Source: an uncultured Syntrophobacterales bacterium (GTDB taxonomy: Bacteria; Desulfobacterota; BSN033; WVXP01; G020346125). From it: a DNA stretch of 64,000 nucleotides. The notes beneath the pieces are model-generated. The model made no database searches. It was not told the DNA's origin and worked only from the letters and a program-made list of their open reading frames with translations. A program made the position numbers and the translations under genes. The first letter of the stretch is position 1. Each line of letters starts with the position of its first letter. The stretch is taken from the NCBI GenBank assembly GCA_964346945.1, contig CAYFXL010000001.1, positions 626 to 64,625 on the forward strand, in the 5' to 3' direction. Shown here in pieces: positions 1 through 64,000 of the stretch.

Positions 1-41
1 TCCCCTTATTTCGGCCATGAAATATCCCCATATCCGCTTAA

Positions 42-114
42 TGGGCCCACCTGGGTTCGAACCAGGGACCTACCGGTTATGAGCCGGTGGCTCTTCCAAC
101 TGAGCTATGGGCCC
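42..114 (-). tRNA. tRNA-Met (anticodon CAT; elongator type, could alternatively be lysidine-modified tRNA-Ile2)
   Basis: 73-nt cloverleaf on the minus strand: acceptor GGGCCCA/TGGGCCC, D arm GCTC-AGTTGGAA-GAGC, anticodon arm ACCGG-CTCATAA-CCGGT, T arm CCTGG-TTCGAAC-CCAGG, discriminator A. The G1:C72 pair and the lack of a GGG/CCC anticodon stem argue against an initiator. CCA is not encoded. Confidence 0.9.
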
Positions 115-126
115 ACAATAATCTCA

Positions 127-156
127 ATACTATCGATAATTCACCTGAGCTGTCAA
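127..156 (-). promoter_or_regulatory. sigma70-type promoter for the tRNA gene
   Basis: Minus strand reads TTGACA (151-156), an 18-nt spacer, then TAGTAT (127-132). This puts the start a few nt upstream of tRNA position 1 (114). Confidence 0.5.
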
Positions 157-191
157 GCTGCTTGAGACAGAGCTCTGGGAAATCGGAAAGA

Positions 192-312
192 GAAGCTTTG
201 AGCGCGAATTAAGATTTTTCCAGTACCGATTCTTACCGATTCTTAGTGAGGCGAACTCTGGAATGCTCCGATAAATATTTTCACCAGCGATGAGCGAGTT
301 TTTCAGACCTCT
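192..312 (+). repeat. Dispersed intergenic repeat, copy A (centre deleted relative to copies B and C)
   Basis: Shares aagctttgagcgcgaattaagattttt, gattcttagtgaggcgaac and aaatattttcaccagcgatgagcgagtttttcagacctctc with copies at 53762-53936, 62023-62205 (minus strand) and 36343-36475. Confidence 0.75.
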
Positions 313-2061
313 CTAAGATTCGATGAAGCTCTTCAATCGTTTACTCCGGCTGGGGTGACGAAGTTTCCTTAAAGCCTTTGCCTCGATCTGCCTAATCCTT
401 TCCCGAGTGACGTCAAAGTCTTGGCCCACTTCTTCCAACGTATGGTCATATTTTTCTCCGATACCAAACCTCATCCTCAAAACCTTTTCCTCCCTTGCAC
501 TTAACGTGGCCAGGACTTTCTGCGTCTGTTCCACAAGATTGATACTGATCACCGATTCCGCCGGGGAAAGCCCCTGTTTATCCTCTATGAAGTCCCCAAG
601 ATGGCTATCCTCTTCCTCCCCAATGGGAGTCTCCAAGGATATCGGCTCTTTTGCGATCTTCAAGACCTTCCGCACCTTATCCAAAGGCATGTCCATTTTG
701 TGAGCGATCTCCTCCGGCGTGGGTTCCCGCCCAATCTCCTGCACCAAATATCGAGAGGTGCGAATCAGTTTGTTAATGGTCTCGATCATGTGCACCGGAA
801 TACGAATTGTCCTAGCCTGGTCGGCTATAGCGCGGGTTATGGCCTGACGAATCCACCAGGTAGCATATGTGCTGAATTTGTATCCCCTTTGATATTCGAA
901 TTTGTCCACAGCCTTCATTAACCCGATGTTACCCTCCTGGATCAAATCCAAGAATTGAAGGCCTCGATTCGTGTACTTTTTGGCAATGCTCACGACTAAT
1001 CTCAAATTCGCCTTCACCAGTTCGCTCTTGGCCTCATTGGCCTCCTCCACCCCTGCTTCAATGGCCCTCATTGCCTCTTTAAGCCTACCAGCGGAAAGCC
1101 CAGACTCCATCTCAACCAGCCTCACCTTCTTCCGAGTATTTCTCAGCAGTCTCTCCATTTCCAGGTAATCCCCGCGTTTCAGGCGGATCTTTGCCCGTAG
1201 CTCATCCTCCTTGGTTACCCCGTTTCTTTTCATCCTGAGATACGTCTTGGCCGCTCTGATGGAAATCCCCTTCTTCTTTGCATTGTCAACCAACTCCTTT
1301 TCTACCCTCTCGATACGGGCCAAGAAATCCTTCAATATTTGGACGATCCTATTGACCTGTTTCTCCCTGAGGTTAATGGCCCTAACGGCCAGAATCAGCT
1401 CCCTCATCCTCCCCTGTATCTCTTCCCTTACCCTCCTTCTCTGAATCTCATCTTTGTTTCCCTCAGATGATTCCTGAAGTAACCCCTCGATCTCCCCGTT
1501 TATCCACCTGATCCTGTTGATCGATTCCAAGATCCTCTTCCGCTGAAGCTCCTCCTCTCCAACACTGACCTCATCCTCATCGATATTTTGGGTAATTTCC
1601 TTAACGCCTATCTTACCCTCCCTCAAATCCCTTCCAAGGTGAATCAACTCCCTCAGTGCAATGGGACAATTGAGAACCACTTCGAGAATTTCCCGTTTCC
1701 CCTCCTCTATCCTCTTGGCGATATCAACTTCCCCATCCCTGGTAAGCAAGGATACCGAACCCATCTCCCTCAAATACATTCTGACGGGGTCGCTGCTTCT
1801 CCCATATGAATAGGGATCCAAGGAATCCGGCTCCTCCTCTTCTTCGAACTTACCAACCTCCTTGTTCTGGCTTACCTTCGAGGCCTCATCAACTACCTCG
1901 ATATCCATCTCGTCGATCATCATCAATACTTCATCCATTTGGTCTGACGAAATCATATCCTCGGGCAAATTATCGTTCACGTCATCGAAAGTTAAAAATC
2001 CCTTTTCCTTGCCGAGGGAAATTAACCGCTCAAATCCGTTCGATTTTCCTCCCTTGCCCAT
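313..2061 (-). CDS. rpoD: RNA polymerase primary sigma factor (sigma70)
   Basis: 582 aa. Region 2 string [38 protein letters not shown]; region 4 [28 protein letters not shown]; acidic N-terminal region. Confidence 0.97.
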
Positions 2062-2111
2062 TGGAATATCTCCTTCAGAAATTCAGCATGGAAAATCTTA
2101 GTTAAGAGGCC

Positions 2112-3905
2112 TCAATTCTTATACATCTCCATCAAATTCCTCTCCCTTGTCAAGAAATGCTGTCTTTTTTCCAAAAGTTCACCCAAGAGATCTTGGCGGT
2201 CCTCCTTTTCAGCCTCCTTTATCCTGCTCAAGAGGGCCTCTTCATCTCTCCTGAGTTTATCCATCTTAACCTTCCGAAAACAATCCCTCAGTGTCTTACC
2301 AAGGGAAGCCCCTTCAAAGGTTCCGTCCAAGAAAGCCCATTTGGAAATCCGATTCCTCAGTTCATCATCCTCAACATCAGCAAGGATATCCGGGATGGCC
2401 ACAGCGCCCTTCTCGACATAGATCTCCTTGATCGTCTTGGCTACCATCTTCAATTGTTGATTCTCGAAATCCTCGAGCACCCCATCCGCGGCTATCTCGG
2501 GAATCAGATGATTGAAACTGAGCATGATCTCCAGTATCGTCTCCTCGGTTTTCGGATACATCTTCCCGTGAATCGCCTGCTTTAGCTCTTCTCTTCTCCT
2601 CTCCCGCCTTTGGGGAAGGGTCCTTATCGCATCAAGGATGATCTCCTCCTTCAAGGCTAATCTCTCGCCCAGCTTTTTTACATAGGACTCGCGGGCGATC
2701 GGGTTTCGGATCCGCTCAAGCATGTGGAGAATTTCATCTATAGCCCTAACCTTCCCATCGGCTGAAGCAAGATCAGATTCGGAAAGAACCTCATCAATGA
2801 AAAAGTCGAAGATGGGAATGGCTTGAAGAAGCATCCCTTGGAACTCATCCCTATGCCCTCCCTGGAGGAAGCTATCAGGGTCATGCTTCCCGGGGAGCCT
2901 GACCACGTTGCATGAAATTTCCTCCTCCAAGAATAGCGGCAGGGGCCGAATGGTAGCGGCAGCTCCAGACTCATCGGAATCAAAAATGGTAATGAAATGA
3001 CTTGAGAATCTTCTTAAGAGTCGGATATGGTTTTCGGTCATTGCCGTTCCCAGGGTCGCAACGGAATGTTTATACCCGAATTGATGTAATGTCAACAGAT
3101 CCAGATAGCCCTCGACGATCAAGGCCAATCCCTTTTCCCGAATGAAACCCTTGGCCACATGCAATCCGTAGAGGCTCTGACCTTTATGGTACAATGGGGA
3201 CTCCGGGGAATTGAGGTACTTAGGTGAGTTTTCATCCAAAGACCGTCCCCCAAACCCCAAAACGTTTCCGGTAAGGTCGAAAATGGGAAAAATAATCCTT
3301 CCCCTGAAATGATCATACCATCCCCCCGTCTTCTTGGGAATGATCAGCCCCAGTTCCTGCGCCAAGTTGAGGGGAACCTTTTTGCCTTGGAGATAATTAA
3401 CCAGCCCGTCCCAGCTATAAAGGGCATACCCCAGTCGGTGTTCTTCAATCACCGCCTTTCCAATCCCCCTTTTTCTCAGATATTCTCGGGCCTTCGTTCC
3501 ATTCCTTCCAAATAAGAGGTCACGATAATAACCCATGGCCACCTGGTTGACCTTGAATAACTGCTCCTTCCGATCACTTTCCCTTTTCACGGATGGGGGA
3601 ACCCTTCTTTGGGGAACAGGCACACCGAATTTTTTCGCCAGCACCTTAACCACCTGAGGGAAGGAGAGGTTTTCGGACTTCATAACGAATCCGAAAATGT
3701 CGCCGCCTATGCCACATCCAAAGCAATGAAATACCTGCTTCGTGGTGCTGACCATAAAGGAAGGGGTCTTCTCGGGGTGAAATGGACAGAGGGCACTGTA
3801 ATTCCTTCCGGCCTTTTTCAAGGGAAGATACTCGGAGATCACCTCGACGATATCAGCCCTGCTTCTGACCTCCGCTATGACCTCATCGGGAATGTATTCC
3901 TCCAA
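2112..3905 (-). CDS. dnaG: DNA primase
   Basis: 597 aa. N-terminal zinc finger CPFHPEKTPSFMVS...FHCFGCG; TOPRIM segment LIVEGYLDLLTLHQ. Located between mutS2 and rpoD. Confidence 0.95.
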   Translation of the reverse strand: MEEYIPDEVIAEVRSRADIVEVISEYLPLKKAGRNYSALCPFHPEKTPSFMVSTTKQVFHCFGCGIGGDIFGFVMKSENLSFPQVVKVLAKKFGVPVPQRRVPPSVKRESDRKEQLFKVNQVAMGYYRDLLFGRNGTKAREYLRKRGIGKAVIEEHRLGYALYSWDGLVNYLQGKKVPLNLAQELGLIIPKKTGGWYDHFRGRIIFPIFDLTGNVLGFGGRSLDENSPKYLNSPESPLYHKGQSLYGLHVAKGFIREKGLALIVEGYLDLLTLHQFGYKHSVATLGTAMTENHIRLLRRFSSHFITIFDSDESGAAATIRPLPLFLEEEISCNVVRLPGKHDPDSFLQGGHRDEFQGMLLQAIPIFDFFIDEVLSESDLASADGKVRAIDEILHMLERIRNPIARESYVKKLGERLALKEEIILDAIRTLPQRRERRREELKQAIHGKMYPKTEETILEIMLSFNHLIPEIAADGVLEDFENQQLKMVAKTIKEIYVEKGAVAIPDILADVEDDELRNRISKWAFLDGTFEGASLGKTLRDCFRKVKMDKLRRDEEALLSRIKEAEKEDRQDLLGELLEKRQHFLTRERNLMEMYKN

Positions 3906-3936
3906 ACCAGACTCCGCTATTTAACGATTACCATGT

Positions 3937-6282
3937 TTAGCCAAACTCCACAACAGTTACCCCTGTTTTCATAACATCTTTAGGTCCAAATCGTTTCACA
4001 TTCCGATGGTGTTTCAAGTGTTCTCCGATGGCCTCTCGCAGTCTTCCAGTCCCTGTCCCGTGAACGATATCAACCACCTCCAACCCACCCAAGAGAGCAT
4101 CATCGATGAATTTGTCGACGACCGGAAGCGCTTCCTCTACCGTGAGGCCGACGACGTTGATCTCCGATCGAACTGCCATCTCAGCTGCGCCCTCGTATTT
4201 CAGCCCTTTATTCTCCGTGCTATCCTCCAGGGGCTGGGGCTCGCTCCTTTCCAGATCACGAAGAGGGACTCTTACCCTCACGTTTTCGACCTGAACATCC
4301 GCTTTCTCCATCTCGCAGTAGATCTCCCTAACGGCCCCAACGCGATTCAAGCCCAATACCCTTACCCAATCCCCTACCCTCAATCCCTCTACCTTGCCCC
4401 CCTTTTTGGTCCTGCCCCTGAATTGCTGAAGAAAGTCTTCACGAACCCGCTTCAATTCCCCCCTAGGCATCTTTACGCCATCGTCTCCCCCTTTGGCGAC
4501 CTCCTCGACGATCCGTTGCAATTCCGTTTCGGTCTGTTGAAGAATAGTTCTCCCCCTATCCTCAACCTGCTGCAAGATCTGTTGCCTCCTTTCCCTGATG
4601 CGTCCAACCATTTCACGGAACCGGTCTCGATGGCCCTCAATCTCCTTCTTGAGGTGCACTATTTCCTCCCGGTCTTTCCGCAGATCCTCCTGCAACCTCT
4701 CGATATCGCGAATGGATCGAGATGTTCCACTTCCCTGGTCGCCGAGGTATCTGGTGGCCGAATCGAGTACTACTTTTGGAAAGCCCAATTTTTCGGCAAC
4801 CACAAAGGCATTGCTCGAACCCGAATTTCCGTATATCAATTCATATCTCGGCTCCAGAGTCTCTGAGTCGAAGGCCACGGAAACATTTGTTGCCCCTTTA
4901 TTGAGGTAACCGTATGCTTTGAGCTCATCCAAATGAGTGGTCACGACCACCGTGGCCCCCCTATCGATGAGGTAATCCAATACCCCTATGCCAATGGCAG
5001 AGCCCTCCCTTGCGTTAGTCCCTGCGCCGAGTTCGTCGAGGAGGACAAGGGAGAATCGGTCCGATTTCTCCAGGATATGAATAAGGGAGAGGATATGAGC
5101 GGAAAATGTGCTCAAATTCTCCCGGATATTCTGTTCGTCCCCGATATCGGCAAAGATGGAATGATGGAGAGGGATTTCACTTCCTTCCGTGGTGGAGATG
5201 TGCATCCCGGATTGGGCCATCAGTGACAAAAGGCCAATGGTTTTCAGGGCAACGGTCTTTCCCCCCGCGTTCGCCCCGCTGATAATGAGAGCTTTGGAAT
5301 ACCCGCCCAGATGAATATCGATGGGAACAATACGATCCCCCTCCCTCATGTAGAGCAATGGGTGCCTAGCTCCTAAAAGACGAACAACCCCATTTCTGTT
5401 AACGTGCGGACTGACACCACTCAATTTTTGGCTCAATTTGACCTTAGCATGGAGAAGGTCAACTTCCCCCAATATCTCTAAATCCCGTGAGAGTTCCTGA
5501 TGATATTCCCCTATTCGCTGTGTCAACGCGGAAAGTATTCTCCTCTCCTCCTGCCTCTCATCTTCCAGTAACATGCTGAGTTCATTATTATAGTCGACGA
5601 CTTCCAGAGGCTCGAGGAAGATGGTCATTTTACTGTGTGAATGATCGTGGACAATCCCCTCCATGTGGCCTTTGAACTCAGATTTGATGGGCAACACGTA
5701 CCTGCCATTCCGGATAGTTATCAGTTGCTCCTGGAACAGGGGCTTGAGGTCCTCGCGTTTCATCATCTCTTCCAAAGACCTTTTGATCCTCTTCCTAGAG
5801 GCCGCGATATCGAACCTGATTTGTCTCAAATCCGAACTGGCATGGTCGAAAATCCTCCCCTGTCGATCAATAGTCCGAACGATCTCCGACTTGAGCCCTC
5901 TGAGGTCTGAGAACCGGGAGATCAAACCCCCATATAAAGGAAAATTTCCCTTTATCTTCTTGAAAGAGGATTTCAATCCCTCGGTGACCCTAATATTTCC
6001 CAAAATGTCGAGAATTTCCTCGGGGTCCAGAACCGCTCCTTCAATTTTAGCCCTCGCTATCGCCTCCCGGACGTCGCTAATCCCCCCCAAAGGAATTTCC
6101 CCATTAACCTCCACAATGTTCTTCAGCTCGTCGACCTCACCCAATCGCTTCTCTATCCAAGATAATTTCCTCTGAGGCCTTAGACTTCCGCAGAGGGCTT
6201 TTCCAACAGATGAAGTTGCGAATCCCTTGAGAAGGTCAAGTATTTGGTCAAACTCAAGGGCCTTGAATGGTTGGTTATCCAT
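3937..6282 (-). CDS. mutS2: Endonuclease MutS2 (MutS-family ATPase with C-terminal Smr domain)
   Basis: 781 aa. Walker A GANAGGKTVALKT; LLDELGAGTN; C-terminal Smr-like VVDIVHGTGTGRLREAIGEHLK. Confidence 0.9.
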   Translation of the reverse strand: MDNQPFKALEFDQILDLLKGFATSSVGKALCGSLRPQRKLSWIEKRLGEVDELKNIVEVNGEIPLGGISDVREAIARAKIEGAVLDPEEILDILGNIRVTEGLKSSFKKIKGNFPLYGGLISRFSDLRGLKSEIVRTIDRQGRIFDHASSDLRQIRFDIAASRKRIKRSLEEMMKREDLKPLFQEQLITIRNGRYVLPIKSEFKGHMEGIVHDHSHSKMTIFLEPLEVVDYNNELSMLLEDERQEERRILSALTQRIGEYHQELSRDLEILGEVDLLHAKVKLSQKLSGVSPHVNRNGVVRLLGARHPLLYMREGDRIVPIDIHLGGYSKALIISGANAGGKTVALKTIGLLSLMAQSGMHISTTEGSEIPLHHSIFADIGDEQNIRENLSTFSAHILSLIHILEKSDRFSLVLLDELGAGTNAREGSAIGIGVLDYLIDRGATVVVTTHLDELKAYGYLNKGATNVSVAFDSETLEPRYELIYGNSGSSNAFVVAEKLGFPKVVLDSATRYLGDQGSGTSRSIRDIERLQEDLRKDREEIVHLKKEIEGHRDRFREMVGRIRERRQQILQQVEDRGRTILQQTETELQRIVEEVAKGGDDGVKMPRGELKRVREDFLQQFRGRTKKGGKVEGLRVGDWVRVLGLNRVGAVREIYCEMEKADVQVENVRVRVPLRDLERSEPQPLEDSTENKGLKYEGAAEMAVRSEINVVGLTVEEALPVVDKFIDDALLGGLEVVDIVHGTGTGRLREAIGEHLKHHRNVKRFGPKDVMKTGVTVVEFG

Positions 6283-6362
6283 TGACCAGCTTCATGTTGA
6301 AAAGGTCAAATAAGGTAGGTTCGATGCATGTCAGATCCCCGAATTGAGGATAGACCATCTCC

Positions 6363-6809
6363 TTAGTGGGAAAGCTTATCCTTGACCATTTCATGGACTA
6401 CCTTTGCGTCGGCGCGTCCCGAAATCTTTGGCATAAGCGACTTCATGACCTTGCCTAAATCCTTCATTTCGGAGGCATTGGTCTCTTTTATCGCTTCATC
6501 TACTAACGTGAGGATCTCGTCCTTGGAGAGTTGTTGAGGTAAGAAGGACCGAAGAATTTCCAGTTCCTTTTTCTGTTTCTCTATGAGCTCTAGTCGATTG
6601 GCCTGTTGAAAATGGAACAAGGATTCTTCCCCTTTTTTGACCAAGCCACTTACAACCTTGACGATGGTGCTGTCATCGAGCTTTTTCCTTTCCTCGATTT
6701 CCTTATTTTTCACAGCTGCACGGGCCATCCTTATCACCGACAGCCTAAGCTTGTCCCCGGATTTCAGAGCGGATTTCATCTCATCCGTCAATCTTTCTTC
6801 CAATGACAT
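6363..6809 (-). CDS. GatB/YqeY domain-containing protein
   Basis: 148 aa. Typical YqeY start MSLEERLTDEMKSALKSGDKLRLSVIRM and C-terminal KDLGKVMKSLMPKISGRADAKVV. Sits next to rpsU, as in many bacteria. Confidence 0.85.
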   Translation of the reverse strand: MSLEERLTDEMKSALKSGDKLRLSVIRMARAAVKNKEIEERKKLDDSTIVKVVSGLVKKGEESLFHFQQANRLELIEKQKKELEILRSFLPQQLSKDEILTLVDEAIKETNASEMKDLGKVMKSLMPKISGRADAKVVHEMVKDKLSH

Positions 6810-6815
6810 AAAGCC

Positions 6816-7019
6816 TCATCCTCTTTCCATCATTTTTTTCATCCTTTTCAACGTCCTCTTCCTTGCCGCCAATGCCTTCCTCTTCCGCTTCACGCTCGGC
6901 TTCTCATAGTGCTCTCTCCTCCTGATCTCGGAGATGATACCCGTCTTTTCGCATTGCTTCTTGAACCTCCTCAGGGCGTTTTCAAAGGATTCATTCTCCC
7001 TAACCCTAATGCTGGACAT
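6816..7019 (-). CDS. rpsU: 30S ribosomal protein S21
   Basis: 67 aa. [45 protein letters not shown] is a canonical bS21 sequence. Confidence 0.95.
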
Positions 7020-7139
7020 CCATATTCTCCCTCCCCTCGTTCAAGCAATATCGAATTTCAAAGTATACCAAAAATTTCTCACTTGTCAATTCACTCGAGG
7101 AGGAAGTTCCAGACTGACCCCTCTGTTTACTGAAATTCC

Positions 7140-7168
7140 TTGAAAATTCCGCCCTTATCTTTTATTAT
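7140..7168 (+). promoter_or_regulatory. sigma70-type promoter upstream of hsp20
   Basis: TTGAAA (7140-7145), 17 nt, TATTAT (7163-7168). It is preceded by C, giving CTTGAAA, which also resembles a sigma32 -35 element. Confidence 0.45.
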
Positions 7169-7228
7169 GTAGAAAAATCATTTCTTCACTTGAAGAAATT
7201 CAAGCATTCAAGGAGGAGGAGCATATCG

Positions 7229-7693
7229 ATGGCAATCGTTAAATGGGATCCCCTTTCATGCGGCCCTTTTAGGGAATTATCGGCGATGCAGGACCGAATG
7301 AACAGGCTCTTTGAGGATGCCCTGGCCCGGACGAGGGTTATCAAGGAGGGATTGGGGGAAGGGGCTTGGGCCCCTCCCGTTGATATCTATGAGACAGGTG
7401 AGGATCTAGTGATCAAGGCCGAGCTCCCCGGAATCTCCACGGAGGATGTGAACATTAGGGTGGAAGATAACGTCTTGACCTTGAAGGGTGAGCGAAAACC
7501 AAAAGAAGGGATTGATAAGAAGAATTACCATCTCATCGAACGATCTTATGGACATTTTAGACGCTCCTTTGTTTTGCCCAACACCGTGGATCAGGAGAAG
7601 GTTGAGGCAAAGTTTAAAGATGGAGTACTATTCATCGCCATCCCCAAGTTGAAGAGGATACGGCCCAAAAAGATCGCCATCGAGATTGAGTAA
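7229..7693 (+). CDS. Hsp20/alpha-crystallin family small heat-shock protein
   Basis: Alpha-crystallin core APPVDIYETGEDLVIKAELPGISTEDVNIRVEDNVLTLKGERK...GVLFIAIPK. The ATG at 7229 has AGGAGGAGGA 8 nt upstream. The track start at 7190 is a TTG with no SD sequence. Confidence 0.9.
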   Translation: MAIVKWDPLSCGPFRELSAMQDRMNRLFEDALARTRVIKEGLGEGAWAPPVDIYETGEDLVIKAELPGISTEDVNIRVEDNVLTLKGERKPKEGIDKKNYHLIERSYGHFRRSFVLPNTVDQEKVEAKFKDGVLFIAIPKLKRIRPKKIAIEIE

Positions 7694-8053
7694 TGAGCAC
7701 CCTCCGTGACCACCTTTCATTGCAGCTTTCCCGCATTGCGGGGGGTGAGAAATGCGGGAGCCCTCCATTTTGGCATTGAACCTCCGCGAGCAGAAACCCC
7801 CGGAGGGAATTCCTGCGGTGAGAACTCCTCCCAAATGGCCCGATTTGGACGATCCCAGCGGGGCCTGATGGTCTGTTGTAGAGAAGATAGAGGCCCTTGA
7901 TGCTTTCGGTACGGTGCATTGGAGCCGAAAGAGGGACTGCGCAGGGGGCTCTTTCTACCCATTCGGTTGCGCAAGGAATCAATACGTCAACCTCTATCCC
8001 AAGCTTCAATGATAAGGCCATCCAAGTATATGTCGGAAGGGGTAGTTGAAGCG

Positions 8054-9358
8054 ATGACAAGGCATCTGAGGGAGTTGGAGAGGAAATATCGATTCCTCTT
8101 CGAAAACTCTGGAGACATGATCGTCACGTTGGATAAGAATGGAATCATTACGGGTTTCAATAGGGAGGCTGAATTAACGAGCGGTTACCATAGAAAAGAG
8201 GTTATTGGAAAATCCTTTGTCGAGGTTCTGGCGACTGAGGGAGCCAAACAAACGGAGATGAGGCAGTTGCAGAAGAAGTTAAATATCCAACAATCAAAGC
8301 CCTTTGAGGCTGTGATGAAGACTCGAAGCGGTGAAAGGAGGGATATCCTAGCCAATTCCATGAGGCTCGAGGATGAACGGGGAGAGGTTACGGGATTAAC
8401 CTGTATTTTGAGGGATGTGACGGAACGAAAGAGGGCCGAGCAGGAGACGAAGAGGGCTCAATACCTCCTTGAAAAGGTTGTGGATAACATGGCCGACGCC
8501 ATCGTAATGACCGATAGAAAGGGGTTGATCACCTTTTACAATAAGGGGGCGGCGGAAATCTTCGGGCACCATCCCTCTGATATTCTGGGGAAACCCGTCT
8601 TGGATTTTTATGTGAGAAGAAAGGACGCCAAAACGGTTAAACAGATGCTCCTCAAATCCAAGGAGGGAAAGATTAGTAATTTCGAAACCCAATTCTTCGA
8701 TCGGAATGGAAAGACGGTCTTTGTGAACATGTCGGCAACCTTGATGCTTGATGAGGAGGGAAAGGTCATCGGCACCTTAGGGATCAACAGGGATATTACC
8801 CAAAGGAAGATCCTGGAGAGGGAATTGAAAGAATCGGAGGAGCGTTACCGAACCATGGTAGAGAGCGCCCATGACATGGTAGCCATCGTCGGTGAAGACT
8901 ACCGATTGAAATACGTCAACAGAAAGGCGGAGGAATTGACCGGGTACAGCAGGAATGAATTAATCGGGATGGATTTTCGACACCTCTTGCATAAGCGAAG
9001 GCAAAGGTCCGTGCTAGATAGGTTCCGAATGAAGAAGCGGGGGAAAAGAGTTCCCGTTCGATATGAATTCGAAATAGTCCGCAATGATGGGGAGAAGAGG
9101 AGGGTAGAAAGCAGTTCTTCCAGCTTTACGGACGCCGGTGGGTCGATGAATACCATCGCCTACATCAAGGACATCACCACGAGAAAGCAATACGACGAGG
9201 CCCTGAAGGAAAAATTGGAAGAGCTGGAAAAGTGGTACAAGCTGACCGTGGACAGGGAATTGAAAATGATTGAACTGAAGAATGAGATTAGGGCCTTGGC
9301 CAATGAAATCAATGAGCTAAAACAGAGCCTCATGCCCGAAGGCGAAAGAAAGACCTAG
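8054..9358 (+). CDS. PAS-domain sensor protein (three PAS/PAC repeats, C-terminal coiled coil, no recognisable output domain)
   Basis: Three repeats of the pattern FENSGDMIVTLD.., VDNMADAIVMTDRKG.., VESAHDMVAIVGEDY.., each followed by RDITERK/QRK. The start is uncertain (8009, 8030 or 8054). The track start at 7919 lies in a GC-rich spacer. Confidence 0.75.
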   Translation: MTRHLRELERKYRFLFENSGDMIVTLDKNGIITGFNREAELTSGYHRKEVIGKSFVEVLATEGAKQTEMRQLQKKLNIQQSKPFEAVMKTRSGERRDILANSMRLEDERGEVTGLTCILRDVTERKRAEQETKRAQYLLEKVVDNMADAIVMTDRKGLITFYNKGAAEIFGHHPSDILGKPVLDFYVRRKDAKTVKQMLLKSKEGKISNFETQFFDRNGKTVFVNMSATLMLDEEGKVIGTLGINRDITQRKILERELKESEERYRTMVESAHDMVAIVGEDYRLKYVNRKAEELTGYSRNELIGMDFRHLLHKRRQRSVLDRFRMKKRGKRVPVRYEFEIVRNDGEKRRVESSSSSFTDAGGSMNTIAYIKDITTRKQYDEALKEKLEELEKWYKLTVDRELKMIELKNEIRALANEINELKQSLMPEGERKT

Positions 9359-9397
9359 TATACCCAAGAAGAATAACGCATGGCATGAGGAATTAAA

Positions 9398-9652
9398 TCA
9401 CTTATCCTTTTTTCCCCCACCATATCCCTCTTTGAAGCCCTCAATGACCTCCTTGGACAGGTCCTTTGTGGCCTCGAAGATCCTCCGAAGGCCTTCCCTC
9501 AATTTCTTTTCCGCCTCTTCCGCTCTTTCGGATCTCTCTTTTTTCTCCCTAACCATGGCTCTTAAATATTGATTATAGAGTGACCCTTCGTCCATGTCAA
9601 CGGTCTCGAGGATCCGAGGCACGTAATTAATTTCCCATGGGTATACCATCAA
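9398..9652 (-). CDS. Hypothetical small charged protein (84 aa)
   Basis: An ORF with normal composition and no competing ORF. No family recognised. Confidence 0.45.
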   Translation of the reverse strand: MMVYPWEINYVPRILETVDMDEGSLYNQYLRAMVREKKERSERAEEAEKKLREGLRRIFEATKDLSKEVIEGFKEGYGGGKKDK

Positions 9653-9710
9653 TCAGCCTACGGGATAAGCGCGTTCTCCAGAAGCGAAAGAAAATCCATT
9701 TTCGGCAAAT

Positions 9711-9739
9711 TTGACAATTACGTAAAAATAGGGTATTAA
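9711..9739 (+). promoter_or_regulatory. sigma70-type promoter of the MerR-family gene, with the palindrome TTACGTAA in the spacer
   Basis: TTGACA (9711-9716), 17 nt, TATTAA (9734-9739). The -10 element ends 9 nt before the ATG at 9749. Confidence 0.5.
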
Positions 9740-9748
9740 TTTCTCAAA

Positions 9749-10219
9749 ATGGTGAGAGAACAGTTGTATAAAATCGGCCAGGTCAGCAAAAAGGCCCGCG
9801 TAACCTTACGGACGATACGGTACTACGAGGAATTGGGCTTAATCCAACCTGTTGTTCGCACGAAAGGGGGGTTCCGATTATATACAGAAGAATCCGTAGA
9901 GAGGTTGAGATTTATCCAAGGCCTGAAATTACTTGACTTTCCCCTCGCTAAGATAAAGGAGATGTTCAAGATCAGGCAAATAGCACAATCGGGGGATGAA
10001 GCCTCTCATCGAATAATGCGACTTTTGCAGAGCCAGCAACGAGAAGCCATAAGGAAGAAGGGACAATATGAGAAGATGCTCCAAGAGATCCAGGCGACCA
10101 TGGAGCTAGTTACGGAGTGCTATGGCTGTGAAACCAAGCCGACTTATGAGGCCTGCAGTTCCTGTGGAATTATCTCCCAACCCAGGGGACTTCCCCTGCC
10201 CTTAAGGGTTATTTTGTAG
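9749..10219 (+). CDS. MerR family transcriptional regulator
   Basis: N-terminal HTH YKIGQVSKKARVTLRTIRYYEELGLIQP; C-terminal Cys cluster CYGCETKPTYEACSSCG. Confidence 0.85.
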   Translation: MVREQLYKIGQVSKKARVTLRTIRYYEELGLIQPVVRTKGGFRLYTEESVERLRFIQGLKLLDFPLAKIKEMFKIRQIAQSGDEASHRIMRLLQSQQREAIRKKGQYEKMLQEIQATMELVTECYGCETKPTYEACSSCGIISQPRGLPLPLRVIL

Positions 10220-10314
10220 CCTCCGATGAGCTGGAGAAACCGCTATTGAGAAGTCATCCTTTTGGATGGCTTCTTTTACTTTTATGTAGTGGCGCCGACC
10301 CCCAATCCCCATCT

Positions 10315-10329
10315 TGGCACATTTATTGC
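10315..10329 (+). promoter_or_regulatory. sigma54 (-24/-12) promoter
   Basis: TGGCAC-ATTTA-TTGC matches the TGGCAC-N5-TTGC consensus exactly. It lies about 160 nt upstream of the HEAT-repeat gene. Confidence 0.6.
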
Positions 10330-10491
10330 TCAATTTCATTCTGCAGGTTTAATTTATTGGGCCGTTTGGCCTGCAAAAAGCCCTCTATCAAGCATAAAAC
10401 TTCATGGGGCGAGAACAGATTCTGTCCCCTGTAAATGGCAGTTGTAACCATTTTGCATAGAAGTCCATAAAATTTTACGGGTTTTCCGCCG

Positions 10492-12267
10492 ATGAAATCA
10501 GGCAATGTAACCGAATACCATTCAAAGAATGAACCCAAGGAATCAGTGCCTTCCGCAGAACCTCAAATTGAGGAAGAACTAGTCTCCGCGGTGGATTTGA
10601 CTCGATCCCTCCAAAAGGCCATAAAGGCCTTCAAGCTCTACCAGCCGAACAATCCCATGCTCACAAGGCAGTTCGAAGAATTGACCACCAAGTTCACCGC
10701 TCATCTCGATGAATATCAATCATTGAATTTACAGGTTGGTGAATACAAATTGTTCTTTAAGGGGAACCCGGTATACGAGAATACGGACATGAAGGAGAGT
10801 TTGGCTTTCCTCCTTTATAAAGATGGGGTGAGGGAGATCCGATTTTTTAAGGGGCTTGAGAACCAAGAAATCTCTGATTTCTTAGACGTACTCCGAAAAA
10901 ATGAGCAAGCAAGCAGGCTCGAGGATGATATCGTAACCCTCCTCTGGGAAAGGGATTTTTCTCACATCAGCTACTATGCCACCGACGAATTTATGGAGTC
11001 CAACGAAGTTCATGTTCCCGTGAATTATGAGGAGTTCCATACGGGGCTGGAGTTCTCACCAGGTATCGAAGGAGAAACTGTTACCACATCGGCGAAAGAA
11101 TCAGCCGAGGCGGAGATGGTTCTTCCCTTAGGGGAAATGCTCACAGAGCCCACCGGGGATCAAAGGGAGACTTTTGCAAGGTATTTCCAGCTCACCTCGG
11201 AAGAAGTAGGATTGATTGACCGCCTCGTTAACCAAGAGGGCGATATCGATTTCGTCTCAACATTGGTCGAAAGCCTCATGGAAATCCTGCTCCATTTGGG
11301 AGAGGATTTGGAACCATATGAAAACATGGTCACCTTCTTCGATAGAGCCCTTGAATTTTTAGTGTTGAAGGGGGAATTTAAGGCCGCAGCGGAGATCTTG
11401 AAAAACCTGCGAGAAATTCTCGACTCCATGGCTCTTAAGGACAACCAAATCTACGCCATAAATCGCATTTTTGAAGGTGCTGGAAGCGCCCGGATTATTG
11501 GACTCACTGCGGAGACATTGAAACATGAAGGGTTTCTGGACCTCAATACGTGCTACGACTACTTCGACTTGCTCCCCAAATCCGCCATCGAACCCCTTTG
11601 CAATATGGTGGGCCAGCTGGAGTCTTCGAAGGCAAGAAATCTCATTGCCGAGATTGTTGGAAGGAAGGTCAAGGGTAACCTGGAGATGTTGGTCCCCTTC
11701 TTAAGCGATAAGAGGTGGATCGTACTGTGTTACGTTATCAACATAATCGGAAACTCAGGAGACCGGAACGCCATCAAATATCTTGCTCAAACTATCAGCC
11801 ATCCCGATGAGAGGGTACGAAGGACGGCCCTCAAAGCGTTGTCCCGATACGGGGGGAAGGAGAATAGGGGTCTTCTCATTAAGATGCTGAATGACGAGAG
11901 CTCGTATATTCGATCCCAGGCCGTCATCCATCTTGCGAGATCGTCTAAGCATGAGGCCCTGAAGCCTATTCTGTCCGTCATCCAATCAGAAACCTTCCTG
12001 GACAGGGATTTTGCCGAAAAGGCCGCCTTTTTTAGGGCTATTGGCGAGATACGTTCCCATGAAGCCCTCCCCGTTCTGGAAAAAATTATCGGGAAGAGAA
12101 GTTGGTTTAAGAAGTCAAAATGGGATGAGCTCCAAGTGTGTGCGATTGGGGCTTTGCGGATGATTGGTACAGAGGAATCAAGGAGAATACTGGAAATGGG
12201 GAAACAATCTAAGAATCGGGGGGTAAGAAGGGCTTGCCTCCAGGCCCTAAATGAGCCGACGGCCTGA
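10492..12267 (+). CDS. HEAT-repeat protein
   Basis: 591 aa. The C-terminal third carries PBS-lyase/HEAT-like repeats (DERVRRTALKALSRYG, SSYIRSQAVIHLARS, GVRRACLQALNE). Confidence 0.7.
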   Translation: MKSGNVTEYHSKNEPKESVPSAEPQIEEELVSAVDLTRSLQKAIKAFKLYQPNNPMLTRQFEELTTKFTAHLDEYQSLNLQVGEYKLFFKGNPVYENTDMKESLAFLLYKDGVREIRFFKGLENQEISDFLDVLRKNEQASRLEDDIVTLLWERDFSHISYYATDEFMESNEVHVPVNYEEFHTGLEFSPGIEGETVTTSAKESAEAEMVLPLGEMLTEPTGDQRETFARYFQLTSEEVGLIDRLVNQEGDIDFVSTLVESLMEILLHLGEDLEPYENMVTFFDRALEFLVLKGEFKAAAEILKNLREILDSMALKDNQIYAINRIFEGAGSARIIGLTAETLKHEGFLDLNTCYDYFDLLPKSAIEPLCNMVGQLESSKARNLIAEIVGRKVKGNLEMLVPFLSDKRWIVLCYVINIIGNSGDRNAIKYLAQTISHPDERVRRTALKALSRYGGKENRGLLIKMLNDESSYIRSQAVIHLARSSKHEALKPILSVIQSETFLDRDFAEKAAFFRAIGEIRSHEALPVLEKIIGKRSWFKKSKWDELQVCAIGALRMIGTEESRRILEMGKQSKNRGVRRACLQALNEPTA

Positions 12268-12282
12268 CATGCGGAGGAATCA

Positions 12283-13767
12283 ATGGCTGAGAATGTTGTA
12301 CCGGATATGGCTATAAAAACCCCAGAGGAAGCTGTTTCGCTGGATGCGAACGAGGTAAGGAATTCCCGACTGGATAACGACTTGATCATCAAACTCCACA
12401 TCTTGATGAAGAGCTCCCAGATTTATGATCAGAAGAACGTTGCCTTAAATCAGGTAGTACAGGGATCACTGGCATTGATTAAACACTTCTTGAAATCCGA
12501 GGGTTCCCTGGGCTTGAAGGTGATACGTAATGGACTCTTCATCAACGGCAAGAGGTTGAAGGTTGGGGTCGATAGTTATATCGGGTTTAAGTTCGTCTTG
12601 GAGCAGTTTCAGAAGAAGAGGGTGGGAGAGATTCGGATATCTGGGATTCTGGACGAAAAGATGCTCAAGGAGTTCGTCTATAATCTGATCAATTTGGGTG
12701 ATGGAGATGAAGGGAACGCAAGGAAGTTGCAAGACCATTTGAATCGGCTCGGCATCAAACCCATTGAAGTTGAGCCACTGGAAATCTTCGAGGAGGATGA
12801 ACTCTTTGGCGGCCACACAAATCCCAAAGAGGCTGGAAAGAAGCTCTTCTTCGAGACCATCGGGGTTATCAAAGGGGTGGTCACCGGGTTTAAGAAGAAC
12901 CAATTTATCAACGCCAGAAAATTGAAGAGAATGGTCCAGGGAGCGGTCAACCTGATGGTAAAGGATGAATCGATACTCCTTGGCCTGACCACGATAAAGA
13001 ATTATGACGAATATACCTTCAACCACTGTGTAAACGTAGCCATCTACTCTCTGGCCATTGGGCGGAGGCTCGGTTTTTCTAAGAAGACTCTGACCGAATT
13101 GGGGATGACGGGCCTTTTACACGATATGGGAAAGGCGAAGATACCCAAGGAGATTCTCAATAAGCCCGATAAGTTAGACGATGACGAATGGAGGCTCATG
13201 AGAGAGCATCCCATGACAGGTGTTGAGATGATGTTGAAGATAAAACAATTGGGGGAAATGAGCCCAAAGATGGCCATCGGCGTGTTCGAACACCACCTGA
13301 ATTGGGATCTAACGGGCTACCCAAAACTCATAAGGAAAAAAGATCTCACCATATTCGGAAGGATTATTAAGATCGCCGATTGTTACGATGCTATGACTAC
13401 ACCCAGGGCCTACCGAAAGACAACCTATCGGCCCGAACAGGCATTGGCCATTATGGTGCAGGACAGGAATGGGTTTGATCCCGTGCTGCTCAAGGTGTTC
13501 ATCGCCATCATCGGGATCTATCCCATAGGATCCCTGGTCCTGCTCGATACCAAGGAGATGGGCGTAGTTTATGAGACGAACCCAGATCCCCAATATATCA
13601 ATCGACCGAAAGTGATCCTCATTTCTCAATCAGAGGGGAAGAGAAGAATTGGCCCAGCCGTAGATCTGGCGGAAATGGATGGCGAAAAGAAAACCTATAA
13701 GAGAAGAATCGTTAAGGCACTGGATCCTAAGAAATACCACGTCAATATCGTGGAGCATTTCTTGTAA
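12283..13767 (+). CDS. HD-GYP domain protein (putative c-di-GMP phosphodiesterase)
   Basis: LLHDMGKAKIP, REHPMTG, FEHHLNWDLTGYPK and IADCYDAMTTPRAYRK form a full HD-GYP signature. SD GGAGGA lies upstream of the ATG. Confidence 0.85.
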   Translation: MAENVVPDMAIKTPEEAVSLDANEVRNSRLDNDLIIKLHILMKSSQIYDQKNVALNQVVQGSLALIKHFLKSEGSLGLKVIRNGLFINGKRLKVGVDSYIGFKFVLEQFQKKRVGEIRISGILDEKMLKEFVYNLINLGDGDEGNARKLQDHLNRLGIKPIEVEPLEIFEEDELFGGHTNPKEAGKKLFFETIGVIKGVVTGFKKNQFINARKLKRMVQGAVNLMVKDESILLGLTTIKNYDEYTFNHCVNVAIYSLAIGRRLGFSKKTLTELGMTGLLHDMGKAKIPKEILNKPDKLDDDEWRLMREHPMTGVEMMLKIKQLGEMSPKMAIGVFEHHLNWDLTGYPKLIRKKDLTIFGRIIKIADCYDAMTTPRAYRKTTYRPEQALAIMVQDRNGFDPVLLKVFIAIIGIYPIGSLVLLDTKEMGVVYETNPDPQYINRPKVILISQSEGKRRIGPAVDLAEMDGEKKTYKRRIVKALDPKKYHVNIVEHFL

Positions 13768-13805
13768 CCACAACGAACCCTTGGGAGTTCCTCCCAGCAT
13801 CGACT

Positions 13806-15824
<2,019 letters not shown>

Positions 15825-16301
15825 TCACGTCTCTTGACCTTTATAGGAGGTGTTTCCCTAACCTGCTAGTTCTATGGAAAATCATTTTTTCATGGGAAAT
15901 CACCCTCGTTCAGCGGATTACGCTCAGGGAAGAGGGTTTTCCCCATAAGCCTTGGAAATTCCAGAACTATCCCTCATTCATCATCTTAGTGGTATTGTAA
16001 ATCGAGGAGGATTGATTGTCAATTTTCTCGCGATGGGGAAATCCGCCGAAAAATCCCCTTTTGGGCCTCCTATTTTCGAGAAAACCGAGGGGACGAAGAC
16101 TTCATAAAAAAAATTTATTTAAATTCAATAAGTTAAAATGTAATTTCAATATAATTTTAATTGTTGTTATTATAGTATCCCGTAATTATTGATATTTTAT
16201 GATTGAAAATATTTCATAAATTTACCAATTAGGAAAGTCAACCCCCCAAGAATTCGAAAACTATCGAAATTATAAGTAGTTACAAAAAGTAAAAAAATCC
16301 C

Positions 16302-16330
16302 TTGACAAATGAAAATTTAAAGTCTAATAA
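16302..16330 (+). promoter_or_regulatory. dcw cluster promoter (Pmra-like)
   Basis: TTGACA (16302-16307), 17 nt, TAATAA (16325-16330). It sits at the end of a strongly AT-rich tract of about 220 bp. Confidence 0.55.
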
Positions 16331-16338
16331 TAAGAGAA

Positions 16339-16363
16339 GTGGGATAAAGTGGTAAAAAGTGGT
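16339..16363 (+). promoter_or_regulatory. Three MraZ-type direct repeats (operator)
   Basis: GTGGGataaaGTGGTaaaaaGTGGT: three GTGG[G/T] boxes with exact 10-bp phasing, between the -10 element and the mraZ start codon. Confidence 0.65.
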
Positions 16364-16382
16364 AAGAAAAGGGGAATCCACC

Positions 16383-16823
16383 ATGTTCAGGGGAAGGCAT
16401 GAACATACCATTGATCCAAAGGGGAGGGTGAGCATACCTGCAAAATTCCGGGAAGTCCTGGGCAAGAAGTACGACGACCGCCTCGTTATCACCAATTTCG
16501 ACGGTTGTCTAGTGGCTTACCCGTATGAGGAATGGATCCTCCTGGAGGAAAAAGCCAGTTCACTATCAATGGTGAAGAAGGAGACACGGGCTTTCATGAG
16601 ATTTTTCTATTCCAGCGCCATCGAGTGCACCCTGGACAAACAGGGAAGGATTCTCATCCCGCAAACCCTAAGGGAATATGCAGACCTCGATAAGGAAGTC
16701 ATCTTGGTCGGACAATTGAGGAAGATCGAGATTTGGTCGAAGAGGAGGTGGAGCGAGGAAATCATCAAAGCCCATGAGAATTTCGACGAGATTAGCGACG
16801 TCCTTTCGGAATTGGGCCTTTGA
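16383..16823 (+). CDS. mraZ: Transcriptional regulator MraZ
   Basis: Canonical start MFRGRHEHTIDPKGRVSIPAKFR and second half-domain LDKQGRILIPQTLREYA. The track start at 16359 is a GTG inside the operator repeats. Confidence 0.93.
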   Translation: MFRGRHEHTIDPKGRVSIPAKFREVLGKKYDDRLVITNFDGCLVAYPYEEWILLEEKASSLSMVKKETRAFMRFFYSSAIECTLDKQGRILIPQTLREYADLDKEVILVGQLRKIEIWSKRRWSEEIIKAHENFDEISDVLSELGL

Positions 16824-16850
16824 CCAAATTCATCGGAGCAATGGGGAGGT

Positions 16851-17759
16851 TTGAAATGGGATACCTACGATATGGCCTATGAACATTTCCCCGTGCTAGT
16901 AGAGGAGGTTCTCGAATTTCTTCAACCACATCCCGACGGGATATATGTCGATGGTACCCTGGGTGGTGCAGGCCATGCCATCAAGATCCTGGAACGAAGT
17001 TCACCAACGGGTCGCCTCATCGGTGTCGACCGAGATAAAGAAGCCATTGAGGAAGCCCGCAAGAGGCTAAAGCCATATGAAGGGAGAACCACCATCGTCC
17101 ACGGAAATTTCTCCGATCTGAGGGAACTATTGACGAAACTGAATATCAGCAAGGTGGATGCTATATTATTGGACTTGGGAGTTTCGTATCAGCAATTGAC
17201 CGACGCTAAGAGGGGATTCAGCTTCCAATCGGAGGGTCCCCTGGATATGAGGATGGATCGAACGGAAGGAGAGCCTGCATCAAAATTGATCAATACCCTC
17301 TCCCAAGGGGAATTAGAGGGAATCCTCCGGAGGTATGGGGAAGGAAGATGGGCGAGGAGGATCGCCAAGGCTATCGTCAGGCATCGGCAAAAAACCCCCA
17401 TCGCCACCACGACGCAGCTCAGGGATATCATTTCCCGGGCCGTACTGAAACCTCCCCGTCATATCCATCCCGCTACAAAAGCCTTTCAGGCGATCAGAAT
17501 AGCAGTGAACGACGAACTCAACAACTTGGGGAGGCTAATCCGAGAGGGTATCCCCCTGGTGAAGAGCCGGGGACGCCTCTGTATCATATCCTTTCACTCC
17601 CTGGAGGACCGAATCGTTAAGGAGACCTTTCGGCATTACGAAAGGTCCCCCCAATTATTAACCATTATCACCAAGAAACCGATTGCCCCTTCGAAGAGGG
17701 AAATTGCCGAGAATCCGAGGGCCAGAAGCGCCAAATTACGGGTTGCGGAAAGGGTTTGA
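16851..17759 (+). CDS. rsmH: 16S rRNA (cytosine1402-N4)-methyltransferase
   Basis: HFPVLVEEV..DGTLGGAGHA..DLGVSYQQL..ISFHSLEDRIVK. The start may instead be the ATG at 16872. Confidence 0.93.
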   Translation: MKWDTYDMAYEHFPVLVEEVLEFLQPHPDGIYVDGTLGGAGHAIKILERSSPTGRLIGVDRDKEAIEEARKRLKPYEGRTTIVHGNFSDLRELLTKLNISKVDAILLDLGVSYQQLTDAKRGFSFQSEGPLDMRMDRTEGEPASKLINTLSQGELEGILRRYGEGRWARRIAKAIVRHRQKTPIATTTQLRDIISRAVLKPPRHIHPATKAFQAIRIAVNDELNNLGRLIREGIPLVKSRGRLCIISFHSLEDRIVKETFRHYERSPQLLTIITKKPIAPSKREIAENPRARSAKLRVAERV

Positions 17760-17769
17760 AGTGAGCAAG

Positions 17770-18105
17770 ATGATCTTTCCGTCAGCGATAGCCCATCCCA
17801 TAAGGGGGATGGTAATACCCGAAAAAGTTAAGGCCAGGGGAAAGGCTCGTGGGCTCCTTGTATTTTGCATCATAGCTGCCATAATAGCCGGTTCCCTTTT
17901 TTACGTTTGGTCTCGGGTTTTGGTAATCAACCTGGGATACGACCTCTCGGAAGCCATGGAGGTGCATTGGAAGTTGGCCGGGGAAAACAAGAAATTACGC
18001 ATCGAGATAGCCACCCTGAGATCCCTGGCAAGGATTGAACGGATTGCCCAGGAGGAGCTCGAGATGGAGAAGCCCCTGCCTGGGCAGATCATCTTGATGA
18101 AATGA
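17770..18105 (+). CDS. ftsL: Cell division protein FtsL-like (single TM helix plus coiled coil)
   Basis: The position between rsmH and ftsI is conserved. TM segment LLVFCIIAAIIAGSLFYVW is followed by a heptad region. The start is uncertain (17761 GTG or 17770 ATG). Confidence 0.7.
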   Translation: MIFPSAIAHPIRGMVIPEKVKARGKARGLLVFCIIAAIIAGSLFYVWSRVLVINLGYDLSEAMEVHWKLAGENKKLRIEIATLRSLARIERIAQEELEMEKPLPGQIILMK

Positions 18106-20066
18106 GACGAAAACCCATAAATTGGACAAGAGCTCGTATATTCGTCGTATTTATTCTCCTTTTTCTCTGTTTTCCTCTCATTTTCCTCCGGATTATTCAG
18201 CTCCAGCTCGTAAAGAAGGACGAGCTCTCTCGATTGGCGTCGAAGCAGCACCAGAGTATCATCACCTTCATTCCTAAAAGGGGAACCATTTATGACGCCA
18301 AGGGAAAAATTTTGGCCAAAAGCATTGACGTAAATTCGGTCTACGCAAGGCCGCCTGACGTAAAAAACCCTTCCGAGACAGCCAAAAAGCTTGCCGCTAT
18401 CCTCGATCTCAATAGGGGCGCTCTGATAAAAAAGCTTAAAACGAAAAAGGGCTTCGTTTGGGTAAAGAGGAAGGTTACACCAAAAGAAACTGCTCGCATA
18501 GAGGAATCCAGGCTCGAGGGCATACACTTCGTGAGGGAAAGCAGACGGTTCTACCCCCATTCACATTTGGCCGCTCATCTCGTCGGGTTTGTTGGAATAG
18601 ATTCAAAGGGCTTAGAGGGTGTAGAGGCTAAATACGATGCCCACCTCTCGGGAAACACAACTCGACTCATTTTGGGGAGGGATGCCTTCGGAAGGGAGAT
18701 TGTTACCCAGGTTCCGATCCCCGGAAAATCGCCGCAGAATTACAACCTCTACTTGACCATCGACACAACCATTCAATACACCGTTGAAAAGGAATTGAAG
18801 GCGGCCGTGGAAGGACAGGGGGCGAAAAGGGGTATGGCCGTCGTCATGGATCCCACAAGTGGTAAAGTTTTAGCTATGGCCAATTACCCATCCTTTAACC
18901 CCAATCGATTTTGGGATACTTCCCCAGACACATGGAGAAATAGGGCCGTTACCGACATCTTTGAACCCGGCTCCGTCTTTAAGGTATTTCTGGCTTCGGC
19001 CACCCTTGAGGAGAAGGTGGCCAAAAGACACGACATCTTCTTCTGCGAAAATGGGGCCTACGTCCTTTCGGGAAAAACGATCCGTGATATAAAGAAATAT
19101 GGGTGGCTCAGCCTCGAACATATCATCAAATATTCGAGCAATATAGGCGCGGCCAAGATCGCCCAACGGGTAGGAAGGGAGAAGTTTTATGATTACATTC
19201 TGGAATTTGGCTTCGGACATAAGACGGGGATCGATCTGCCTGGCGAAGCCGGGGGGATCATTAGACCCCCTAAAACGTGGTCTAAGGTCGCCTTGGGAAA
19301 CATAGGCTTTGGGCAAGGAATCGCCGTAACACCCATTCAACTCATAACCGCCATCTCAGCCATCGCCAACGGGGGAAATCTGTTGAGGCCCTACGTGGTT
19401 GATAAGATCGTCGATTCGCAAGGGAACATAATAAGCAAATCCCATCCCGAAATCGTCAGGCGAGTGTTATCGGAAGAGGTGGCTGAAACGATGACCACCA
19501 TTCTCACGAGCGTTGTGAGAGAAGGGGGTACTGGTACGATGGCCGCCCTGTCGTACTATGAGGCTGCGGGGAAAACGGGAACGGCCCAGAAGGTGGATAG
19601 CCTCGTGGGAGGCTATTACGAAGACCGATTCATCAGTTCCTTCGTGGGATACGTGCCTAGTGATCAGCCACGTTTGGTTATTCTTGTGGTGATCGATGAG
19701 CCTCAGGGGATCCCGTATGGGGGGAGGGTGGCTGGCCCAGTCTTCAAGAATATTGCCGAGCGATCGCTGCAGTATCTCAACATCCCGCCAACGAAAGGGC
19801 CTCTCCTCGCTGAAGCCTCGACAAGGAAAGTAGCGTGGCAACGTCCGAAAAGGACCATGCATGAAGCGATGCCTCGGGGAAAACCTTCAAGGAGAATGCC
19901 CGATCTTAGCGGATTGAGTATACGCGCCGCCTTAAATAGGGTAAGGGCTTTGGAGTTGCTGGTTGCGGTATCCGGTAGCGGGAGGGTGGTCGACCAACAG
20001 CCAAGGCCGGGGACAATAGTGGGAAAGGGAGATGCCTGTTTTCTCACCTTTAGACCGGATTTTTGA
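18102..20066 (+). CDS. ftsI: Penicillin-binding protein (FtsI/PBP3-type transpeptidase with C-terminal PASTA-like domain)
   Basis: SxxK (GSVFK), SSN and KTGTA motifs. Conserved dcw position. Confidence 0.93.
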   Translation: MRRKPINWTRARIFVVFILLFLCFPLIFLRIIQLQLVKKDELSRLASKQHQSIITFIPKRGTIYDAKGKILAKSIDVNSVYARPPDVKNPSETAKKLAAILDLNRGALIKKLKTKKGFVWVKRKVTPKETARIEESRLEGIHFVRESRRFYPHSHLAAHLVGFVGIDSKGLEGVEAKYDAHLSGNTTRLILGRDAFGREIVTQVPIPGKSPQNYNLYLTIDTTIQYTVEKELKAAVEGQGAKRGMAVVMDPTSGKVLAMANYPSFNPNRFWDTSPDTWRNRAVTDIFEPGSVFKVFLASATLEEKVAKRHDIFFCENGAYVLSGKTIRDIKKYGWLSLEHIIKYSSNIGAAKIAQRVGREKFYDYILEFGFGHKTGIDLPGEAGGIIRPPKTWSKVALGNIGFGQGIAVTPIQLITAISAIANGGNLLRPYVVDKIVDSQGNIISKSHPEIVRRVLSEEVAETMTTILTSVVREGGTGTMAALSYYEAAGKTGTAQKVDSLVGGYYEDRFISSFVGYVPSDQPRLVILVVIDEPQGIPYGGRVAGPVFKNIAERSLQYLNIPPTKGPLLAEASTRKVAWQRPKRTMHEAMPRGKPSRRMPDLSGLSIRAALNRVRALELLVAVSGSGRVVDQQPRPGTIVGKGDACFLTFRPDF

Positions 20067-20085
20067 GGGCCTGGGATAAGTATCT

Positions 20086-21615
20086 ATGAAGCTGAGAGAC
20101 TTGGTGAAGGGTTTGGAACACGGGCAAATCCACGGACAGATGTCCCGAGAGATTGAGGGAGTTGCCTACAATTCGAAACAGGTAGAGAGGAACTCCGTCT
20201 TTGTTGCCATGAAGGGACAGGAGGTGGATGGACACGATTATATAGAAGAAGCCATTGAAAAGGGAGCACGTGCTGTGATCCTGGAGGACGAAAATCGAAG
20301 GATCAGGGGGATTCCAACGGTGGTGGTACCCAACAGCCGCAAGGCCCTGGGCACTATCTCATCGGCTTTCTTCGGGAACCCCTCAGCTCAGATGATACTT
20401 ATCGGTATCACTGGTACGAATGGGAAAACCACTACGGCGTATCTTGCGGAATCCATACTGCGAGGGGCGGGTTTCAAAACCGGCGTTATCGGAACCATCG
20501 ACTACCATTTCGGGGGAACCGTGCACAGGGCGACAACGACAACCCCCGAATCCTATGATCTCCAAAAGATCCTGAGGCACATGTTGGAGGAGGGAATCTC
20601 CCATGTCATCATGGAGGTCACCTCCCATGCCCTCCATCAACACAGAATCGAGGGATGCCATTTCGATATCGGGGTGTTCACCAATTGCACGCCGGATCAC
20701 CTCGATTACCATAAGACGATGGATCACTATTTTGAGAGCAAGACCAGCCTTTTTACCCAGTTTTTACGGAAAAGCATGAAGCCTCAATCCTTATCCCTCA
20801 TCAATCTTGACGATCCCAAGGGACGAATTCTCTGGGAGAAGCTCTTCGAGCCCAAGATGAGCTATGGGCTCAATGGAGAGAGGCACATCTGTGCCAAGGA
20901 TATCCGTGCCTCTATCACCGGTCTTTCAGCAACCGCCATCACACCCCAGGGAAATTTCTCCCTTCGCTCTCCCCTCCTGGGGGAGTTTAACCTCTATAAT
21001 ATCCTCGCCTCAGCGGGAATCGGACTTGCCCTGAAGGTCCATCCCAAGGAAGTTCGAGGCGGTATAGAGGCACTTCGTGGCGTACCGGGGAGGGTTGAGA
21101 GGATTCAGAATGAGAACGGTTTTCATATCTTTGTTGACTACGCCCACACCCCCGACGCATTGGAGCGGATTTTGAGGACCATGGGCGAGTTCAAGGAAGC
21201 GGCAAGGATCATAACCGTCTTCGGTTGTGGCGGTGACCGCGACAGGGGAAAACGCCCTCTCATGGGAGCGATAGCCGGCCGCTATAGCGATTTAGCGGTG
21301 ATCACCTCGGACAACCCACGGACCGAGGACCCGGCAGCCATTATTGCAGAGATCGAGGGAGGATTGAGGACTGAGTCCATTCGCAAGATGGACCGAGCGG
21401 AGTTATCCGATGGGTTCAAGGGGAGGGGATACATCCAAGTCTTGGATAGAAGGGAAGCCATCCGACTCGCGATCAAACTCGCTAAACCCGGGGATGTGGT
21501 CATAATCGCGGGAAAAGGGCATGAAGATTATCAGATCATCGGAAGGGAGAGGCTCCCCTTCGACGATCGATATGAAATCACGGAAGCTTTGAAATACGCT
21601 CATGATGAGAAATAG
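20086..21615 (+). CDS. murE: UDP-N-acetylmuramoyl-L-alanyl-D-glutamate--2,6-diaminopimelate ligase
   Basis: GITGTNGKTTT P-loop; DNPR motif (ITSDNPRTEDP) typical of meso-DAP-adding MurE. Conserved dcw position. Confidence 0.93.
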   Translation: MKLRDLVKGLEHGQIHGQMSREIEGVAYNSKQVERNSVFVAMKGQEVDGHDYIEEAIEKGARAVILEDENRRIRGIPTVVVPNSRKALGTISSAFFGNPSAQMILIGITGTNGKTTTAYLAESILRGAGFKTGVIGTIDYHFGGTVHRATTTTPESYDLQKILRHMLEEGISHVIMEVTSHALHQHRIEGCHFDIGVFTNCTPDHLDYHKTMDHYFESKTSLFTQFLRKSMKPQSLSLINLDDPKGRILWEKLFEPKMSYGLNGERHICAKDIRASITGLSATAITPQGNFSLRSPLLGEFNLYNILASAGIGLALKVHPKEVRGGIEALRGVPGRVERIQNENGFHIFVDYAHTPDALERILRTMGEFKEAARIITVFGCGGDRDRGKRPLMGAIAGRYSDLAVITSDNPRTEDPAAIIAEIEGGLRTESIRKMDRAELSDGFKGRGYIQVLDRREAIRLAIKLAKPGDVVIIAGKGHEDYQIIGRERLPFDDRYEITEALKYAHDEK

Positions 21616-23011
21616 TTTTTCCCTCCAGGATATCTTGGATTCAACAGGGGGCAGGTTGATACGGGGTACTCCCGGCATGATATTCGGGGGAATCTCCATC
21701 GACTCGCGGACCATCAAAAGGGGGGATCTCTTCGTCGCCCTGAGGGGAGCAAGATTCGATGGACACCAATTCGTGCAGGAGGCCATGGAGAAGGGGGGAG
21801 AGGGGTTCATCATCGAAAATGAAGCCGTGAGCGAGTCGGGCACCATCGCCGCAACAGGAAAGGCTATCATCGTCGTCGGAGATACCTTGAGGGCTCTGGG
21901 AGATATCGCCCATTCATGGAGGGAAAAGCATCCCATTCCCCTGGTCGCGGTGGCCGGAAGCAACGGGAAAACGACCACCAAGGAAATCATCGCGACTCTC
22001 CTCGAGGGATCCTTCAGGATTTTGAAGACCCGGGGGAATCGCAATAATCTGGTGGGACTCCCCCTCACGTTATTGGACCTATGCCCCGATCACACTATGG
22101 CTGTTGTAGAAATGGGGATGAATGTAAAGGGGGAGATAAGAAGGCTAACCGAGATTGCCAACCCTGACGTCGGCCTCGTCACCAATATCACTGAAGCTCA
22201 CCTGGAGTATCTTGGTACCTTTGAGGAACTGATAAAGGCAAAGGGAGAAATATGGGAAACCATGCGATCCGATGGGGTGATTGTGGTCAACCAGGACGAC
22301 GTTAACGTGGTGAAATTAGCGGAATGCTATCCCGGCAAGAGGATTACTTTCGGCTTGGAGTTCCCCAGCGATGTAATGGCGAGGGAAATCCGCAACGAAG
22401 GAGCCAAAGGCGTCCAGTTTATCCTAACCCTGAGGGGAGAGGAAGTTGAAGTAGCCTTTCCAATGATGGGAATCTCCGCCATATACAATGCCCTGGCTGC
22501 GACGGCAGTCGCCACCCTTTTTGGGGTACATTTGAAAGAAATGAAGGAGCGACTGGAAGGGGTTAAACCCTTTCCCATGCGCATGGAGATCATACGGTTG
22601 GTCAACGGGGCTACTATCATCAACGATACATACAACGCAAACCCCAAGTCCATGGAACTTGCCTTGAAGGCCCTCTCAGAGGTGAAGGAGGCAGGAAGGG
22701 GGATCGCCGTTTTGGGGGATATGTTGGAATTGGGCCAATTCAACGGTGAAGCTCACGCGCAGATCGGTGAGAGGGTGGTTTCCTTTGGCGTAGACTTCTT
22801 GTTCACCCTGGGGGAAAGCGCAGAAATCATCGCCAAAAGGGCCCGGGAAATGGGGTTGAACGAAAACCATGTGACGATCTCGAGGGACCATCAGGACCTC
22901 CTCCACCGCTTAAAGAGGACGATAAGGGAGGGAGATTGGATCCTGGTAAAAGGATCCAGGGGCATGTCCATGGAGAAGATTGTCATTGGGCTCATGGAGG
23001 ACCAGGGGTAA
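21602..23011 (+). CDS. murF: UDP-N-acetylmuramoyl-tripeptide--D-alanyl-D-alanine ligase
   Basis: [14 protein letters not shown]. Position after murE. The stop overlaps the mraY start (TAATG). Confidence 0.93.
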
Positions 23012-24087
23012 TGCTATACCATCTCATTTACCCGCTCCATACGCTTTATTCATTCCTCAATGTCTTTCGATACATAACCTTTAGGACTATCTATGCCACG
23101 ATAACTGCCCTCGTCATCAGTTTCATCATTGGTCCGTGGTTGATAAAAAAACTAACGGATTTTCAAATGGGCCAATCCATTCGGGCCGATGTTCCAAGGT
23201 CACATCTGTCCAAAGAAGGAACTCCCACTATGGGAGGCATGTTAATCCTCTTCGCATTAATCGCGCCAACCCTTCTGTGGGCTGACCTCACTAACAAATA
23301 CGTGTGGCTCGTTTTGCTCACGACCTTCAGCTTTAGCCTCATCGGCTTTATCGACGATCTCAAGAAGGTCAGAGACCGGGATGGGATGGGGATAAAAGCC
23401 AGATATAAGTTTCCCCTTCAGATTGGCATTGCCTTTGTGGTCAGTTGGGTCCTGTACGTCACCTTCGACTTCAACACCCAGCTATGGGTCCCCTTCTTCA
23501 AGAGGCTAACTCCTAATCTGGGCTGGTCATACATCCCCTTTGGTGTAGCGGTCATCGTGGGGACCTCCAACGCGGTCAACCTTACCGATGGATTGGACGG
23601 ATTGGCCATCGGTCCAGTGATGGTCTCCGGCGCAACTTTTCTCCTCTTCACCTATCTATCGGGAAACTATAAATTCGCCCACTACCTTCAAATCGCCTTC
23701 ATCAGAGGAAGTGGAGAGCTCACCATCTTCTGCGGAGGGTTGGTGGGTGCTAGTCTGGGATTTCTCTGGTTTAACACCTACCCAGCGCAGGTCTTCATGG
23801 GGGATACGGGGTCCCTTGCCCTCGGAGCGGCCTTAGGAACGATGGCTCTCGTTACCAAACACGAAATCCCTTTGGCCATCGTGGGCGGGATCTTCGTATT
23901 GGAGACCATCTCCGTCATGATTCAAGTGGTCTCCTTCAGGCTCAGGAAAAGACGGGTTTTCAGGATGGCCCCCCTGCATCACCATTTCGAGCTGAAGGGA
24001 TGGGTGGAACCAAAAGTGATCGTGAGGTTCTGGATTATCGCGATCATTCTGGGACTCTTGGCCATCAGCACCTTAAAACTCAGGTAG
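23011..24087 (+). CDS. mraY: Phospho-N-acetylmuramoyl-pentapeptide transferase
   Basis: Polytopic membrane protein with [13 protein letters not shown] and [10 protein letters not shown] motifs. The ATG at 23011 overlaps the murF stop; the track start at 22936 lies inside murF. Confidence 0.95.
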
Positions 24088-24108
24088 GCTTCTATTTCGG
24101 GGAATCCA

Positions 24109-25485
24109 GTGAAATTGGAGGGAAAGAAGGTCTTAGTGGTGGGACTGGCCAGGACGGGAACAGGGGTTATCCGATTCTTGGTCGAACAACGTGCACGGGT
24201 TGTGGGAACTGATATTCGGTCCGCCGATGAGCTGCGGCCATACCTCTCCGAGATAGAGGAGCTCAATGTAGTAACCGAGCTGGGGGAGCACAGGATCGAA
24301 ACCTTCTTGCGTAGTGATCTGATCGTCGTCAGCCCAGGAGTTCCGCTGAGCATCGAACCCATCGTGGCGGCTCGGGAAAATGGCATCGAGGTCATGAGCG
24401 AAATTGAGCTGGCCAGCCGCTTCATCCGAGATCCCATCATCGGGGTAACGGGAACAAACGGGAAGACCACCACCAGCATCCTCCTCGGGGATGTGCTCAA
24501 GGTATCAGGGAAGGAGGTCTTTGTCGGGGGAAACGTGGGTAACCCACTCATCAGTTGCGCCGGATTGGGTAAACATGATTACGTAGTCGCCGAGATCAGC
24601 AGTTTCCAACTGGAAGCGATCCATGAATTCAGGCCCCATATTGCCCTCATGCTCAATATCAGCGAGGACCATTTGGACCGATATCCCCATTACGAGGAGT
24701 ACGTAAGCACCAAGTTCCGGCTCTTTTTGAACCAGCGGGCTTCGGATTTTGCCGTCCTCAACGCCGATGACGCAACTATCAACGTCATGAGCTCTGAAAT
24801 CAAGGCGAGAAAATCGTACTTCAGCCTCACCTCCCCCTTGAAGGCGGGGGCATTCTTTGACCGGGATTCCCTCATCTACCGTGATTCAAAGGGGAAAACC
24901 GAACGCTTCAAACTCGCAACGGTTCCCCTAAAGGGAATCCACAATATCGAGAACATGTTATCCGTCGTCGTCACGGCCAAAATCTGCTCCTGTCCAAAGG
25001 GGGCTATCCAGAAAGCTTTGGAGTCCTTTAGAGGGCTCCCCCACCGTTTGGAATTCGTACGGCAACTCGATGGGGTGAGCTTTTACAACGACTCCAAGGG
25101 GACGAATATTGGCTCCGTAGTCAAGTCCCTAAGGAGCTTCAAGGAGCCCGTCATTTTGATCGCTGGGGGAAAGGACAAGGGAGGAAATTATGACCCTCTG
25201 AAAAGGATCCTCGAGGAAAAAGTGAAGCGGTTGATCCTCATAGGTGAAGCAAGGGGGAGAATGGCCAAGGCCTTTGGAACATCAGTCTCAACGACCGACG
25301 CCGATACCCTTGAAGAGGCGGTCCACCGTGCTTTTTACGAATCGAAGCAAGGGGATGTGGTGCTCCTTTCCCCGGCATGTTCGAGCTTCGATATGTTCAG
25401 AGATTACGAGGAGAGGGGAAACCTCTTCAAGGAGATTGTTAATCAACTGGGCAGGAATTATCCCAAGGGAGCTCGAAAGGCATGA
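24109..25485 (+). CDS. murD: UDP-N-acetylmuramoylalanine--D-glutamate ligase
   Basis: IGVTGTNGKTTT; N-terminal Rossmann VLVVGLARTG. Conserved dcw position. Confidence 0.93.
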   Translation: MKLEGKKVLVVGLARTGTGVIRFLVEQRARVVGTDIRSADELRPYLSEIEELNVVTELGEHRIETFLRSDLIVVSPGVPLSIEPIVAARENGIEVMSEIELASRFIRDPIIGVTGTNGKTTTSILLGDVLKVSGKEVFVGGNVGNPLISCAGLGKHDYVVAEISSFQLEAIHEFRPHIALMLNISEDHLDRYPHYEEYVSTKFRLFLNQRASDFAVLNADDATINVMSSEIKARKSYFSLTSPLKAGAFFDRDSLIYRDSKGKTERFKLATVPLKGIHNIENMLSVVVTAKICSCPKGAIQKALESFRGLPHRLEFVRQLDGVSFYNDSKGTNIGSVVKSLRSFKEPVILIAGGKDKGGNYDPLKRILEEKVKRLILIGEARGRMAKAFGTSVSTTDADTLEEAVHRAFYESKQGDVVLLSPACSSFDMFRDYEERGNLFKEIVNQLGRNYPKGARKA

Positions 25486-26582
25486 GGGAAAGGGCGCAAT
25501 ACGATCTGTCCCTGTTAATCATCGCCATCTCCTTAATGGGGTTAGGAATTGTGATCGTATACAGTGCCAGTGCTATTCTTGCCACGGACAGATTCGGAGA
25601 CGGGTACTACTTTTTGAAAAAACAGGCCCTGTTTAGCGCCTTTGCCCTGGCGATGATGATGGTGACGATGAATATACCCTACGCCTTTCTGAAAAGACTG
25701 GCATATCCCATGTTGATTGCATGCTTACTATTCCTCATACTCCTTCTGATTCCGGGCATAGGATACAGAGTCGGTGGGTCCACCCGCTGGATTCGGCTTG
25801 CCAACCTCTCGTTTCAGCCCTCCGAGGTCGCAAAACTGGTCCTCATCATCTTCTTGGCTTACTTCCTGGAGAAAAAGGGAGACCGAATGAGAACCTTCTC
25901 CGTGGGTTTCCTGCCAGTTCTCATCATCTCAGGGACGATGATCTATTTGGTCATGCTCCAACCAGATTTCGGTGTAGCCATCTTTTTGGCGACTATGGTA
26001 TTCATGCTGCTCTTTATCGGAGGGGTGCGGATGTCTTACCTGGTCTCAACCATTTTGGCTGCCCTTCCCATCATTTATCTCCTGATAACGAGGGTCGATT
26101 ATCGGTATAGGCGGATCATCGGCTTCCTGAACCCATGGGAAGATCCGAGTCGAACAACCTTCCAAATGGTTCAATCGCTGTTGGCTTTCGGATCAGGGGG
26201 CATCTTCGGCACGGGGTTGGGAGGCGGAAGCCAAAAGCTCTTCTTCCTGCCAGCCCCACATACTGACTTCATCTTCTCAGTGATCGGGGAGGAGCTTGGC
26301 TTGGTTGGTGCGACCATTACCTTGGGTCTCTTCACCCTGTTCACTATTCGTGGCTTCCGTATTGCCCTCATGGCCCAAGACACCTTTGGGACCTTTCTCG
26401 GCGTTGGGATAACAGCCATGATCTCGCTGCAGGTCATCATCAATATGGGGGTAGTTCTGGGATTACTTCCCACAAAGGGGCTAACCCTGCCCTTCATCAG
26501 TTATGGTGGTACGTCTCTACTCGTCAATGCAATGGGAGTAGGCATTCTCCTCAACATTTCATCCACGGTGAGAGGGAGATGA
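25482..26582 (+). CDS. ftsW: Peptidoglycan glycosyltransferase FtsW (SEDS family)
   Basis: 366 aa with about 10 TM helices. SEDS motifs LPAPHTDFIFSVIGEELG and LPTKGLTLPFISYGGTS. Confidence 0.9.
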   Translation: MRERAQYDLSLLIIAISLMGLGIVIVYSASAILATDRFGDGYYFLKKQALFSAFALAMMMVTMNIPYAFLKRLAYPMLIACLLFLILLLIPGIGYRVGGSTRWIRLANLSFQPSEVAKLVLIIFLAYFLEKKGDRMRTFSVGFLPVLIISGTMIYLVMLQPDFGVAIFLATMVFMLLFIGGVRMSYLVSTILAALPIIYLLITRVDYRYRRIIGFLNPWEDPSRTTFQMVQSLLAFGSGGIFGTGLGGGSQKLFFLPAPHTDFIFSVIGEELGLVGATITLGLFTLFTIRGFRIALMAQDTFGTFLGVGITAMISLQVIINMGVVLGLLPTKGLTLPFISYGGTSLLVNAMGVGILLNISSTVRGR

Positions 26583-27661
26583 GGATCATCATTGCCGGTG
26601 GCGGATCCGGGGGGCATCTCTTCCCGGGGATTTCCATAGCTGAGGCTTTCAAGAACAGGGAAGACCGAAATGAGATTCTCTTCGTTGGATCGAGAAGGGG
26701 AATCGAGGAAGGTCTGATCCCCAAAATGGGATATGACTTGAGAACGATTTCCGTCTCTGGGGTAAGGGGTAAGCCTTTGGGGAGAAAGCTGATCTCCCTA
26801 TGGGCGATTCCCCTCGGCACCGTGGCTTCCCTCCGGATCACTAAGGAGTTCAAGCCGGATTTGGTTATTGGCGTGGGGGGATATGCCTCGGGCCCCGTTG
26901 TCCTTGCGGCCTATCTCATGGGAATTAAAAGGGCCATTCAGGAGCAGAATGCCATACCTGGATCGACCAATCGCATATTGGGAAAGTTCTCCGATGCCAT
27001 ATTCATCTCCTTCGAAGAAAGCAAATCCTACTTCCCCCAGGAGAAGACGGTTCTGACGGGAAATCCGGTGAGGAGGGAATTCCTGCAAGGATCCGGGGAC
27101 ACCCGGAACGGCCGGAATTTTAACCTTCTTATCTTCGGGGGAAGTCAAGGGGCCCATCGAATAAACGAGAAGATGATGGAAGCCCTGGACTGGCTAGGTG
27201 AGGCTCGAGATACCTTGAGAATCATCCACCAAACGGGCAAGGATGACCTAGAGTTCGTCTCGCGGCACTATCAGAGGAGGGGATTCCACGCATCCGTGAA
27301 GGCCTTTATCGACGATATGGCCACCTGCTATCGAGATGCCCATCTGGTTATCTGCCGCTCAGGAGCTGCAACGATATCCGAGTTAACCGCATGCCGCAGG
27401 GCATCTATCTTGATCCCGTATCCCCATGCCATTCACAATCATCAGACCCTCAACGCGAAAGCTCTGGTAGAGGCGGGCGCGGCACGGATGATCTCCAATT
27501 CCGATCTGACGGGGAAACTCCTGGCCGACACGATTCTCCATCTGCATCGACACAGGGAGGAGATTTCGGCCATGGAGAAGAAGGCGGGAGACCTTGCTCG
27601 GCCCAATGCCGCCGATCTCATCGTCGATTGGTGCTATAAATTGGTATCTCTGCGGGGATAA
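26579..27661 (+). CDS. murG: UDP-N-acetylglucosamine--N-acetylmuramyl-(pentapeptide) pyrophosphoryl-undecaprenol GlcNAc transferase
   Basis: [22 protein letters not shown]-terminal G-loop; C-terminal [12 protein letters not shown]. Confidence 0.93.
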
Positions 27662-29064
27662 TGGTGTATCGAAAAGCCAAAATAGACCATATCCATTTCG
27701 TTGGGATCGGCGGTATCGGTATGAGCGGGATCGCCGAGGTCCTCCTCAATCTGGGGTATGAGGTAAGCGGGTCCGATATTCGGAAAACCGAGATAACTCG
27801 TCGCCTGGAGCAATTGGGGGCACAGGTCTACTACAAGCATCGAGCAAAGAATATCGAGGGATCAAAGGTCGTGGTCGTCTCCTCGGCCATCAAGGAGGGA
27901 AACCCAGAGATCCAGGCAGCCAGTGAAAAGCTCATTCCCGTCATTCCGAGAGCAGAGATGTTGGCAGAGCTCATGCGAATGAAGTACGGCGTGGCCGTTG
28001 CCGGAACGCATGGAAAAACTACTACCACCTCCCTGATCGCCACCGTTTTGGCCCATGGCGGCTTAGATCCCACAGTCGTCACTGGTGGAAAACTTAAGAG
28101 CATTGGAAGCAGTGCCAAACTGGGACAGGGAGACTTCTTGGTGGCCGAGGCGGATGAGAGCGATGGGTCATTCCTGAAACTGCTGCCGACCATTGCAGTG
28201 GTAACGAACATCGACCCCGAACACCTGGATTACTATACGGGGATTGAACAGATTAAGGAAACCTTCCTTCAGTTTATCGACCGAATCCCCTTCTTTGGCC
28301 TGGCAGTTCTCTGCCTGGATCAGGAAAACATCCAAAGCTTAATCCCCCAATTGAAAAAACGCTTCACCACCTACGGCCTCTCCAGCCAAGCCGACTTCCA
28401 GGCCAAAGACATGAGCTTCGATGGCCCTCATACCTCCTTCGATCTCGTCCACGGGGATAAGCGCATCGGAAGATTGACGGTCCAGATGCCCGGAATCCAC
28501 AACGTCTATAATGTATTAGCCACGGTAGCGACAGCTTTTGAATTGGATGTGGATTTCAAAACAGTCCAGGAGGCCCTAGCCGGATTTTCGGGGATTCAAC
28601 GGCGATTCGAGATGAAGGCCGAAATTGAGGATATCCTCGTCTTTGATGACTATGGCCATCATCCCGCCGAGATCAAGGCCACCTTGAGGGCCGCCAAGCG
28701 GGGATGGCGAAGGAGGGTCGTAGCCCTCTTTCAACCCCATCGTTACACGCGAACCAAGGCCCTCTTTGATGATTTCTTGACGGCGTTTTACGAGGCCGAT
28801 GTGCTGGTTATCACCGATATCTACCCGGCAGGCGAGGAGGAGATTGAAGGGGTGCATGCACGGCATCTCTTTGAGGGAATTCGGGAACACGGACATAGGG
28901 ATGTCCATTACCTGTCCGACCGACACGAAATCCTTCAATACCTTTCAACGGTTATTGCACCCGGTGACCTGGTGATAACCCTCGGGGCCGGGGATATCTA
29001 CCGGGTGGGTGAAGACCTGATCGAGGAACTCGTTAGGAAATACAAGACGGAGAGCCACTCATGA
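27661..29064 (+). CDS. murC: UDP-N-acetylmuramate--L-alanine ligase
   Basis: [17 protein letters not shown] and [14 protein letters not shown]. Confidence 0.95.
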
Positions 29065-29092
29065 ACCCAATGATCTCATGGGCCTCTGAGAA

Positions 29093-30013
29093 ATGAAACA
29101 GGACACCAACGATGAGCTGAAATCCCTTATCAGGGGGAGGATCTCCTTCGGGGTTCCCATGGCAAAGTATACCTCCATGGGGGTAGGTGGAAGGGCCGAT
29201 GCACTCGCCCTTCCCCAGGACGAGGAAGACCTAAAGGTAATACTCCAATTTGCGAGGGAGAGGGCCATTCCCTATTACATCCTCGGCGAGGGGACCAACG
29301 TAATCGTCAGGGATGGGGGACTTCGAGGCATTGTCATCAGTCTTTCCCGGGGATTTAGAAGGATCAAGATCGTCGACCGAAATGGTAAGGAGGTTTTGAT
29401 CTCCGCCGAGGCAGGGGTAAGCCTGAAGCACCTGGTGAGATTTGCCAAGGAAAGGAACCTTACAGGTCTAGAGGCATTCTCCGGAATCCCCGGCACTTTA
29501 GGAGGTGCCTTGGCCATGAATGCCGGGGCCTTCGGTTCGGAAATCAGTGATGTGGTTAAATCCGTTGACATGATGGATGAAACGGGAACCGTAGTGCTGA
29601 GGCAAAAAAAGAACCTGAGATTTCACTACCGAAATCTCATTCTCCCCAAGGGGGCAATTATTCTCAGGGGCGTCCTGGGAGTCACGGAGGCGAAGGGAGG
29701 GGAGATCAGGGCCAAGGTCGAGAGGTTTCAAAAGCTTCGATTCCAATCCCAACCATGGAATGTGCCAACAGCTGGCTCCATCTTCAAAAATCCGGAGGGC
29801 GCCCCGGCAGGACAGTTGATCGATGAGCTGGGCCTCAAGGGTTACCGTATTGGAGATGCGCGGATCTCCGAAAAGCATGGAAATTTCATCGTCAATGATG
29901 GAGATGCCACGGCTGCAGAGGTTTTGGCTTTAATGGCATTCATTCGGGATGAGGTATATGAGAAGAGGGGGATCCGACTGACCCCCGAAGTTCACATTAT
30001 TGGAGAGGGATGA
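29093..30013 (+). CDS. murB: UDP-N-acetylenolpyruvoylglucosamine reductase
   Basis: FAD-binding PCMH-type N-terminus (MGVGGRADALALP); AGSIFKNP; ISEKHGNFIVN. Confidence 0.93.
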   Translation: MKQDTNDELKSLIRGRISFGVPMAKYTSMGVGGRADALALPQDEEDLKVILQFARERAIPYYILGEGTNVIVRDGGLRGIVISLSRGFRRIKIVDRNGKEVLISAEAGVSLKHLVRFAKERNLTGLEAFSGIPGTLGGALAMNAGAFGSEISDVVKSVDMMDETGTVVLRQKKNLRFHYRNLILPKGAIILRGVLGVTEAKGGEIRAKVERFQKLRFQSQPWNVPTAGSIFKNPEGAPAGQLIDELGLKGYRIGDARISEKHGNFIVNDGDATAAEVLALMAFIRDEVYEKRGIRLTPEVHIIGEG

Positions 30014-30987
30014 AAAGACCAAAGAGCCAAGGGCATATAGGCGTGCTGATGGGTGGTGTCTCGGCGGAAAGGGAGATCTCCTTGAGGACTGGAGAGGCAA
30101 TCATGAGGGCCCTCAGGGCAAGAGGCTATAACGTTTGTCCCATCGATGTGGGTTATGACATTGCCGAACGACTGATCGTCGAGCAGATCGGGATTGCCTT
30201 TATCACCCTCCACGGAAGGTTCGGCGAGGATGGAACTATCCAGGGCATGCTGGAGTTAATGAGGATTCCCTATACGGGCTCAGGGGTTCTAGCCAGCGCT
30301 CTATCCATGGACAAGATCATGAGCAAGCTGATCTTCTCAGCCCATGCTATTCCCACCCCAACCTCCCACATTTTGGAAGCCACCGAAGGGGTAAAGGAGG
30401 CACTGGAAAAGCTGAGTTTTCCCTTTCCCATTGTGGTGAAGCCGGCATCTGAAGGATCGACCATTGGCGTAACCATCCTCCACGATAAAGAGGGATTGGC
30501 CCAGGCCATTGAGCACGCACGACAATATGACCTTCGCCTGCTCTTGGAAGAATACATCAAGGGAAGAGAGATCACCTTAGGGGTGTTGAATGGCCAACCA
30601 CTGTCCTTAATCGAGATTGCCCCGAAAGGTGGATTCTATGATTATCGGTCCAAATATACCAAGGGAGAGACGGAATACATCGTGCCGCCCCGCATCCCCC
30701 CGAAAGCCCATGGAGAAGCCGAGCGGATCGGTTTGAAGGCATACAACTCACTGGGATGTGAGGGCTGTGCGAGGGTTGATATGATGGCAAATGAGAAAGG
30801 GGAAATCTTCGTCCTGGAAGTTAACTCCATGCCCGGGATGACGGAGACAAGCCTTGTGCCGAAAGCGGCCTATTTTGCCGGAATCGACTTCCCTGAACTC
30901 GTGGAGAAAATTCTGAAGGGAGCTTCATTGAAGACAAGGGTCTGCGGGGACGAAAGGGATGGGACGTCTTTTGAAGAGGCTCTGTAA
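30010..30987 (+). CDS. ddl: D-alanine--D-alanine ligase
   Basis: IGVLMGGVSAEREISLRTG; ATP-grasp C-terminus VLEVNSMPGMTETSLVPK. Confidence 0.95.
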   Translation: MKRPKSQGHIGVLMGGVSAEREISLRTGEAIMRALRARGYNVCPIDVGYDIAERLIVEQIGIAFITLHGRFGEDGTIQGMLELMRIPYTGSGVLASALSMDKIMSKLIFSAHAIPTPTSHILEATEGVKEALEKLSFPFPIVVKPASEGSTIGVTILHDKEGLAQAIEHARQYDLRLLLEEYIKGREITLGVLNGQPLSLIEIAPKGGFYDYRSKYTKGETEYIVPPRIPPKAHGEAERIGLKAYNSLGCEGCARVDMMANEKGEIFVLEVNSMPGMTETSLVPKAAYFAGIDFPELVEKILKGASLKTRVCGDERDGTSFEEAL

Positions 30988-31732
30988 GGCCACCATACTA
31001 ATATTGTGTGTCGCCGTTGTAGCCTTCTTTTGGCGCGTCGTATATGGCTACATGAAGGAGACACCCCTTCTGGCCCTCAACGAGATAACCATTGAGGGCT
31101 GCCAGAGGACTTCCCAGAAAGAAATTTTGTCCATGACTCAGTTAGACCGTCAAAGGAACATCCTCGGCATAGACCTAGCCAAATTGCGGGAAAAGGTGCA
31201 GGCGAACCCGTGGATAGAGCGAGCGGAGATCCGGCGAATATTCCCCGACAGGATCTTGATAAAAATCACCGAGCGGAAACCGGTGGCGATTATCCTTTTG
31301 GACCGTCTCTACTATATCGATGGCCAGGGATTCATTTTCGCCAGGGTGCCTGAAGGTCATCAAATTGACCATCCCGTTCTGACAGGTCTGCATCGGGATA
31401 GTTTCAAGGCCCACCCCGATGAAACATGGGGATTAGTCTCCAAAGCATTGAAGTTGATCAGGGTGATTGAGGAGGCAGAGGCCCTCTCCCAAAAGGACAT
31501 CTCCGAAATCCACATGGATAAGGCCTTTGGGCTAAGCGTCTATACAAACGATGGAGCAATCGAAATTAAATTGGGGCTCGACCGTTACGAGGCCAAATGG
31601 AAACGATTGGAGAAAGTCTGGGGACACCTCCAGAAAAGCCCGCTTAAGCCCGCATATATCGATTGCAATTATGAAAAGAGGGTCATCGTGAAAATGAGAG
31701 ACTCAACGGCGCTGTATGCGAAAAACTCATAA
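30959..31732 (+). CDS. ftsQ: Cell division protein FtsQ
   Basis: N-terminal TM helix, then a POTRA-like segment (ITIEGCQRTSQKEIL..) and an FtsQ-type domain. Overlaps the ddl 3' end by 29 nt. Confidence 0.88.
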   Translation: MGRLLKRLCKATILILCVAVVAFFWRVVYGYMKETPLLALNEITIEGCQRTSQKEILSMTQLDRQRNILGIDLAKLREKVQANPWIERAEIRRIFPDRILIKITERKPVAIILLDRLYYIDGQGFIFARVPEGHQIDHPVLTGLHRDSFKAHPDETWGLVSKALKLIRVIEEAEALSQKDISEIHMDKAFGLSVYTNDGAIEIKLGLDRYEAKWKRLEKVWGHLQKSPLKPAYIDCNYEKRVIVKMRDSTALYAKNS

Positions 31733-31750
31733 AGAAAGGAGGTGAGAAAT

Positions 31751-32980
31751 ATGGCCGGAAAGGAGAATAAATTGTTGGTGGGATTGGATATCGGAACGAC
31801 CAAGATTTGCACCATTGTGGGGGAAGTCCAAAACGGATTGGTTAACATCATCGGAATTGGATCACATCCCTCAAGGGGACTCAGAAAGGGAGTGGTCGTC
31901 AATATTGAAGGGACGGTGCAATCCATAAGAAAAGCTATCGAGGAGGCGGAACTCATGGCGGGTTGCCAGATCGATTCTGTCTTTGCTGGGATAGCAGGTG
32001 GACACATCCGAGGCATCAACAGCCATGGGGTAATTGCCGTGAAAAACCGGGAGATTACCGAACAAGACATAAAACGCGTCATCGATGCTGCTAGTGCCAT
32101 CGCGATCCCCATGGATCGGGAGGTTATTCACGTCCTTCCCCAGGAGTTTATCGTCGATGATCAGGATGGAATCAGGGATCCCATCGGTATGTGCGGGGTT
32201 CGTTTGGAGGGAAAAGTCCACATCGTCACGGGAGCGGTAACATCGGCTCAAAACATCATCCGTTGTACCAATCGTGCGGGGCTCCACGTAAATGATATCG
32301 TTCTGGAACAACTGGGCTGCAGCGAAGCGGTTCTAAGCTTCGAGGAGAAGGAGCTTGGGGCGGCTGTCGTCGACATCGGGGGTGGAACCACCGATCTCGT
32401 GATCTTTTGTAATGGAAGCATTAAACATACATCGGTCCTCTCTTTGGCGGGAAATCACATCACCAGCGATATCTCCCTCGGTTTGAGGACTCCCGCGGAG
32501 GAAGCTGAAAAGTTAAAAAAGAGATACGGATGTGCACTGGTCTCCATGGTGAACAAGGAGGAGATGATAGAAGTCCCCAGTGTTGGCGGTAGAAAGTCTC
32601 GGACCCTTTCTCGGCAAACCTTGGCGGAGATTATCGAACCCCGAGTGGAGGAGATTCTGGCGCTCGTCCAAGGGGAAATAATGAGATCCGGTTACGGAAA
32701 CCTCATCGGTTCGGGGATTGTCTTGACCGGGGGAACGGCTATCATGGAAGGGATGCCAGAGATTGCCGAACAGATTTTTAACCTCCCAGTGAGAAGGGGA
32801 TACCCCGTTGGGATAAGCGGTCTGACGGACTTGGTGAATAGTCCCATTTTTGCGACGGGAGTTGGATTGGTCGTCTACGGAAGCAAGAATCGATCCAAGA
32901 GCCGATTCCGAATAGGCGAAACCAACATCTTCGCCAAGGTTAGTCGCCGTATGAGGGATTGGTTCGGCGAGTTCTTTTAA
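31751..32980 (+). CDS. ftsA: Cell division protein FtsA
   Basis: Actin-like VGLDIGTTKICTIVGE and VVDIGGGTTDLVIF. AGGAGGTG lies 6 nt upstream of the ATG at 31751; the track start at 31742 is a GTG. Confidence 0.95.
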   Translation: MAGKENKLLVGLDIGTTKICTIVGEVQNGLVNIIGIGSHPSRGLRKGVVVNIEGTVQSIRKAIEEAELMAGCQIDSVFAGIAGGHIRGINSHGVIAVKNREITEQDIKRVIDAASAIAIPMDREVIHVLPQEFIVDDQDGIRDPIGMCGVRLEGKVHIVTGAVTSAQNIIRCTNRAGLHVNDIVLEQLGCSEAVLSFEEKELGAAVVDIGGGTTDLVIFCNGSIKHTSVLSLAGNHITSDISLGLRTPAEEAEKLKKRYGCALVSMVNKEEMIEVPSVGGRKSRTLSRQTLAEIIEPRVEEILALVQGEIMRSGYGNLIGSGIVLTGGTAIMEGMPEIAEQIFNLPVRRGYPVGISGLTDLVNSPIFATGVGLVVYGSKNRSKSRFRIGETNIFAKVSRRMRDWFGEFF

Positions 32981-33007
32981 CGAAAATGACCTATTGGGAG
33001 GGGTGAA

Positions 33008-34162
33008 ATGATCCAATTCGATGAGAACAAGAACGTGGCGGCTAAAGTAAAAGCCATCGGTATTGGGGGAGGAGGGTGTAATGCCATCAATACCATGATC
33101 TCCTCCAGACTTACGGCAGTGCAATTTATCGCGGCCAATACCGACGCCCAAGCCTTAGCGGCCAACAAGGCCCCCATTAAGCTCCAGCTGGGAGCTAAGA
33201 TCACTAAGGGATTGGGTGCTGGCGCCAACCCCGAAATCGGGAGAAAGGCAGCGCTGGAGGACATTGACATGATCAGGGATTCCCTGAGGGGGGCGGATAT
33301 GGTCTTCATCACTGCAGGCCTTGGTGGTGGTACCGGAACGGGAGGTGCTCCGATCATTGCAGAGGTGGCGAAGGAAATGGGCGCCCTTACCGTGGCTATT
33401 GTGACCAAACCCTTCCTCTTCGAAGGCAAGAAACGAATGAAGCAGGCGGAGGAAGGAGTCATCAACCTGCGGATGACCGCCGATACCTTGATCACCATCC
33501 CCAACCAAAGACTGTTGGCAATCAGCGGAAAGAGCATGTCCTTGCTGGAGGCCTTCAAAAAGGCCGATGACGTGCTGCTCCATGCAGCCAAAGGCATATC
33601 CGACCTGATCGCATTCCACGGCCTCATCAACCTCGATTTTGCAGATGTGAGGACGATCATGTCGGAGATGGGAATGGCCTTGATGGGAACAGGCATCGCA
33701 TCGGGTGATAATAGAGCAGTAGATGCAGCGCAGAAGGCCATTTCCAGCCCACTCTTGGAGGACATCTCCATCGAAGGAGCAAAAGGGCTTCTCATCAATG
33801 TCACTGGGGATTGCTCCATGACCCTCAGCGAGGTCAACGAGGCATCGGTGCTGATACAGAAGGAGGCCCATGAAGAGGCCAATATCATATTTGGGGCCGT
33901 CATCGACGACAAAATGGGAGAGGAGATACGGGTGACCGTAATCGCCACCGGTTTTGGCAGGATGGAGGAACGAATGCTTCCTCACCTGAAAAAGGTGTCT
34001 CCCATCTCCTTCTCGCTCAGGGACAACCTCGAAGTCCCCACTTATTTGAGGAGGGAAAGGGGAAAGTCCCAAGAGGTTAAACCCGAGGGAAATGAAGAAC
34101 TCCCCTCATATGACGACGAACAATATGACATTCCGACCTTCTTGAGAAAGCAGGCGGACTAA
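33008..34162 (+). CDS. ftsZ: Cell division GTPase FtsZ
   Basis: Tubulin signature GGGTGTGGAPIIAEVAKE; NTDAQAL; C-terminal DIPTFLRKQ peptide. Confidence 0.98.
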   Translation: MIQFDENKNVAAKVKAIGIGGGGCNAINTMISSRLTAVQFIAANTDAQALAANKAPIKLQLGAKITKGLGAGANPEIGRKAALEDIDMIRDSLRGADMVFITAGLGGGTGTGGAPIIAEVAKEMGALTVAIVTKPFLFEGKKRMKQAEEGVINLRMTADTLITIPNQRLLAISGKSMSLLEAFKKADDVLLHAAKGISDLIAFHGLINLDFADVRTIMSEMGMALMGTGIASGDNRAVDAAQKAISSPLLEDISIEGAKGLLINVTGDCSMTLSEVNEASVLIQKEAHEEANIIFGAVIDDKMGEEIRVTVIATGFGRMEERMLPHLKKVSPISFSLRDNLEVPTYLRRERGKSQEVKPEGNEELPSYDDEQYDIPTFLRKQAD

Positions 34163-34238
34163 CCCATTGTTTCCAATGGGGGAGGGAGCCTGTGAACCGG
34201 TGCCAGGGCTCAAGGGGGTTCTTCTCCCCAGGGTGACT

Positions 34239-35933
34239 ATGTCTTGGAAACTCATCCAGAGGGCAAAAAAACGGCTCTCAGAGGAAAGAGGAACCATACG
34301 CAAGGAATGGAGTGCGAAGACGACCTTTTGCCTCGCCTTCCCAAATCGCTACTACACCGGAATGTCCAATCTGGGGTTTCAAACCCTCTATCACCAATTA
34401 AACGAATTTCAGGACATCGTCTGCGAGAGGGCCTTTCTCCCTGACAAGGAAGAATTTGCAGAATATAGAAAGACGGAAACGGCCCTCTTCTCCCTGGAAT
34501 CGCAAAGACCACTTTATGATTTCGATATCCTCGCGTTTTCCATTCCCTTTGAAAACGACTATCTCAACATCCTCACCATTTTGGAGATGGGCAAAATCCC
34601 CTTACTAAGGGCGGCCAGAAATGAGTCCCACCCCGTTGTCATCGCAGGGGGTGTTGCCGTTTTCTTGAACCCAGAACCCCTTTCTGATTTCTTCGACTCC
34701 TTTCTCATCGGTGAGGGAGAAGAACTCCTCCCGGAATTCCTGAGATGCTTCGACCAACTCAGATCCGAGGGGAAAACTCGACGAGAGTTCTTGGAGAAAG
34801 CGGCCACCATCGAGGGCGTATACGTCCCCCAATTCTATGAGGTCCAGTATTTCGACGAAGGCACGATTAAACGCTTCACCCCCAAAGGAAACTACCCCAC
34901 GCGAATTAAAAGGAGGTGGGTGCGCGATATCAATCGCATCCACACCATTTCTACCCTATTCACCCCCGATACCGAGTTCAATGATATGGCTCTGGTTGAG
35001 GTAAATCGGGGTTGCCCTCGGGGATGTCGTTTCTGTGCGGGCTGTTTCACATACCGTCCCTTCCGCAATAGAACGCTGGAAGTTCTGAAGAAGAACGTCC
35101 AGGAGGGGTTAACGCGTGAAAAGCGCATCGGGTTGATGGGTTCAGCGGTTTCGGACCATCCCCACTTAAGGGAGATATGCCAATCGATCCTCGATTCAAA
35201 GGGTACCATCTCCATTGCCTCCCTTAGGGCAGATTCCATTTCCGAAGATCTCATTACGTATCTCAAGGCCAGCGGTCATAAAACCATCTCCCTAGCCCCA
35301 GAGGCAGGCTCGGAGAGGCTTCGGCGAGTGATTAAGAAGGGAGTAGAGGAAACGGACTTGCTCCGTGTTGTGGAGACTATCGTAAAGGCCGGTATTCCCA
35401 ATATTCGTCTCTATTTTATCATAGGCCTCCCCACGGAAACGGACCAGGACATCGATGAAATCGTCAGGCTCACCAAGCGAATAAAACATATCTTCTTGCG
35501 GGTCGGCCGCGATCAGAAACGGGTTGGGCGGATAACGCTCAGCATCACCCCCTTCATCCCAAAACCCTCAACCCCTTTCCAATGGGCACCTTACGAGGAG
35601 ACGAACTCGTTGAAGCGGAAGCTAAAGCTCATTAAGAATGAACTCCGCGGGGAAGGAAACGTCCAGGTGATACATGACCTCCCCAAGTGGGGATATGTCC
35701 AGACCCTTCTATCTCGAGGAGACAGAAGGGTGGGAAAGATCCTGTTGGCTGCACATAACAATGGCGGCAACTGGCGGAAAGCTTTTAAGGGAATAAACCT
35801 CAATCCCGACTTCTACGTTTACCGCGAGGGGGATTTGGATGAAATCTTACCCTGGGACTTTATCGACCATGGGGTAAGCAAGGATTACCTGTGGGGAGAA
35901 TATCTTGAGGCCTTGACCCAGGGCAAGGAGTAA
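34239..35933 (+). CDS. Radical SAM protein with N-terminal B12-binding-like domain (resembles the uncharacterised TIGR03960-type family)
   Basis: N-terminal FCLAFPNRYYTGMSNLGFQTLYHQLN; radical SAM cluster VEVNRGCPRGCRFCAGCF (CxxxCxxC). The ATG at 34239 is preferred over the track start at 34167. Confidence 0.75.
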   Translation: MSWKLIQRAKKRLSEERGTIRKEWSAKTTFCLAFPNRYYTGMSNLGFQTLYHQLNEFQDIVCERAFLPDKEEFAEYRKTETALFSLESQRPLYDFDILAFSIPFENDYLNILTILEMGKIPLLRAARNESHPVVIAGGVAVFLNPEPLSDFFDSFLIGEGEELLPEFLRCFDQLRSEGKTRREFLEKAATIEGVYVPQFYEVQYFDEGTIKRFTPKGNYPTRIKRRWVRDINRIHTISTLFTPDTEFNDMALVEVNRGCPRGCRFCAGCFTYRPFRNRTLEVLKKNVQEGLTREKRIGLMGSAVSDHPHLREICQSILDSKGTISIASLRADSISEDLITYLKASGHKTISLAPEAGSERLRRVIKKGVEETDLLRVVETIVKAGIPNIRLYFIIGLPTETDQDIDEIVRLTKRIKHIFLRVGRDQKRVGRITLSITPFIPKPSTPFQWAPYEETNSLKRKLKLIKNELRGEGNVQVIHDLPKWGYVQTLLSRGDRRVGKILLAAHNNGGNWRKAFKGINLNPDFYVYREGDLDEILPWDFIDHGVSKDYLWGEYLEALTQGKE

Positions 35934-36016
35934 AAAAATATTTCACGAGGGAAATCAAGAAACTCCGAAAAATATTCTATTGAAAAATCCGCCTGGCGAA
36001 GGATAACATATCGATA

Positions 36017-36319
36017 ATGGAAGAGAATCGTCTACTGCAAGAGTTGGAGGAAATTGCGGAGAAGCTCTCCATTTCCGTCCAGTACGACGATTTGATGGGA
36101 ATGGATTTCAGGGTTAGGGGTGGGCTGTGTAGGCTCAGGGGAATGAATGTAATCATCATGGACAGGAGAGCGTCCCCAAGGGAGAGGATAGATCTCTTGG
36201 CCGGGGCGCTTCGCCAGTTCGATCTCTCTTCCATGTTCATAAAGCCATATATTCGTCTCATCATAGGACGTGCTTCACGGAGCGACGACAAAGCAATTCC
36301 TGACGAAGGGACCTCATAG
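36017..36319 (+). CDS. Hypothetical protein (100 aa)
   Basis: ATG with AAGGA upstream and balanced composition. The overlapping minus-strand ORF (35977-36330) is Ser-rich, typical of an antisense shadow. Confidence 0.5.
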   Translation: MEENRLLQELEEIAEKLSISVQYDDLMGMDFRVRGGLCRLRGMNVIIMDRRASPRERIDLLAGALRQFDLSSMFIKPYIRLIIGRASRSDDKAIPDEGTS

Positions 36320-36342
36320 AAATCTTTCAAATACGAGGAAAA

Positions 36343-36475
36343 TAAGCTCTGAGTGCGAATCTATTACATAGGCAAATGATAACGGGCACAGTCTAACCGC
36401 ATGACTCCAACACTTCAGAACTGCAACTGCAATGGTTGAGCAGCGAGGAGCGAGGCCTTCAGAGGTCTCTCATAT
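36343..36475 (+). repeat. Dispersed intergenic repeat, copy D (conserved ends, divergent centre)
   Basis: 5' module aagctctgagtgcgaat. 3' module ttgagcagcgaggagcgaggccttcagaggtctctcatat matches the copy B 3' module tttgagcagcgaagagcgagttttttagggatctcatat. Confidence 0.7.
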
Positions 36476-36519
36476 CACTCGGGCCAGCTAACGGGGGAGC
36501 TCTTGGGCAGGGAAGCGCC

Positions 36520-37227
36520 GTGAAAATTGAAAAGATCTCCTTTTCAAGCCATGGGCAGGCGGTAGTAGGGTCGCTTCATCTGCCGGACATTGAAAAGTCT
36601 CCCTGCGTTATTTCCTCCCACGGGCTCTTCAGCAACAAGGATAGCCAAAAGTATGTCTCACTCGGGGATCAACTTTCCCGAAAGGGGATATCCCTCCTCA
36701 GGTTCGACTTCAGGGGCTGCGGTGAAAGTGAGGGAAAAATCTCGGAGAGCACCGTATCGGACCGGTTAGAGGATTTGACCATGGCCATTGGCTTCATACG
36801 ATCGCACCCCCGGATCGGCCCCCGAACTGGCCTCATGGGAAGCAGCTTAGGCGGCTACATCGCCCTGATCAAGGCCGCGGGGGAGGAAGATATTCGGGCA
36901 GTGGTGACATGGGCAACTCCATGTACCCTTTTTGGCCTTGCGGAGAAGAGGGGAAAGGGAGAAATGGTCTCCCTGGGGAACCAATTCTTCCGCGACATAG
37001 AAGTTCACGACCTCACCTCTGCCCTGGGGAAGGTGGTTAACTGCCTGGTGATTCATGGGGATCGCGACGAACTGGTTCCCGCAGAGCAAGCCCGTACTAT
37101 ATATGAACAGCTCAATGAGCCAAAAAATATGGAGATCATCGAAGGTGGTGATCACAGGCTGACCAATCCGGATCATCGGGAACACGCCATTCGAATGACG
37201 GCCGAGTGGTTTGCGAGATACCTGTGA
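36520..37227 (+). CDS. Alpha/beta hydrolase (dienelactone hydrolase / S9-like)
   Basis: Nucleophile elbow GSSLGG; C-terminal IHGDRDELVP and GGDHRL (Asp/His of the triad). The track start at 36436 (TTG) lies inside repeat copy D, so the GTG at 36520 (VKIEKISF) is preferred. Confidence 0.8.
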   Translation: MKIEKISFSSHGQAVVGSLHLPDIEKSPCVISSHGLFSNKDSQKYVSLGDQLSRKGISLLRFDFRGCGESEGKISESTVSDRLEDLTMAIGFIRSHPRIGPRTGLMGSSLGGYIALIKAAGEEDIRAVVTWATPCTLFGLAEKRGKGEMVSLGNQFFRDIEVHDLTSALGKVVNCLVIHGDRDELVPAEQARTIYEQLNEPKNMEIIEGGDHRLTNPDHREHAIRMTAEWFARYL

Positions 37228-37251
37228 GCGGCCCTTCAGGAGGAAGCAATC

Positions 37252-37548
37252 ATGCTGGTATGCCACCGATGTGGAAAGGAGCTCAATGGGGCTGAAAAGG
37301 TGGAGAGAAGTGCTACATGTCCCCACTGCGGGAGCTACCTTCATTGCTGTCTCAACTGTTCCTTTTATGACCCCCATGCCCATAATCAATGCCGAGAGTC
37401 CCAGAGCGAATACGTCTCAGATCGGGAAAAGGCCAACTTCTGCGACTTCTTTACCTTCTCCAAGGAACCGAAGCCCAATGGAAAGAAGGAAAAAGAAATT
37501 GCCAAGGCGAGGAAAGCCTGGGAGGAATTGTTTAAAAAGGAACGTTGA
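37252..37548 (+). CDS. Cys-rich zinc-ribbon-like small protein (98 aa)
   Basis: CHRC..(15)..CPHC..CCLNC..C..C pattern. AGGAGGA lies 7 nt upstream of the ATG. Lys/Glu-rich tail. Confidence 0.6.
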   Translation: MLVCHRCGKELNGAEKVERSATCPHCGSYLHCCLNCSFYDPHAHNQCRESQSEYVSDREKANFCDFFTFSKEPKPNGKKEKEIAKARKAWEELFKKER

Positions 37549-37883
37549 CCCTCTGCCTATAGCTACACTCCATTTTTCCATCCGTTTCCACCCCTCGTGC
37601 CGAAGCATCCAAATGTTTTCTGGTGTTTTCCTACTGTCATAGTGAGTATTCTTGAAATCTGTTGATTACATGTGAAACTATACTTTGCGGATACGAATAC
37701 CCCGTTCCTCCGCTTCGGTACTGCTGACCCTTTCGGGGATCGGGGGCGGCCAGCACCTCTTCTTTCCAGTTTCAAAAGGATTGACCATACCCCCCCTGCT
37801 CATCATCTGCAACGAATTATGCTCTTGGACAGCGGTGTTCCGCATAAACTTCAAGACTGATTCACATTGACTACAGCCCCTGT

Positions 37884-40800
37884 TTGCGTTATCCTTACAT
37901 TCAGCCCCGGGGGTTTGAATTGTCTGCAATTAGGCGAGGATTTTTGCATCCACGGGAGGAAGATTTTCCCCTTTCACCCTTGATCCGCTGGGCGAAAGAA
38001 GGGTCTCAGGAAGCCCACGTAGTAGGTTTAAGAGGGTCTTCCAAGGCCCTTATCCTTTCGCTTTTCGCGCTGGAGTCTGGGCTTCCCCTATTGGTCATTA
38101 CCCCTAGATCCATGGACGCTGAGATCTTTTCCGAGGCTATGCGTTTCTTCACAAAGCCGAATAAGGAGATCCTTGTTTTCCCCTCCTGGGAGACGATTCC
38201 CTACGATGAGATACCCCCCCACCAAGATATCGTGGACCAGAGAGTGAGGACCCTTTCTCAGGCGGGGATTCAAAATGGGACCGTAATCGTCACACCCGTC
38301 CAGGCCCTCATGCAAAGGGCCATGACTCCCCATACCCTCGAGCAATTGAGCATCGCCTTGAAGGTAGGTGATGAGATCGACAGGGAGGAATTCATTGAGC
38401 GGTTAATCCAAGGAGGATATACTCGGGTTCAGTTGGTTGAGGAAAAGGGTGATTTCAGCGTCCGAGGCGGAATTATCGACCTTTCCCCACCCTCATATCG
38501 GGATCCCGTGAGGATCGAGTTCCTCGGAGATCGCATCGAGTCAATAAGGGCCTTTGATGCGGAGACCCAAAGATCACACCAGCATTATGAGAACGTCTCG
38601 GTCCTCCCAGCTAAGGAATTAATGGAGGGCTCCGATGAGCAAGCCTCTACGTCCCTTTTCGAGTATTTGAATCCCCAGACCATTGTCGCCATCGATGACC
38701 CCTTCGAGGTGGAGAGAGAAGGAGAAGCCTTCTGGCTTCAGATCAGTGAGAGGTTCGAACGAGCCGTCGCCAAGGGGAAAAGCCCGCCGGTTCCCGATCG
38801 ACGCTACCTTCCCCTGGAAACCCTCAGATCCAACTGGGGAAACTTGAGGAGACTGCTTCTGGGAGAAGTGGGCACCCCTGAATTGGAGGGAATGGGGAGA
38901 GAAATCATTCGGTTCGCGGTCGAATCCAACGGGGATATTAGGGCGGGTTTAAAGCCCCTCGGAAAGAGGGAAACTCTTCTCTCTCCCTTGGTTCAGCGAC
39001 TGAAATCCTGGCGGAGCAGGGGAAACGAAATCATCTTCGTGGCTCACCAATGGGGCCAGGCGGAGCGACTTCAGGAATTGTTGATAGGATATAAACTCAC
39101 CCCGCAACTGAGCTCGCTCTCCTTCTTTCAATGGTGGGAAAGCCGTCTTTCCTCTCGTTTCGCTGACCTCACGCCCAGGACGGGAGAAGCCGACTTTATC
39201 ATTCTCACCGGAGACCTCTCAACCGGGTTCCGCTTCCCCTCCAGGGGATTGGTAGTCATAACTGAAGAGGAAATTTTCGGCCATCGGAAGAGAATCGCGA
39301 GGGTTCATAGGAGGCAAAGGGATTCTTTCATCACCTCTTTCTCGGAACTCAATGAAAATGACTATGTTGTCCATATAGATTATGGGATCGGGATCTATAA
39401 GGGGTTACATCGCCTCGATATTCAGGCGGTAAGTAACGACTACCTCCTGTTGGAATACCTTGGAGGCGATAAACTCTATGTGCCCGTGGACCGGATCAAC
39501 CTCATCCAGAAATATGTCGGCTTTGAGGGCAGCGGTCCCCGACAGGATCGGCTGGGTGGATCGTCATGGAGACGATTGAAACGGAAGGTAGGCAAATCAA
39601 TCGAGGAAATGGCACGGGAGCTCCTCAGTCTTTATGCGGCCAGGCGGGTGTTCGAGGGATTTGCCTTCTCTCCGGGGGATGGCTATTTTAAGGAATTTGA
39701 GGCCGCCTTTCAGTACGAGGAGACCCCTGACCAGTTGGAGGCCGTCAAGGACGTAATGAAGGACATGGAAAAACCCAAACCCATGGACCGCCTGGTTTGT
39801 GGCGATGTAGGATATGGAAAGACGGAGGTGGCCATTAGGGCGGCATTTAAGGCAGTCATGGACGGCAAGCAGGTGGCCGTGTTGGTTCCAACTACGGTCT
39901 TGGCTCAACAACATTACCAAACCTTCTCCGAACGATTCCAACACTACCCCGTTATCATAGATATCCTAAGCCGGTTTAAGAGGAGGAACGAGCAGAGAGA
40001 GACCCTCGGGAAATTGAAGGAGGGGAACATCGACATCATCATCGGAACCCACCGTTTGCTTCAGAGGGACATCGCCTTCAGGGATTTGGGATTGGTAGTC
40101 ATCGACGAGGAGCATCGGTTTGGTGTCTCCCATAAAGAGAGGCTCAAACAGTTGAAGAAAACTGTCGATGCACTGACCTTGACGGCTACGCCTATTCCTC
40201 GGACTCTTCACATGTCCTTGACGGGAATAAGGGACCTGAGTGTTATCAATACTCCACCGGAGGACAGGCTCTCTATTGGGACATTCTTGGGCCGTTTTGA
40301 TGAGGACGTTATCCGCCAGGCCATCGTGAGGGAACTCCAACGGAATGGTCAGGTCTTCTTTGTTCACAACCGGGTCCAAAACATATCAGCCATGGCCCGG
40401 TTCCTAAAACGACTGGTTCCCGAAGCCTCTCTGGCCATCGCTCACGGTCAAATGAAGGAGAGGGATCTGGAAAGCGTAATGCTCGCCTTTATGCGGAAGG
40501 AATACAACCTCCTCCTCTGTACCAGTATCATCGAGTCGGGGTTGGACATCCCCACCGCCAATACGATCATTATCAACCACGCCGAAAGGTTTGGCCTTGC
40601 GGAACTCTACCAACTAAGGGGCAGGGTCGGCAGATCCAAATATCAAGCCTATGCCTTCCTCCTGGTTCCCTCTGAAGCTTCCATATCCGGTGATGCCCTA
40701 AAGCGCCTGAGGGCCCTGCAGGAATTGAGCGAGTTGGGTTCAGGGTTCAGGCTTGCCTTCCAGGATCTTGAGATCAGGGGAGCGGGAAATATATTGGGAC

Positions 40801-41390
40801 CTGCCCAATCGGGGCATATTGCAGCGGTGGGATATGAGATGTATACTCATCTTTTCGAGAGAGCGGTAAGGCAGTTGAGTGGGGAGAAAGTCCTTGAGGA
40901 CATCACACCGGAGATGAAACTCCCCTTTGCCACTTTCATCCCCGACGAGTACATCGGCGATCCTCATCAGAGGTTGGTTTTCTATAAACGATTGTCATCG
41001 GCTCGCTCCGAGAAAGAAATCGATGATATGAGGGAGGAGTTAATGGATCGCTATGGACCTATTCCCCCCCCAGCCTTAAACTTGCTGGAGGCGATGAAGC
41101 TCAAACAACTCCTGATCCGTATCAGGGTGAGGAAGCTAAACTTATCCGGGCAAAGAGCGGTGATCACTTTCGACGAGAGCTCAGAGATTTCCCCCCAGGG
41201 GATTGTCAGTCTCGTCCAGGAGAATAGCGATCGATTTCAATTTACCCCCAGCTCCGAACTGATTATTTCCATGGGGAAAGGGGGATGCAAGGAAACCTTC
41301 GGCAAGACCAAAAGCACCTTGCAGGAGTTGATCCAATTTGCTGAGTCAGGGGGGATTCAACCGCCCCCCCCTGCGTTGGAGGAAACGTAA
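37884..41390 (+). CDS. mfd: Transcription-repair coupling factor
   Basis: SF2 helicase motifs GDVGYGKTEVAIRAAF, DEEHRFGV, LTATPIPRTL and QLRGRVGRS; CarD-like DYVVHIDYGIG. The start is uncertain; the TTG at 37944 has GGCGAGGA upstream. Confidence 0.95.
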   Translation: MRYPYIQPRGFELSAIRRGFLHPREEDFPLSPLIRWAKEGSQEAHVVGLRGSSKALILSLFALESGLPLLVITPRSMDAEIFSEAMRFFTKPNKEILVFPSWETIPYDEIPPHQDIVDQRVRTLSQAGIQNGTVIVTPVQALMQRAMTPHTLEQLSIALKVGDEIDREEFIERLIQGGYTRVQLVEEKGDFSVRGGIIDLSPPSYRDPVRIEFLGDRIESIRAFDAETQRSHQHYENVSVLPAKELMEGSDEQASTSLFEYLNPQTIVAIDDPFEVEREGEAFWLQISERFERAVAKGKSPPVPDRRYLPLETLRSNWGNLRRLLLGEVGTPELEGMGREIIRFAVESNGDIRAGLKPLGKRETLLSPLVQRLKSWRSRGNEIIFVAHQWGQAERLQELLIGYKLTPQLSSLSFFQWWESRLSSRFADLTPRTGEADFIILTGDLSTGFRFPSRGLVVITEEEIFGHRKRIARVHRRQRDSFITSFSELNENDYVVHIDYGIGIYKGLHRLDIQAVSNDYLLLEYLGGDKLYVPVDRINLIQKYVGFEGSGPRQDRLGGSSWRRLKRKVGKSIEEMARELLSLYAARRVFEGFAFSPGDGYFKEFEAAFQYEETPDQLEAVKDVMKDMEKPKPMDRLVCGDVGYGKTEVAIRAAFKAVMDGKQVAVLVPTTVLAQQHYQTFSERFQHYPVIIDILSRFKRRNEQRETLGKLKEGNIDIIIGTHRLLQRDIAFRDLGLVVIDEEHRFGVSHKERLKQLKKTVDALTLTATPIPRTLHMSLTGIRDLSVINTPPEDRLSIGTFLGRFDEDVIRQAIVRELQRNGQVFFVHNRVQNISAMARFLKRLVPEASLAIAHGQMKERDLESVMLAFMRKEYNLLLCTSIIESGLDIPTANTIIINHAERFGLAELYQLRGRVGRSKYQAYAFLLVPSEASISGDALKRLRALQELSELGSGFRLAFQDLEIRGAGNILGPAQSGHIAAVGYEMYTHLFERAVRQLSGEKVLEDITPEMKLPFATFIPDEYIGDPHQRLVFYKRLSSARSEKEIDDMREELMDRYGPIPPPALNLLEAMKLKQLLIRIRVRKLNLSGQRAVITFDESSEISPQGIVSLVQENSDRFQFTPSSELIISMGKGGCKETFGKTKSTLQELIQFAESGGIQPPPPALEET

Positions 41391-41618
41391 GAATGTATGC
41401 ACGCTCGCCGAGTCATAAGTTTTCCTTCGATGACGCCGGCGGGAATTTTCGGAAATATGAGGAAAATCCACAACGGCCCAGAAGAGTAAAATGGGCGGGA
41501 TTAAACGAGAGGATCATCATCAATGAATCGATCCATGAGAAGAACGGGCTCGGAGCTCCCCCCAAGGGGAATCAACCCCTGGGGGGTTAATGAAGGGACG
41601 CCTCCGAAGAGGAATGGA

Positions 41619-42572
41619 ATGCGCAGTTGGCCCAGGTGCGGGCCAATTATTTGGGTTGGCCTATTGATAGCCTTCCACACTATGGGATGCCAGAAGGAGG
41701 ATGTGAAACTTTCCCAGGATATTCTGGCCCAGGTGAATCAGGAATTGATCACCTTGGAGGAATTCAATAACGAATTGCGGGACATTAAACTAGAACATGG
41801 AAAACTGCCGGAGGATGCAGAATCCCTGGACCAGTTGAAAACCACCTTTCTCGAACAAATTATCAACAGAAAGCTCATCCTCGGAGAAGCTCGGCGAATG
41901 AATATCAATGTATCCGAGGAGGAGATCAATAAGAATATTCTCGCCTTAAAAAGGGATTATGCCGGAGAAAGCTTTAAGGCCATGCTTGAGGGCCGCGGAA
42001 TGAGTTTCGAGGAATGGAAACGACGGTTAAAGGAAAGACTTCTCGCCGAGAAGGTGATCAATACTGTTGCCCAATTCGATGGTACCATCGATGATAAATC
42101 AGTGAGGCAGTACTATGAGGAACACATAGAGCAATATTCCTTTCCCGAACAGGTGAGGGCAAGGCAGATCGTGGTTGCCACGGTGGAGGAGGCCAAAGAG
42201 ATCTTAAGGAGGTTGAGGAAAGGGGAGGATTTTGGAAAACTGGCCAAGGAAAAATCGATGATGCCCGAGAGGATATACGGCGGTGATCTAGGGTTCTTCG
42301 CACGCGGTGAGATGCCGGAAGCCTTTGATGAGGTATTTTCCCTGAAGGTAGGAGCGCGCAGCAAAATCGTCAAGAGCCCCTATGGGTATCATGTCTTCAA
42401 GGTGGAGGAGAAAGTCGAGGGTAAGGTTCGGGAATTTGACGAAGTGAAGGATGAGATCGCCCATCAAATTCGAAAGAAGAAGAGCGACCAAATTTACTAT
42501 AAGTGGCTTTCAGAGTTGAGGGCAAAGGCCAAGATTAAGATCAATAAGCAGTTGTTGGAATATACCCGCTGA
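41619..42572 (+). CDS. Peptidyl-prolyl cis-trans isomerase, PpiC/parvulin type with SurA-like N-domain (probable lipoprotein)
   Basis: Signal/lipobox-like LLIAFHTMGC. Parvulin core ARQIVVAT..GGDLGFFARGEMPEAFDEVFSLKVG..SPYGYHVFKV. The ATG at 41619 is preferred over the track start at 41523. Confidence 0.8.
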   Translation: MRSWPRCGPIIWVGLLIAFHTMGCQKEDVKLSQDILAQVNQELITLEEFNNELRDIKLEHGKLPEDAESLDQLKTTFLEQIINRKLILGEARRMNINVSEEEINKNILALKRDYAGESFKAMLEGRGMSFEEWKRRLKERLLAEKVINTVAQFDGTIDDKSVRQYYEEHIEQYSFPEQVRARQIVVATVEEAKEILRRLRKGEDFGKLAKEKSMMPERIYGGDLGFFARGEMPEAFDEVFSLKVGARSKIVKSPYGYHVFKVEEKVEGKVREFDEVKDEIAHQIRKKKSDQIYYKWLSELRAKAKIKINKQLLEYTR

Positions 42573-42575
42573 CCC

Positions 42576-43544
42576 ATGCGAAAGGCCATTGTATCCATTC
42601 TCATTTTAGTCATCTTCGGTCTATCCGAGGGAATGTGCGGGGCAACGATCATTGACAAGATCGTCGCCATCGTCAACGGTGAAATCATCACCCTTGCTGA
42701 GCTGGAACGGTATTATTCAGAAACGCGGGACGGGTCAAAGACCCCCGGTAATCCAGAGGAGAAGGGAGCTAAGATCCTCGAGTCGAGAGGGGAGGCCCTC
42801 GATCGTCTTATAGAGGAGAAGTTGGTGGATCAACAGTGCAAAAAACAGTCAATAAAGGTATCGGCAAGGGATCTCGATATGGCCATCGAAGATGTAAAGA
42901 GGGTAAACGCCATAACCGATGAACAATTGAGGAGCGCCCTGATGGCAGAGGGATTGACCTTGGAGGATTACCGACAACAATTGAGGGAACAGATTAGAAG
43001 GGCCAGATTGATTTCTCGGGTAGTCAGGAAGGAGGTTATCGTCGACGACGAGAGGCTCAAAAGGTTCTACAGTGAACACATCGAGCGATTCAAGGAGCCT
43101 GACCAGATCCGGGCAAGCCACATTTTGATCATGATCCCTCAGGGTGCCGAGGACTTGCTGGTGGAGGCCCTTCGTCATAAAGGGGAAACGACCTTAGAGA
43201 GGTTGCGTCGGGGCGAGGACTTCCAAGAACTTGCCCGTTTATACTCCGACGACGCATCTGCCAAAAACGGGGGCGATCTGGGTTTTTTTAAAAAGGGCGA
43301 GCTTCTTCCCGAATTCGAGAGGGCCACTCTTAGCCTCCAACCGGGGCAGGTCAGCGGCTTAGTTAGAACGAAAATAGGGTTTCACATCATCAAGGTCACC
43401 GAGATAAAAGAGGGATCAGTTATTCCTTACGAGGAGGTGACGGAGAAGGTTAGGAATCACTACATCCAAGAGGAGTCCAAGAGGTTATATAAGGCCTGGA
43501 TAGAGAAGGTTAAGGCAGAATCCTTCATAGAGGTGAAATTATGA
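42576..43544 (+). CDS. surA: SurA-like periplasmic chaperone / parvulin PPIase
   Basis: Signal peptide; IVAIVNGEIITLAELE SurA N-domain start; parvulin core ASHILIM..GGDLGFFKKGELLPEFE..KIGFHIIKV. Followed by pdxA, as in the E. coli surA-pdxA arrangement. Confidence 0.75.
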   Translation: MRKAIVSILILVIFGLSEGMCGATIIDKIVAIVNGEIITLAELERYYSETRDGSKTPGNPEEKGAKILESRGEALDRLIEEKLVDQQCKKQSIKVSARDLDMAIEDVKRVNAITDEQLRSALMAEGLTLEDYRQQLREQIRRARLISRVVRKEVIVDDERLKRFYSEHIERFKEPDQIRASHILIMIPQGAEDLLVEALRHKGETTLERLRRGEDFQELARLYSDDASAKNGGDLGFFKKGELLPEFERATLSLQPGQVSGLVRTKIGFHIIKVTEIKEGSVIPYEEVTEKVRNHYIQEESKRLYKAWIEKVKAESFIEVKL

Positions 43545-43660
43545 TTCAACCCGGCCGGGGTCCCCTTTGAATTCTCCTGAATATCTCGATAGCGTGCGCA
43601 CCTAATCGCGCGTTTCTGAATTCGGCTGACGAACGGATACATGCCGCGCAGGTCTTTTTC

Positions 43661-44665
43661 GTGGACAAGAGGGGCATGCCACTACCTACCATCGGGATCA
43701 CCATGGGAGATCCCGTTGGAATCGGGCCGGAAATCATAGTCAAGGCCTTGGCTCAAGAAGAGGTGTTTGCCTATTGCAGACCATTGGTTTTCGGTGATGC
43801 AAATGTCCTCAGTGAGGCCAACAGGGCTCTCAATACCCCCTGTAAAATAAACGCGGTAAGAGGGGTCGAAGAGGCAAAGGGCACTCCGGGAACGATTGAC
43901 CTCATTGAGCTGAGCCGTACCGATCTCAACGGGTTTCGATTTGGAACTCCCAAAAAATCCTATGCAGGCCAAATAATGCGGTATCTCGAAACGGCCTTAT
44001 CCTTTGCCATGGATGGAAGGATCAACGGGATGACTACATGCCCCATCAATAAGGGGTTTCTCAATGACGCTGGATATCCCTTCACCGGACACACGGAGTT
44101 TTTGGCCCAACGGACCAAAAGTGCTCCCGTCGTGATGATGTTGGCCACCCCACGGCTCAAGGTAGCCCTAGTGACAACCCATTGCCCCCTGAGGGATGTC
44201 CCGGGATTGATCACCCAGGAAGGAATCATGGACACGATAAGGATCACGGACTCCGCCTTGAGGAGTTCATTTGGGATACCAAACCCTCAGTTGGCCGTTG
44301 CCTCTCTAAACCCCCACGCCGGGGAGGATGGATTGTTCGGGGATGAGGAGAAGACATCCATCCTTCCCGCCATCCATGGTTGTAGAAGAGCGGGCGTCAA
44401 CGTTGTGGGACCGTTAGCTAGCGACTCTCTCTTCCACTTTGCCGTAGAGGGGATCTACGACGCCGTGGTCTGCATGTATCACGATCAAGGCTTGATCCCC
44501 ATTAAGTTGATGGGGTTCACAAAGGCTGTCAACGTGACCCTGGGGCTGTCCATCATCAGGACTTCGGTCGACCACGGAACCGCCTATGACATAGCGGGAA
44601 GTGGAGTCGCCGATCCATCGAGTCTTATTGAGGCAATTATCGTAGCAAGCAAGATGGCCAGGTAA
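43661..44665 (+). CDS. pdxA: 4-hydroxythreonine-4-phosphate dehydrogenase
   Basis: IGITMGDPVGIGPEI; GHTEFLA; MYHDQGLIPIK; SVDHGTAYDIAG. The start is probably the internal ATG at 43676. Confidence 0.93.
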   Translation: MDKRGMPLPTIGITMGDPVGIGPEIIVKALAQEEVFAYCRPLVFGDANVLSEANRALNTPCKINAVRGVEEAKGTPGTIDLIELSRTDLNGFRFGTPKKSYAGQIMRYLETALSFAMDGRINGMTTCPINKGFLNDAGYPFTGHTEFLAQRTKSAPVVMMLATPRLKVALVTTHCPLRDVPGLITQEGIMDTIRITDSALRSSFGIPNPQLAVASLNPHAGEDGLFGDEEKTSILPAIHGCRRAGVNVVGPLASDSLFHFAVEGIYDAVVCMYHDQGLIPIKLMGFTKAVNVTLGLSIIRTSVDHGTAYDIAGSGVADPSSLIEAIIVASKMAR

Positions 44666-44740
44666 AGGGGAAAAAATATTGACAAATCGATATAATTGGT
44701 TTATGAGGAATTGTGAAATTTGTCTCAAAAGGAGGGCAAA

Positions 44741-45535
44741 GTGAAGATTGTCGCATGCATTAAACAAGTCCCCGATACTACCGACGTGAAGATTAATCCG
44801 GAAACCAGAACCCTCGTTCGGGAAGGGGTGGAGAGCATTACCAATCCCTTCGATGAATACGCGTTGGAGGAAGCCCTCCTGACCAGGGAAAAATATGGGG
44901 GGGAAGTACATGCCATCACCATGGGTCCTCCCCAGGCCATCGAGGTGCTTAAGAATGCCTTGGCCATTGGGTCTGACTATGCCTATCTCATTTCGGACAA
45001 TTCCTTTGCGGGGTCCGATACCTGGGCAACGGCCTATACCATTGCTCATGCCATTAAGAAAATCGGTGCGGTGGATTTGGTAATCTGCGGAAAGCAGGCA
45101 ATCGACGGAGACACGGCCCAAGTTGGCCCAGGAGTGGCAACTCAGTTGGGCATCCCCCAGTTGACTTACGTCTCAAAGGTACGGGAGATCGATCCAAAAA
45201 ACAAGAGGATTGTGGTTGAGAGGATGCTGGAGGATGGAAAGGAAATCGTTGAATCCTCTCTCCCCGCCCTCATTACCGTAGTCAAGGATATCAATGAACC
45301 TCGGCTTCCATCTCTCCTCGGCATAAAGAAAGCTGCCAAAGCCGAAATACCAACCTGGACTATCGAGGATTTGCCGTTAGAGAGGGCAAAGTGTGGTCTA
45401 GAAGGTTCCCCAACCGAGGTGATTAGAGTCTTTACGCCGGAACAAAGGGGAGGTGGAGAGATTTTGGAGGGAGAACTGACCGAGACCATTCCCCTCCTGA
45501 CAGATCAACTGATGGAGGCGAAGGTAATCAAATAG
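44741..45535 (+). CDS. etfB: Electron transfer flavoprotein beta subunit
   Basis: KIVACIKQVPDTTDVKINPETRTLVREG..; VICGKQAIDGDTAQVGP. The GTG at 44741 has AGGAGG 5 nt upstream. Confidence 0.9.
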   Translation: MKIVACIKQVPDTTDVKINPETRTLVREGVESITNPFDEYALEEALLTREKYGGEVHAITMGPPQAIEVLKNALAIGSDYAYLISDNSFAGSDTWATAYTIAHAIKKIGAVDLVICGKQAIDGDTAQVGPGVATQLGIPQLTYVSKVREIDPKNKRIVVERMLEDGKEIVESSLPALITVVKDINEPRLPSLLGIKKAAKAEIPTWTIEDLPLERAKCGLEGSPTEVIRVFTPEQRGGGEILEGELTETIPLLTDQLMEAKVIK

Positions 45536-45545
45536 GGAGGAGTAA

Positions 45546-46745
45546 ATGGCCAAATTATTGATCGATGAAGAAGCATGTACCGGGTGTGAGGCCTGCGTGG
45601 ATGAATGCCCTTATGGGGCTCTGGAGATGAAGGGCGATGTCGTATCGGTCAATGAGAAGTGTACCTTTTGTGGGGCGTGCGTTGATGTCTGTCCCGTTGA
45701 GGCCCTCACTTTGGAAAAGGAGGAAAAAGAGGGTGAAGGTATTGATATCAAGGAGTATAAAGACGTCTGGGTATTCATCGAACACAAAGGGGGAAAGATC
45801 GCCAACGTCAGCTTGGAGCTCCTTGGGGAGGGGAGAAAGCTCGCTCATTCTCTAGGATGCGCACTCGCCGGAATGCTCATGGGTGATGGTGTCGAGGAAT
45901 GCGCCCAAGAAGCCATAAAGTATGGGGCGGACAAGGTTTACCTGACCGAAAGCCCCATCTTAAGGGAATACACGACCGACGCTTTTACGGCGGGTGCCGT
46001 CAATTTGATCAAGCAATACAAGCCCGAAATCGTGATCTTCGGGGCATCGACCCAAGGGCGCGATTTCGCGGGAACCGTTGCAACCACTTTATATACGGGG
46101 TTGACGGCTGATTGTACGGGACTCGATATCGATCCCGAAACAAGATTACTGAGACAAACCCGTCCCGCCTTCGGTGGCAACATCATGGCTACCATCCTGT
46201 GTCAAAAGCACAGGCCCCAGATGGCCACCGTGAGACCCAAGGTCTTCGCCATGCCGGAAAAGGAGAATTCCAGGACGGGTGAAATCATTCGAGAACAGTT
46301 GCCCATTGGCGAGGATGAGGTAAGAACCAAGATTCTGGATTTCCTTCAGGTGGCCGAAACGGTTAACCTGGTGGATGCGGAGGTCATCGTCTCCGGTGGA
46401 AGGGGAGTGGGCGGCGGTGAGAACTTCGCCGTTATCCGTGGGCTCGCAGATGTTTTGGGAGGAGCGGTAGGTGCATCCCGTGCCGCCGTAGATGCGGGCT
46501 GGATTCCCTACGAACATCAAGTCGGCCAGACGGGTCGAACGGTAAGGCCTAAAATCTATATCGCCTGCGGAATCTCCGGGTCCGTCCAACACCAGGCGGG
46601 GATGAAGACCTCGGACATCATTGTCGCCATCAATAAAGACCGGGAGGCTCCCATCTTTAAAATCGCGACGTATGGGATTGTAGGGGACCTCTTCGAGGCT
46701 GTTCCCATGTTGACTCAGGAATTCAAAAAACGGCTGGGCAAGTAG
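45546..46745 (+). CDS. etfA: Electron transfer flavoprotein alpha subunit with N-terminal 2x[4Fe-4S] ferredoxin domain
   Basis: CTGCEACVDECP and CTFCGACVDVCP, followed by the EtfA core (VVSGGRGVG..; IACGISGSVQHQAGM). Confidence 0.9.
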   Translation: MAKLLIDEEACTGCEACVDECPYGALEMKGDVVSVNEKCTFCGACVDVCPVEALTLEKEEKEGEGIDIKEYKDVWVFIEHKGGKIANVSLELLGEGRKLAHSLGCALAGMLMGDGVEECAQEAIKYGADKVYLTESPILREYTTDAFTAGAVNLIKQYKPEIVIFGASTQGRDFAGTVATTLYTGLTADCTGLDIDPETRLLRQTRPAFGGNIMATILCQKHRPQMATVRPKVFAMPEKENSRTGEIIREQLPIGEDEVRTKILDFLQVAETVNLVDAEVIVSGGRGVGGGENFAVIRGLADVLGGAVGASRAAVDAGWIPYEHQVGQTGRTVRPKIYIACGISGSVQHQAGMKTSDIIVAINKDREAPIFKIATYGIVGDLFEAVPMLTQEFKKRLGK

Positions 46746-46943
46746 ACCACAGTTGAATGGCTCGCCCTAGTTAGGCGATCTGTCCCCCGGATGGGACACA
46801 GTGCTGTCTTACGTTTCCTTTGGGTAAGCTCAAGATCCGCGAACCATCCCCCCACCGACCATATCACAGAGGAAGAAGGAGAAGACAAAGGCAATCCTCC
46901 CACTCAGATGGGTTCTCCGCCGAAGACAAGTAAAAGAAAATCC

Positions 46944-46972
46944 TTGATTTTTTGCACTTCTTCGATCATAAT
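46944..46972 (+). promoter_or_regulatory. sigma70-type promoter
   Basis: TTGATT (46944-46949), 17 nt, CATAAT (46967-46972). It lies 40 nt upstream of the 47012 ATG. Confidence 0.5.
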
Positions 46973-47011
46973 GATTTGTAGTAAATGGTGTAAGAAACGG
47001 CAGGGGAACTT

Positions 47012-48094
47012 ATGATCGTCGAATGCGAAGTTTGTCAGACCAAGTATAACTTAGAGAATTCAAAAATCACGGCACAAGGGGTGAAGGTCCGATGCGTGAA
47101 ATGCCAGAATATCTTTTCCGTCACACCTCCTTCAGCAACTCCGCCTACTCCGCCTTCGCCACCCACCCCATCTCCTCCAGAGCCGGCGGGAGATGATTTC
47201 CTCCAGGACTTCGAATCCTTCGAAAAATTTCATAAGGACTTGATGGATACGCCCGCGCCGGAAGCAGGGCCATTCGTGGATGAGGAGAGCATATTTGAGA
47301 GGGAGATGGTTGACAAGATTTCCGGGGATACGGGGGAGGTGCCTTCTCCGGAGGTCTCGAGCATGGCGGAGTTCTCCACCGAGGAATGGCCAAGCCCTTC
47401 CCTCGATCAGCAGGAAAAACCGGAACCCATCGAGGAGGAGATGGATGTCCCCACCTTCGACATGAGGGGATTGGAGGATCAAAGCTATTTCGAGAGCCCA
47501 AGGGTGACCCCCAAGAAGAGAAAAACATCTAAGGCCTTCGTGTTGATCGGCATTCTTCTTGTCATAGCCTTAGGAGGATTCTACCTCTGGACTGAAAAAG
47601 GGATGAAACTCAGCCTCCCTGGAAATATCCCGTCTTTCCTCAAGGCCATTCCGGAGAGGCTCACATCCGTACCGGAGAAGCTCAAATCCGTATGGGAGGA
47701 CATCAGGGGAAAAGAAAGGGGAAGCTTAAGCTTTTCCGATTTGGAGGGTTATAAGGATACCATCGGTGAAGTCCCCGTCTTTGTGATTACGGGCAAAATA
47801 TTAAATGAGACAAACAAAACGAAGAAGTACGTGAGGATCAAGGCCACTTTATTAAACGATAAGAATAAGGTATTGGATGAGAAACAGACTCTGTGCGGCA
47901 GCTATTTTACCAACGAAGATCTAAAGAAACTTCCCCCCCGTTTCATAAGGGGAGAGTTCAAGATCCGACCGCCGGCGCCAAACCAGATGCGCGTCGCCCC
48001 CCAAATGACCGTTCCCTTTATCGTTATCTTCCCCAATATGTCCCCTGACGCTCAGGAGTTTGAAGTAGAAATCATTGAACACCCAAATGCTTAG
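47012..48094 (+). CDS. MJ0042-type zinc-ribbon protein with Pro-rich linker, one TM helix and DUF3426-like C-domain
   Basis: MIVECEVCQTKYNLE...VRCVKCQNIFSV; PPSATPPTPPSPPTPSPPEP; TM FVLIGILLVIALGGFYLW. Confidence 0.75.
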   Translation: MIVECEVCQTKYNLENSKITAQGVKVRCVKCQNIFSVTPPSATPPTPPSPPTPSPPEPAGDDFLQDFESFEKFHKDLMDTPAPEAGPFVDEESIFEREMVDKISGDTGEVPSPEVSSMAEFSTEEWPSPSLDQQEKPEPIEEEMDVPTFDMRGLEDQSYFESPRVTPKKRKTSKAFVLIGILLVIALGGFYLWTEKGMKLSLPGNIPSFLKAIPERLTSVPEKLKSVWEDIRGKERGSLSFSDLEGYKDTIGEVPVFVITGKILNETNKTKKYVRIKATLLNDKNKVLDEKQTLCGSYFTNEDLKKLPPRFIRGEFKIRPPAPNQMRVAPQMTVPFIVIFPNMSPDAQEFEVEIIEHPNA

Positions 48095-48366
48095 ATCCGT
48101 TGTCGGATCGGGTTTAGAACCTCTTCGTCCTCGACAATAACCCCGAACAGCTTCTTCATGCCACTACATTGGATTCATCCATTATGGCATTGCCCTCGGC
48201 CTTCAGGGACACTCTTTGGAGCTCAAGGAAGGCTCTCCAGACCTCATTGAAGGTTCTGGCCAAGGTGTGTCGTCTGCCGCCATTCTGACTACCACGTCAC
48301 CTCCCCCTCAACTGCTCCCACTTTTTCGAAAACCAAACCCCGGACTAGAGCGAGTGGTTTAGCTTC

Positions 48367-48396
48367 TTGAAATGTGGGATTATTTCATATTATTAT
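48367..48396 (+). promoter_or_regulatory. sigma70-type promoter upstream of selD
   Basis: TTGAAA (48367-48372), 18 nt, TATTAT (48391-48396). Confidence 0.45.
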
Positions 48397-48445
48397 GGAT
48401 CAATTATTTAACTACATGTCACTCATGGGAGATAAGGGAAATTAA

Positions 48446-49492
48446 ATGGAAGAAGATTTTATTCGGTTGACGCATTATGCCAAGGCGGCGGGTTGAGCTG
48501 CAAAGATCGGTCCAGGGGACCTGGATCAAATCCTCCAAGATCTTCCCTTGTCAAGTCACCCGGATCTCCTGGTGGGAATCGAACATCTGGACGATGCCGG
48601 GGTATATCGATTGACCGATGATATTGCCCTCGTCCAGACCATTGACTTCTTCACACCCATCGTGGACGACCCCTTCAGCTTCGGGCAGATTGCCGCGGCC
48701 AATGCACTGAGCGATGTCTATGCCATGGGGGGTAAACCCCTCACGGCTATGAACGTAGTTGCCTTTCCCATCAAGAAGTTGGGAAGTAGCATCCTCAAGG
48801 AAATCCTGATGGGGGGATACTCGAAGGTCCAGGAGTCCGGCGCACTGATAGTTGGAGGACACAGCATCGACGATGTCGATATCAAGTACGGCCTTTCCGT
48901 TACTGGGGTTGTTCACCCCAACAGAATATTGACCAATGCCCGTGCCCGACCGGGAGATCGACTCATCTTGACTAAACCCCTGGGAACGGGGATCATTACC
49001 ACTGCCGTCAAGGGGGGAATAGCCTCCCAGGAGGCGATTACGAAAATTACCGAAAGTATGACAACGTTGAATCGAGCAGCTTCTGAGGTGATGTTGGAAG
49101 TCGGGGTTAACGCCTGTACGGACATCACTGGTTTCGGCCTCCTGGGTCATGCTTTGGAGATGGCCATGGCCAGCGAGGTTGCCATCGTTATCCAATCGCA
49201 ATCCGTTCCCATTTTCCCCGAAACAGAGGAGTATGCTTCCAGGGGGATGGTACCAGGAGGAACCGGGAGGAACCGAGATTTCTCATCGTGCAGGCTTGAG
49301 ATCTCGGGGCCCGTCCCTAATGGAAGGATGGACATCCTCTCTGACCCTCAAACTTCGGGGGGACTTCTCATCTCAGTTGAAGGGAAAAGGGTCAAAATCT
49401 TCCTGGAACAACTCCATCGCAGAGGCGTGCAGTGGTCGACCGTAATTGGCGAGGTTGTCGAAGACCCAAAGGGAAAGATTGTACTGGAGTGA
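48446..49492 (+). CDS. selD: Selenide, water dikinase (selenophosphate synthetase), selenocysteine-containing form
   Basis: The ATG at 48446 reads MEEDFIRLTHYAKAAG-U-AAKIGPGDL... straight into track ORF 48548-49492. The in-frame TGA at 48494-48496 is codon 17, with Lys at codon 20, matching the positions of catalytic Cys17 and Lys20 in E. coli SelD. The track ORF lacks this N-terminus. Confidence 0.88.
48505..48527 (+). promoter_or_regulatory. SECIS-like hairpin downstream of the selD UGA
   Basis: GATCGGTCC-AGG-GGACC(TG)GATC: 9 bp with a 2-nt bulge, starting 9 nt after the UGA. Confidence 0.55.
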
Positions 49493-49529
49493 TCACTCAC
49501 TCCAGGGGAGTTCGGTAGTCATTGAGTAA

Positions 49530-49547
49530 AGGGGCCGTTTGGCCCCT
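49530..49547. terminator. GC-rich hairpin between convergent selD and a radical SAM gene (possible bidirectional terminator)
   Basis: AGGGGCC-GTTT-GGCCCCT, a perfect 7-bp stem. There is no long T tract on either side. Confidence 0.45.
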
Positions 49548-49582
49548 ATCCCTATGCTTCGAATCCGTCACAATTCTGTCGT

Positions 49583-50698
49583 TCATAACTTTGGCCCTAT
49601 GTGCCCATAATCGGTTTGACAGATTACGGTTTTCAGCCCTCCTCGCGTCAGTATCCTATGGACCTCTACCATTTCATCATAGCTCGGCTTCACCAGATCG
49701 AGCCTCTTAAATTCTGGCCTGTAGTCTAAGACGCAGACCTGGACCTCAGGGTCTATCATATGCAACCTCTCTCCTATCAATCCTATTTCCTGAGGTGATA
49801 TCAGTTCCTTGTTGTACGGAATCCCTACCCCAATGAAAACCCCGCCCTTATACCTCTCAACCATGTATGTTGCTACATCCCATGCTGTATTCAAATACCT
49901 CTCAGCAAGTCCCCTATCTTCTATCCCTGTTATCCGCATAAATGTCTCTGGATAATATCCTTTGAGGTCTATGCCTATATCCGTCATCCCAGCCTCAACG
50001 AGGTCTTCGACATAATCCCTCGTCAGTATGGACGCGTTTGTATCAACATGAACCCGTGCATTTGGATCGGAGTTGAATCTTTTGAGCTCCCTCACGTATT
50101 CTACCAGCCATTTCCTGTTTAAGGTACATTCACCTCCGGAAATTGCCATCCTGTCAACCCCGAGTCCTTCCCTAGTGGTTGTCATAATCTCCGCTACCTC
50201 GCGAGGAGACAAAGCCTTACCCTCTCCCTTATACGTCGTCTCCCAGTTCTGACATTGAGGGCAAAGAAGGTTGCAGCCAGCGGCAAAACAGGCGGCCTCT
50301 ATATGCGTGTGACCGCCCTTCAGCCACCAGGGTGTTCCCACTCCGCCAACGGTATGCCCACTGAAACCATGGACTATTCTTCTGGGTATGTAATCCTCCG
50401 AAAGCCCTGTATCGACTGCAAGCCCATCCTCTACCCGCGTAATACACGCAGGCCTGATTTCTCCGTTTATCACAACAGCGCAACTCCAGCAGCCGCCGCG
50501 CGAGCACGGTGCGAATAGTGAGCCTTCCTGCGGATATGTTGATATTCTGTAACCGTTTATTTCCAGAGCCTTTTTGACCGTTATCCCACAACGGACTTTT
50601 ACCTTTGTACCATCCAACTCTATTGATACCTCTTTGTCCATTCTCTTCCCCGACCCCCCATCGGTCATATCCCCCTCAGCAAAGCTGGTGGCTCTCAT
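49583..50698 (-). CDS. Radical SAM protein with N-terminal 2Fe-2S-ferredoxin-like Cys-rich domain (PFL-activase-related)
   Basis: AACFAAGCNLLCPQCQNWE (CxxxCxxC). N-terminal CSRGGCWSCAVVINGEIRPAC. Glycine-rich SAM motif MAISGGECTL. The start may be internal (50668 or 50641). Confidence 0.75.
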   Translation of the reverse strand: MRATSFAEGDMTDGGSGKRMDKEVSIELDGTKVKVRCGITVKKALEINGYRISTYPQEGSLFAPCSRGGCWSCAVVINGEIRPACITRVEDGLAVDTGLSEDYIPRRIVHGFSGHTVGGVGTPWWLKGGHTHIEAACFAAGCNLLCPQCQNWETTYKGEGKALSPREVAEIMTTTREGLGVDRMAISGGECTLNRKWLVEYVRELKRFNSDPNARVHVDTNASILTRDYVEDLVEAGMTDIGIDLKGYYPETFMRITGIEDRGLAERYLNTAWDVATYMVERYKGGVFIGVGIPYNKELISPQEIGLIGERLHMIDPEVQVCVLDYRPEFKRLDLVKPSYDEMVEVHRILTRGGLKTVICQTDYGHIGPKL

Positions 50699-51026
50699 TG
50701 GTACCCGAATATATTCTTATTTTCTTCCTCAGCTTTATCAAGATCCAGCGCCCTCTCGTTATTTCAGCGAGAAATTGGCATTTCCAGAGGAGACCCTCCT
50801 CAATAACTCACTCCAGATGGTACCCAATCCATTTCCGCTATGAGTGATCCTCTGGGTAAATCTATCTTGATTGGATCCCTTTTAATTATGAGCAAATAAG
50901 AGATATTTCGAGAAAATTTGAGATTCAATTAGATTTTTGAATTTTTGAATACCCTTGGTAAAAAATCAAATAAATTGGGATAAAAACCAATAAACACAAT
51001 CCCTGGCAATCATCAAGAGCAAGGTT

Positions 51027-51054
51027 TTGATTTCGGGACTTTTTATGGTAATAA
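51027..51054 (+). promoter_or_regulatory. sigma70-type promoter driving the riboswitch leader
   Basis: TTGATT (51027-51032), 16 nt, TAATAA (51049-51054). The predicted start falls at the 5' strand of P1. Confidence 0.45.
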
Positions 51055-51057
51055 ATA

Positions 51058-51177
51058 GGTAACCGAAAGGCCAAACCATCCGTGAGGGTGAGACGGAAAG
51101 CCACGGGTCTAGCGGGGGAGATCCCCGAGCTTCCGAGATTTGACATCATAGATTTCTCTAGATAGCCGGGTTGCCGA
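51058..51177 (+). promoter_or_regulatory. GEMM-I (c-di-GMP-I class)-like riboswitch aptamer
   Basis: P1 is GGTAACC (51058-64) pairing with GGTTGCC (51169-75). GGCCAAACC is followed by hairpin CATCC-GTGA-GGGTG (GNRA loop), then GACGGAAAGCC, a long P3 (51104-51168) and GGGTTGCCGA. These strings parallel GGGCAAACC / GACGCAAAGCC / GGGUUACCGA of the V. cholerae Vc2 aptamer, as I recall it. Confidence 0.6.
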
Positions 51178-51203
51178 AGTGAATGGGTAACTCGGCTTTT
51201 TTT
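51164..51203 (+). terminator. Intrinsic terminator (riboswitch expression platform)
   Basis: AGCCGGGTTGCC pairs with GGTAACTCGGCT (12 bp, 2 G-U), with a 10-nt loop and a T7 tract. The 5' arm contains the P1 3' strand. The 3' arm repeats the GGTAAC of the P1 5' strand. Confidence 0.8.
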
Positions 51204-51227
51204 ATTCAACCAACAGGTCATGTAAAA

Positions 51228-51860
51228 TTGGTCAATCCCATAAAAAGCAATTCTTTCCAACGGCGCTACCTTCTCTCAATCTGGATGATGTACATCTGCT
51301 CCGGCCTCTTACTTGCCGCCTCACACTGGAAAGGTCTCATCGAGGTTCCTCGAATGGAACCTAGTGAGCAGTTCCGAAGTGAAGAGGAGATCTTTCATGT
51401 TCTCCAGCGCTTCAGGACCGGTCTCCCTCGGGCCGAGCAAAAGAAGCTTGCTTGGCTCATCCTCAAGGAGAGCCGCAAATACGGGCACGACTATCGACTG
51501 ATCCTGGCCATAATCAAAACGGAGAGCTCCTTCAAATATAAAGCCACATCACCAAAAGGCGCAAAAGGGCTCATGCAGATCAAGCCCCATGTAGGTCAGG
51601 CAATCGCTAAGGATATCGACATCGGGTGGGATGGAGATGAAACCCTCTTCAACCCCCATCTCAACGTAAAGATTGGCCTCTACTACCTATCTAGGCTCCT
51701 GCTCCGCTTCGGCGATCTCAAGGTGGCCTTGACGGCCTACAATTTTGGCCCCACTTTTGTTCGCAAACGATTGAAATCGAATCGAAAACTACCCTCCCTG
51801 TATACCAAAAAGGTGATGGAGGCCTACCAAGAATTCTCCCAACCCTCAAAGGGAACGTAG
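51228..51860 (+). CDS. Lytic transglycosylase (SLT domain), secreted or membrane-anchored
   Basis: IIKTESSF (catalytic Glu), GLMQI and LTAYNFGP motifs. The track start at 51183 lies inside the terminator. The TTG at 51228 gives a signal-like N-terminus; the ATG at 51285 is the alternative. Confidence 0.85.
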   Translation: MVNPIKSNSFQRRYLLSIWMMYICSGLLLAASHWKGLIEVPRMEPSEQFRSEEEIFHVLQRFRTGLPRAEQKKLAWLILKESRKYGHDYRLILAIIKTESSFKYKATSPKGAKGLMQIKPHVGQAIAKDIDIGWDGDETLFNPHLNVKIGLYYLSRLLLRFGDLKVALTAYNFGPTFVRKRLKSNRKLPSLYTKKVMEAYQEFSQPSKGT

Positions 51861-51962
51861 CCCCTGCTGCCCGTGGGAAAAAACCTGGCAACACGTCCAT
51901 AGATGTGATAGGGTTATCTGTGTGGTTTCGCCTCAACGGAATATCCCCTGGGGAGTCTCTGA

Positions 51963-52868
51963 ATGATCTACTCGCCTCGATATATCAAATTGCATGAAAA
52001 TGGCGAGTTAACCAAAAGGATTCACGCCCTCGACGAAATTCTCGCCCAATGTAGACTTTGCCCACGGCGTTGCGGAGTCAACCGAATCCAAGGGGAGTTG
52101 GGCTATTGCAAGGCGGGAAGTGACTTAATGGTCTCAAGCGTATTTCCCCATTTCGGGGAGGAGGCCCCTCTGGTGGGATATCATGGCTCGGGAACCATCT
52201 TTCTCACTCACTGCAATCTTCGCTGCGTATTCTGCCAGAATGATGATATTAGCCACCGGGGCAGAGGGGAAAAAACATCCCCTTCCCAAATGGCGAACTA
52301 TATGATGAGGCTACAGGAACTGAAATGTCACAACATCAATTTCGTCACCCCTACCCACTACGTTCCACAAATCGTGGCCTCCCTTTCCGAGGCCATCGAT
52401 CTGGGTTTGCACCTTCCCTTGGTTTACAATTGCTCGGGATACGAATCCCTCGAGGTGATCAAGCTTCTGGACGGGATTATGGACATTTATATGCCCGATG
52501 CGAAGTACGCGGGGGAAGAGCCGGCGAAACGATTCTCCAATGCCCCGGATTACCCCCCCGTTCTGAAGGAAGTCCTCAGGGAGATGCACCGCCAGGTGGG
52601 GGATCTCCACATGAACAAAAACGGAATCGCGGAAAGGGGCCTCCTGATCAGGCACCTGGTTATGCCCGAGGATTTGGCCGGAACCGAGGACCTCATGAAG
52701 TTCATCGCGGAGGAAATTTCCCGAGACTCCTACGTCAACATCATGCAACAATATCGCCCCCAATACAAGAGTTACGATTACCCCGAACTCCGCCGGCCTA
52801 TCACCTACGGGGAGTATTTGCATGCCGTTAAGGCCGCAAAGAACTTCGGCCTTCACAGGGGTTTTTGA
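51963..52868 (+). CDS. Radical SAM protein, PflX-like (homologue of pyruvate formate-lyase activating enzymes)
   Basis: CRLCPRRC near the N-terminus; FLTHCNLRCVFCQN radical SAM cluster; about 300 aa. Confidence 0.8.
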   Translation: MIYSPRYIKLHENGELTKRIHALDEILAQCRLCPRRCGVNRIQGELGYCKAGSDLMVSSVFPHFGEEAPLVGYHGSGTIFLTHCNLRCVFCQNDDISHRGRGEKTSPSQMANYMMRLQELKCHNINFVTPTHYVPQIVASLSEAIDLGLHLPLVYNCSGYESLEVIKLLDGIMDIYMPDAKYAGEEPAKRFSNAPDYPPVLKEVLREMHRQVGDLHMNKNGIAERGLLIRHLVMPEDLAGTEDLMKFIAEEISRDSYVNIMQQYRPQYKSYDYPELRRPITYGEYLHAVKAAKNFGLHRGF

Positions 52869-53747
52869 TTGAATCCCGAGGAACTTTGGCGAGAGGTGAA
52901 AAGGCTGGGGAGGGAACTCGAGGCCCTTCGCCATGAGGTCATGGCCCTCAGGAAAAACCTACCGGCGCAGACCCCGATAAAAAATGTCCTCAAGGAGAGA
53001 GGGCTTAAGGTCTTCCGGCAGAATCCCGCCGAAAAACTTCTCTTCCCCCAGGAAATCTCTCCCGGGATGAAAACCCGGTTCTACGAATTGTTGAAACGTT
53101 ACTCGTTCAGGCTCTTCCTGAGAGACATGACAAAGAAAAGCCAGGGCTTTCGAATCGGGGATCTGGTGCGATACGTCTCACCCGAAGTCGCTGACCAATA
53201 CATTCAGTTTCTCTTGTTAGTGGACAGCATCGAGGAGATAGGGCGGGGCGAGTTCCGGATTCGAAATACCGCCATCACCAGTTTCGGACCCACCCTCGAA
53301 TGGTTTGTAGCGGAGATCTTTAAGAGAGAGTTCGCCTCTCCAGCCATATACGGGGTTCATTTTAAGAACACCAAGTCGGGGGGAGACTTTGACGTCATCG
53401 CTCGATGGGGAAGAAGGCTGGTCTACGTAGAGGTAAAATCTTCACCGCCTAAGGGGATCGAGATCAATGAAGTCAGTGCCTTCTTTTCTCGCATTGATGA
53501 TCTGATACCAGATGTGGCAATGTTCTTCAACGATACTCAATTGAGGATGAAGGACAAGGTTGTAGTCCTCTTCCAGGAGGAGCTTGCGAACCGTTACGGG
53601 CTTGAAGCTGATCAGACCCATCCCGTGATGAGACTTATGGACGAATTATTTCACATTCATGACCGTATCTTTATCGTCAACAGCAGGAAGGATGTGGTCC
53701 TCAACCTCGGCACATGTCTGAATCATTTCCTTCGAGAGAGAATATAA
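52869..53747 (+). CDS. Hypothetical protein: coiled coil, winged-helix-like region and PD-(D/E)xK nuclease-like C-domain
   Basis: GGDFDVIARWGRRLVYVEVKSS fits D...(D/E)xK. The TTG start immediately follows the PflX-like stop codon. No family recognised. Confidence 0.55.
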   Translation: MNPEELWREVKRLGRELEALRHEVMALRKNLPAQTPIKNVLKERGLKVFRQNPAEKLLFPQEISPGMKTRFYELLKRYSFRLFLRDMTKKSQGFRIGDLVRYVSPEVADQYIQFLLLVDSIEEIGRGEFRIRNTAITSFGPTLEWFVAEIFKREFASPAIYGVHFKNTKSGGDFDVIARWGRRLVYVEVKSSPPKGIEINEVSAFFSRIDDLIPDVAMFFNDTQLRMKDKVVVLFQEELANRYGLEADQTHPVMRLMDELFHIHDRIFIVNSRKDVVLNLGTCLNHFLRERI

Positions 53748-53761
53748 AGATCTGTGAAAAA

Positions 53762-53936
53762 GGAGCTCTGAGCGCGAATGAAGATTTTTTCGTAACCATT
53801 CTTAGTGACGCGAAACGGCCGCAAACTCAATGTTTGAGGCTGAAAGGCGAGTTTTGAGTTTGCAGTGAAGCAAACTTTAGAATGGTCGAAAAAATATTTT
53901 TGAGCAGCGAAGAGCGAGTTTTTTAGGGATCTCATA
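53762..53936 (+). repeat. Dispersed intergenic repeat, copy B (full length)
   Basis: Collinear with minus-strand copy C over about 175 nt, e.g. cattcttagtgacgcgaaacggccgcaaactcaatgtttgaggctgaaaggc versus cattcttcgtgaagcgaaacggccgtaaatccaatgtctgagactgaagggc. Its ends are shared with copies A and D. Confidence 0.8.
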
Positions 53937-54156
53937 TGGGCTAGGAAGACTGCAAATCCCTTGGAGGACCTCAATTGTCTTTCAACTCATGAGCTCATCC
54001 AATGTTGCGGGAAAGCCTGAATATATCCCATCCATGAGTGCTGCTCTATGTGACCACATACATATTTGCATAGGGGAAAGGATAAAGACAAATTCTCAAT
54101 ACCGATTTCTAAACCCTAAACAAATGCAAAGCACTGACGATCAAATGACCAATACG

Positions 54157-54279
54157 TTGAGGATTTAGATTTTTGTATTGAGGATTTGGAGCCACACGAC
54201 TTTAGGATTTAGTCCTTAGGCTCGCGACGAGGAGTTCGGCTGAGACTCCCTTCGGGGCTGAGTCGATTTAGGATTTAAC
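54157..54279 (+). repeat. Four direct copies of T[GT]AGGATTT[AG][GA]
   Basis: ttgaggatttag (54157), ttgaggatttgg (54178), tttaggatttag (54201), tttaggatttaa (54267). The first three are spaced 21-23 nt apart. They lie in a 575-nt spacer between convergent genes. Confidence 0.6.
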
Positions 54280-54322
54280 CCCTGTCTGAATTATGCGCAA
54301 CTCTGTACGACGCTACCAATAA

Positions 54323-55156
54323 TCAGCCCCGTAAAACTAATTCAAGGATATCCTTTATCCCTCCAGGGGCCTGAGTGAAGGGAATCGGGGTGAAGGAGAG
54401 AATGAAGAGGGAAAAAACAATACCCCCCAGAATCTTTCGCCTCAAATCCAGTGGGGTGGTATCGTCTAAAGGCGGGGGGTGGCGAAGGCCAAAGAGGAGG
54501 ACTAAAACGATCATGAGAGTCCATCCCACGTAAAAGAAGATGCTGATTCCCATCCATAGCATCATGGTAAAACCGAATATGATTTTGCTTTTCCTACCGA
54601 ACAGGGCATAGATAATATGCCCTCCGTCCAACTGACCCACCGGGAGGAGGTTTAATGCAGTGACGAATAATCCCACCCAGCCGGCATAGGCAACGGGGTG
54701 AAGGAGTAGGTCATAGCCCTCCGGCAAATCCCCAAGGACCAGCTTCTCGACCACAACGAACAGCAACGAATCCCCAAGATGAAAGAGATGATCCTGGCTC
54801 TGGGCCAGAAGGACGGGCTTGGACAGCAGCAATCCAATAATGATGGCGGGAAGGGTGATGAGCAACCCCATCAAAGGTCCCGTCACCCCGACATCGAATA
54901 ATGCCTTTCGGGACCTCATCCTCCCCTGCATCTTGATGATGGCCCCGAAGGTGCCAAAAGGAGGAATGGGTACGGGCAAAAAGTAGGGCAGGCTTGCAGG
55001 CACCCCATGCCTCCTGCTCATGAGGAAGTGACCCATCTCATGCGCAAGGAGAATGGAGATCAAGGAAAGTGAATACCATCCCCCCCCGATCAGATAGGTG
55101 GAAACGACCGTCAAGGCGAAGAGCAGGATGTTCACAAACTTTCCCCTCATCTTCAC
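54323..55156 (-). CDS. Site-2 protease family (peptidase M50) membrane metalloprotease
   Basis: HEMGHFLMSRRHG (HExxH) in TM1-2; LLPVGQLDGGHI second motif; polytopic. Confidence 0.88.
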   Translation of the reverse strand: MKMRGKFVNILLFALTVVSTYLIGGGWYSLSLISILLAHEMGHFLMSRRHGVPASLPYFLPVPIPPFGTFGAIIKMQGRMRSRKALFDVGVTGPLMGLLITLPAIIIGLLLSKPVLLAQSQDHLFHLGDSLLFVVVEKLVLGDLPEGYDLLLHPVAYAGWVGLFVTALNLLPVGQLDGGHIIYALFGRKSKIIFGFTMMLWMGISIFFYVGWTLMIVLVLLFGLRHPPPLDDTTPLDLRRKILGGIVFSLFILSFTPIPFTQAPGGIKDILELVLRG

Positions 55157-55159
55157 CCC

Positions 55160-55255
55160 TCATTTCCTCTTTCTTTTGTATCGGGTCTTATCCAGGAGCT
55201 TTTTGTGTTTGTGTTTTCGAATCTTCTTCCTGCGCTTTTTGACGACGCTCCCCAT
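55160..55255 (-). CDS. bS22-like / AURKAIP1-COX24-domain micro-protein (31 aa)
   Basis: Not in the ORF track. Translates to MGSVVKKRRKKIRKHKHKKLLDKTRYKRKRK, closely resembling mycobacterial bS22 ([33 protein letters not shown], recalled from memory). GGAAGGA lies upstream. The stop is 3 nt from the M50 start. Confidence 0.75.
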   Translation of the reverse strand: MGSVVKKRRKKIRKHKHKKLLDKTRYKRKRK

Positions 55256-55362
55256 TTTCCATCCTTCCTAGACGCAACTATTGGATTACTCCTGGGACTA
55301 AATAAGCCCCGCTTCCCTCCCGAGGAGATTTCCCCGAGTCGAAATCCGGGATCAATGGGTTC

Positions 55363-55596
55363 TCAATCCACGACGACGTTGGTCTGGGTCCTCAGCACCC
55401 CGGATATATTCTGGATCTTGGTGACGATGAAGTCCCCCAGCAGGTTCACATCGGAAGCCTCAACAAGGGCAATCACGTCATATGGACCCGTGGTGGCGTT
55501 AGATCGCTGAACGCCGGGGATCCGCCTCACCTCATCGGCGACTTCCCTTGCAGCCCCTGCAGTGCATTCGATAAAGACATAGGCTGATATGGGCAT
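55363..55596 (-). CDS. Stand-alone Lrp/AsnC-type ligand-binding (RAM) domain protein
   Basis: MPISAYVFIECTAGAAREVADEVRRIPGVQRSNATTGPYDVIALVEA.. The ATG at 55596 has AAAGGAGA upstream. There is no HTH domain. Confidence 0.75.
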   Translation of the reverse strand: MPISAYVFIECTAGAAREVADEVRRIPGVQRSNATTGPYDVIALVEASDVNLLGDFIVTKIQNISGVLRTQTNVVVD

Positions 55597-55643
55597 GTAC
55601 AAGTCTCCTTTCTTCATGGAACCAAGGCTCCCCAAAATACCGC

Positions 55644-55850
55644 CTATTTTCCCTCCAATTTACCCCGCACCAGTAAAAAGAGGGCAAAGGTGATTGCGAA
55701 AAGAAGGCATGTATCGGTGAATCGCAAATAGGCGGCGGGAGTAAGGCCAGCGGCTGTAGTCTGCGCCAATCTACTTATGATGCCAATGACGATACTGATG
55801 ATTGCTAAAGCGGTGGCAATAGCCATGAGGACCTGCACGAATCCCTTCAT
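55644..55850 (-). CDS. Small two-TM membrane protein (68 aa)
   Basis: Two hydrophobic helices. Strong SD AGGAGGTG lies 9 nt upstream of the ATG. Confidence 0.6.
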   Translation of the reverse strand: MKGFVQVLMAIATALAIISIVIGIISRLAQTTAAGLTPAAYLRFTDTCLLFAITFALFLLVRGKLEGK

Positions 55851-55889
55851 TAACCCTTCACCTCCTTTCCATCGGGCCTAGGGATAATC

Positions 55890-56672
55890 CTACCTCACCA
55901 CTTTGAGCTCCTTATTCCCCATCGAATCCAGAGCGTGAGAGAGCAATCCCTCGACATCCCTCTTCAGATCCCCTTCCTTCTCAACCCGGTAAATAACGCA
56001 TTTGAACGATTTAAGCCCTTCGTGCAACAGAAATCTCCTCATCACCTCCTCTAGCTTTCGGATCTCCGACTCCTGCTCATGGGCAATAGACATGCGAATC
56101 TCATCGTCCCCATATCTCTCGAAGACATCCCCATTCTTGAGGCGGACACCCCTCTCACAAATCCCCGCAATGGACGCCCTATCACCCTTCAGGAAGACAA
56201 CTGAGATAGAATGATAGCTACCCTCCTTCGAGCTCAACAATTTCAGCGCCTCCTTGAACCTGAGGTTGTTCTCTTGACTTCGATACAGAGTCTGAAGTCT
56301 CCACCGCTCCTGTTCCGACTGCCTCTTTATCCTCTCAATAGCCCTCACGTTGAATTCGAAGCTGGAATAATAGTTCTTAAAGGCGAACGCCAATTCATCG
56401 ATCTTCTTGTCCCTCACAGGGCTCCTCCTGGCAGCTCTCCTATATTTCCCTTTGAGTAACTGCTGAACAGCCCTGATCTCCGCTAATCGATCCCTGATCT
56501 CTTTGTATTGGCGCCTCACCCGGGCAACCACGTCCGGCGGAAAAGGTTTTCCCGGAGCAACCATTTTGCATTTATCCCGAAAATCATCATAAATATCGCT
56601 CAAAAAGCGGCAGTTCATATCGATATTGTTTTCCAAGCTCACCACATACCGCCTGATCTTTAAATCTTCCAT
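55890..56672 (-). CDS. Hypothetical protein (260 aa), no recognisable family
   Basis: GAGGT lies 6 nt upstream of the ATG. Own promoter with extended -10. Charged helical N-half and mixed C-half. Confidence 0.6.
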   Translation of the reverse strand: MEDLKIRRYVVSLENNIDMNCRFLSDIYDDFRDKCKMVAPGKPFPPDVVARVRRQYKEIRDRLAEIRAVQQLLKGKYRRAARRSPVRDKKIDELAFAFKNYYSSFEFNVRAIERIKRQSEQERWRLQTLYRSQENNLRFKEALKLLSSKEGSYHSISVVFLKGDRASIAGICERGVRLKNGDVFERYGDDEIRMSIAHEQESEIRKLEEVMRRFLLHEGLKSFKCVIYRVEKEGDLKRDVEGLLSHALDSMGNKELKVVR

Positions 56673-56705
56673 TCCATTACCTCAACCTCATCCTCGCTCA
56701 GGACA

Positions 56706-56732
56706 ATTATACCACATGAGCACGTTTTTCAA
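56706..56732 (-). promoter_or_regulatory. Extended -10 promoter for the 56672-54323 minus-strand operon
   Basis: Minus strand reads TTGAAA, 15 nt (ending TGG), then TATAAT. This is a perfect -10 element with a TGn extension, about 30 nt upstream of the ATG. Confidence 0.55.
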
Positions 56733-57209
56733 TATAAAATCCGCCGTTCGAGTTTCCCCTTTTTCTTGGGGGAACTCCGTTGTTCCTGTGCGTGATCTGC
56801 TGGACGAAGGTGAACAGGTTTCGTCGTGAGTCTTCGACTCTGATTTCCATTTGGCCCTTCACGGTTATTCCTCAGCCTCCTACCTCTCAGCCTTGACCTG
56901 CTGGGGGGTAACAGGCCACGAACCATAGGGCGAAGGAACGAGGAAGTCCCGCACTGAAATAGCTCATTCTCAATAAAATGAAAAAGTCAAAAAATATTTC
57001 CTATAAAACCCAGGAACCTTTGGAATCCCCCCCGAATCTTGCAGGGGCCCTAACCCACTATGGAGGAGGGTTTCAAGAGCTGCCGTACTGTACAACTTTT
57101 GGGAAATGACCTTTCAGGGGGGGCTGTATTGGGGTAAAAAGGGGGTCAATCCGCAAAGGAGAGAAAAGAACTGGTCAGGGGGACCTAAGAATCCCACTCG
57201 GTCTTCTCT

Positions 57210-57617
57210 TCAGTCCGCCAAAAATCGGTGAGCCTTCATGAGCTTATCCCGTATCGGCTGATCGGCTTCCGGCATGGAAAGGCCTCTGAGTTCTTCCATT
57301 CCCACCCACCGATACTCTTGACATGCCAAGGCTTTCGGAGTTCCTTCCTCCAATTCGCACCAGTAACCAAGGAGCAGAACGGCATACCTCTCATATCGAT
57401 GGTAAACAACCTCCAAAATTTCTCCCACCTTGACCCCAATATCCAGCTCCTCCGAAAGTTCCCTTTTCAAACATGCCTTGGGGTCCTCATCCGATTCCAT
57501 CTTCCCTCCGGGAAACTCCCAGAGAAAGCCTCTATGGGATTGGAGAGGGCGTTTAGCTACCAACACCCTGCCTTCTTGGATAACGATTCCGGCTGTAACG
57601 ATTTTGAGCTTATTCAT
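57210..57617 (-). CDS. mutT: NUDIX hydrolase, MutT-like (8-oxo-dGTP diphosphatase family)
   Basis: Nudix box GGKMESDEDPKACLKRELSEELDI. The start overlaps the GGDEF stop (ATGA). Confidence 0.85.
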   Translation of the reverse strand: MNKLKIVTAGIVIQEGRVLVAKRPLQSHRGFLWEFPGGKMESDEDPKACLKRELSEELDIGVKVGEILEVVYHRYERYAVLLLGYWCELEEGTPKALACQEYRWVGMEELRGLSMPEADQPIRDKLMKAHRFLAD

Positions 57618-58363
57618 ACGTGCACATTCGCACTCTTTGCAAAGAACCTTCCCTCCATGGCGATTTGATTTCGACCATTCCTCTTCGCGTGGTAGAGGGC
57701 CTCATCCGCTGCTCTGATCAAGTCCTCCATGGTCTCCATTCCACCCAAGAAGCAGGAGCCCCCCATGCTGACGGTGACCTTCCCCATGGGCTGTAACTCC
57801 TCATTGGGGAACGGAGCCTCCTCGATGGCTCTTCGAATCCTTTCAGCAACCTCCTCCATCTGTTTCAGGTCCGCATGGAGCAGGATTATTGCGAACTCCT
57901 CACCTCCATAACGACCGACGATATCCGTCTCCCGAACAGCTCCATTGATCAGTCTCGCGACCTTCTTGAGGGCATCATCCCCGGCCAAATGGCCGTTGTT
58001 GTCGTTGTAGATCTTGAAGTGATCGATATCGAGCATGATCAATGAAATGGAAAGCCCGTACCGCTTCGCCCTCTCGAATTCATAGTGGAGGCGGCTCATG
58101 AGATAGCGATGATTATAGATCGCGGTCAAGCCATCGGTTATGGAAACCTCCTCGAGTTTTTCCATAGCAGCCCTCAACTCACGGGCCTTTCCCTTATACA
58201 GCTCCTTCAGAGCAACGAGCTCCCGATTATAATTCTCCAATTCCCGATTCTTCTCCTCACAGCGGCGTCTCCACTCACCAATTTCTCTCTCCTTCGTGAG
58301 GGATTCCTCTTCCAATCTCCGAATCCTAGCTTCAAGGCTCTCGTGATCAGCTTTTTGGGTCAT
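57614..58363 (-). CDS. Diguanylate cyclase (GGDEF domain) with N-terminal coiled coil only
   Basis: DGLTAIYNHRY..DIDHFKIYND..GRYGGEEFAIIL. The GGEEF active site is intact. Confidence 0.9.
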   Translation of the reverse strand: MTQKADHESLEARIRRLEEESLTKEREIGEWRRRCEEKNRELENYNRELVALKELYKGKARELRAAMEKLEEVSITDGLTAIYNHRYLMSRLHYEFERAKRYGLSISLIMLDIDHFKIYNDNNGHLAGDDALKKVARLINGAVRETDIVGRYGGEEFAIILLHADLKQMEEVAERIRRAIEEAPFPNEELQPMGKVTVSMGGSCFLGGMETMEDLIRAADEALYHAKRNGRNQIAMEGRFFAKSANVHV

Positions 58364-58378
58364 CTCCCCCCCGATGCA

Positions 58379-58531
58379 CTATTTCAATTGGCTAAGCAGC
58401 CCCAGTATGCCCGAAAAGATCAGGTAAAGAGCGACGAAGATATTGAGCAATCTAGGAATTACCAGGATAAGGACGCCGAGGATCAACGCAACTAAAGGGA
58501 GCAACACACCCGCATTTTCACCAAAGAACAT
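58379..58531 (-). CDS. DUF3096-like small membrane protein (50 aa)
   Basis: Not in the ORF track. Translates to MFFGENAGVLLPLVALILGVLILVIPRLLNIFVALYLIFSGILGLLSQLK. GGAGGTG lies 8 nt upstream of the ATG. Confidence 0.65.
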   Translation of the reverse strand: MFFGENAGVLLPLVALILGVLILVIPRLLNIFVALYLIFSGILGLLSQLK

Positions 58532-58581
58532 TCCGATTCACCTCCCCTTCTGGATATGGAGAAGCCCCTCCCCCAGAGACC

Positions 58582-59346
58582 TCAACCCATGGACGAATGC
58601 ATCCGTTGGAGGGGATGTTCCCGGCTCAGGATGTGGGATTTATGGCATAATCCTTCCTTCTGGCCCAAAATGGCATCGACCCTCTCCTGCAACCTTTGTA
58701 ATCTCATGTCCCCGAAAGGCTCAACCTCTCTGAGCTCCGGGCTGAGGGGATCAGAGGGGTTGAAATCCTGAAGGAGAAGTCTCCCCGTCCCCACAAGCTG
58801 ATGGGCCGCCTCACAGACCTGCTCATCCGTGAGAAGGGTGGGAACTACCGTCATCCGGAATAGATAATCAGTCCCCCCATTGGCCAACAGCCAAATGCTC
58901 TGCAGAATCGCCGAAATGTCAACGGCAACACCGGCAGATCTGCTGTAGCATTTCGAATCCAAGGGGGCTTTGATATCCATCGCCACACAATCCACCAGGC
59001 CCTTATCGAGTAGCTCCTTGATTCGGACGGGAAAAGCTCCATTCGTATCGAGTTTGACGGCCCATCCCTCCCCCTTGAGCCGCTCCAACAAAAGCGGGAG
59101 CTCGGGGGTCACAGTCGGCTCTCCGCCGGTAACGCAGACGCCATCAATCCACCCCTTTAACTCCTTCAGGCGCCTTAAAATGTATTCCTGCGAGATGGTT
59201 TCATACCTCTCGGGATTGATAACCAAGGGATGGTTGTGACAGTATGGGCATCTGAAATTGCATCCGGGAAGGAACAGAACCGCCGTTAACTTTCCCGGCC
59301 AATCCAGGAGCGAGGTCTCCCAAAAACCTTTGACTTGTAGCCCCAC
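58582..59346 (-). CDS. nrdG: Anaerobic ribonucleoside-triphosphate reductase activating protein
   Basis: SLLDWPGKLTAVLFLPGCNFRCPYCHN; VCVTGGEPT. Located in an nrdD context. Confidence 0.9.
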   Translation of the reverse strand: MGLQVKGFWETSLLDWPGKLTAVLFLPGCNFRCPYCHNHPLVINPERYETISQEYILRRLKELKGWIDGVCVTGGEPTVTPELPLLLERLKGEGWAVKLDTNGAFPVRIKELLDKGLVDCVAMDIKAPLDSKCYSRSAGVAVDISAILQSIWLLANGGTDYLFRMTVVPTLLTDEQVCEAAHQLVGTGRLLLQDFNPSDPLSPELREVEPFGDMRLQRLQERVDAILGQKEGLCHKSHILSREHPLQRMHSSMG

Positions 59347-59361
59347 CCTCTCTCCAATCCT

Positions 59362-59640
59362 TCATGTGGAAAAGAAACCGTGGGCCCTCAACGTCTCTTG
59401 GATCTCTCGTGGAGTTGGGACGGTACCCCTCCAGGCCGCCAGCTCATTGTCCTCTCCATCCTCCACGATGATGGTAGGGGTAGCCATTACTCCGTAAAAA
59501 GCCGCCTCTGCAAGCCCTTCGATGGTCCCAAGATCATAGTCGATAACCCTCACCCCCTCCATCCTCAAACGGTCCCCAACCTCTCGCGTAGCAGGACATT
59601 TCGGACATTCTTTCTTCGTGAAGATCTTGACCGCCCCCAT
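59362..59640 (-). CDS. Glutaredoxin/thioredoxin-fold small redoxin (CPKC)
   Basis: MGAVKIFTKKECPKCPATRE..ATPTIIV. The ATG at 59640 has GAAAGGAGGAG upstream; the track start at 59712 has none. Confidence 0.8.
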   Translation of the reverse strand: MGAVKIFTKKECPKCPATREVGDRLRMEGVRVIDYDLGTIEGLAEAAFYGVMATPTIIVEDGEDNELAAWRGTVPTPREIQETLRAHGFFST

Positions 59641-59747
59641 CGCTCCTCCTTTCTCGACCCAAAGGGTTCCCCTCAATTGTTGGGATTTCTGATAATGATA
59701 TCGTCGCGACATGGTGCACTCTCTGAATCGGAAAAACCCCCAGCCGT

Positions 59748-61937
59748 TTATTCGTCCACATTGATACGCTCATGAGCCTCCGATTTGCCCGAGTATGCCG
59801 ATGTCAACACAGCCGTCTTTGCCTCATGAATCCCTTCTTTCCCTTGAACCCCGAGAAATCCTTGGTTTCTATACCGATCGTGGAGCTCGCCAATCTTTCC
59901 CTTGTTCCAGCTGGAAATCCTGGTAAAGTACCCCGTAATTCGGGTGATCCCGTCTACATCCCTCGAGCCACAGTATTTGCAGATCTCAGCAAGGCCACGG
60001 CTCGTCCGATGGCAACGATTGCAGGTGGTGAATTCGGGGCTGAAAGCGATCTGATCGTTCTGGGTTTGTCTGAAGGTTTTGATCACGAAATTGGCCAGCG
60101 ATTCCTGCGAGGGTTTGGCCTCCCCCAGCCAAATATGGGTGAGGGCTCCCGCTTCAATCAATGGATGGAACAGACCCTCCTGCCTTACCCTCTCAACGGG
60201 GTTCATGACCGCGCCGTTATTGAGATATGTGGAATTGGTATAATAAACCTCTCCCCGGCGGATATCTCCCTTAACGACGTGGCGGGCCTTCTGCCAGTGG
60301 TATTGGAGATCTAGTTTGGCAAATCGATAGGCCGTGCTCTCTGCGGGAGTCTGTTCCAAAACGAAGTGCATTCCATATCTTGCGCTCAACTGATCCGCCA
60401 GGAGCTTCATATGGGCGATCACCTTCAAACCAAACTTGAATGCTTCCTTGGATCCGCTCATCTGATTGCCGGTATGGGTCTGAACCAGCTCGTTCAGCCC
60501 AACCATTCCAATGAGGTAGCTGGCCCGGTGCATCCTCAAATAGGGCGATCCATCACGTTTCATAGCCAGGAGAGCCAGGGGACCATTCTCCCCGTAGGAA
60601 AGGAGTTTTTCAATGAAGGCCTTCTTCTCCAAGTGGGCCCTAACGGCCATACCCATGAATTCCTCAACCTTTTCGAAGAGGGACCTGTCATCTCCCTCGG
60701 ATAGATAACTAATTCGGGGGAGGTTGAGGGTCACATTCTGCAGCGCACAATATCGCATTTTCCATGGCTGCTTAGCGTCCTCCAAATCGGAGGCGTCTAA
60801 TTTGAAGCTCAGCCGACAGCACTCGGATACCTTGGCCGTCTCCCCCCGATCGAAGACGAAGTAAGTGTTTCCCTTTTCGCTGGCCACGTTGCAGATGTGA
60901 TTGAGAAAATCTCGGTGCCCCCGTGTCCTGAAGAACTTCTCAGTGATGTGGACGAGGGGTTTGGGAAAGAAGAAAGGCCTCCCAGACCCGTCCCCTTCCC
61001 TATACACTTCGAAGAGAAACCATGCAAATCTTTGGGCTTCGCGCTCGTATTGGCTGTAAGTCTTACCCGTGTATTCCCCCATCGGGCCAATGGCCGGGAC
61101 GTCTTCAAAATGCCTCGGGATTTCCCAATAGAGATTAAGGTCGGTGAAGATGGCCTGGCCACCCCGGGCCACGGCCTGCTGGGAGAACTCGAAGATCATC
61201 ATCTGGGCCAATTGTTTGACCTCTTCATCCCTCATCCCCACCAGGTAAGGTGCGAAAAAGAGGTTCACCGCATCCCAGCCGATGGCCCCGGCAAAATGAC
61301 TCTGCAGGGCGGCGGCAAATTTAACCATGTGCGCTAATAACACCTCCGCGTGCTTGGCCGGTTTGGCCACGGCGATGGAATTGGGAAGGCTCAACCCGAA
61401 CCGTTTGATATATTCCACGGACTGTCCAGAACAGTACGGCCTATCGATGAAACCCAGATCATGGAGGTGAATATCCCCTCGCATATGGGCGTCGGCGACT
61501 TCCTCGGAGAAGACGGAGAGTAAGGCGTACTCCTTTTTAATCCTTTCCGCCAGGGTGAGATTGGTGGCTTCAGGGCCGTGAGGGACATTGGCATTCTCCC
61601 TGTTGGGATGGAGGATTAACTGACCCACGTCGTAAAGGGGCATACCCAACCGTGTATGCCTCTTGCGTTCTTGCTCCAATCCCCTCTCGATCAATTTCGC
61701 GTCCACCAACTCCCGAATGAGGGGGGAGGTTGCCATGGAGATGTTCGAGGAGGCAATGAGTTCCTCCACCTCACGGCTGATCTCCTGGGCGGTGACCACA
61801 TCCACCTTCGTCTCCCTTATCAGGGCATCGACGATCTTCTGGCGATTCCAACCCGAAAACTGGTCGTCCGAGGTGCGGACAAAGAGCGCCATATCCGTGG
61901 TCTCATTATCCTTCCTCAACAGCTTACCCTTCTCCAT
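59748..61937 (-). CDS. nrdD: Anaerobic ribonucleoside-triphosphate reductase (class III)
   Basis: ATP-cone N-terminus; C-terminal Zn ribbon CNRCHRTSRGLAEICKYCGS; glycyl-radical motif TRITGYFTR. The start is uncertain (61958, 61937 or 61892). The track start at 62081 lies inside repeat copy C. Confidence 0.93.
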   Translation of the reverse strand: MEKGKLLRKDNETTDMALFVRTSDDQFSGWNRQKIVDALIRETKVDVVTAQEISREVEELIASSNISMATSPLIRELVDAKLIERGLEQERKRHTRLGMPLYDVGQLILHPNRENANVPHGPEATNLTLAERIKKEYALLSVFSEEVADAHMRGDIHLHDLGFIDRPYCSGQSVEYIKRFGLSLPNSIAVAKPAKHAEVLLAHMVKFAAALQSHFAGAIGWDAVNLFFAPYLVGMRDEEVKQLAQMMIFEFSQQAVARGGQAIFTDLNLYWEIPRHFEDVPAIGPMGEYTGKTYSQYEREAQRFAWFLFEVYREGDGSGRPFFFPKPLVHITEKFFRTRGHRDFLNHICNVASEKGNTYFVFDRGETAKVSECCRLSFKLDASDLEDAKQPWKMRYCALQNVTLNLPRISYLSEGDDRSLFEKVEEFMGMAVRAHLEKKAFIEKLLSYGENGPLALLAMKRDGSPYLRMHRASYLIGMVGLNELVQTHTGNQMSGSKEAFKFGLKVIAHMKLLADQLSARYGMHFVLEQTPAESTAYRFAKLDLQYHWQKARHVVKGDIRRGEVYYTNSTYLNNGAVMNPVERVRQEGLFHPLIEAGALTHIWLGEAKPSQESLANFVIKTFRQTQNDQIAFSPEFTTCNRCHRTSRGLAEICKYCGSRDVDGITRITGYFTRISSWNKGKIGELHDRYRNQGFLGVQGKEGIHEAKTAVLTSAYSGKSEAHERINVDE

Positions 61938-62022
61938 CTTTACCACGGCACCCCCCATAGCAAATTCTCTTCTTCGTAGGCGAACACCGTTATCCCTTCG
62001 CTTCCATGCTTCGTGGTCTATT

Positions 62023-62205
62023 GATCGAATCCCCTTTCTCCCACTGAAAAGAATTCTTGACCATTCTAGCGTTCGCTCCACTGCAAAGAGCGCCAGGGCG
62101 CTACTTCTTTCCCTTCACTTGCCCTTCAGTCTCAGACATTGGATTTACGGCCGTTTCGCTTCACGAAGAATGGTTATCTAAAATTCTTTCATGTTCGGTC
62201 CAGGG
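62023..62205 (-). repeat. Dispersed intergenic repeat, copy C (full length, inverted orientation)
   Basis: The minus strand is collinear with copy B: ...ataaccattcttcgtgaagcgaaacggccgtaaatccaatgtctgagactgaagggc...tttgcagtggagcgaacgctagaatggtcaagaattctttt... Confidence 0.8.
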
Positions 62206-62432
62206 AACTCGGCCAAAACCTGGTTTCGAAAGTGACCTTGGCGCTTCGCAGTTGGTTGTTTTTCATCCTTATCCTTTGAACCCTCTAAAGGGCTGGCTTT
62301 CTCCTTCCGTTGGGCCCGAGCTCAGGATCGAAGACTCGGGACAAGCTCTGCTCAGGCTCGATGGGTACCCCAGTTCTCCAATGAATTCGGTCACGGACAA
62401 CGGTGTTCTCGAGAGACTCAGGAAATTTCTAT

Positions 62433-62486
62433 ACCCTATATATTGTATTATTCTTTTTTGATACTACAATATATAGGGTTTGTCAA
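62433..62486 (-). promoter_or_regulatory. nrdD promoter with two NrdR boxes
   Basis: Minus strand has TTGACA (62486-62481), 17 nt, TATCAA (62463-62458). Box 1 is CTACAATATATAGGGT (62464-62479, filling the spacer). Box 2 is ACCCTATATATTGTAT (62433-62448). Box centres are 31 bp apart. Both resemble acaCwAtATaTwGtgt. Confidence 0.7.
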
Positions 62487-62505
62487 GGAAAAAATCCAAA
62501 AAAAA

Positions 62506-63234
62506 TTATTTCATGTTTTCCAGAAGTCGGGGTAAAATACGCCCGGATTTTCCGAGGATCGATTCATCTACCCATCCGGAAATGGGCGTTGGCTCCACGT
62601 TGATTTCCACAATGAAGGCCCCTCCATTCCGGGCTATGGTGGGAAATGATGCCACGGGTTGGACAACGGCGGATGTACCAACCACCAACAGGAAGTCGCA
62701 TTCCCTTAAGGCCATGTGGGAGTCCCGTAAGTCTTTCTCCGCAAGAGATTCCCCAAACCAAACTACCTCGGGTCGGAGAAGGGCCCCGCACTCGCACCGG
62801 GGGGGAATCTCCTTCAAGGGCACCTCCTCATTGGCGAAAACCTTTCCCTCACCCATACACCTAACCCTCCAGAGATTACCATGGATTTCGATGAGCTTTC
62901 TGCTTCCGGCCTTTCTGTGGAGTCCATCCACATTTTGCGTGATCAGCAGAAACTCCACAGAGAGACCCTCCATGGCGGCAATTGCCAAGTGTCCTGCATT
63001 GGGTTCCTTTTCGGAAATCAATCGCCTCCTCCAATCGTACCATTCCCAGACCAATCGGGGATCCCTCCGAAAGGCCTCCGGAGTGGCCAGATCCTCCGCA
63101 CGATATCTCTCCCAGAGTCCGTTGGCTCCCCGAAACGTAGGGACCCCGCTTTCCGCTGAGATCCCAGCCCCTGTTATCACCACCAGCCTCTTCGCCCTCC
63201 GGAATCTTTCGATAGTCCTACGGGAAAAAATCAT
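62506..63234 (-). CDS. cobB: NAD-dependent protein deacylase (Sir2 family)
   Basis: VVITGAGISAESGVPTFRG; TQNVDGLH; Zn site C..C...C.C (RVRCMGEG..PPRCECG). Confidence 0.9.
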   Translation of the reverse strand: MIFSRRTIERFRRAKRLVVITGAGISAESGVPTFRGANGLWERYRAEDLATPEAFRRDPRLVWEWYDWRRRLISEKEPNAGHLAIAAMEGLSVEFLLITQNVDGLHRKAGSRKLIEIHGNLWRVRCMGEGKVFANEEVPLKEIPPRCECGALLRPEVVWFGESLAEKDLRDSHMALRECDFLLVVGTSAVVQPVASFPTIARNGGAFIVEINVEPTPISGWVDESILGKSGRILPRLLENMK

Positions 63235-63288
63235 CGAGCTCGTCCTCCGGGAACCGGCTCAGTCACGGCCATCGGAGCCAGCACCCAC

Positions 63289-64000
63289 TCACTCCCTTCC
63301 CACGGGAATGATGTGTATGGGGGTCTCCAAAATCCTCCTAATGAGCCCCATCAGCCCCTTCTCCATTGACTTCAGGGGGATGTGTCTCACCTTTGGGTTG
63401 GAAAAATTCCCCTTCACTTCAACGTAGTAGGCAATGACAGAATCATCCTCCCCCGCGAGAATTCTCCCAACCACAGGCACCTTACTCACAATTGTGTCGA
63501 CGGTTCCCAGGGGACAGAGCCCCATGGTTAAATCCAGGGCCTCACGGGCGATGTCCGCCTCCCCGATGATGGTGATCCTCATGGCGTCGCTGTCCACGAG
63601 GAGGTTTTTGGTTCTGGCAATTCCCCCAGCAATCCCAATCTCTCCGCTGATCCTGTTGTACGGAAGCCCTTCGCCGGTCAGCCCCGGCAGTTTCCCCTTG
63701 AATAGTTGGAGGACGTTGAGCAGCGAGAAAACCTTCGAGAGGAGGTGAAAACGTCGAATTCTCCCCTTTTCCATCCCCACGCTGAGTTTCCCCTCGAGGG
63801 ATCTCGTCAATTCCTTCCCATTACGACCCTTTCCCATCACCTTCCCCCACAGGCTGAAATTCCCGGTAATCCAAACACGCTCCTCCAAACCCAGATCCCT
63901 GGAGAACTGGCCGGCATCCACATCGCTCAACTTTGGGTGTAATGCAAAGGCAACTCCACCCTTTTTGGCCAAATCCACCCAAGCCGTCAGGTCAACTTTC
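63289..64000 (-). CDS. AsmA-family / YhdP-like outer-membrane biogenesis protein, C-terminal part (gene continues beyond the window)
   Basis: The frame stays open to position 64000 upstream of the GTG at 63978. The C-terminal region is beta-rich and resembles an AsmA_2/DUF3971 tail. Weak assignment. Confidence 0.5.
   Translation of the reverse strand, partial: KVDLTAWVDLAKKGGVAFALHPKLSDVDAGQFSRDLGLEERVWITGNFSLWGKVMGKGRNGKELTRSLEGKLSVGMEKGRIRRFHLLSKVFSLLNVLQLFKGKLPGLTGEGLPYNRISGEIGIAGGIARTKNLLVDSDAMRITIIGEADIAREALDLTMGLCPLGTVDTIVSKVPVVGRILAGEDDSVIAYYVEVKGNFSNPKVRHIPLKSMEKGLMGLIRRILETPIHIIPVGRE

Follow-up and report, generated by a model that had tools for sequence, protein, structure and literature searches.

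The window, by which we mean the whole stretch of 64,000 nucleotides that was analyzed, comes from an uncultured member of the Thermodesulfobacteriota belonging to a sulfate-reducer-related lineage. The features discussed below are collected in Table 1. The gene at the center of this work encodes a lytic transglycosylase with an SLT domain and an N-terminal membrane anchor, whose NCBIfam matches reach the level of the SLT domain only. Its start codon is likely the TTG at position 51228; in one ortholog (L001), an ATG occupies the equivalent position. Alternative starts are the ATG at 51285 and another at 51183, which falls within the terminator described below, and homologous proteins have been called at lengths of 191, 210 or 225 aa.

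The transglycosylase gene is followed on the same strand by a radical-SAM gene and by a gene for a protein of 292 aa without a family match. This order recurs in most orthologous loci with enough 3′ sequence (L087–L095 and L099), and it is not kept 3′ of the homologs P0005 and P0018. A simple terminator scan, which allowed loops of up to 8 nt, found nothing resembling a plus-strand terminator between 51860 and 52000, and the three genes are probably co-transcribed. Elsewhere in the window, the matches to PF00990 and PF13487 confirm the GGDEF cyclase and the HD-GYP-type gene named in an earlier note on this DNA; the protein of the HD-GYP type also resembles, by NCBIfam, a family of c-di-GMP phosphodiesterases.

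Table 1. Features of the riboswitch locus and related genes in the window (positions count from the first letter of the window).
Feature	Position	Strand	Basis
HD-GYP-type protein	12268–13764		PF13487 HD_5, E 1.5e-27; GYP motif
Putative sigma-70-type promoter	51027–51054	+	Inferred: −35 TTGATT 51027–32, −10 TAATAA 51049–54
c-di-GMP-I (GEMM-I) aptamer	51060–51178	+	RF01051 match
Minimal P1, 5′ strand CG	51064–51065, pairing with 51175–76 (CG)	+	Inferred: P1 register of RF03167 shifted by one base
G20-equivalent (recognizes G-alpha base of ligand)	51070	+	RF01051 model position 11 (G)
P2 hairpin	51071–51096	+	cmscan alignment
A47-equivalent (intercalates between the two ligand bases)	51097	+	Aligned to A of RF01051 GACGCAAAG
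P3	51099–51172	+	cmscan alignment (base, middle); minimum-free-energy fold (branches)
Intrinsic terminator	51164–51203	+	Minimum-free-energy fold; kept in orthologs
C92-equivalent (Watson–Crick pair with ligand G-beta base)	51174	+	Aligned to first C of UgCCgaa, RF01051
SLT-domain lytic transglycosylase, N-terminal membrane anchor	51228–51860 (likely start)	+	PF01464, E 1.2e-27
Radical-SAM gene	51963–52868	+	Pfam
292-aa protein, no family match	52869–53747	+	Pfam
GGDEF cyclase	57617–58378	−	PF00990, E 5e-48; GHxxGD motif retained

A scan of the whole window with Rfam cmscan at gathering thresholds returned two matches, a tRNA-Met (42–114, minus strand) and the c-di-GMP-I family RF01051 in the leader of the transglycosylase gene. 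The latter reaches 59.8 bits (gathering score, 35; E = 3.5e-9, calculated for 64 kb times 4227 families), which puts it well outside chance expectation, and covers the full model, positions 1–87 of 87, spanning 119 nt where the model has 87 positions. The covariance model thus bears out the earlier proposal of a GEMM-I aptamer at this site. The 3′ end of the aptamer lies 50 nt 5′ of the likely TTG start, on the same strand as the gene. The first hairpin is built as described for GEMM RNAs (PMC1950547), with two base pairs, an internal loop of 3 nt, a stem of 6 bp (one C-A mismatch here) and a GNRA-type loop, and an AAA linker joins it to the second hairpin.

For comparison, the upstream DNA of orthologs was gathered from genome and metagenome collections by exact-protein look-ups, and a protein-based metagenome scan gave six loci. 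The SLT protein has close homologs, 72–100% identical, in uncultured Thermodesulfobacteriota and in MAGs of delta-proteobacteria. The aptamer was found at 14–16 loci besides the window, with scores of 43.7–62.8 bits, the match in L081 being identical to that of the window. With the window included, the set comprises 11 distinct full-length leaders and one cut at its 5′ end; the ten other distinct full-length leaders score 46.9–62.8 bits and the eleventh, the one cut at its 5′ end, 43.7 bits. Aptamer, terminator and gene order are kept in 11 distinct orthologous leaders. Over the 12 sequences, the canonical aptamer fold is paired in 95% of cells, compared with 30–56% in slid controls. The same sequences, which are about 85% identical, yielded 18 further pair types; the changes were all one-sided, most of them involving G-U, none was double-sided, and shuffle controls were not exceeded. 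Covariation among these leaders therefore contributes little, and the fold draws its support from the family model.

Upstream of the aptamer lies a putative promoter with a 16-nt spacer and a TG at 51046–47 before the −10 element. A consensus promoter scan did not report this element at 51027–51054. Its strings TTTGATTT and TTTATGGTAATAAA are kept in 10 of the 11 orthologous leaders and the spacer between them is variable. This arrangement would imply a transcription start at about 51060–63.

In the cmscan alignment, P2 begins with the outer pairs C51071-G51096 and C51072-G51095, equivalent to pairs 21-46 and 22-45 in Vc2 numbering. These are followed by an AAA internal loop (51073–75), a stem (51076–81 with 51086–91), a GUGA loop (51082–85) and a GAC bulge; the CATCC-GTGA-GGGTG hairpin pointed out earlier was located here, at 51077–90. 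At the base of the stem, the window has a C-A mismatch (51076/51091) at which 10 orthologs have a C-G pair. P2 is paired in 94–100% of ortholog cells, with changes from UG to UA and from CG to UG. An AAA run (51097–99) joins P2 to P3.

P3 is long and branched, as the earlier note had described it for 51104–51168. Its base is 51099–102 paired with 51169–72, followed by a bulged A at 51103 and by 51104–06 paired with 51166–68; above these come an AG bulge (51164–65) and a helix of 51107–12 with 51158–63. In the minimum-free-energy fold, the distal part is a three-way junction with the hairpins P3a (51113–27) and P3b (51135–56), and it takes up 45 nt where the RF01051 model has 13. The predicted P1, in turn, is minimal and consists only of C51064-G51176 and G51065-C51175, in the register of C13-G94 and G14-C93 of Vc2; both pairs are invariant in all 11 orthologs, so that covariation speaks neither for nor against them. 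Longer canonical registers of P1 were considered and rejected; one candidate (51062–65 with 51175–80, with an AA bulge) is broken in L099 and L093 without compensation.

The 3′ part of the aptamer runs into an intrinsic terminator. Its arms, AGCCGGGUUGCC (51164–75) and GGUAACUCGGCU (51186–97), form 12 bp, seven of them G-C pairs, around a 10-nt loop and lead into U7 (51197–203); the hairpin alone has a calculated energy of −20.5 kcal/mol. The earlier description of a 12-bp terminator followed by seven T was therefore accurate, as was that of a second copy of GGTAAC in the 3′ arm, which lies at 51186–91. The hairpin is part of the minimum-free-energy fold of 51040–51215, and RNAalifold recovers it independently; the simple terminator scan missed it because loops were limited to 8 nt. 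In the 12 orthologous sequences, the terminator is paired in 93.3% of cells (24–46% in slid controls), with one-sided variation in 6 of the 12 pairs.

The 5′ arm of the terminator (51164–75) contains the 3′ strand of P3 (51166–72), the pocket bases 51173–74 and the P1 base 51175, and the equivalent of C92, at 51174, pairs with G51187 in the terminator. Since they share these bases, aptamer and terminator are mutually exclusive. For the full-length leader, a terminator fold retaining P2, the 21-46 and 22-45 pairs and upper P3 has a calculated energy of −45.2 kcal/mol; the minimum-free-energy fold comes to −50.1 kcal/mol and the ligand-free aptamer to −31.7 kcal/mol. The terminator fold is thus the more stable, and the ligand must tip the balance; on these calculated values, the aptamer would have to be held in place by the energy of ligand binding and by the timing of folding during transcription.

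The question of what exactly the terminator competes with was answered differently in the earlier note, which proposed a three-way junction closed by a ligand-stabilized P1 of 7 bp, GGTAACC (51058–64) with GGTTGCC (51169–75); taken as the ligand-bound fold, this would make the 7-bp helix the sole competitor of the terminator. The complementarity is real, and the GGTAAC repeated in the 3′ arm of the terminator fits such a scheme. The 7-bp helix also appears in the minimum-free-energy fold of an aptamer-only transcript (−38.9 kcal/mol, and −37.9 kcal/mol for the model as proposed), and one of its positions varies among UG, CG and UA with pairing preserved. Without ligand, the fold with the 7-bp P1 is calculated to be more stable than the canonical aptamer (−37.9 vs. 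−31.7 kcal/mol), although nearest-neighbor energies ignore both the ligand and tertiary contacts, and this fold needs a transcript that starts at or before 51058. The conserved promoter-like element, however, would set the transcription start within the 5′ strand of the helix. It should also be noted that the 7-bp P1 displaces the family-defined base of P3 (51099–102/51169–72), which is paired in 100% of ortholog cells with three one-sided changes, whereas the 7-bp P1 itself is paired in 85.7% of cells in 11 orthologs: the outer pair (51058) is broken in 8 of the 11, and inner breaks occur at 51063 in L099 and L086 and at 51061 in L086. As it occupies 51169–72 and pairs the C92-equivalent 51174, which is needed for the ligand, it cannot be the P1 of the ligand-bound state. 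We therefore regard a ligand-bound junction of this kind as very unlikely, and the 7-bp P1 as at best an alternative fold of the ligand-free RNA; what the terminator competes with is the base of P3 together with the pocket and the base after it, rather than a long P1.

With the canonical aptamer as the preferred reading, the ligand can be considered. The earlier note listed three junction strings, GGCCAAACC, GACGGAAAGCC and GGGTTGCCGA, all of which are present, and held that each differed by one base from the corresponding string of Vc2. Compared with the Rfam consensus, this is correct for GGCCAAACC and GACGGAAAGCC, with one difference each, and not for GGGTTGCCGA, which has none. The two differences, a C next to CAAACC and a G in GACGG, face each other in a single base pair, which is G21-C46 in Vc2 and is flipped to C-G here; the flipped pair stays Watson–Crick and scores positively in the RF01051 model. 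All three nucleotides equivalent to ligand contacts are canonical in the cmscan alignment (G51070, A51097 and C51174). In the Vc2 structures, A47, to which A51097 is equivalent, intercalates between the two ligand bases. The differences being two halves of one flipped pair, with the pocket unaltered, the ligand to be expected is c-di-GMP. How G20 and C92 recognize the ligand has been described, as has the fact that cGAMP-sensing relatives carry A in place of G20 (PMC6140456).

The view that ligand specificity was an open matter is accordingly not upheld, as the window lacks both A20, the mark of cGAMP sensing, and G47, that of the GGC variant. The latter variant is represented by RF03167 (c-di-GMP-I-GGC), a family of the same clan (CL00126) as RF01051, and we took its definition from the Rfam consensus, with G at position 47 and a gathering score of 59 bits. 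That consensus reads GACGCGAAG (G47), as opposed to GACGCAAAG in RF01051 and GACGGAAAG in the window (both A47). The Rfam scan found no RF03167 match at the gathering score of 59 in the window. In the orthologs L002, L082, L084/85 and L093, RF03167 slightly outscores RF01051 (61.0–62.8 bits). Membership in the GGC variant was rejected, since A stands at position 47 in the window and in all orthologs.

That the same aptamer class might here have 3′,3′-cGAMP or another cyclic dinucleotide as its natural ligand is suggested by several circumstances: the host phylum includes Geobacter, home of the GEMM-Ib switches for cGAMP; one orthologous leader (L100–L102) carries A at the position-20 equivalent, the signature of cGAMP sensing; the pair beside G20 is inverted; and P3 departs from the usual form. 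GEMM-Ib, however, is recognized by A at the equivalent of G20, and the window has G at 51070 together with C at position 92. The flipped pair, being Watson–Crick and positively scored by the family model, does not speak for a changed pocket. The GGDEF protein of the window retains the Asp of GHxxGD, in place of which the Hypr GGDEF enzymes that make cGAMP have Ser. With its G20, wild-type Vc2 selects against cGAMP (PMC6140456). A ligand other than c-di-GMP is thus highly unlikely.

The distribution of the element among relatives is uneven. The riboswitch is absent 5′ of the close orthologs L089–L092 (P0026/P0027), and in L096/97 the copy has decayed, with P2 broken and the terminator kept; it is therefore dispensable in the clade. 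No GEMM match was found 5′ of 58 more distant SLT homologs (L003–L060), and a regular expression for the core motif, run over all loci L001–L102, matched in the close clade only. These losses, together with the C-A mismatch that P2 has at its base in the window, could suggest a decaying relic whose aptamer no longer binds, with a constitutive attenuator left 5′ of the gene, but we consider this extremely improbable, as the window copy scores 25 bits over the gathering score with every pocket nucleotide intact, the aptamer is kept in the other distinct leaders, including the one cut at its 5′ end, and an unrelieved 12-bp terminator would silence a conserved gene.

The extended P3 is found in 10 of the 11 distinct orthologous leaders, all of them 5′ of the same SLT-domain gene, and P3b is missing in L087/L088. 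Paired fractions in the orthologs are 99.4% for the main stem of P3, 90% for P3a and 88.6% for P3b, with one-sided changes only. We also considered pairing of the P3b loop, CAUCAU (51144–49), with AUGAUG in the 5′ coding region of the SLT gene (51285–90) and rejected it as chance: RNAduplex energies were no better than those of shuffled sequences (z from −1.7 to +0.9), the preferred target shifts or vanishes in L002, L093, L099, L086 and L094, and in L002/L093 the loop reads CACCAU without a compensating change at the target. A more far-reaching idea is that the three-way extension (P3a, P3b and the conserved UUCC linker, 51113–51156) might be a functional module and that the G20/A20 polymorphism might wire the same cell-wall operon to c-di-GMP or to 3′,3′-cGAMP depending on the strain; such a module could, for instance, offer the GUGA loop a substitute for its docking site or bind a second factor. 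We find this combination unlikely.

Taken together, the data lead us to consider it highly probable that the leader element is a canonical class-I c-di-GMP riboswitch that acts as a transcriptional ON switch before the SLT lytic transglycosylase gene, with the two downstream genes probably under the same control. The analysis establishes that the element belongs to the family, that its pocket nucleotides are canonical, that aptamer and terminator physically overlap, and that orthologs conserve this arrangement. From these features, binding of c-di-GMP by the aptamer is predicted, and the ON switch is the expected and most likely reading, by analogy with direct precedents (PMC1950547, PMC9262584).

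In the proposed mechanism, transcription would start near 51060, and P2 and the long P3 would fold during synthesis. When c-di-GMP is present, it would be clamped at the junction by G51070, A51097 and C51174, and the bound ligand would lock 51164–51176 into the aptamer, so that the terminator would be blocked and the polymerase would read into the gene. When the ligand is missing, 51186–97 would invade 51164–75, forming the 12-bp hairpin followed by U7, and transcription would stop near 51203.

The value of this result lies mainly in annotation, as it would place an SLT lytic transglycosylase under the control of c-di-GMP in an uncultured lineage, probably along with the radical-SAM gene next to it and one further gene whose function is unknown, and would add peptidoglycan remodeling to the envelope functions tied to this second messenger. 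The ortholog set may in addition serve as a natural series for the specificity for cyclic dinucleotides and for the tolerance of P3 to change, comprising G20 and A20 leaders, leaders that have P3b or lack it, and a single decayed copy. The leader is a fresh instance of a well-known regulator, an ordinary GEMM-I rather than a novel riboswitch class, and the known picture of GEMM-I function is unchanged by it.

Among known systems, the structural reference of RF01051 is Vc2, from the tfoY leader of Vibrio cholerae. The window shares with it the layout of P2, the AAA linker, a P3 with a bulged base, and G20, A47 and C92. In contrast to Vc2, the window has C-G where Vc2 has G-C at pair 21-46 and a GUGA loop where Vc2 has GAAA, and an uninterrupted helix (GUCUAG with CUAGAU) takes the place of the 11-nt receptor; a 45-nt insert with a three-way junction in P3 and an overlapping intrinsic terminator as the expression platform further distinguish the window.

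The expression platform corresponds to a type described by Weinberg et al. in 2007 (Fig. 2B type), in which a terminator shares its 5′ side with the 3′ strand of the second hairpin; this was the case in 78 of 322 GEMM RNAs and was predicted to give more expression with more ligand (PMC1950547). The same study reported that GEMM is common in delta-proteobacteria and that versions with GYRA loops lack the 11-nt receptor (PMC1950547). The window resembles this type in its GUGA (GYRA) loop without a receptor, in the bulge near the base of the hairpin and in its delta-proteobacterial host, with no essential difference. The SLT family is outside the 2007 table of recurrent regulated families, which does include a cell-wall ‘lysin domain’ (PMC1950547).

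The best-characterized example of the terminator-overlap platform is the pilM switch of Geobacter metallireducens, a GEMM-Ib riboswitch for 3′,3′-cGAMP that works as a transcriptional ON switch, its terminator sequestering the ligand-pairing C75 (PMC9262584). The two leaders differ at the position-20 equivalent, where pilM, which senses cGAMP, has A and the window has G. They are alike in that aptamer and terminator are mutually exclusive and in that a C is captured by the terminator, C75 in pilM and 51174 in the window.

One departure from the window aptamer lies at position 20 (Vc2 numbering). In the orthologous leader L100:965-1135 (coordinates after L-handles are those of the fetched locus), the equivalent of the ligand-contacting G20 is A (GAAAGACCAAACC), the base that marks GEMM-Ib 3'3'-cGAMP or bispecific riboswitches. 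The aptamers of L101 and L102 are identical to it, the three loci come from three separate metagenome samples, and the gene downstream is an SLT ortholog of the window gene with 83% amino acid identity.

Four aptamers with the canonical A at position 47 (Table) score barely over the gathering score of RF03167, the family with consensus G at this position, and automatic annotation would wrongly call them the GGC variant.

The leader is not uniformly maintained among the orthologs. The copy in L096:1040-1190, and likewise in L097 and L098, retains its terminator along with GGCCAAAC and CGGAAAGC from the core, has lost the pairing of P2, the first aptamer hairpin, and gives no Rfam match at gathering; it is a decayed copy of the leader, perhaps of a riboswitch on its way to being lost. 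In L089-L092 (about 1130-1300), the riboswitch is absent upstream of SLT orthologs of 74% identity. A short gap separates selD from the probable start of SLT there, and this stretch shows no sequence relationship with the riboswitch leader.

A distant SLT homolog in Clostridium sp. BSD9I1 is followed, after about 2.4 kb, by a c-di-AMP (ydaO) riboswitch (L056:5769-5916, 93.8 bits), which probably has nothing to do with the SLT gene.

The TTTATGGTAATAAA of the conserved promoter-like element is retained in 10 of the 11 distinct full-length orthologous leaders (window included), with one substitution in L093. This putative promoter would place the transcript start at the extreme edge of the aptamer.

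Features of the riboswitch leaders and of the neighbouring genes
Feature	Location	Strand	Remarks
Promoter-like element	window 51027-51054	+	conserved; TTGATT, 16 nt, then TG-n-TAATAA
Aptamers best matching RF03167 (c-di-GMP-I-GGC)	L002:2777-2896; L082:638-756; L084:1278-1396; L093:1035-1153		canonical (A47)
Zinc ribbon/DUF3426 protein	window 47012-48094	+	upstream of selD; N-terminal zinc ribbon (PF13717/PF13719), proline-rich linker, C-terminal DUF3426
SelD, selenophosphate synthetase	window 48446-49492	+	
Radical-SAM protein	window 49583-50698	-	between selD and riboswitch; N-terminal 2Fe-2S domain

Upstream of the riboswitch-SLT unit, the orthologous loci that were checked have a single called protein-family gene, selD (AIRS-domain gene). 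No similar reverse-strand radical-SAM gene is present there, and the window gene thus looks like an insertion in the window's lineage.

The SelD reading frame is interrupted by an in-frame TGA at 48494-96, within AKAAG-U-AAKIGPG, and ORF callers give only the 306-314 aa portion after it. This TGA is likely a selenocysteine codon; the matching motif of E. coli SelD is GAGCGCK.

Follow-up and report, generated by a model that had tools for sequence, protein, structure and literature searches.

A probable MITE family of uncultured sediment Thermodesulfobacteriota with 5-bp target duplications and a recurrent spacing to promoter -35 hexamers

Correia/NEMIS (from Neisseria), ERIC, RUP and BOX are small, non-coding, multi-copy and mostly intergenic elements that possess terminal inverted repeats (TIRs), a target duplication, hairpin-forming transcripts, long and short deletion forms, and mosaic interiors. 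REP units are 20–40 nt in length with a conserved GTAG head, depend on RAYTs for their mobility and show no signature of TIRs plus target-site duplications (TSDs); neither REP/REPIN nor IS200/IS605 elements duplicate their target. For the assignment of a repeat to the MITEs, a related autonomous element is corroborating rather than strictly defining. Besides the general definition of MITEs, PMC4133298 describes TIMEs, whose 38-bp inverted repeats (IRs) are homologous to those of the Tn3 family and whose duplications are 5–6 bp long and A+T-rich. Promoter-targeting is on record for two Mutator-like groups, TnGBS/ISLre2 (p-MULT 3) and the ISKra4 group (p-MULT 4), which lie at a fixed short distance upstream of the -35 hexamer of sigma-A/sigma-70 promoters in >20% of junctions, are situated 13–17 bp from the -35, and generate 8–9-bp duplications; an uncultured Desulfobacterium is the source of one insertion sequence (IS) in the ISKra4 group (Guerillot et al. 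2014, PMC3942029).

Here we describe a repeat, termed family 1, that occurs four times in a 64,000-nt stretch of DNA (the window, meaning the whole stretch that was analysed) from a bacterium whose RpoD finds its nearest named relatives among the Thermodesulfobacteriota (~65% identity). When run on the window, a profile HMM (nhmmer) built from 14 full-length copies returned exactly four matches, at 169–313 (E 4e-32), 36319–36469 (E 3e-22), 53739–53933 (E 1e-52) and, on the minus strand, 62045–62189 (E 9e-14), in agreement with the initial annotation, which had listed four copies, had given a gene context that holds (the products nearby include RpoD and NrdD, as well as an M50 peptidase and an alpha/beta hydrolase), and had drawn attention to two conserved blocks that we recover exactly on the plus strand: a 5' block, AGCTYTGAGYGCGAAT, at 194, 36345 and 53764, and a 3' block, CAGCGANGAGCGAG, at 285, 36441 and 53905. 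The length of ~175 nt given there, with its bounds, was however too short, as the true start lies ~25 nt further 5'. The three plus-strand copies and their surroundings are as follows:

42–114, minus strand: tRNA gene
127–156, minus strand: sigma-70-type tRNA promoter, as read from the sequence (-35 TTGACA at 156–151, -10 TAGTAT at 132–127)
163–167: left TSD of copy A, TGAGA (partner TAAGA at 314–318)
168–313, plus strand: copy A, a centre-deleted probable MITE of family 1, between the rpoD stop codon and the tRNA promoter
314–318: right TSD of copy A, TAAGA (T314 and A315 lie within the rpoD stop codon)
36314–36318: left TSD of copy D, TCATA (partner TCATA at 36470–36474)
36319–36469, plus strand: copy D, whose family-1 ends enclose an unrelated interior
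36470–36474: right TSD of copy D, TCATA
53742–53746: left TSD of copy B, ATATA (partner ATATG at 53934–53938)
53747–53933, plus strand: copy B, a full-length probable MITE of family 1
53747–53762, plus strand: left TIR of copy B, AAGATCTGTGAAAAAG
53918–53933, plus strand: right TIR of copy B, GTTTTTTAGGGATCTC
53934–53938: right TSD of copy B, ATATG

Alignment with related MAGs resolves the family-1 unit, read 5' to 3', as GAGATCTCTGAAAAAC-(TGGAAAAAC)-GAGCTCTGAGCGCGAAT, a variable interior, and GAGCAGCGAAGAGCGAG-TTTTTCAGAGATCTC, such that each copy retains ~45 nt of conserved sequence on the left and ~33 nt on the right. The consensus of the left outer module is GAGATCTCTGAAAAAC-TGGAAAAAC-GAGCTCTGAGCGCGAAT (copy B is without the 9-nt TGGAAAAAC insert) and that of the right outer module GAGCAGCGAAGAGCGAG-TTTTTCAGAGATCTC; within these lie optional inner modules (left, TAAGATTTTTTCG.TAACCATTCTTAGTGAAGCGAAACGG; right, GCAGTGAAGCGAACTTTAGAATGGTCGAAAAAATATTTT) on either side of a centre that is variable and exchangeable. 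The consensus tips form a perfect 16-nt TIR (left GAGATCTCTGAAAAAC, right GTTTTTCAGAGATCTC), recur in ~20 independent copies found among related MAGs and in metagenomes, and pair in 80–100% Watson-Crick fashion at each position across 17 copies. TIRs had initially been reported as absent, and the MITE assignment had been set aside on that ground; they are present, and become clear only after relatives have been aligned. Beyond the TIR, the outer and inner modules also pair, if imperfectly, so that the whole unit amounts to a long hairpin.

The element measures 150–220 nt, with copies that range from 79 to 410 nt. At the lower extreme, L004 (L numbers denote compared loci) consists of the outer modules alone (79 nt); L028 (136 nt) and copy A have no centre; copy D and L007–L009 have a foreign centre; and L033 and L018 are composites of 380–410 nt (410 nt in L018). 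Alignment of the copies thus bears out the earlier description of A as B with its centre deleted and of D as a copy with a different centre. The only ORFs that overlap copy B (itself 90% identical to L002) are short and non-conserved, and length variants differ by non-multiples of 3. Internal deletion (A), centre swap (D) and nested insertion of other repeats (C, L018 and L033) have all occurred in family-1 copies, and as such events pile up the family comes to look like a mosaic of degenerate units; solo ends, size variants and nesting are the pattern expected from MITE decay.

On average, 3.41 of the 5 flanking positions agree between the two sides of the 17 full copies, and ten of these copies have at least four matches, compared with a mean of 1.44 (and 3% at four or more) when the flanks of different copies are paired and 1.18 for shifted windows. 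These duplications, a possibility that the initial annotation had proposed to check, are 5 bp long with no further extension and mostly A+T-rich; they are perfect at copy D (TCATA), at L022 (TTGAG) and at L033, the ortholog of copy A (TAAGA/TAAGA), and several others are imperfect (1–3 of 5 matches). The copies occupy non-orthologous sites, and relatives preserve the uninterrupted target of each of the three plus-strand copies. The B site is empty in L041 and L040, reading GAGAGAGAATATAG-GTCGGGAAGG in both; the D site is empty in L048, where ...CCC-TCATA-TCATTGG runs uninterrupted and an independent copy sits 11 nt from the D site in opposite orientation; and the A site is empty in L046/L047 (RpoD 80% identical), which read GAATAT-TAA-CAGC-TTGACA-N17-TATACT...tRNA. 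Conversely, L041 alone contains a full family-1 copy upstream of nrdD, where AATGC is duplicated. Read from sequence comparison, the TSDs, the empty sites, and the decay and nesting of copies are three independent lines that show DNA transposition, and we consider it highly probable that the element represents a new MITE family rather than an sRNA. Of the explanations that the initial annotation had offered, among them a protein-binding scaffold, that of a new mobile miniature element is hence the one that the TIRs, TSDs and empty sites uphold.

Insertion at A is of long standing, since lineages whose RpoD is 85–93% identical have an element at the site as well, with its ends conserved over that distance. 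There are no signs of recent movement, and at B two other assemblies do not differ from the window. At A, the target duplicated on insertion was T(C/A)TTA, and a new stop codon (TA+G) arises with the tip base of the element as its third letter: the last base of the copy, C313, is also the first base (on the plus strand) of the rpoD stop codon at 313–315. The contact between element and stop codon follows from the very short original spacer (TAA-CAGC-TTGACA) together with a tip base that completes TA-G. The same effect recurs at B and D, where the tip base closes the upstream ORF; at B, A53747 is the last stop-codon base of the ORF at 52869–53747. With the tips of A and B each contributing the final base to a stop codon, and copy C located within the 5'UTR of nrdD, the copies are not strictly intergenic, as they had been called. 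Family-1 copies occur in both orientations relative to neighbouring genes. Across the lineages with 85–93% RpoD identity, the element at the rpoD–tRNA junction has kept its ends and had its interior replaced.

The fourth copy differs in structure and setting:

61950–62430, minus strand: insertion of composite structure within the 5'UTR of nrdD, formed by a "family 2" repeat that encloses copy C, from comparison with L041, L042 and L040
about 62015–62237 (boundaries drawn by eye), minus strand: copy C, a diverged subfamily member with ends GGTCACTTTCGAAACC ... GATCAATAGACC; the core at 62045–62189 is the profile match
62481–62486, minus strand: TTGACA, the -35 of the nrdD promoter, with NrdR-box-like palindromes after it, from comparison of relatives

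Copy C shares its inner modules and centre with copy B (the core of B, 53781–53892 on the plus strand, matches C, 62054–62188 on the minus strand, at 82% over 72 + 34 nt) and contains an extra hairpin insert. Its outer modules are diverged, and because the same diverged modules (GGTCACTTTCGAAACC...GAGTTCCCTGGACCGAAC ... GGGGATTCGATCAATAGACC) recur in L018 and L005, copy C is a complete member of a sister subfamily. Initially designated simply as a full-length minus-strand copy, it belongs to a diverged subfamily and is nested in another repeat. That repeat, family 2, has inverted ends of its own (GAGAACACCGTTGTCC ... GGATAACGGTGTTC). In the simplest nrdD leader, that of L042, promoter, two NrdR-box-like palindromes, ribosome-binding site and ATG follow one another directly; the insertion is absent there and in L041, and in L040 the same wrappers enclose a different interior. 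In the window, the insertion of ~450 nt separates the NrdR boxes from the nrdD start (61946), and copy C would therefore be transcribed within the nrdD 5'UTR. As judged from these comparisons, copy C is apparently nested mobile DNA and not a conserved riboswitch. Two weaker look-alikes reported earlier, at 15925–15960 and 56950–57000, gave no profile match and instead resemble or border family 2. The MITE family thus has sister subfamilies as well as nested partners.

An exact-pattern scan for the 3' block across 185,579 species-representative genomes yielded three chance matches and seven true copies, the latter in MAGs that bear the label Syntrophobacterales or Pseudomonadota; the same scan of JGI metagenomes gave 20 true matches, ~12 of them distinct. 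The family is therefore present in at least four MAG lineages and 20 metagenome contigs and, as far as sampled, is restricted to a clade of uncultured, sulfate-reducer-like sediment Thermodesulfobacteriota. (The window itself is 100% identical to contig WVZG01000430.1 of MAG GCA_011772545.1, the proteins of which carry the label "Proteobacteria bacterium".) Searches of PLSDB plasmids (BLAST with the consensus), of IMG/VR viral contigs (pattern scan) and of the literature (by sequence strings) returned no match and no matching paper, and Rfam likewise offered none, such that the family, which had initially been called previously unclassified, is previously undescribed as far as these four sources go. 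Outside the elements, the motif TGARGCGAA showed no convincing enrichment that would mark it as a genome-wide uptake or binding signal (4 occurrences against 1.3 expected).

The most unusual property of family 1 is its position relative to promoters. An exact, outward-facing TTGACA lies 10–12 nt beyond the tip at 10 of 33 unique ends, and at exactly 11 nt in eight of them, against a chance expectation of ~0.024 of 33 ends for offsets 10–12; a single further case lies at 27 nt, and none of the 33 ends has the hexamer in opposite orientation. In the window, the left tip of copy A is 11 nt from the -35 of the tRNA promoter, and the family-1 copy of L041 is 12 nt upstream of the nrdD TTGACA. The 11-nt spacer is not conserved in sequence and hence belongs to the flank, not to the element: it comprises the 5-nt duplication and 6 nt more. 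We rejected the idea that TTGACA is itself part of the element, given the unconserved spacer and the presence of the hexamer at the empty sites of relatives. At two loci, tRNA and nrdD, comparison of relatives shows that the promoter is older than the insertion; the tRNA promoter is kept as TTGACA-N17-TATACT in L033, L036 and the empty-site relative L046.

Proximity to -35 hexamers could in part reflect insertions tolerated in very short intergenic spacers, and we regard true targeting of positions upstream of the -35 as having about an even chance, or slightly better. Because a plausible -10 or a co-oriented gene accompanies only ~7 of the 12 adjacent hexamers, the hexamer itself may be what is recognised. 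More tentatively, and with rather less than even confidence, we propose that a transposase producing 5-bp duplications recognises the -35 hexamer, or else the RNA polymerase that occupies it, and places the element 6 bp upstream, in one orientation or the other. This would constitute a further, independent promoter-targeting lineage beside TnGBS/ISLre2/ISKra4, and the first seen as a MITE at many promoter-upstream positions in uncultured sediment Thermodesulfobacteriota, whose ends may have been co-opted as promoter or terminator modules, as the long-kept copy at rpoD–tRNA would suggest.

Several other origins have to be weighed against a new MITE family. A long-range search for TIR pairs in the ~0.5 Mb of compared loci, and searches of plasmids and viral contigs, recovered no transposase gene bounded by family-1 TIRs, a result that counts against the MITE reading. 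The element might alternatively be a TIME moved by a Tn3-type transposase. The 5-bp, mostly A+T-rich duplications are as reported for TIMEs and the Tn3 family (PMC4133298), and the left end aligns weakly with the 38-bp IR of Tn21 (CTCTGAAAAACTGGAAAA versus CTCAGAAAAC-GGAAAA, then TAAG), with a score of 3 against -7.5 +/- 3.6; 0.55% of shuffles score as high. (The IRs of Tn21 and Tn3 that entered this comparison were verified in PLSDB, and the positive control, Tn21 against Tn3, was clearly significant.) The right end, however, scores at the shuffle mean for both IRs, the tip reads GAGA instead of GGGG, the block in common with Tn21 is offset 3 nt from the tip, and neither a Tn3-type transposase nor a res site was seen near any copy. 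With a left end that is marginal and a right end dissimilar to Tn3-family IRs, membership among the TIMEs is not supported, and we consider this origin unlikely.

It is also conceivable, if quite improbable, that the repeat is a host-selected intergenic cassette, a bidirectional intrinsic terminator joined to an upstream promoter element, that was spread and homogenised by recombination. Such a cassette would account for the T run that follows the outer stem on both strands, for the fact that A, B and D begin at stop codons, for the 11-nt distance from copy ends to -35 boxes, and for rpoD–tRNA ends that persist while the interior is replaced at 85–93% RpoD identity. Yet fixed 5-bp duplications of unrelated flanks are a signature of transposition and not of recombination; a canonical terminator stands directly upstream of the minimal copy in L004; the relatives with empty B and A sites have no substitute terminator; and the contact with stop codons is already explained by a short spacer and the tip base.

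The initial annotation had also raised an sRNA gene family, and a structured non-coding RNA (sRNA genes or cis-regulatory leaders), whose product would be the long hairpin with its two tandem G.A motifs, has some points in its favour: the plus strand of copy B folds at -61.8 kcal/mol (z -3.8; the other strand, -47.9), copy C sits in sense orientation in the transcribed nrdD 5'UTR, the conserved right-inner module contains a promoter-like TTGAGT-N18-TAGAAT, and the arms include more G-U than A-C pairs and near-invariant tandem G.A/A.G positions. But the folds of A and D are at shuffle level (z -0.2 and -0.05), and compensatory changes are almost absent: of 683 scored cells in the arms, 518 are Watson-Crick, 55 G-U, 25 A-C and 85 other, with ~4 compensatory. 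The centre is freely replaced or missing, the orientation relative to flanking genes is mixed, and TSDs and empty sites denote insertion of DNA. At the gathering threshold, Rfam detects only a tRNA and a c-di-GMP-I riboswitch in the window, and B and C give only noise even at E <= 10. We therefore judge an RNA family very unlikely and discard the sRNA proposal. The 2:1 ratio of G-U to A-C pairs and the near-invariant tandem G.A/A.G positions, together with the conserved ends at the A locus, could nevertheless indicate an added strand-specific constraint that a model of purely selfish DNA does not need. A C/D box or k-turn, considered for the tandem G.A motifs after a weak match to SNORD58, was rejected on account of the bacterial host, the absent 3-nt bulge and the misordered boxes.

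A REP/REPIN-type element moved by a RAYT (Y1, IS200/IS605-like) on single-stranded hairpins is barely credible: although the palindromic hairpin, the multiple copies between genes and a strand-asymmetric bias of G-T over A-C (which would suit folding of single-stranded DNA) are in keeping with it, the copies have 5-bp TSDs, no GTAG-type head, no REP-like unit, and a length of 150–200 nt with 16-nt perfect TIRs. Integron attC, XerCD/dif-like sites, retrons, IS200/605 ends and omega RNA were likewise rejected (core motifs absent, TSDs present).

For the MITE family favoured here, the combination of TIRs with TSDs of fixed length suggests a DDE-type enzyme. A transposase encoded elsewhere in the genome would bind both ends and insert the element through a 5-bp staggered cut, leaving 5-bp direct repeats; the target of integration would be a site lying 6 bp upstream of the -35 hexamer in sigma-70 promoters, or the hexamer sequence as such, a placement that would keep the element out of genes and core promoters. 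Once transcribed, the element is predicted to fold into a long hairpin, and any effects on termination or mRNA stability would be by-products.

In practical terms, blocks of 150–450 nt in MAGs of this clade, the long nrdD leader included, are best masked as mobile DNA and not annotated as sRNAs or riboswitches, and stop codons completed by the tip base create artificial ORF ends. Nesting and mosaicism among the copies illustrate how compact genomes have their intergenic regions and 5'UTRs remodelled, which may have consequences for termination at rpoD, for transcription of the tRNA and for expression of nrdD. What raises interest in this family is the fixed -35 spacing in conjunction with a 5-bp duplication, as well as the long retention at the rpoD–tRNA junction. 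The family amounts to a naturally occurring collection of insertions that lie 6 bp upstream of -35 hexamers and, if targeting is true, would extend a property that is rare among prokaryotic transposons (otherwise TnGBS/ISLre2/ISKra4) to a different cut geometry and offer a handle for finding the responsible transposase.

Set beside known systems, family 1 resembles REP/BIME and REPIN in being palindromic, abundant, extragenic and mosaic. With Correia/NEMIS, ERIC, RUP and BOX it has the general features of MITEs in common, but its sequence is unrelated, and where Correia, ERIC and RUP duplicate TA, its TSD is 5 bp of varied sequence; from other bacterial MITEs it is set apart by its host, an uncultured member of the Thermodesulfobacteriota, and by the fixed 11-nt spacing to the -35. 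TIMEs are similar in their 5-bp (sometimes 6-bp) A+T-rich duplications, their size of hundreds of bp with no ORF, their long, imperfect ends and the possibility of composite or mosaic elements; both of their ends are homologues of Tn3 IRs, whereas in family 1 only the left end is weakly similar. Family 1 is like both p-MULT groups in its insertion at a set short distance upstream of -35 hexamers. The ISKra4 group, like family 1, may have the promoter on either side and has nearly perfect IRs (PMC3942029), and the gap between duplication and -35 is similar in p-MULT 3/4 and family 1, at ~6–8 bp. However, p-MULT 3/4 are autonomous ISs or ICEs with an 8–9-bp duplication and a spacing of 13–17 bp, whereas family 1 is a MITE without a known transposase, with a 5-bp duplication and a spacing of 10–12 bp: an element of a commonplace type whose one peculiarity is that it often lies exactly 11 bp from the -35 hexamer of a promoter.

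Before the hydrolase gene, a 100-aa ORF (window 36017-36319, plus strand) ends at copy D of family 1, the repeat under study, and owes its present stop codon to the insertion of that copy: the TA belongs to the duplication and the G to the tip of copy D, and without the copy the frame would run on for 17 more codons. The hydrolase gene itself starts at 36520; the TTG at 36436, inside copy D, is not its start. The copy-D site is empty in the relative L048; 11 nt upstream of it lies an independent copy of family 1 (L048 100-190) in the opposite orientation, which suggests a local insertion hot spot before this gene.

The conserved right-inner module of family 1 contains a promoter-like TTGAGT-N18-TAGAAT directed outward through the right end, and its TAGAAT is kept in most family-1 copies. 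Interiors or flanks of several copies are occupied by runs of short TGCAGTG/TGCGGTG words with an 8-nt period, the number of words varying among copies.

Features within or beside copies, in the nrdD and other leaders, and elsewhere in the window (L-numbers, loci of relatives or metagenome contigs)
Window 53854-53883, plus strand: promoter-like TTGAGT-N18-TAGAAT
L008 3600-3650; L007/L024 interior; L018 8650-8710; L039 10900-10970; L042 10920-10950: TGCAGTG/TGCGGTG runs
Window 61946-62486, minus strand: nrdD promoter and leader
Window 56760-56960, minus strand: family 2
Window 62300-62430, plus strand: family 2
L007 2390-2620; L033 7900-7960: family 2
Window 51060-51178, plus strand: aptamer of a c-di-GMP-I riboswitch (RF01051 in Rfam; 59.8 bits, E 3.5e-9)

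Leaders are a recurrent location of a second repeat, family 2, whose copies share GTTACCCCYCAGCAGGTCAAGGYTGAGAGGT as well as GGACAACGGTGTTCTCG...CTCAGGAAA, and whose inverted ends are GAGAACACCGTTGTCC and GGATAACGGTGTTC; it had no match in Rfam. Nesting between the two families goes in both directions. About 450 nt of nested repeats lie between the nrdD start codon and its promoter (TTGACA 62486-62481, N17, TATCAA, minus strand) plus two NrdR-box-like palindromes; a nested-repeat nrdD leader of this kind is absent from L041 and L042, both relatives. The initial annotation had taken window 15920-15960 for the first of its weaker look-alikes of family 1, but ACGCTCAGGGAAGAGGGTTTTCCCC there resembles the family-2 end GCTCAGGGACAACGGTTTTC instead. 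Elsewhere in the window, the c-di-GMP-I aptamer carries a 45-nt insert.

In the most distant relative (L044 4749-5150; RpoD 74%), a 15-nt TIR-like remnant, GTGTCTCTGAACGGC, is found between the rpoD stop and the tRNA -35, and an ORF with a 23S-rRNA-IVP domain lies between the tRNA and the promoter holding that -35. At L022 (1269-2133), an IHF/HU-like gene is enclosed by two family-1 copies (1269-1440 and 1937-2133), an arrangement that looks like the structure of a composite transposon.
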